A stretch of DNA of 21,852 nucleotides from positions 1-21,852 of the forward strand of contig JAAFKJ010000170.1 in NCBI GenBank assembly GCA_021399395.1, written 5' to 3'. Below are positions 1 through 21,852 of this stretch, one piece after another. How positions within the stretch are numbered: position 1 is the stretch's first letter; each line of letters starts with the position of its first letter. The notes beneath the pieces are model-generated. The model made no database searches. It saw only the letters and a program-made list of their open reading frames with translations, and was not told where the DNA came from. The DNA comes from Candidatus Heimdallarchaeota archaeon (GTDB lineage: Archaea; Asgardarchaeota; Heimdallarchaeia; Heimdallarchaeales; Heimdallarchaeaceae). The translations under genes were made by a program, and so were the position numbers.

Positions 1-83
1 AAGAACCTGAGACATCAGCAACGATAGACCAAAAGTCTTCTCCACAAGAACCTGAGACATCAGCAACGATAGACCAAAAGTCT
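1..83 (+). repeat. In-frame 45-bp-period tandem repeat (15 aa unit)
   Basis: aagaacctgagacatcagcaacgatagaccaaaagtct occurs identically at 1-38 and 46-83. It encodes EPETSATIDQKS twice and may continue upstream of the window. Confidence 0.95.
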
Positions 84-416
84 GGAATTCAATCAGATGG
101 CACATACAAACCATCTAGTCCGGGGTGGTTAGCAAGGCCACAAGCTGCCAAAGAAGAAGAAATTAGAGAATCTCCTGAAGCTAAACAGGATAGCCCAAGT
201 TCCAAAGATCAGAAAGCTGGAATTAAATTGAAGAACATCTCATGTCCAAAGTGTTCTGAGGATGTTCCTTTGTTACAATATTGCAAATTCTGTGGACAAA
301 ATTTACTACGTAATTGTCCTACTTGTAATAAAGAAATTACTACTACTGCAAAGTTCTGCACTGGGTGTGGTACTAAAATAGAACCTCTTCTGGAAAAGAA
401 ACAAAGTGATGAGTAG
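1..416 (+). CDS. 5'-truncated protein with low-complexity/tandem-repeat linker and C-terminal double zinc ribbon (DZR)
   Basis: The frame of ORF 228..416 is open back to position 3 (EPETSATIDQKSSPQEPETSATIDQKSGIQ...), so the TTG at 228 is probably internal. The C-terminus has four CxxC pairs (CPKC, CKFC, CPTC, CTGC), typical of DZR/zinc-ribbon domains. Stop TAG at 414-416. Confidence 0.85.
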   Translation, partial: EPETSATIDQKSSPQEPETSATIDQKSGIQSDGTYKPSSPGWLARPQAAKEEEIRESPEAKQDSPSSKDQKAGIKLKNISCPKCSEDVPLLQYCKFCGQNLLRNCPTCNKEITTTAKFCTGCGTKIEPLLEKKQSDE

Positions 417-454
417 TAATTTCTACACAACCAATTTTTAAAAAATATATCCTG

Positions 455-3067
455 GTGAAAATAGTGAAACTTCCCAAACCATATGCAGCTATTTTGTTTA
501 ACTGGAACAAGGAGAAACGATCAGCTGACATTATCTATTTTGGTTTGCGTGATAAAAAAGAAAGAAGAGCACTAGTTCACACTAGATTACAATTCATTTA
601 TGAAAAAGGTAGAATGAGAGTCTATAAATATCTTAGACTTGGAAGAAGCACTAGTTTTTACATCAGACCTGGCTTTTCAACAGAAAATCTTCGTGATGCG
701 AATTATCTCCTTGTTCCCGATACTGATCTTCCCTGGGACAATAACGGATTAATCGAGTACTGTTCAACTTTTAAAATCTCTAAACCCAAAATTGTGCAAG
801 TCTGCTGGTCGTGTCTATTAAAAAGAAACAAATGGACAGTTTTGGAAACTGATTCAATCAAATACAAGGGTCATAGAATTTGTGAATATTGCAGTAAAAA
901 TGAATTAACAGCTGAACTACAGAAAAGCAATCTCTATGTTTCCGGTGGTTTGACAAAATTCTTCCAGCAACAAGCTCAGAGAGAGGGTAGTTTAGATAAT
1001 GTTCTAGAAAACATTTCGTTTGGTTCAGATCAAGATCCTGTAAGAAGACCTGATTCGACACTATTTGATATTATACCTGGAAAGAAAGCAGAAAGTGAGA
1101 TAAAGGTAAATTCCATAGATAAATTACCACGGAAATTCAGAGAGCAATTGGTAAGTGATGGAATCAAGACTCTGTTACCTGTACAAAAAGCAGCTATTGA
1201 TAGTGGATTGCTCACAAACAAGGATCTTCTTGTAGTTGCAGGAACTACCTCAGGTAAGACACTTGTCGGAGAGTTTGCTGGTATTCCCAAAGCGATGAAA
1301 GGGAAGAAATTCATATATCTATCACCTTTGGTTGCCCTTACAAATCAGAAATATGAGCAATTTAAGAAAAGATACAAACAATTAGAATTGAAGACAGCTA
1401 TTAGAGTTGGGATGAGCAGAATAAAAGTAGAGGGAGAATTCAAACCAATAATTGATGATCAGCTGAGAAATTCAAATATCGTAGTTGCAACATACGAAGC
1501 ATTTGATTTCTTGCTTAGAGATTCAAGAAAGAAGGATTTGGGGGAAATTGGTACTATTGTTATTGATGAGATTCAAATGCTGGTAGCAGAACAAAGAGGG
1601 TTCAGATTGAATGGTTTAATTGCGAGGTTGAAAGCATTGTTTCCAAAATCGCAGTTCATCTATCTTTCAGCTACAATAGGAAATCCAGAGGGGTTAGCTG
1701 AAGAGCTATCAGCTGATTGTGTAGAATATTTAGACAGACCTATCCCTCTTGAAAGACATACAGTTCTTACTGATAATGAAGCTGAAAGATTCGATCATTT
1801 ATACAATATTTGTAAGAATGAGGAAAAGGTGAGATCTAAAACAGGTTACAAAGGTCAAAGTTTAGTCTTTACCAATTCTCGAAAGAATTGTGAAGCACTA
1901 GCAAGAAAACTTAAACGAAGAGGGGTAAATTCAACCTATTACCACGCTGGTTTGACATATACTCACAGAAAACGAGTTGAGAGAGGTTTTGAAAAAGGCA
2001 GATACTCAACAGTTGTTACTACTATTGCGTTAGGTGCAGGAGTTGACTTTCCTGCTTCTGTTGTAATTTTTGAAAATCTTGCTATGGGTATTAAGTGGCT
2101 CTCTGTTGCCGAGTTTCATCAGATGCTTGGCAGAGCTGGTAGGTTTGGTTTCCATGCCAAAGGAAAAGTCTATTTACTCATCGAACCAGGTCGCAAAATA
2201 TTCGTAGGACAGAAAGAAACAGAGGAGCAAATAGCTTTCGGACTTCTCACCAAACCTATAGAAGATGTGGAACCTGTCTTAGATACAATTGAAGAAGAGG
2301 AGGAAGTTCTAGCAACTATTGTATCTTTTGATCAAGTTAATATTTCAGATGACAAGATGATTTTCGTTAACATCTTAGGAAGATCGAATCCATTAAGAGA
2401 AAATGTGAAATCACTAAGAAAAATGGAGTTGATTACTATCGAAGATAATGTTATCTCACCAACAAAGTTAGGAAGAGCCGTGTCACTCTCTTTTCTTTCT
2501 CCAGCATATGCGATTAGGATTGTTCAAGAAATTCAAAGAAAGAAAACAAAACACTATGAAGATGATTTCGCACTTACTTTAGCTATCAAAATCCGATCAT
2601 TTAGATCAGCTCATTTAGCTCCCCGTGTGCATGGAGATATTGAGAGAATACTCAAATCAACTATTTCTACAAATGTTTTTTCAGGAGCGATCCTAGATCT
2701 TTATTCAGGGGGTGGCTGGGGAAGTAACAATCCTTCAAAATTGGTAATTGATACTTTTAGCAATTGGACTAAGAACATTTTCACATGCAAGTGTGGAGAT
2801 AAACCATTCTGTGACTGTGGAGAAATAGCTTTCTCTAAAATTATTGTTGAATATCGTCAAAAAGGTTATTCTCCATCTCGTATATCAGATGAAATTAGGA
2901 AGAATTACAATATTCTAACTTATCCCGGAGATATCTACTCGTGGCTTGATTCCTTGGTTCATCATCTAAATGCAATTGAACGATTAGCAAAAGTTCTCGA
3001 CGAAGGCAAGTTACAGAAATCTGCTACTACGTTTACTAATGATATAGAGAATCCACAAATCGAATAG
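455..3067 (+). CDS. Archaea-specific superfamily II (Ski2-like, ASH/COG1202-type, DUF5814-like C-terminus) helicase
   Basis: Q-motif LLPVQ, motif I AGTTSGKT, Ia PLVALTNQKY, II DEIQ, III SAT, V ALGAGVDFPA, VI QMLGRAGR. N-terminal CWSC..CEYC zinc site and C-terminal CKCGDKPFCDCG cluster as in ASH-type helicases. GTG start. Confidence 0.9.
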   Translation: MKIVKLPKPYAAILFNWNKEKRSADIIYFGLRDKKERRALVHTRLQFIYEKGRMRVYKYLRLGRSTSFYIRPGFSTENLRDANYLLVPDTDLPWDNNGLIEYCSTFKISKPKIVQVCWSCLLKRNKWTVLETDSIKYKGHRICEYCSKNELTAELQKSNLYVSGGLTKFFQQQAQREGSLDNVLENISFGSDQDPVRRPDSTLFDIIPGKKAESEIKVNSIDKLPRKFREQLVSDGIKTLLPVQKAAIDSGLLTNKDLLVVAGTTSGKTLVGEFAGIPKAMKGKKFIYLSPLVALTNQKYEQFKKRYKQLELKTAIRVGMSRIKVEGEFKPIIDDQLRNSNIVVATYEAFDFLLRDSRKKDLGEIGTIVIDEIQMLVAEQRGFRLNGLIARLKALFPKSQFIYLSATIGNPEGLAEELSADCVEYLDRPIPLERHTVLTDNEAERFDHLYNICKNEEKVRSKTGYKGQSLVFTNSRKNCEALARKLKRRGVNSTYYHAGLTYTHRKRVERGFEKGRYSTVVTTIALGAGVDFPASVVIFENLAMGIKWLSVAEFHQMLGRAGRFGFHAKGKVYLLIEPGRKIFVGQKETEEQIAFGLLTKPIEDVEPVLDTIEEEEEVLATIVSFDQVNISDDKMIFVNILGRSNPLRENVKSLRKMELITIEDNVISPTKLGRAVSLSFLSPAYAIRIVQEIQRKKTKHYEDDFALTLAIKIRSFRSAHLAPRVHGDIERILKSTISTNVFSGAILDLYSGGGWGSNNPSKLVIDTFSNWTKNIFTCKCGDKPFCDCGEIAFSKIIVEYRQKGYSPSRISDEIRKNYNILTYPGDIYSWLDSLVHHLNAIERLAKVLDEGKLQKSATTFTNDIENPQIE

Positions 3068-3120
3068 CATATTGTTTTTTCGTCATATTTATCAATATGT
3101 AAACATTTTACCTTCATCCA

Positions 3121-4215
3121 ATGATTGTGCGAGACATTTACAAAAAAGATGAAGATATGGCTTTATCCATAGAAGATTTGGTAATGCTTATAGTAGGAAC
3201 CGTTGTTTTCGTATTAGCTTTTACCGATGTTAGAGCAGAATCTAATATTGTTTGGATTTCTTTTCTAGTTATAGTTCTCTTCATCGTGGGATGGGGATTT
3301 GTTCGATTCAGAAGAAGACCTCTACCAAAACAAGTTCATTATAAGAGAAGTATATATCTTCTACCAGTTAAGATACTTAGAAATTACCATCTACTTGCAT
3401 TAATTATTGAATATGCACTTATTCTATTTGGATATGTGCCCTTAGATACCAATGATGCCATAATTTCACTAATCTTTCATTTCTTCGCTCTATTCATATT
3501 AATGTTAATCGAGTTCGTTGGTCATGTAATCGTTTCTGATACTCTAGAAGTTTTAGTAAAACTTGATGAGGAAGAGGAATGGGAGTTCAAGAAAAAGAGA
3601 CAAAATATTCTATTTAACACTCAATTTTATATTTTCATTATAATAACAGGACTAGCTGGAGTAGGACTTTCCTTCTTCCCAATCAGATCTTTATTTAGCA
3701 TTGTAAGTATTTCAGTGAAAATTGTCCTATTAGTGATGCAGTTTGTTGCTCTTCTTGGTAGTGTTGCACTGTATATCTTTGTTTTTAACAAAACCATGAA
3801 TTTTGAGAAAATAAAAGATCCTAGCCTGATTTTGAAAGCTGTAAACTACTATGAATCTATGGATTTAGACGATAAAAGTTTTGCATTGCTTAACGATTAC
3901 ATTCAGAAGGATCCCTTGAATGTAGCAATTCTTTCTAAACTCTCAATCCTTCACACAAAACAAGGAAATTATGATAGAGTGTTGAAGTACACTGGCAAAG
4001 TCTTAGCAGAAATAGAAGAAAAACAATTGCATGTTCCACATATGACTTCACGAGCACATCTACTAAGAGCCATAAGTCTCAAGACTAAAGAGAAGTATAA
4101 AGAAGCTTACACTGAAGTAAATCAGTCGCTAACATATACTCCTGAAAATAATGCTGCCAGAAAATTAAGAAGAGATTTACGAAGAATTCTAAAAGCCAAA
4201 AAGTCAGAAAAATAG
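3121..4215 (+). CDS. Multipass membrane protein (about 6 TM helices) with C-terminal TPR repeats
   Basis: Six hydrophobic stretches in aa ~20-225. TPR-like segments follow (DPLNVAILSKLSILHTKQGNYDRVLKY; AHLLRAISLKTKEKYKEAYTEVNQSLTYTPENNAA). Alternative start at ATG 3157. Confidence 0.75.
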   Translation: MIVRDIYKKDEDMALSIEDLVMLIVGTVVFVLAFTDVRAESNIVWISFLVIVLFIVGWGFVRFRRRPLPKQVHYKRSIYLLPVKILRNYHLLALIIEYALILFGYVPLDTNDAIISLIFHFFALFILMLIEFVGHVIVSDTLEVLVKLDEEEEWEFKKKRQNILFNTQFYIFIIITGLAGVGLSFFPIRSLFSIVSISVKIVLLVMQFVALLGSVALYIFVFNKTMNFEKIKDPSLILKAVNYYESMDLDDKSFALLNDYIQKDPLNVAILSKLSILHTKQGNYDRVLKYTGKVLAEIEEKQLHVPHMTSRAHLLRAISLKTKEKYKEAYTEVNQSLTYTPENNAARKLRRDLRRILKAKKSEK

Positions 4216-4239
4216 AATAGGTTTTCCTCCCTCAATAAA

Positions 4240-4259
4240 CTTATATGATTTTAAAATCA
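4240..4259 (+). promoter_or_regulatory. Putative TATA box (CTTATAT) abutting a perfect 14-bp palindrome TGATTTTAAAATCA
   Basis: TATA-like element about 25-30 nt upstream of ATG 4271. The palindrome at 4246-4259 is read directly from the sequence. Confidence 0.45.
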
Positions 4260-4270
4260 CAGATAGATAG

Positions 4271-5149
4271 ATGAAACTTTGCTCTATTGATACATCACTG
4301 AATGAAGAGGTGAAAGCTAAAACAATAGCTGGAACTATCAATCTGGATGTTGCACAAGTTAAAATCAATATTGTAAAGAAAAGAGGTCCTGGTTTAGATA
4401 GAAAAACACTAGAAAGATCCCATGTTCTATTCATTAGTTTACCTCGCAAAAAGATCTCACAAGAAGAGTATATTGAGCTTATCTCATACATTGATATCGG
4501 TGGGTGTCTAGTTCTAACTCTTCCATCTCCGCCATGGACAGATTTGGGGAGATTCTTTGAGGAATTTAGAAAAGAAATAGGTATATCTTTTCAATCAAAA
4601 TACGTTTACGGACTCCCAAAAATCCCTAATGAAACAAGATTAATTGGATCTCAATTAACCATTACCAAAGCTCATGTAATAAATGCTGAAACTGATGAAG
4701 AATTCTTAAAAGAAAACGGAATAAAAGAACTTATTCCTCTTGCTCTCATGGATGATGAACCTGTGGTAATGGCGGCTTATAAAAGAAGAGGAAGATTTGT
4801 TATCTTTAGTTCTCCAGAAATTTTTGATACAGTAAATTCTGACTTTCTAAGTCGACTGATACTTCTTTCAAGCAAAAAAGAGAGTTATACTCTTTCCAAT
4901 GAAATAGAAAAAATTCAGATTGGCTCTTCAAATTTCTCAATGCTTTTACAACATGCTTGTTTAGATAGTTATTTATTATCATTATACCATTATAATTTTG
5001 CATTTCATAAAGAAATTATCAGTTTAGAGAAAGAGTCCGAACTACCACAAAGAATCTATTCAATAATCTTGAAGCAGAAAGTATTAAGTGAAAGACCTAA
5101 ACAGGAAGACATCCTAGAAACTTTGCAGAAATTCAAAGTTGAGAGTTGA
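4271..5149 (+). CDS. Cytoplasmic GIFT-domain (IFT52/GldG/DUF4350-like, class I GATase-like fold) protein
   Basis: LDRKTLERSHVLFISLPRKKISQEEYIELISYIDIGGCLVL, EIGISF and EPVVMAAYKRRGRFVIFSSPEIF..NSDFLSRLI follow the GIFT consensus in order. No signal peptide or TM helix. Confidence 0.7.
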   Translation: MKLCSIDTSLNEEVKAKTIAGTINLDVAQVKINIVKKRGPGLDRKTLERSHVLFISLPRKKISQEEYIELISYIDIGGCLVLTLPSPPWTDLGRFFEEFRKEIGISFQSKYVYGLPKIPNETRLIGSQLTITKAHVINAETDEEFLKENGIKELIPLALMDDEPVVMAAYKRRGRFVIFSSPEIFDTVNSDFLSRLILLSSKKESYTLSNEIEKIQIGSSNFSMLLQHACLDSYLLSLYHYNFAFHKEIISLEKESELPQRIYSIILKQKVLSERPKQEDILETLQKFKVES

Positions 5150-5154
5150 GATAA

Positions 5155-6222
5155 GTGTTAATAAAACGGATAATGATTATTACTGAAGCCGGAGTTCCTA
5201 TATTTGATTTTCAAGAATTTGCAAGAGGAGATGAAATTCTAGTTTCAGGATTAATCACTGCTATTTTGAGATTTATTGAGGAAACAGAGAAAGACAAACT
5301 TTCCAGACTATTACTCGAAGAAAGCCAATTTCTCATTACTTCTAAAGAAACACTTATTTTTATCTTCCAAATTGATGATGAAATGCCAGCTGATTATGCA
5401 GAATACGTTAGTAATTTTATCTCAGAGAGCTTTATTGAGAGGTTTAGTAAGGAGGTAAAACAATTTGCTGGAAATGTTAGTTTATTTCAAGAATTTCAGA
5501 CTCAATGTAAAACTATACTCTTACAGTGTGGTATAGAAATAGCTGATTCTTTAATGGAAAACAAGGAATCTCAAGATTTGCGAGCTTGGTGTCTATTTTC
5601 TAAAGAAAATGAACCTCTCATTGTGCATGCAAACTCTCCAAATTATAACATTGACAGTTTCACAATTTATCAGATATTAGGTAAAAGCTTTAGAAGAGTA
5701 GCCGCAAAGCTTAAAGATTGCTCTAAGGGGACTTGTTTTCATATAACACACCTAGGAAATTCAATTCAAACAATTGTTCTCCCAAATGTATTTTTTGTTT
5801 TAGAATCAAAAATAAGTGAATTTGAAGTTAAAAGATTTAAACAGTTTAAGATAAAGACTGCTCAACAGCTTCTAGATCACTTCGATAAGGTATACAAACC
5901 GAATAAAATTGATATTTTCAACAAAGATGGTATTTCGTCTACAACTAATTCTGAAATGAGTGATAATTACAAACTTATAGTAGATTTATTTAAAGCGGCT
6001 GAAAAAGGGTTTCAATATTTGTTCAATTCTCCAGTACACATTCAAATCCTTTGTACATCAAATAATTGTTTCCTCCACGTAAAATTAGTTAATCGTGTAA
6101 TTATTATGGAATACACAAACGAAATCTCTATTTCAGATTTACTTGAGAAAACTAAGAAGGTATTTGAAGCTGAAGTTACACTTATGGACGATAGCCCTGA
6201 ATTAGTGCTAGAAAAATCGTAG
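5155..6222 (+). CDS. Longin-domain protein with two further roadblock/longin-like domains
   Basis: aa 1-124 follow the longin pattern (IMIITEAGVPIF; DEILVSGLITAILRFIEE; FAGNVSLFQEF). aa ~127-232 and ~235-340 each show an alpha-beta-beta-alpha-beta-beta-beta-alpha roadblock-like pattern (e.g. KIDIFNKDGISS). GTG start 5 bp after the previous stop. Confidence 0.75.
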   Translation: MLIKRIMIITEAGVPIFDFQEFARGDEILVSGLITAILRFIEETEKDKLSRLLLEESQFLITSKETLIFIFQIDDEMPADYAEYVSNFISESFIERFSKEVKQFAGNVSLFQEFQTQCKTILLQCGIEIADSLMENKESQDLRAWCLFSKENEPLIVHANSPNYNIDSFTIYQILGKSFRRVAAKLKDCSKGTCFHITHLGNSIQTIVLPNVFFVLESKISEFEVKRFKQFKIKTAQQLLDHFDKVYKPNKIDIFNKDGISSTTNSEMSDNYKLIVDLFKAAEKGFQYLFNSPVHIQILCTSNNCFLHVKLVNRVIIMEYTNEISISDLLEKTKKVFEAEVTLMDDSPELVLEKS

Positions 6223-7186
6223 TAGCAGTTATATCTGCAGCTGTTCCTGGGTTTATGACTCTTTTATTCGAGGTTGTAAGGAATTCATTAAGTTCAGTTA
6301 TCAGTCCCAAACCATCTTGTGTAAATACTCCACCTGCTTTGATAATTTCCTTAGCTTTAATATTCACTTTAGAAGCAACCTCATTACCAAATCTTTTAGC
6401 AATATGAGTATCTTTCTTCTCGGACATCAATGTAATATAAGTCTGAGTAGTAGCTGTTTTGAAATTCTGATCTTCTTCATAACATCTAAGGAACGTAGGA
6501 AAACCGATTTTCATAGTAGTCTGGTATTTGTGAGAGAGTTCATAGAAAACCAAATCTCGTTCCTCATAGAATTTAGTGAATTCAAATAGATTTGTACGTT
6601 CAAGGTTGTGAATTTCTAAAAATGAATTGAAGTTATCTTCTTCTTTTTCAGATGGAAGAATATTCTTAGATACTGATTTATTGAGAGCTTTAGTTAGATA
6701 GATACAATCGTCTGTTGTTGAATTTTTAAGAAACTGTTCAGTAACGTAAATCACATTATCTAAGTTAATTTTAGCATTTGTTTTCATCCCTTCATTTGCA
6801 AAACAGTTTGCAATACCTAATGTTATAGGAGTAAACATCAACAGTGTCCCAAGAATTGTGTTTCCTGATGCTTTATACCAGGTTTGTGATTTCTCAAGAG
6901 CTTTTTCTATGTAATAACCTATTTCTGCATCTTCATACCACAGATGATTTTCAGCAACAAGAATTCCTCTCTTTGCTAAACCAAATATAGGTGAAAACAA
7001 ACTGCTAGCACCAGCAAGAAAGTGCTCTGATTTGGTATCTTGAAATTCATTCTTGAATGATGCGCCACCGGGTTTGGTATCATTAGCGTAAAATAGATTA
7101 TGTGCTAAAACAGCGCTTTGAGCAATAAACAGCTGTACATCCAGAACCTTTCCCTTAACTTCGTTCGATATCTCAGAGAAAGGCAT
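6182..7186 (-). CDS. citG: CitG-family triphosphoribosyl-dephospho-CoA synthase-like protein (archaeal type)
   Basis: Motifs TKPG, NTILGTLLMFTP, DTHIAKRFG and INPGTAADITATTIF match the CitG family. The 3' end overlaps the convergent longin gene by 41 bp. Confidence 0.85.
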   Translation of the reverse strand: MPFSEISNEVKGKVLDVQLFIAQSAVLAHNLFYANDTKPGGASFKNEFQDTKSEHFLAGASSLFSPIFGLAKRGILVAENHLWYEDAEIGYYIEKALEKSQTWYKASGNTILGTLLMFTPITLGIANCFANEGMKTNAKINLDNVIYVTEQFLKNSTTDDCIYLTKALNKSVSKNILPSEKEEDNFNSFLEIHNLERTNLFEFTKFYEERDLVFYELSHKYQTTMKIGFPTFLRCYEEDQNFKTATTQTYITLMSEKKDTHIAKRFGNEVASKVNIKAKEIIKAGGVFTQDGLGLITELNEFLTTSNKRVINPGTAADITATTIFLALIQGYRP

Positions 7187-7392
7187 TATGACTTGGTTAT
7201 GTAATAGCTATTTTGAATGATTCGGTTTTAGAGAAACTGATGTGTTAACTTATTATTCTGTTTTGTATGAGAGTAGCGTTAAGTTTAATTATGTTTCTTA
7301 CATCTATAACATGTAATGTTTCCGAAAGGGAATTGTCATATTTTTGTTGAAAGGCAACCTAATGTAGCTATTTTAATCATTTTATCTAATCG

Positions 7393-7971
7393 GTGATAAC
7401 TATGCACAAAAATGTAAGAAAAAGCGATTCGCTCGCTCATGCGACAGGATCTTTTATGGAGAGTCTTGAAGAAATGAACTCTCTTTGGAACACAGATATT
7501 TCAGAAATTTTAGAAATCAGTCCAAGTGTAATTGGTTTAATCAAGAAAATTATTTCTTCCAAAGATAAAACAGGAGTCAAGAAAAAAGAAATTATGGGTG
7601 AATTAACGAAACTGGGAGAGCTGTTTAACAATATGGAAAGAATTGATGCTCTCATGTATGACTTACTAATAGAAATTGATGGTCTCGATTTTCCTCTGAA
7701 GACAACTAGAAAACTTATGAAACTTAATAAAGAGGAAGTAGAAACAACCAAACTACTGCAAACTTTTGCACAGAATCTAAGCAAAACAATGGCATTCGTA
7801 GAAAGTGGTAATTTGGAAGAAGAATTACTTACAAGTTCATTGAAGTCATATAAAACGGCATATAATGACTATAATAGTATTGTTAAAAAAAGTAGGGAGT
7901 TATTGAAAAATTTGCATCTAGAGCTAGACAAGGAGCAACAAAAAGCACGAAAGTATGGTGACTTAGTCTAG
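7393..7971 (+). CDS. Hypothetical all-helical / coiled-coil protein
   Basis: 192-aa ORF with amphipathic heptad-like helices rich in E/K/L and no TM segment or recognisable motif. Start is GTG 7393 or ATG 7402. Confidence 0.7.
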   Translation: MITMHKNVRKSDSLAHATGSFMESLEEMNSLWNTDISEILEISPSVIGLIKKIISSKDKTGVKKKEIMGELTKLGELFNNMERIDALMYDLLIEIDGLDFPLKTTRKLMKLNKEEVETTKLLQTFAQNLSKTMAFVESGNLEEELLTSSLKSYKTAYNDYNSIVKKSRELLKNLHLELDKEQQKARKYGDLV

Positions 7972-7990
7972 ATCTTTCCTTTCTTTTTCT

Positions 7991-9571
7991 ATGAGTGAAA
8001 ATTTTATTAGACACGAAGATTACATTGATTTAATGAAATCCATCCCGAATGATGTTTTTACCATTAAAATGACTAGAGCTTTAGAAGATAATGTCTTTGC
8101 CACAGGAACCTCAATATTTGAAATGATGAAAATTGCAGGTAAGGTTGTTGCAGAAGAGATTCACAAACTAGCTGAACAAACCAAAAAAAGAAAACTTGTT
8201 TTTCTCGCAGGTTTTGGCAATAACGGCGGAGATGCTTTGGCAGCTGCACAACACTTGTTAGAGCAGAATTATGAATGTGACTTTGTCTTAATAGGGAATA
8301 AAGACAAATTCAATTCTGCGGCTTCTCAGAAGAATTATGAGAGGATATCAAAACAGAAGATAAACTGGTTCTATCTGAAGAAGAGTGAAGATGTAGAGTC
8401 AATTATTTTAAAGTATGATTCAACCTATCTTCTTATTGATGCTATTTTTGGGATTGGAATTAGAGGAGAAATAAGAGAACCGTATAAGTCTACAATAGAA
8501 TTTCTAAACCAAAACTGTAAGACTGACATCTTTGCTTTGGATATTCCGTCTGGTTATGATCCTATTGAAAATAACATTCTCTATGTAAGAAATGCTAAAA
8601 AGATAGTTTGTTTGGGGAGAAATAAAATTCAAAAAGGTCATTTTGATGATGCAGAAATCGTTGTAAGAGATATTGGAATTCCAGAAGAATGTGAGAAGTA
8701 TGTTGGAATTGGAGACTTGAAGTGGTTTTATCCTAGAAGAAAAGCAGATAGTCATAAAAGGCAGAATGGTGTGGTTACAATAATTGCAGGGTCAAAGGAT
8801 TACATCGGTGCTCCTGCTCTATCTGGATTCGGAGCATTTAGGACTGGATCAGATTTAATCTTCATTCTTACTCCAGAGAATATTCGTTCAACTGTTTCTT
8901 CTTTTTCTCCTGATTTCATTACTATTCCCGCACACACTGATGAAATAGAACCACAAGATATTGAAAAAATCTTTAGTCATCCCAGATTAAAGAATACTTG
9001 TTTTGTTATTGGTCCTGGAATGATGAATAGCGAAACAACCAAGGATACAGTTCTAGAATTTTTGAAATCAAAAGTAAGAAGACAAATAATCATTGATGCA
9101 AGTGCCTTAAGTATGATGGAACAAGATCATCTTTTTCTTCTCAAATATCATGATTCAATTCTAACTCCTCATCGAGGTGAATTTTTCACCTTATTCAAAG
9201 AAAAATTAACCGGTGAGCTAGAATCAGATTCAAAAATCGTTTCAGAAGTAGCTAAAAAATGGGAAACTACAATCCTACTCAAAGGAGAAGTGGATATTAT
9301 ATCAAATGGTCTAACAACTAAATTCAATAAAACAGGCCATCCAGGTATGACTGTTGGTGGAACAGGGGATGTTCTTACAGGTATTGTAGCTTCCCTACTA
9401 TCTGTTCTTGGAGATCCTTTTCTTTCAGCTTGCTTAGCTGCATATATCTCAGGTGCAGCAGGAGAATTAGCAGCTAAAAACTTTGGAGATGGATTGATGG
9501 CATCAGATATACCTAATTTCATCTATCCGATAATTTATGAAGCATTATCCTTTGAAGCTAAGGAAATTTGA
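7991..9571 (+). CDS. nnr: Bifunctional NAD(P)H-hydrate epimerase / ADP-dependent dehydratase (YjeF, NnrE-NnrD)
   Basis: YjeF_N motifs GNNGGD, IDAIFGIG and DIPSG. Kinase-like domain motifs SHKRQNG..AGS..YIGAPAL, IGPG, IIDASAL, LTPHRGEF, LLKG and GGTGDVLTG. Confidence 0.95.
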   Translation: MSENFIRHEDYIDLMKSIPNDVFTIKMTRALEDNVFATGTSIFEMMKIAGKVVAEEIHKLAEQTKKRKLVFLAGFGNNGGDALAAAQHLLEQNYECDFVLIGNKDKFNSAASQKNYERISKQKINWFYLKKSEDVESIILKYDSTYLLIDAIFGIGIRGEIREPYKSTIEFLNQNCKTDIFALDIPSGYDPIENNILYVRNAKKIVCLGRNKIQKGHFDDAEIVVRDIGIPEECEKYVGIGDLKWFYPRRKADSHKRQNGVVTIIAGSKDYIGAPALSGFGAFRTGSDLIFILTPENIRSTVSSFSPDFITIPAHTDEIEPQDIEKIFSHPRLKNTCFVIGPGMMNSETTKDTVLEFLKSKVRRQIIIDASALSMMEQDHLFLLKYHDSILTPHRGEFFTLFKEKLTGELESDSKIVSEVAKKWETTILLKGEVDIISNGLTTKFNKTGHPGMTVGGTGDVLTGIVASLLSVLGDPFLSACLAAYISGAAGELAAKNFGDGLMASDIPNFIYPIIYEALSFEAKEI

Positions 9572-9575
9572 TTAA

Positions 9576-10430
9576 TTAGATGCTGGGAGAGAGAGAGATT
9601 ACTACAGTTCCAATTCCTAGATGAGTTGCTAAAGCTGGAGTAAGATAATTGATGAGTTTTTCACCTAAAGAAAGTTTCTTCTCAAATTGTTTCATCAGTA
9701 ATTCAGCTGCTTCTGAATCATCTCCATGTGTAATCATAATATCATATTTCTGGTTCTTCTTTGTTCTGCTTAGAACCTCAGCAATAACTTTCTTTTGAGC
9801 TTTTACTTTCCCAGTGGCTTTCCCACATGCTTGGATTATTCCATCTTTTAATTCAAGGAGAGGTTTTGCTTTAGTTACTGCACCTAACCAGAATTTAAGA
9901 TTAGAGATCCTTCCTGATTTCTTGAAATTGTCTAATGTTTCAACATAACCAACTAGAATTGATTCGTCTCTTAATTCTTCTACTTTCTTTATTATCTCAT
10001 TCTCTGGTACTCCTCTTTTAGAAAGCTTAGCAACTGCTAATGCGAGAAAAGCAAGCACACCGGAGCCAAATTTAGAATCGATAAGATGTACTTTAGCATC
10101 CTTTATTCTCTTTGCTGCAATTTTCGCTGATTGAAAAGTTGCAGAAAGTTTTGAGGTTACAGTAGCAATGAACACTGAAGAATGATTCTTCAAAGCTGCT
10201 TCTATCCTTTCTAGAAAATCCTTAGGGGCAGGGGCAGAAGTTGTTGGTAGTTCATCTACTTCTCTTAATAAATCATAATATTCTTGTATGGTTATATCTA
10301 CCCCGTCTGCCATGGTTTTTTCTTGATGTTGGATGTATACTGGAACAACATCAATATCATACTTTTTTATTAAATCCTTAGGCAAATCACAAGTACTATC
10401 AACAATAACTTTCATTTTTGTTTCAGCCAT
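9576..10430 (-). CDS. degV: DegV family fatty-acid-binding protein
   Basis: DSTCDLP, PTTSAP, SKLSATFQSA, IDSK, KSGRIS, KPLL and THLGIG motifs; 284 aa. Confidence 0.95.
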   Translation of the reverse strand: MAETKMKVIVDSTCDLPKDLIKKYDIDVVPVYIQHQEKTMADGVDITIQEYYDLLREVDELPTTSAPAPKDFLERIEAALKNHSSVFIATVTSKLSATFQSAKIAAKRIKDAKVHLIDSKFGSGVLAFLALAVAKLSKRGVPENEIIKKVEELRDESILVGYVETLDNFKKSGRISNLKFWLGAVTKAKPLLELKDGIIQACGKATGKVKAQKKVIAEVLSRTKKNQKYDIMITHGDDSEAAELLMKQFEKKLSLGEKLINYLTPALATHLGIGTVVISLSPSI

Positions 10431-10560
10431 TTTTTTCCAACTTTTATTAATGGTTTATATTAAAAATAGTTGTAATAGTTGAAATTATTATATGATATTT
10501 AATATAATATTCAATATGAATCTTCCACCCATATTTATAAATAATTCGCGGAAAAATAGT

Positions 10561-10576
10561 AAAAGAGAGGAAAAAA
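10561..10576 (-). terminator. Putative archaeal T-rich terminator
   Basis: The minus strand reads TTTTTTCCTCTCTTTT immediately after the TAG of the CCDC47-like gene. Confidence 0.45.
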
Positions 10577-11482
10577 CTATTTAGCTTTCCTTCGAGCTCT
10601 CTCTTCTTCTTTAGCTCTTTTCTTTGCTCGTTTTTCTTCTTCATTACGTTCTTTTTCTCTTCTTTTCTCCCTTTCTTGCATTTCCTTCTCTTTTTGTTTC
10701 TCTTCTTTCTTAAGTTCTTTCTCAGAGAGTTTCTTAATTTCCTTCTTTAACACAGTTGGAATTGGGAGATTTTTTGTAGATTCAGTAACTTTTGCAAAGA
10801 ATTTCAATACAGTCATTGCGAACTTTGTTAGTACCAACAAATCAGCAGGTTGTTTAGTAAGGTTAAATTTAAGTTCAAAGTGAGGTTCATCGGTTCTGAC
10901 TGAAATCCATTGTAATTCCTTGGGGTATTCAGATAAAGCTTTGATGAACGAATTGCTTCGTATGAGTTGGTTGATAGCTCGACCTTTATTAGATTTGATT
11001 AGAAAATTACCATTGACTTCTGCATCTGGAGTAGCAAGGTCATCAATCTCTACTAGGTAATCGAAGTCTTTTTTTATTGCAGATTTCATTTTATATGGAA
11101 TCACTTCAAAGAGAACACGTGGTTTATCTTGAAAATTGGCAGCTAATCCAAAAGAGTCTTTATTTCTGAAGAACAATCCATCAACAAGCATTGTTGGAAA
11201 ACTAGTTCTTGGGAGAAGTATTAACCAAGCAGATGCACTCGTAACGATGAAATCTTCATTCAGTTGGCATCTAATTTCAACTTGTCTATCGTTTGGATCT
11301 TTTCGAGAATAATTCATTATATGTGGGTCCATCGCTGTTAGAACATCTTCGAAATATTGCTCTTTCTTCTTCTTATTTGCAAATCTCCCCCAAATCCAGA
11401 ATCCTAAGTATAGGCCTATAAAAACAAGTACAGGTCCCAACATTGCTAATATTGAAACAAAATCAAATGCAGCATCAGCCAT
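10577..11482 (-). CDS. CCDC47 / DUF1682-like single-pass membrane protein (PAT complex subunit homologue)
   Basis: N-terminal TM ending in WIWGRFAN, an alpha/beta domain with [26 protein letters not shown] and FELKFNL, and a highly charged K/E/R C-terminal helix, colinear with CCDC47 as remembered. ATG 11482 is preferred over GTG 11494 because GGGTG lies just upstream. Confidence 0.72.
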   Translation of the reverse strand: [301 protein letters not shown]

Positions 11483-11535
11483 AGTAATACACACCCATTT
11501 TTTCCCAACTTCTTAAAAATGTTATGAATGAGAGG

Positions 11536-12099
11536 TTATATCTTCATCGCGTCGCTCTTCTTTCGCATTATTATTCTACCTAAATCAAGAAATGCTTCAT
11601 TAACATTTGAACCTGTCAAAGCACATGTAGAGAAATAATCAATTAGTTCCAGAAATTCAAATTTATTCATATTTTCCTCAAGAAATATTTTTGCCTGAGA
11701 ATCAAATAGCGCATTTTGCTCCTTTTCCATTAAGTCATCTTTATTTCCCAGGAGGTAAATCGGAATTTTTGTACTCAATGAACTATTTATTTCTTCAAGC
11801 CATCTTGATAAGCTTGCAAAAGTCTCTAGTCTGCTTTTGTCGAAAACTAATAATCCGCCTTCTGATCCTACATATTGTTTCTTTCTTAGTTTGTGATATT
11901 CCTTTTGTCCTCCAAGATCCCAGATCTGAAAAGTTATTTCTATATCTTCATCAACATGCTTATGTGATGCTAGGTCTACTCCCAAAGTGCTCATATAAGC
12001 TTCTTCCAAGTGTAAGCCCATAAAATTACGCTTCAGAGTTGTTTTACCTGTAGCTGCATCACCAAGGAGGACAATTTTTACAGTTCCAAAGACAGACAT
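11536..12099 (-). CDS. Rab-like small GTPase (Ras superfamily, Asgard type)
   Basis: G1 GDAATGKTT, G2 YMSTLG, G3 IWDLGGQ, G4 GNKDD, G5 TCALTG, then NVNEAF. No C-terminal Cys prenylation motif. Confidence 0.95.
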   Translation of the reverse strand: MSVFGTVKIVLLGDAATGKTTLKRNFMGLHLEEAYMSTLGVDLASHKHVDEDIEITFQIWDLGGQKEYHKLRKKQYVGSEGGLLVFDKSRLETFASLSRWLEEINSSLSTKIPIYLLGNKDDLMEKEQNALFDSQAKIFLEENMNKFEFLELIDYFSTCALTGSNVNEAFLDLGRIIMRKKSDAMKI

Positions 12100-12113
12100 T
12101 GTTACTTAGTGAC

Positions 12114-12143
12114 TATAAATTACCAATTTATAAGCGTTTTTCT
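12114..12143 (-). promoter_or_regulatory. BRE/TATA promoter of the Rab-like GTPase with overlapping inverted repeat
   Basis: The minus strand reads AGAAAAACG-CTTATAAA with the TATA box at 12134-12127, about 27 nt upstream of ATG 12099. A perfect inverted repeat TATAAATT-acc-AATTTATA spans 12114-12132. Confidence 0.6.
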
Positions 12144-12152
12144 TCTCTGATG

Positions 12153-13001
12153 CTATGAGAATGCATCTGGATACTTTAGTCTTAGAAACTCGATATTAGA
12201 TTTAAATATCAATTTTGAGGGGGCCAACTTACCGTGTCCAGGAACTGCATATTTCAATTCTTTATCTGCATATTTTTTTAATACCTTGAGATGATTTTTG
12301 GGATTAACAGCAAATGGTATTACAGATTTTTTATCTAACCAACTTGGGTCAACATTCTCAAAAAGCAGATCACCCATAAAACATATTTCATCATCTGGTA
12401 AATACGCTATACTATCACTTACAGAATGTGCTGCACCCACATCTATTATTTGAACAGATCTTTTACTTCCTTGGATTTGCAGCTCTTTGTTGAATATTAA
12501 ATCTGGGAGACGCAAATTATAACTATGTTGAGAGATTGTTAGATAAAAATCTAAATCACTATTGATTTCAAACAATTTAGAACTATCAGTTTCTGTCTTT
12601 AATTGAACATCTAAACTCTTTATCTCTTTACGTGCTTCCTTCTGATATTTAGCTAGATTCTCCATAGTATATTCTTTGATCATTTTTACAGTATCTAAAC
12701 TCCCAATTATTGGGATAGAGGGGGATATGGCATGATTTCCATATATATGATCACCATGAAAATGACTATTTATAACAAGTCTTATCTCCTTCGAACAGCA
12801 GAATTGAGCACCCCTAATCAGATCTTGAGTGGCTTTAGGTGCAGTCATGGTATCGAATAGAACAACATAATCTCCTAAATCAAAAAAACCAGCATTTGCT
12901 CCTGTTATTGAATGGTCTTTAGCTATTGCAGCATAAACTCCTTCTTGTAGCTTAAATAAGGTAAAATAATCTGATTCAAAGTCAAGAACAGCTGATTCCA
13001 T
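12153..13001 (-). CDS. Metallo-beta-lactamase-fold hydrolase (cyclase/glyoxalase II-like)
   Basis: HxHxDH motif NSHFHGDHIYGN, plus AAHS, FMGDLLF and VPGHG. ATG 13001 is the likely start (TTG 13019 is an alternative). Confidence 0.92.
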   Translation of the reverse strand: MESAVLDFESDYFTLFKLQEGVYAAIAKDHSITGANAGFFDLGDYVVLFDTMTAPKATQDLIRGAQFCCSKEIRLVINSHFHGDHIYGNHAISPSIPIIGSLDTVKMIKEYTMENLAKYQKEARKEIKSLDVQLKTETDSSKLFEINSDLDFYLTISQHSYNLRLPDLIFNKELQIQGSKRSVQIIDVGAAHSVSDSIAYLPDDEICFMGDLLFENVDPSWLDKKSVIPFAVNPKNHLKVLKKYADKELKYAVPGHGKLAPSKLIFKSNIEFLRLKYPDAFS

Positions 13002-13107
13002 TATTAATAAATACTTCAAACATTAATATTAATTTCGTGATACTGCAAAAGAAAAAACCGATTTCATAGTGAAAAATTTAACAACAAGTTAAACTAACAC
13101 AATTTGT

Positions 13108-14112
13108 ATGACATTATCAGTTATTTGTGGAGGATTTTGGGGAGATGAGGGAAAAGGAAAGGTACTCTCCTATTTAGCATTGAAGGATAATCCTGCAATA
13201 ATCGCACGTGCTGGTGTAGGAACAAACGCAGGACACACAATCCAGTTCGAAGGTAAAGAGTATAAACTTAGAATGATTCCTTCAGGATTCATCAATCCTA
13301 ATGCAAGATTATTGATTGGAGCTGGAGTTCTTGTTGATCCAAAGGTCTTACTCAAGGAAATGAAAGAAACAAATTCTAAATGTGGTGTGGATTTTCAATC
13401 TGGAATTATCGAAGAAAAGCACAAAGAGATTGATACTACTAGCGCTCATCTAAAAGAAAAACTTGGTACCACTGGCAGTGGTACAGGACCAGCTAATCAA
13501 GATAGGGCCATGCGAACCCTTAAACTAGCTAAAGATATTCCCGAACTCGAACCTTACTTAACTGATGTGAGCGTAGAAATCAATGAAGCATTAGATGAAG
13601 GAAAAGTAGTTCAAGCTGAAGGGAGTCAAGCTATTCTGTTATCTCTATTTCATGGTTCATATCCATTTGTAACTTCTAAAGATACTTCTGCTGCTGCAAT
13701 TTGTTCAGATATTGGTGTAGGTCCAACAAAAGTAGACGAGGTTATAGTTGTTTTCAAAGCATATGTAACTCGAGTAGGAACAGGTGAACTCCCAGGAGAA
13801 CTTCCTTTAGAGGAGCTTGAGAAGAGAGGATGGGTAGAATATGGTGCAGTTACAGGCAGACCTAGACGAGCAGCTCCCTTCAATTACGATTTAGCTCGAA
13901 AGGCTGTTAGATTAAATGGAGCAACACAGATTGCTCTAACTAAGCTTGATATAATATATCCTGAGATTAGTAAATCTAACAATGTTGACCAGATTAAAGG
14001 TGAAGTAGAAGAGTTCATTGACTCTATTGAAGAGGTTACCAAAACTAAAGTATCTATTATAGGTACAGGACCGTCAGCTGAAGACATAATTGACTTGAGA
14101 AAAAACATCTAA
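13108..14112 (+). CDS. purA: Adenylosuccinate synthetase (short archaeal type)
   Basis: GGFWGDEGKGK, NAGHT, HGSYPFVTS, KAYVTRVG, GAVTGRPRR and LTKLD motifs; 334 aa as in compact archaeal PurA. Confidence 0.97.
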   Translation: MTLSVICGGFWGDEGKGKVLSYLALKDNPAIIARAGVGTNAGHTIQFEGKEYKLRMIPSGFINPNARLLIGAGVLVDPKVLLKEMKETNSKCGVDFQSGIIEEKHKEIDTTSAHLKEKLGTTGSGTGPANQDRAMRTLKLAKDIPELEPYLTDVSVEINEALDEGKVVQAEGSQAILLSLFHGSYPFVTSKDTSAAAICSDIGVGPTKVDEVIVVFKAYVTRVGTGELPGELPLEELEKRGWVEYGAVTGRPRRAAPFNYDLARKAVRLNGATQIALTKLDIIYPEISKSNNVDQIKGEVEEFIDSIEEVTKTKVSIIGTGPSAEDIIDLRKNI

Positions 14113-14141
14113 ATCTTGTTTCCTTTTCACTCTGAAGTAAG

Positions 14142-14156
14142 AAGAAAATTTATATT
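14142..14156 (+). promoter_or_regulatory. Putative BRE/TATA promoter for USP gene
   Basis: AAGAAAA-TTTATAT lies about 33 nt upstream of ATG 14188, which supports that start over TTG 14116. Confidence 0.45.
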
Positions 14157-14187
14157 AGATGAGTTAAGATGTTTATCGAATAAGAGA

Positions 14188-15063
14188 ATGACTAAGCTAC
14201 CTTCTAAATTGCATCCGGATTATCAGGATGAATTTTTCTTGAATCTAGATAGGATTCTAGTTCCTATTGGAGGTAGACGTTTTGAATGTACAGGTCTTGA
14301 ACTAGCATTCTATATCGCTCATGAATATGGCTCCCATTTGGATTTGCTACACATCGGTACCGACCCTGGTAAGAATATTAACGGGTATTTAAAAAAATTG
14401 GCTAAGTTTGAAGTCGAGCACGATCTAATAGTAAGAAAAGGTAAAAATATTCCAAAAACTATTATTGACTATTGGATGGATAAGAAACACAACCTTGTTA
14501 TTATGTCAGGAAAAAGAAGACCAACAATTTTTGATAAAATAACCATCCCAAGTATATCGAACGCTGTCATTCCCCACATAGAAACTGAAGTTCTTCAAGT
14601 CTTTCCTCCAACAATGAAGAAGGATTCTGATAAATTAAAGAACATTGCAGTTCTCTTACCCTATTCTTACCGAGATCCATTTCTTCTAAGATGGGCATCT
14701 GCGATAGCTGCTCCACAAAAAGGTGCTGTTGTTAAGGTGTATCACATAGCACGAGTTCCAGAAACAGTTCCATTGATTGGTGCAGCCAAAGAGAAAGTGA
14801 TTAAAAAAGAAGAAAAACAATTCAAAGAATATGTAGATGAATTTTCAAAGGTCTTTGGTCAGATTATACAACCACGCTTCATTTTAGGACACAGAGTTTT
14901 ATCTTCTCTTGAATCTATTTTCGAAAAGGATGAGCCAGATTTAGTAATAATTGGAAAAACTAAAGAAACAAATTTCTGGCAGAGAATAGTAGTCAAATCA
15001 TTATCAAGTAAGATTAGAGACAAATTACTATCACCAGGTATCTGCATTCATCACATGAGATAG
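14188..15063 (+). CDS. Tandem universal stress protein (USP) domain protein
   Basis: Two USP-like repeats: RILVPIGG..LDLLHI..NLVIMSG and NIAVLLP..VKVYHI..PDLVIIGK. The G-x2-G-x9-GS ATP-binding motif is degenerate. Confidence 0.85.
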   Translation: MTKLPSKLHPDYQDEFFLNLDRILVPIGGRRFECTGLELAFYIAHEYGSHLDLLHIGTDPGKNINGYLKKLAKFEVEHDLIVRKGKNIPKTIIDYWMDKKHNLVIMSGKRRPTIFDKITIPSISNAVIPHIETEVLQVFPPTMKKDSDKLKNIAVLLPYSYRDPFLLRWASAIAAPQKGAVVKVYHIARVPETVPLIGAAKEKVIKKEEKQFKEYVDEFSKVFGQIIQPRFILGHRVLSSLESIFEKDEPDLVIIGKTKETNFWQRIVVKSLSSKIRDKLLSPGICIHHMR

Positions 15064-15100
15064 AACAAATTTTTAAATAGGAAGGCTAGATGGGAATTAG

Positions 15101-16018
15101 ATGAAGTCATGCGATGTTCCTGGATGCGAAGAGGAAGAATCTTTACCTTTCAAATGTAAACTTTGTGACCGAATGTATTGTGCAAAACATAGACTTCCAG
15201 AACAACATGAATGTCCAATGATCGGTATTTATCAGTCTGAGGTATATAAAAAATCGAAACTTTCCCAACCGAGAAAAGAGGAAGAGATACCAAAGAAAAC
15301 AAAACTCAAACATCGAGGGGAGAAATTGCTAAGTCCCAGAGATGCAGAAACAAAATCAGTTTATTATGAACCTCAAGATAGGTTCCTGACTCGTTCTTCA
15401 TTTTTTAATATTCAAAGCTTACGAAGGGATTATCTCAATATCCTAATTATACTTGTTATTTTTAGTACATTTATTACTTTGAATATTATAGTTTTACATA
15501 CTTTGTATAGAGGTCTTCCAATCGCAGCACTAGATTGGAATGTTGTATTTATCAACATAGGAGCTATTAATTTTATTTTTGGAGGTTATTTTGTTATTCA
15601 AAAAATAACTGCACGATATATGAAAGAAGAAACAAAAGTTGTTTTATGGCTGTGGGGAATTGTTCTAGGAATATTAAGTATACTCCTTCCATTGTTTGCA
15701 GTTCCAGGATTCTTAACATTTAAGGAAGGAAGATCTAGTAACAATAACAGAGGAAAAATATCTTTCATTGGAATTTCTTGGATACTAACATGGTGCACTG
15801 TCATACTTATTTTTCTTTATTCGAATGGTTTTGGAGTACCCTATCTTGCAGAACTTTCTTACGCTCCAAGTTTGATGTTACTATTTGTTCTATTCTCACT
15901 TTTACCTTTTGGAATCTTTGCAGGAAAATACATTAGTGGATGGAATAGATATGTACACATGGGGAGTTTTCTATACACATTTATCATATTTATACTCTAT
16001 TTAATTGTTAGATATTAA
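15101..16018 (+). CDS. AN1-type zinc finger fused to M50 (site-2 protease)-like membrane domain lacking catalytic residues
   Basis: AN1 ligands C4, C9, C19, C22, C27, H30, H36, C38 (LPFKC..C...YCAKHRLPEQHEC). The membrane domain keeps M50 landmarks (QKITA, FAVPG, RGKISFIG, LFSLLPFG, GK..GWN) but has no HExxH and no LDG. Confidence 0.8.
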   Translation: MKSCDVPGCEEEESLPFKCKLCDRMYCAKHRLPEQHECPMIGIYQSEVYKKSKLSQPRKEEEIPKKTKLKHRGEKLLSPRDAETKSVYYEPQDRFLTRSSFFNIQSLRRDYLNILIILVIFSTFITLNIIVLHTLYRGLPIAALDWNVVFINIGAINFIFGGYFVIQKITARYMKEETKVVLWLWGIVLGILSILLPLFAVPGFLTFKEGRSSNNNRGKISFIGISWILTWCTVILIFLYSNGFGVPYLAELSYAPSLMLLFVLFSLLPFGIFAGKYISGWNRYVHMGSFLYTFIIFILYLIVRY

Positions 16019-16149
16019 ACCTTCAGTTTTTACCTAAATTCAACGGGTACAAAGCCTCTAAATGAGAAATTACGCCTTTTACTAATTGTCAAATTACCCA
16101 AACATTCTTAAATTCTTCACCAAAATTTCTTTCATTCAGTTGGGTACGG

Positions 16150-17433
16150 ATGTCTGAAAAAGAAACCACCGATAATAACGGCAATCATGTTGAGTTGTCC
16201 AAGGAGCTGGGTCTAAAAGAAGCTCTAGGTATAGCTGTCGGTGCACTTATTGGTGGTGGAGTTTTCAGCGTTCTTGGACTCGTAATAAATAACTCTGGAC
16301 CCGCAGCTTTCTTGTCATTTTTGCTAGCAGGAATTGTTAGTTCATTTACAGCTTTCAGTTATGTTCGTTTAGCTCTAAAATATCCAAAGGCAGGAGGAGC
16401 TTTTATCTATGTTCAAGAAGCTTTCAATAAGAAATGGTTATCAGGTACCTTAGGAATAGTTCTATGGTTTGGTTATAGTTTTTCAGTTAGTTTGTATGCT
16501 ATGACTTTTGGCAGATACCTTGGAGAGGTCATTCCAATTGCAGAAGGTGTTGAATTATTTGCAGGAACTTCATATGCTGTTTCAATAAGTGCATTTATCT
16601 TTCAGTTCATCAGTGTTCTACTTTTTGTTGGTATAAATCTTCTAGGAGTTAAAGAATCAACACGAGCACAGAATATCCTTGTTTTAACAAAGGTAGCAAT
16701 TCTGGTACTTTATATCATCGTAGGCATTACAGCAACTCAAAAATCTAATTTCGAAGGATTTTTCGATAAGGGGTTTTTCCCCATAGTCTCAAGTTCTGTA
16801 CTCATTTTTGTTTCTATGGAGGGATTTGAGATTTTATCTAACTCTGTAGAAGAGATGAAAAATCCAAAAAGAGATCTTCCTGTAGGTATGTTTCTTTCAA
16901 TTATTATTGTAATGGTTCTATATGTCGCAGTAGCTATTGTAACAGTAGGAGTTTTAGGAACAAAAGGTGTAGCAGGATTTAAAGAAGTGATTTTATCTGA
17001 ATCAGCTTCGAGGTTCTTAGGAACGGCAGGAATTGGGATAATGGTTTTTGCAGCAATCGTTTCTGCTGCTTCAGCAATCAATGCAACTCTATTAGGATCA
17101 TCTAGACTATCATACATGCTTTCTCATGAGGGAATAATTCCAAAAGCTATGGCAAAAATAAATCATAAAACCAGAGTACCTGCAAGAGCAATAGCAATTT
17201 CTGGTATTTTGAGTATAGTTTTTGTACTTGCATTCAACATAGAGATTGTAGCCTTAGCTGCAAGTATTATCTTTATGTTTATCTTTGGAGCTGTTAATCT
17301 ATCAGGTATCAAATTATTAGAAGGAAAGAAAAAAATACCAAGTATAATTGGAGTTATTCTTATAGTACTTTACCTGATTGTTTGGATAATAAGTTTCTTT
17401 GAACTCTACCCATTCTCCTCTCTTATTTTCTAA
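16150..17433 (+). CDS. APC-superfamily amino acid permease
   Basis: LSKELGL, VGALIGGGVFS, GPAAFLSF, PKAGGAFIYV, GFE..SNSVEEMKNPKRDLP and SRLSYMLS motifs; about 12 TM helices. Confidence 0.95.
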   Translation: MSEKETTDNNGNHVELSKELGLKEALGIAVGALIGGGVFSVLGLVINNSGPAAFLSFLLAGIVSSFTAFSYVRLALKYPKAGGAFIYVQEAFNKKWLSGTLGIVLWFGYSFSVSLYAMTFGRYLGEVIPIAEGVELFAGTSYAVSISAFIFQFISVLLFVGINLLGVKESTRAQNILVLTKVAILVLYIIVGITATQKSNFEGFFDKGFFPIVSSSVLIFVSMEGFEILSNSVEEMKNPKRDLPVGMFLSIIIVMVLYVAVAIVTVGVLGTKGVAGFKEVILSESASRFLGTAGIGIMVFAAIVSAASAINATLLGSSRLSYMLSHEGIIPKAMAKINHKTRVPARAIAISGILSIVFVLAFNIEIVALAASIIFMFIFGAVNLSGIKLLEGKKKIPSIIGVILIVLYLIVWIISFFELYPFSSLIF

Positions 17434-17453
17434 CCTACTACATGACAAATATC

Positions 17454-17462
17454 TTTTATAAA
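17454..17462 (+). promoter_or_regulatory. Putative TATA box for dinB-TIGR04076-mocA-xdh operon
   Basis: TTTTATAAA 22-30 nt upstream of ATG 17484. Confidence 0.5.
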
Positions 17463-17483
17463 GTGATTTCATGATGTTAAACT

Positions 17484-17990
17484 ATGTATCGTTTAATTGA
17501 TTTATATAATGCAACAGAAAAAGAAAGAAATCGGTTCTTCTTGCTGTTTAAGGAGCTCGATGAAGATGTTTGGCATACTAAATTAGAAGAAAAACTATGG
17601 TCTTCCGAAAATATTTTCAGACATTTACTCGCTTCATTATTGTGGTTGCATAAGATTGTTCCAGATGTTGAAATAGAAGATAGCCCTTTAGGGATTCAAT
17701 ATGGGCAAGAACCTGAAGGTAAATACTCTATAGAAGAAGTAGAAAAGGAATTTTCCAGAGTATCTTCCCAGATTAAGATAGGGATTAAGCAATTATCTGA
17801 AGAACAAGAAGATGAAGAAATAGAATCAATGTTTGGAATGACCCCTAGATCGCATCTTATCGCAGGACTCATGATGCATGAACAAAATCATTTTGGTCAA
17901 GTTACCTATAATATCAAGAGAGCTACTGGTTATAGTGATCAAGAACTTAGAGAAAAATTATTCGCTGCTATGAAGAAAGAAGGGAGTTAA
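17484..17990 (+). CDS. DinB/YfiT-like four-helix-bundle metalloprotein
   Basis: WSSENIFRHL and MHEQNHFGQV supply the three-His metal site of the DinB superfamily. Confidence 0.9.
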   Translation: MYRLIDLYNATEKERNRFFLLFKELDEDVWHTKLEEKLWSSENIFRHLLASLLWLHKIVPDVEIEDSPLGIQYGQEPEGKYSIEEVEKEFSRVSSQIKIGIKQLSEEQEDEEIESMFGMTPRSHLIAGLMMHEQNHFGQVTYNIKRATGYSDQELREKLFAAMKKEGS

Positions 17991-17991
17991 A

Positions 17992-18255
17992 ATGTCAGAA
18001 GATAAGAAAGTCACAATTGAAGTTGTTGATATTCAAGAAGCTGGAACGTGTAATTTTGGCCACAAAGTAGGTGATAAGTTCAGTTATCCAGAAGATCGAG
18101 GAAATATTTGTTCTGCAGCTTTTCATGTAATCTATCCTTATGCTATGGCGATTAGGATGGGGGCGAGTTTTCCCTGGGAAGAAGAATCGGAAACAGTTAC
18201 AATTTGCTGTCCTGATTACAAAAATCCTGTTGTATTCAAAATTACAAAAGAATAA
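17992..18255 (+). CDS. TIGR04076-family small Cys-rich protein
   Basis: GTCNFGHKVGDKF, ICSAAFHVIYPY, FPW and CCPDYKNPVVFKI match this uncharacterised family. Confidence 0.85.
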   Translation: MSEDKKVTIEVVDIQEAGTCNFGHKVGDKFSYPEDRGNICSAAFHVIYPYAMAIRMGASFPWEEESETVTICCPDYKNPVVFKITKE

Positions 18256-18260
18256 TATCA

Positions 18261-18893
18261 ATGGTTTTACTTATGAATGAGAATTTCAAACACATACCAG
18301 TAATTGTTTTGGCAGCTGGAGATTCTAAACGCATGGGGAGTCCTAAAGGTCTTCTAAACTATAAAGGAAAACCATTCATATCATTACAGATTGAACACTT
18401 ACAGGATATCGGTTTCTCCGAAATAATTATTGTATTAGGTAAAGCAAGAGACATCTACTTGGATAAAATACCAGAACTCAAAGATTTCAAATTGGTAACA
18501 AATGCACTTCCTGAAAGAGGGGCATTTTCTTCTATTCTATGTGGTTTATCAAAAATTTCAGACTTAAACCGAATTGGAGCTTTCATCCTACCAGTTGATG
18601 TTCCTTGTCCTGAAAAAGATGTATGGGTACAATTAATAGAAGGTTTAAGGACTTCAGAAGCCAATGTAACAATTCCATCATTTGAGGGTAAAAAAGGTCA
18701 TCCTGTTTTTCTATCAGCAGAATTTATCGATTATCTACTCACTTGTAGTTCAGATTCTCGTCTAGATTTTGAAATTCATAAACAAATAAACCAACAAAAA
18801 GCAAAGATTATATCTGTAAAGGATTTAAATATTACACTCAACCTCAATACAATTGAAGAATGGGAAGCATTTAAGGTGAAAGAATGGAAGTAA
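18261..18893 (+). CDS. mocA: Molybdenum cofactor cytidylyltransferase (MocA-like NTP transferase)
   Basis: IVLAAGDSKRMGSPKGLL, SSILCGL, LPVDVP, GKKGHPV and NLNT motifs. It is adjacent to an XDH-family enzyme, which uses MCD. Confidence 0.8.
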   Translation: MVLLMNENFKHIPVIVLAAGDSKRMGSPKGLLNYKGKPFISLQIEHLQDIGFSEIIIVLGKARDIYLDKIPELKDFKLVTNALPERGAFSSILCGLSKISDLNRIGAFILPVDVPCPEKDVWVQLIEGLRTSEANVTIPSFEGKKGHPVFLSAEFIDYLLTCSSDSRLDFEIHKQINQQKAKIISVKDLNITLNLNTIEEWEAFKVKEWK

Positions 18894-21517
18894 CATTTAC
18901 TCTTAATGGAGAACAAATTACAGCTGATTATGAAGAAGGAATGAGTGTACTAGAAGTTCTAAGAGAAGTATGTTTGATAAAGAGTTGTAAGGATGGGTGC
19001 TCTGGTCAAGGATCTTGTGGAGCATGTACCGTTCTAATAGATGGGAGAACAATGCTTTCTTGTAGATTGAAACCTGCATCCATTGAAGGCAAAGAGGTTA
19101 TCACAGTTGAGGGATTAAAGAAAGAAGAACAAGAGATAATATCAAAATCATTAGTTAAAGAAGGAGGAATCCAATGCGGATTCTGTACTCCTGGAATTGT
19201 TATGAGAATTAAAGGGTTCCTTGATTCGCATCCCACCTCAACTAGAGAAGAAAAAGCAAAAGCAATCTCGATAAATATTTGTCGATGTACAGGTTATCAG
19301 AGGATCTTAGACGCTATGGAAACAGCTGAAGAATATTGGCAAACTAAAGACACTAATATTTCTGGTCCTCCAAGAAGAAATCAGCTTTTTGGAGAACAAT
19401 ACGGACTCAAAAGAGAATACACTCCTAAAGAAGATGGTGTTGGATCAAGTGTTGCTCGCTACAGAGGGATCGATATGGCTCTTGGCAGGAAACCTTACAT
19501 TGGAGATATGGAAGTAGATGAGATGCTTCATGGTGCGTTTCTACTGAGCGAGCATCCCAGAGCCAAAGTGATTAAAATCAACGCTTTAGATGCAGAAAAC
19601 GCTAAAGGTGTTGTAAGAATTCTTACAGCAAAAGATGTTCCAGGAAAACGAACAATCGGACATATTATTCCCGATTGGCCTATATTCATTAATGAAGGTG
19701 AAACAACCAATTATGTTGGTGATGTTTTAGCAATGGTTGTTGCTGATTCTATGATACATGCTAGAGCAGCTGTAGAGAAAATCAAAGTAGATTATGAGGT
19801 TCTAGAACCTATTATTAGTCCCGAAAGTGCTCTTTCTTCAGAAACTGTAAAATTACATGAAAAAGGCAATTTACTAGGCCACACCTTTTTTGGTAGAGGA
19901 AATGTCCCAGAGGCATTGAACAGTTCTAAATATGTTATCAAACAACGATTCAAAACTCAGAGAATAGAGCATGCTTTTATGGAAGTTGAAAGCTCACTTG
20001 CTATGCCAACAAAGAAAGGTGTTCATGTCTATAGTCAGGGTCAAGGGATTCATGAGGATCAACGTCAGATTGCTGAAGTGTTAGGATTAGATATTGAGGA
20101 CGTCATCGTTGAGCTTGTATCAAATGGAGGGGCATTTGGAGGTAAAGAGGATCTTTCTTGTCAAGCTCAAACAGCTGTTGCAGCATTTGTTCTGAAGAAA
20201 CCTGTTAAGACAGTTCTTACAAGAAGTCAATCTCTTAGAATGCATCCTAAAAGACATCCAATGACGATGGATTATGAGGTTGGAGCAGATGAAAATGGAA
20301 AGATAACAGCTGTAAAATTACAACTAATTGCAGACAGTGGTGCTTACGCTTCAGTCGGCGCTAAAGTTGCTGAACGTGCAGCTGGGCACTGTTGTGGTCC
20401 ATACTATGTTCCAAATATTGATGTAGACGCAAAAGCAGTTTACACTAATAATATACCATGTGGAGCGATGAGAGGATTTGGTGTAAACCAAACATCATTT
20501 GCGATTGAAACATGTCTCAACATGATAGTTGAGGAAATGAGAGAGGAAGGAAAAGATATTGATGAGTTTGACATCAGAGAACGAAATATATTGAAGGATG
20601 GACAAAGATTTGCAACTGGTCAGATAATGACTAAGACTGTTGTAGGAATGCAAATGTGTCTTGATGCTGTTAAAGATGTGTATAAAAATTCCAAAGTGCC
20701 AACAGGTATTGCTTGTGGAATTAAGAACACAGGAATTGGAAACGGACTTGAGGATACAGGAAGAGTACTCATCAAAGTGTTGGAAAATGAGAAGTTAGAG
20801 ATACTTACAGGTTTTACTGAAATGGGTCAGGGATTATTTACAATCTTAACACAGGTTGTTTCTGAATTAACAGATATATCTCCTTCTCGGATGGATGTAA
20901 AATCTATCAGTTATCCAACAACCAAATGTGGGATGACAACTGCTTCTAGAGCAACAGGTTTGGATACAATGGCAGCGAAGCATGCATCTGAGAAATTAGC
21001 AAAAGCATTACAATCAAAATCACTGAAGGATTTGGTTGGTGAAGAATTCCATGGAGAGTATATCACAAAATTCACTGTCAAACCTGGAACAAAAATTGAC
21101 AATCCTGTTACGCATCTAGCTTTCAGTTATGCAGTTCAAATGGCTTTTCTTGATGAAAATGGTTCTCTTAAAAAAATCATTGCAGCTCATGATGTGGGCA
21201 AAGCGATCAACCCAATGGCAGTTGCCGGACAGATAGAAGGAGGTGTGCATATGGGGCTTGGTCACACTCTTTCAGAAAATTTCCCAACAACTAATGGAAT
21301 TCCAGATTCTTTGAAATTCAAAGATTTACAAATTGTAAAAGCTAAAGACACCCCAGAAGTTGAAGTTATTATCATTGAGGAACCCGAAGATGTTTTAGGT
21401 TTTGGCTCTAAAGGAATCGGGGAGATTGGATTAGTACCTACTGCTGGAGCAGTTTCTGGAGCTTATCATCAGTTTGATGGTAAATGGAGATTTGAACTTC
21501 CTATTGCGAGAAAATAG
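18884..21517 (+). CDS. xdh: Xanthine dehydrogenase-family molybdoenzyme with fused 2x[2Fe-2S] domain (selenium-dependent XDH-like)
   Basis: GCSGQGSCGACTVL..SC, QCGFCTPG and ICRCTGY (Fe-S). GGAFGGKED, GAMRGFG, EMGQG, TTASR, GQIEGG and SKGIGE (Mo domain with catalytic Glu). GIACGIKNTGIG resembles the Se-dependent XDH subfamily. No FAD domain. Overlaps mocA by 10 bp. Confidence 0.9.
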   Translation: MEVTFTLNGEQITADYEEGMSVLEVLREVCLIKSCKDGCSGQGSCGACTVLIDGRTMLSCRLKPASIEGKEVITVEGLKKEEQEIISKSLVKEGGIQCGFCTPGIVMRIKGFLDSHPTSTREEKAKAISINICRCTGYQRILDAMETAEEYWQTKDTNISGPPRRNQLFGEQYGLKREYTPKEDGVGSSVARYRGIDMALGRKPYIGDMEVDEMLHGAFLLSEHPRAKVIKINALDAENAKGVVRILTAKDVPGKRTIGHIIPDWPIFINEGETTNYVGDVLAMVVADSMIHARAAVEKIKVDYEVLEPIISPESALSSETVKLHEKGNLLGHTFFGRGNVPEALNSSKYVIKQRFKTQRIEHAFMEVESSLAMPTKKGVHVYSQGQGIHEDQRQIAEVLGLDIEDVIVELVSNGGAFGGKEDLSCQAQTAVAAFVLKKPVKTVLTRSQSLRMHPKRHPMTMDYEVGADENGKITAVKLQLIADSGAYASVGAKVAERAAGHCCGPYYVPNIDVDAKAVYTNNIPCGAMRGFGVNQTSFAIETCLNMIVEEMREEGKDIDEFDIRERNILKDGQRFATGQIMTKTVVGMQMCLDAVKDVYKNSKVPTGIACGIKNTGIGNGLEDTGRVLIKVLENEKLEILTGFTEMGQGLFTILTQVVSELTDISPSRMDVKSISYPTTKCGMTTASRATGLDTMAAKHASEKLAKALQSKSLKDLVGEEFHGEYITKFTVKPGTKIDNPVTHLAFSYAVQMAFLDENGSLKKIIAAHDVGKAINPMAVAGQIEGGVHMGLGHTLSENFPTTNGIPDSLKFKDLQIVKAKDTPEVEVIIIEEPEDVLGFGSKGIGEIGLVPTAGAVSGAYHQFDGKWRFELPIARK

Positions 21518-21664
21518 AAGAGTAAATCAAAATGCATTCTAATTCTTCATTCTTGATGACAAGGATTATATCTTGGTAGTGTGTAAAAATAATAAGAACT
21601 GCAAAGCAATTATATTGTAGGGTTCTTAAAGATATCAGAATTTATCCCTCCTCAAATAAACTTC

Positions 21665-21852
21665 ATGGGAGATAAAGAAATGCCAATCCAATCTTCTGTT
21701 GAAATAATCGATGTTACTGAAGACCCCAAGTACGAGCGATTTCTCTATTGGTGTATATTTCATACCAAGAAAGAATTCATTGGAAAATCCATTCACAAAA
21801 CGTATAAGCATCGCTATGAATATCTGAAGACCATGATTCCAAAAGGTTTTCG
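21665..21852 (+). CDS. 3'-truncated ORF, probably GNAT/YoaP-like acetyltransferase N-terminus
   Basis: Open frame from ATG 21665 (or 21680, preceded by GGGAGA) to the window end: MGDKEMPIQSSVEIIDVTEDPKYERFLYWCIF...YEYLKTMIPKGF. The family call rests on remembered similarity only. Confidence 0.55.
   Translation, partial: MGDKEMPIQSSVEIIDVTEDPKYERFLYWCIFHTKKEFIGKSIHKTYKHRYEYLKTMIPKGF

Follow-up and report, generated by a model that had tools for sequence, protein, structure and literature searches.

Does an Asgard archaeon encode a protein built like the subunits of the eukaryotic tri-longin (TLD) RabGEFs? The question is raised by an ORF of a Heimdallarchaeaceae genome, for which a first-pass annotation of the sequence had proposed a longin domain followed by two roadblock domains, in an architecture resembling that of the TLD subunits (Mon1, Ccz1, HPS1, HPS4, Fuzzy and Inturned; 'HerMon'). 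The searchable papers treat TLD RabGEFs as eukaryotic inventions. We found no report of an Asgard TLD protein in the searchable literature, and the catalogues of Liu et al. (asCOG/ESP), Eme 2023 and Koestlbacher may list the family among their longin/roadblock groups.

The window, i.e. the whole stretch of DNA that was analysed, comprises 21,852 nucleotides. As annotated, the ORF occupies positions 5155..6222 of the forward strand, stop codon included; it has a GTG start and codes for a protein of 355 residues (P0001, hereafter the query). It is a real, conserved gene, with selection acting on the ORF. We collected 33 homologs of 318-361 residues (343-361 for 31 of them) that are 39-99% identical to the query; the N-terminal LIKRI is kept in the orthologs, and the mean column identity of the close-family alignment is 68%. 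Matches at E <= 1e-78 are found in 28 of the 30 other Heimdallarchaeaceae genomes, and the other two genomes, which are 88% and 72% complete, gave weak matches only. The C-terminal tail (aa 341-355; 6175..6219, forward strand) is predicted to be disordered, with pLDDT values below 50 at residues 342-355, and according to the ORF list the end coding for it overlaps the 3' end of a convergent CitG gene (6182..7186, reverse strand).

The family extends beyond the Heimdallarchaeaceae. Comparison by hhalign of the close family with 12 distant proteins of 343-379 residues gave a probability of 99.4% (E 1.5e-21) over 316 columns that cover all three domains. Members are present in Lokiarchaeia, including the cultured Ca. 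Lokiarchaeum ossiferum, in Kariarchaeaceae and in Ranarchaeia. Judging from these alignments, the Heimdallarchaeaceae protein is an ortholog in a divergent, Asgard-wide family. NCBIfam has no family for the query, its Lokiarchaeum ortholog or the neighbouring gene products described below (up292 and the neighbour of the distant branch). A profile search with 42 sequences revealed no longer or fused forms at E <= 1e-5, which is weak evidence by the search's own rating. In the ESM Atlas, the neighbours of the protein are unnamed archaeal clusters and, as a lead, one Fuz_longin_1 cluster at 0.84.

We analysed the domain architecture in two AF2 models, that of the query (pLDDT 82.7, pTM 0.81), built on the 33 homologs, and that of the Ca. 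Lokiarchaeum ossiferum protein (P0097; pLDDT 89.9, pTM 0.87). Their secondary structures delineate three domains, all encoded on the forward strand. The first one, LD1 (aa 1-125; 5155..5529), is modelled as a canonical longin with the elements E3-10, E15-18, H27-44, E49-54, E57-64, E67-73, H79-102 and H108-124, i.e. a bb-a-bbb-a(a) topology with both closing helices (bb-a-bbb-a-a). LD2 (aa 126-233; 5530..5853) is of the roadblock type, a-bb-a-bbb, with H127-141, E144-149, E154-159, H168-187, E192-198, E202-208 and E212-219, and P0097 has the same LD2 pattern. LD3 (aa 234-340; 5854..6174), also of the roadblock type, is a-bb-a-bbb-a, read as a-b(b)-a-bbb-a in the query (H236-247, E251-256, H270-290, E294-301, E305-310, E314-320 and H326-338). 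The proposed order of longin, roadblock and roadblock is thus borne out by both models, and the boundaries first given for the domains (1-124, ~127-232 and ~235-340) fall within a few residues of the AF2 elements. The fold claimed for domains 2 and 3 stands as far as their roadblock topology is concerned; the closing helix that it included for domain 2 is ambiguous.

LD1 is acidic, with a net charge of -9 in the query and a family mean of -6.8. The models describe a soluble, compact protein with an acidic canonical longin followed by two roadblock-type domains. The latter two align locally with each other in hhalign (probability 84.7%, E 6.7e-6, 71 columns) in the same register, which makes them mutual relatives and, at the level of sequence, duplicates of one another. 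A helix directly precedes the strands of LD3, at residues 236-247 in the query and 235-251 in the P0097 model; by secondary structure alone, it could be assigned to LD2 or to LD3. Since LD2 and LD3 share the same register, the presence of this helix suggests that LD3 probably has its own first helix.

With the query model, Foldseek found 55 PDB matches whose E value is 0.001 or lower. Down to rank 18, each of the 14 matches listed is a chain from a Mon1-Ccz1(-RMC1/Bulli), BLOC-3 or Fuzzy-Inturned/CPLANE complex, with E values between 1.5e-10 and 1.1e-5 over 361-475 aligned columns, a significance to be read with the caveat that three weak collinear domain matches would boost it whether or not the three-domain unit was inherited. 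Single-domain longins or roadblock proteins matched at about 3e-4 to 8e-4 only, including a dynein roadblock chain (3l7h_B; E 7.8e-4, TMt 0.52). Similarly, with the model of P0097, which is 16% identical to the query, the 17 matches listed through rank 21 are all chains of TLD complexes (E 5.2e-10 to 1.4e-4). The alignments with TLD chains span 361-490 columns over both models, i.e. their full length. The proposed resemblance to tri-longin subunits is therefore upheld by two independent models, whose best solved matches, among those listed, belong exclusively to the three TLD RabGEF complexes. The isolated LD1 of the query was best superposed by Foldseek on Sec22b (TMt 0.73, rmsd 3.4 A) and on AP sigma/sigma-adaptins. 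Profile searches of PDB sequences at E <= 10 detected none of the solved TLD chains: one profile gave no hit at all, and a second returned a single irrelevant hit, a tetraspanin at E 1.8.

The annotation had also counted packing unlike that of TLD proteins, with grouping among unrelated Asgard longin fusions, against its proposal, and the predicted packing bears on this point. For both models, whole chains superpose poorly as rigid bodies on TLD subunits, with a TMq of 0.22-0.29 and an rmsd of 21-24 A (~22 A). The predicted packing is thus unlike the TLD triangle, and a triangular arrangement of the three domains, with the whole chain superposing on solved subunits, was found in neither model. 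[quoted passage not shown] Both the packing and the lack of the alphaX-betaX motif speak for a convergent Asgard fusion, in which a common longin and a duplicated roadblock domain, joined independently of the eukaryotic TLD lineage, would serve GTPases as a general platform or regulator, comparable to the MglB or Ragulator/LAMTOR dimers, rather than as a TLD-type GEF. We take this alternative seriously while leaning against it. A mere convergence accounts less well for the order of the domains, longin, roadblock-type and roadblock/lamtor-type, which is exactly that of the TLD subunits, or for the fact that no other class of solved proteins precedes the TLD chains in either Foldseek listing.

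The profile evidence can also be read in both directions. LD1 of the query matches the Pfam family Fuz_longin_1, which was built on the LD1 of FUZ, MON1 and HPS1, with 16.9 bits over aa 4-71, below the cutoff of 26.1. In the close family, 20 of 33 members match it at E <= 1 (best 0.0013), as do seven of the 12 distant members, one of which, P0055, scores above the cutoff with 29.3 bits. A precomputed PF19036 label is carried by 12 of 20 distant members. In contrast, Fuz_longin_2 and Fuz_longin_3 were not detected at E <= 1 in the close family (33 members; 25 of 28 rows) or the 12 distant members (10/10 rows), and neither was Robl_LC7 in the close (25 of 28 family rows) and distant members. A search of the genome with the PF19037 HMM gave no match at E <= 10, and that with PF19038 a single unrelated match (E 0.217). 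Of the domain families named by the annotation, only Fuz_longin_1 thus gave a signal in these tables, and only in LD1. The confinement to LD1 of the sequence signal to TLD models fits a convergent fusion; the assignment of LD1 to a FUZ/MON1/HPS1-based family, rather than to Robl_LC7 or the SNARE-type Longin, argues against it. Nine loci of this genome code for longins of the Fuz_longin_1 type, which are joined to TPR or TM segments or stand alone, and the gene under study ranks fifth among them; the LD1 similarity alone is therefore not specific to the three-domain protein.

We then mapped conservation on a superfamily alignment of 42 sequences. The residues conserved in at least 90% of them (G13, G32, A36, F40, F93, F104, G106, F111, F114 and G126) are located in the beta1-beta2 loop, on the alpha1 face and in the alpha2-alpha3 connection. 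Helix alpha1 of LD1 (aa 27-44; 5233..5286, forward strand) is the most conserved helix, with G32 (39/42) and A36 (40/42) as small residues at i/i+4, F40 in 40/42 and L29 and S31 also carried. The alpha2-alpha3 connection harbours an F-x-G-N-V-S-x-F-x-x-F motif (aa 104-114; 5464..5496, forward strand), with F104 in 38, G106 in 39 and F111 and F114 in 41 of the 42 sequences. The same motif is present in a single-longin paralog of 141 residues (L003). G126, at the junction of about two residues between LD1 and LD2, is conserved in 40 of 42 sequences.

In Mon1-Ccz1, the Rab reportedly binds the alpha1 surface, with its essential small residues at i/i+4, and the elbow loop between alpha2 and alpha3 (PMC5216073), whose motif in Mon1 is described as SxDxR (Kiontke 2017). 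The conservation of the Asgard family is thus TLD-like in that it is centred on the parts of LD1 that contact the Rab in Mon1-Ccz1, and F-x-G-N-V-S-x-F-x-x-F occupies the position that the elbow loop has in Mon1, although its sequence differs. As the annotation had claimed in naming the motif NYDLR, SxDxR is absent from the query, and it is also absent from the 42-sequence alignment. There is no additional helix alpha0 ahead of beta1 in the AF2 model of the query.

The beta1-beta2 loop deserves separate attention. The ITEAGVPIF string on which the comparison with Mon1 and Fuzzy had been based is found at residues 9-17, and it contains a G-x-P motif, G13-V14-P15 (5191..5199, forward strand). 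Some Asgard longins are reported to have a GP motif before beta2 and an arginine finger (Traffic 2025, PMC12290439). A relative of FLCN, SMCR8, C9orf72 or NPRL2, a class with Heimdallarchaeial look-alikes, would use such a finger to stimulate GTP hydrolysis, and the conserved Gly and usual Pro of the loop (G13 in 40/42, P15 in 28/42) are what it shares with our family. We nevertheless consider a GAP-type longin highly improbable. G-x-P occurs in 27 of 42 sequences and a literal GP in none, and LD1 has no conserved arginine: R24 is found in 11/42, and the best column, position 63 (Ser in the query), has arginine in 22/42. The Asgard FLCN/SMCR8- and NPRL2-type longins, candidate GAPs, have in common with the query the Gly/Pro beta1-beta2 loop and a likely role in small-GTPase regulation; they combine GP and the arginine finger with a DENN or NPRL2 C-terminus, whereas the query combines G-x-P with two roadblock domains. 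Neither model returned an FLCN, SMCR8 or NPRL chain among the Foldseek matches listed.

The genomic neighbourhood was analysed for functional clues. Five nucleotides upstream of the start is up292 (4271..5149, forward strand), which codes for a probable GIFT-domain (GldG/IFT52/DUF4350-like) protein: 18 of its 19 orthologs match Pfam IFT52_GIFT at scores below the cutoff (best E 4.7e-4), and its Atlas neighbours at 0.90-0.93 carry IFT52_GIFT/DUF4350. It adjoins the longin gene in 21 of 21 close loci and in none of 14 distant loci; the two genes may thus share an operon in their own family only. A search of sequencing runs listed none from RNA. Since the 21 close loci all keep a block of 12 genes in collinear order, as far as the contigs reach, synteny has no discriminating value for function. 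The 14 distant loci have kept none of the genes that adjoin it in the window. In eight of these, the gene is flanked by a conserved multi-pass membrane protein with no Pfam hit and no solved relative, which one query did not find in the present genome.

With respect to GTPases, a Ras-family gene is located 5.3 kb away in the window. However, with 32 Ras-family matches per 2.8 Mb, such proximity would arise at random in about 15% of loci, and we dropped it as functional evidence. A GTPase is encoded within 6 kb in three of the 14 distant loci, and no conserved GTPase neighbour was found in the query's own locus or in the distant ones.

This lack of a detected GTPase linkage, the abutting GIFT-domain gene in the query's family and the membrane protein in 8/14 distant loci would suit a function unrelated to GTPases, with the protein acting as a tandem alpha/beta sensor or adaptor that binds ligands like PAS-GAF-PHY proteins, or as a coat/adaptor-like longin working with GIFT-domain or membrane neighbours. 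Bacteriophytochrome PAS-GAF-PHY modules indeed follow the TLD chains in the Foldseek results of the query (E 8e-5 to 8e-4), and the lists of both models contain AP sigma/mu subunits. We find this explanation quite improbable, as the phytochrome matches are five to six orders of magnitude weaker, with TM values of 0.15-0.18, and the conserved set consists of Gly, Ala and Phe, among which we saw neither polar residues nor cysteines that could bind a ligand. Moreover, the characterised longin/roadblock pairs are not known to be anything other than GTPase platforms or SNARE/coat regulators (see also PMC3747258).

The distribution of gene copies bears on the convergent fusion again. Each of five complete or near-complete genomes has exactly one full-length match, out of 17-94 matches per genome, the others listed being LD1-only. 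We found no second full-length paralog by sequence in these genomes or in the present one, which is 81.8% complete. Together with the nine Fuz_longin_1 places in this genome, the LD1-type matches show that shuffled longin/roadblock proteins are abundant in Asgard archaea, in line with a preprint by Liu et al. that mentions 130 asCOGs of the Roadblock/LC7 superfamily and extensive domain shuffling. In addition, the source of one distant member calls it a 'predicted regulator of Ras-like GTPase activity (Roadblock/LC7/MglB family)'. The abundance, the shuffling and this name would favour convergence. By contrast, the age of the family and its single copy across Asgard classes are as expected of an ancestor. 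The predicted precursor of the TLD family has been described as a 'single homodimer with three consecutive longin domains' (Sanchez-Pulido & Ponting 2019, PMC7703760), and one full-length copy per genome fits this prediction.

How, then, does the family compare with known systems? Like the TLD subunits, the query has three longin-type domains per chain with the canonical longin first. It differs from them in its size of about 355 residues, without long loops or a disordered N-terminus, in being single copy rather than one of a paralogous heterodimer pair held together by LD1-LD1 and LD3-LD3 sheets, in an LD3 that seems to have its own N-terminal helix while that of eukaryotes is lamtor-type (bb-a-bbb-a) and receives helix alphaX in trans, and in its net charge, which shows no consistent basic patch on LD2/LD3. 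The Roadblock/LC7/MglB and LAMTOR (Ragulator) proteins share the a-bb-a-bbb topology of LD2 and LD3; they are single-domain dimers, whereas the query has two roadblock domains behind a longin. TRAPPC1/Bet5, TRAPPC4/Trs23, Sec22b and AP sigma are single-domain members of multi-subunit complexes with no roadblock domains appended; in TRAPP, a longin pair is reported to make the GEF platform via its alpha1 surfaces (PMC5216073).

As judged from the predicted structures, this family is the nearest structural equivalent of a TLD RabGEF subunit among archaeal proteins. With no alphaX-betaX linker, no Mon1 elbow motif, no paralogous partner and a different predicted packing, it is an ancestral-like or parallel variant and does not qualify as a genuine TLD protein of the eukaryotic kind. 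Shared descent with the eukaryotic TLD GEFs is plausible but unproven. The protein is probably a regulator of, or platform for, small GTPases. Taken as a whole, the reading that we prefer, namely a longin-roadblock-roadblock Asgard family that is a TLD counterpart and regulates small GTPases via LD1, has in our view an even chance of being correct.

In a mechanism consistent with this preferred reading, the alpha1 face of LD1 and the adjacent conserved loop would bind one of the genome's ~30 Ras/Rab/Arf-like small GTPases and stabilise one of its nucleotide states, the protein thus being either an exchange factor or a platform for regulation. By analogy with longin/roadblock pairs in general, it would probably dimerize through the edge strands of LD1, and LD2-LD3 would be a scaffold or localization module. 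A prediction with two copies as a homodimer, based on the close-family alignment and run without controls, scored 0.21 and 0.23 relative to a mark of 0.42, and we count it neither for nor against dimerization.

A bolder possibility, which we regard as rather unlikely, is that the predicted ancestor of all tri-longin RabGEFs survives in this family, as a homodimeric protein of three longins that would activate an archaeal Rab-like GTPase. Its duplication, an expansion of loops and the swap of a helix, with alphaX from the LD1-LD2 linker taking the place of LD3's own first helix, would then have given rise to Mon1/Ccz1 and, at a later stage, to HPS1/HPS4 and Fuzzy/Inturned. The architecture, the single copy and the member in the cultured Ca. 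Lokiarchaeum ossiferum make this hypothesis open to bench testing.

The TLD RabGEFs Mon1-Ccz1, BLOC-3 and Fuzzy-Inturned control endosome-lysosome identity, lysosome-related organelles and ciliogenesis, and the Asgard family offers the three-longin architecture predicted for their precursor; no protein of this kind is known to have been pointed out before. If the protein is a convergent fusion, it is still a conserved, uncharacterised longin-roadblock-roadblock regulator of Asgard archaea. If it does descend from the ancestor of these complexes, a Rab7-type activation module would predate eukaryogenesis, and a module for Rab activation would join the Asgard trafficking toolkit beside its TRAPP-like, FLCN-like and Ragulator-like parts.

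The three-domain gene (5155..6222, +) runs over 355 codons from a GTG start, which is supported by the retention of the N-terminal LIKRI... in its orthologs. A word-indexed search with its product returned 33 homologs (318-361 aa, 31 of them 343-361 aa; 39-99% identity), all unnamed and assigned to Heimdallarchaeota or Heimdallarchaeaceae wherever the source gives an organism. An exhaustive phmmer search over 1.84 billion cluster representatives gave 58 proteins at E <= 1e-3, with 10 at E <= 1e-30. The query genome (2.8 Mb, 201 contigs, 81.8% complete) carries the window on contig C84. Of the 30 further genomes of the same family in a 400-genome phylum sample, 28 have strong matches (E <= 1e-78), and the other two (88% and 72% complete) have weak longin-level matches only. 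The gene is real and conserved.

The AlphaFold2 model of the query, based on the 33-sequence alignment (pLDDT 82.7, pTM 0.81), comprises a canonical longin domain (LD1, residues 3-124; bb-a-bbb-a-a), LD2 (residues 127-219; a-bb-a-bbb), LD3 (residues 236-338; a-b(b)-a-bbb-a) and a disordered tail from residue 342. This secondary-structure string agrees with the longin-roadblock-roadblock architecture proposed in the first-pass annotation, the domain boundaries falling within a few residues. Local hhalign comparison of sub-alignments matched LD2 to LD3 in the same register (probability 84.7%, E 6.7e-6, 71 columns), whereas LD1 has no significant similarity to either (probability 2-3%). The protein thus combines an N-terminal longin domain with a duplicated pair of roadblock-type domains.

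The family extends beyond Heimdallarchaeaceae. The exhaustive phmmer search also gave proteins of 343-379 aa that match the query beyond LD1; 12 of them were aligned (alignment A2), and hhalign matched A2 to the close family over 316 columns across all three domains (probability 99.4%, E 1.5e-21). The source names of these distant members point to Ca. Ranarchaeia and Ca. Kariarchaeaceae, one being 'predicted regulator of Ras-like GTPase activity (Roadblock/LC7/MglB family)'. An A2-based search returned 20 proteins, including P0097 (373 aa, Ca. Lokiarchaeum ossiferum); none of these rows has a eukaryotic name, with a source name on only five and an organism name on three. Five complete or near-complete genomes, representing four Asgard families, have exactly one full-length match each; their other matches, 16 to 93 per genome, are LD1-only among the matches listed (150 of 204, the unlisted ones being weaker). 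The query genome, at 81.8% completeness, has no second full-length copy.

We compared the query model with 350,542 PDB chains using Foldseek, which gave 55 matches at E <= 0.001. Among the matches listed through rank 18, all 14 rows are chains of Mon1-Ccz1, BLOC-3 or Fuzzy-Inturned/CPLANE, the complexes of tri-longin-domain (TLD) RabGEF subunits (E 1.5e-10 to 1.1e-5). They align over 361-475 columns, which implies a contribution from all three domains. The Mon1-Ccz1 entries among the top matches are fungal, fly and human, with or without RMC1/Bulli or Rab. Bacteriophytochrome PAS-GAF-PHY modules come after the TLD chains (E about 1e-4, TM 0.15-0.18), and single-domain matches likewise rank below them (Sec22b, E 3e-4, TMt 0.73; AP sigma subunits; dynein roadblock, E 7.8e-4). 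P0097 is 16% identical to the query, and its model (42-sequence alignment; pLDDT 89.9, pTM 0.87) has the same three-domain string. TLD-complex chains likewise fill all 17 of its rows listed up to rank 21, at E 5.2e-10 to 1.4e-4 and over 413-490 columns, with TM values of 0.22-0.28, low as with the query. The proposed structural comparison with Mon1-Ccz1 and CPLANE returned TLD-complex chains as the top listed matches of both models, and in both the predicted domain packing differs from that of TLD proteins. As P0097 repeats the result of the query, the likeness and the packing difference belong to the family and not to one model.

Sequence profiles gave a narrower link. Pfam Fuz_longin_1, the family of the first longin domain of FUZ, MON1 and HPS1, matches the query with E 0.0077 and 16.9 bits, under the 26.1-bit cutoff. 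At E <= 1, it matches 20 of the 33 close members and 7 of the 12 distant ones, including P0055 with 29.3 bits, over the cutoff. The precomputed PF19036 label is present on 12 of the 20 proteins of the A2-based search, and LD1 of some family members has already been labelled by automatic annotation. Fuz_longin_2 and Fuz_longin_3, also suggested as a check, are absent from the Pfam tables of close members (among the 25 of 28 family rows listed) and distant members, and direct HMM searches of the query genome with both left the three-domain gene unmatched. Profiles of the close family and of the distant members retrieved no TLD chain from the PDB sequences. Fuz_longin_1 matches nine places of mixed architecture in the query genome, the three-domain gene ranking fifth; LD1 therefore belongs to a sizeable class of Asgard longins and is by itself no mark of a TLD protein.

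In the query genome, an LD1-class longin also forms the C-terminal domain of four TPR-repeat proteins (about 650-680 aa; L004-L007, on C102, C124, C132 and C192), the C102 protein being over the Fuz_longin_1 cutoff (26.7 bits). In L002 (C87), the longin precedes hydrophobic segments that look transmembrane, and L003 (C74) is a 141-aa stand-alone longin with the F-x-G-N-V-x-x-F motif of the three-domain protein. In other Asgard genomes, G015:C1:529090-529437 and 537473-537805 and many ORFs of G127 (357-382 aa) have an N-terminal LD1-type longin, and the downstream part of such ~360-380 aa ORFs is devoid of detectable similarity. These ORFs could be more diverged three-domain paralogs, and hence possible partners, or unrelated fusions.

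According to Klink et al. [quoted passage not shown] The work of Kiontke et al. 2017 (PMC5216073) places the Rab-binding site on the alpha1 surfaces of the LD1 pair, with essential small alpha1 residues at i/i+4 (Mon1 G250/T254, Ccz1 G106/G110), and gives as Mon1 extras helix alpha0 and an elbow loop between alpha2 and alpha3 that carries SxDxR. The query resembles TLD proteins in its domain order and in the types of LD1 and LD2. Unlike them, it has no alphaX-betaX motif; in both models only about 2 residues, around G126, join LD1 to LD2, and they form no strand. The strands of LD3 come directly after a helix, and LD3 aligns in the register of LD2; together these suggest that LD3 may have its own first helix. 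Unlike Mon1, the query lacks alpha0 and SxDxR, in line with the earlier remark that the Mon1 elbow motif (there written NYDLR) is missing. Also unlike TLD subunits, no paralogous partner of the three-domain protein was found. Such evidence as there is for a common origin of the three-domain unit with TLD proteins is structural and collinear only. A longin-roadblock-roadblock fusion that arose independently and serves as a generic platform is an appreciable possibility, though a less likely one than an ancestral-type relative.

Residues conserved in at least 90% of the 42-sequence alignment are G13 (beta1-beta2 loop), G32, A36 and F40 (helix alpha1), F93 (alpha2), F104, G106, F111 and F114 (alpha2-alpha3 connection) and G126; conservation of LD2 and LD3 is much lower than that of LD1. 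Columns of Arg, Lys, Asp or Glu all stay below 90%. Mean net charge is -6.8 for the acidic LD1 and near neutral for LD2 (-0.3) and LD3 (+0.6). The conserved patches include an alpha1 Gly/Ala pair at i/i+4. By secondary-structure position, the two LD1 patches would correspond to the two Rab-gripping elements of Mon1-Ccz1. GAP-type longins carry a GP motif and an arginine finger (PMC12290439). Such an activity is not supported here: G-x-P occurs in 27 of the 42 members, but literal GP in none, and LD1 has no conserved arginine.

A gene coding for a 292-aa protein (4271..5149, +) ends 5 nt before the start of the three-domain gene. Its orthologs match IFT52_GIFT below threshold in 18 of 19 cases (best E 4.7e-4), and among its Atlas neighbours at 0.90-0.93 are clusters of eukaryotic IFT52, together with numerous DUF4350/ABC_transp_aux clusters from bacteria and archaea; it looks like a GIFT-domain (GldG/IFT52/DUF4350) protein. 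It adjoins the three-domain gene only within Heimdallarchaeaceae (21/21 close loci, 0/14 distant loci). A convergent CitG-family gene overlaps the 3' end. A Ras/Rab-family small GTPase gene (11536..12099, -; PF00071, E 2.7e-33) lies 5.3 kb away. The 12-gene block is collinear in 21/21 close loci as far as contigs reach, which reflects only how closely related these genomes are. Of the 14 distant loci, three have a GTPase gene within about 6 kb, in one of them immediately adjacent. With 32 Ras-family matches in 2.8 Mb of the query genome, one that near is expected by chance at ~15% of loci. Gene context nominates no substrate.

Directly beside the GTPase gene is a CCDC47-like gene (10577..11494, -; PF07946, PAT complex subunit; 35.4 bits, cutoff 27.7), and the pair is kept in all close loci whose contig reaches both (12/21). 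In eukaryotes, CCDC47 acts in membrane-protein biogenesis at the ER. Also in the window are a DEAD/Helicase_C helicase gene with a C-terminal DUF5814 domain (455..3067, +) and a gene for a 364-aa protein with an N-terminal hydrophobic, likely membrane-spanning region and C-terminal TPR repeats (3121..4215, +), both kept upstream in close loci reaching them. A 305-aa protein (15101..16018, +) carries an AN1-type zinc finger at its N-terminus (PF01428, E 5.8e-13); this domain is known mainly from stress and ubiquitin-pathway proteins of eukaryotes.

In 8 of the 14 distant loci (Loki-type branch), a multi-pass membrane protein of about 345-426 aa is encoded next to the three-domain gene (L049:10577-11653, +; counterparts in L048, L050, L051, L054, L057, L060 and L061). 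Its highly conserved C-terminal soluble domain has two invariant cysteines; it has no counterpart in Pfam, in NCBIfam or among solved structures, and one query did not find it in the query genome. It could be a membrane partner.

No report of an Asgard tri-longin protein was found in the searchable literature, though an ESP table may list the family. In the accessible text of PMC10933270, PMC11513930 and PMC12290439, Mon1 appears in reference lists or comparison sets only. The preprint of Liu et al. describes Asgard FLCN-like and NPRL2-like architectures, and shared multidomain architectures as a minority, typically of two domains. In architecture, the three-domain protein comes closest of archaeal proteins to a TLD RabGEF subunit. 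Several features that define TLD proteins are absent. We file it as a variant of the tri-longin kind, not as a TLD member. The first-pass observation stands, and its reading as a prokaryotic TLD precursor has partial support. The GAP reading and a non-GTPase reading share the probability left by the independent fusion and by an ancestral-type relative, putatively acting on a small GTPase through LD1, to which we give an even chance. The single-copy, pan-Asgard distribution of the family fits the predicted TLD precursor.
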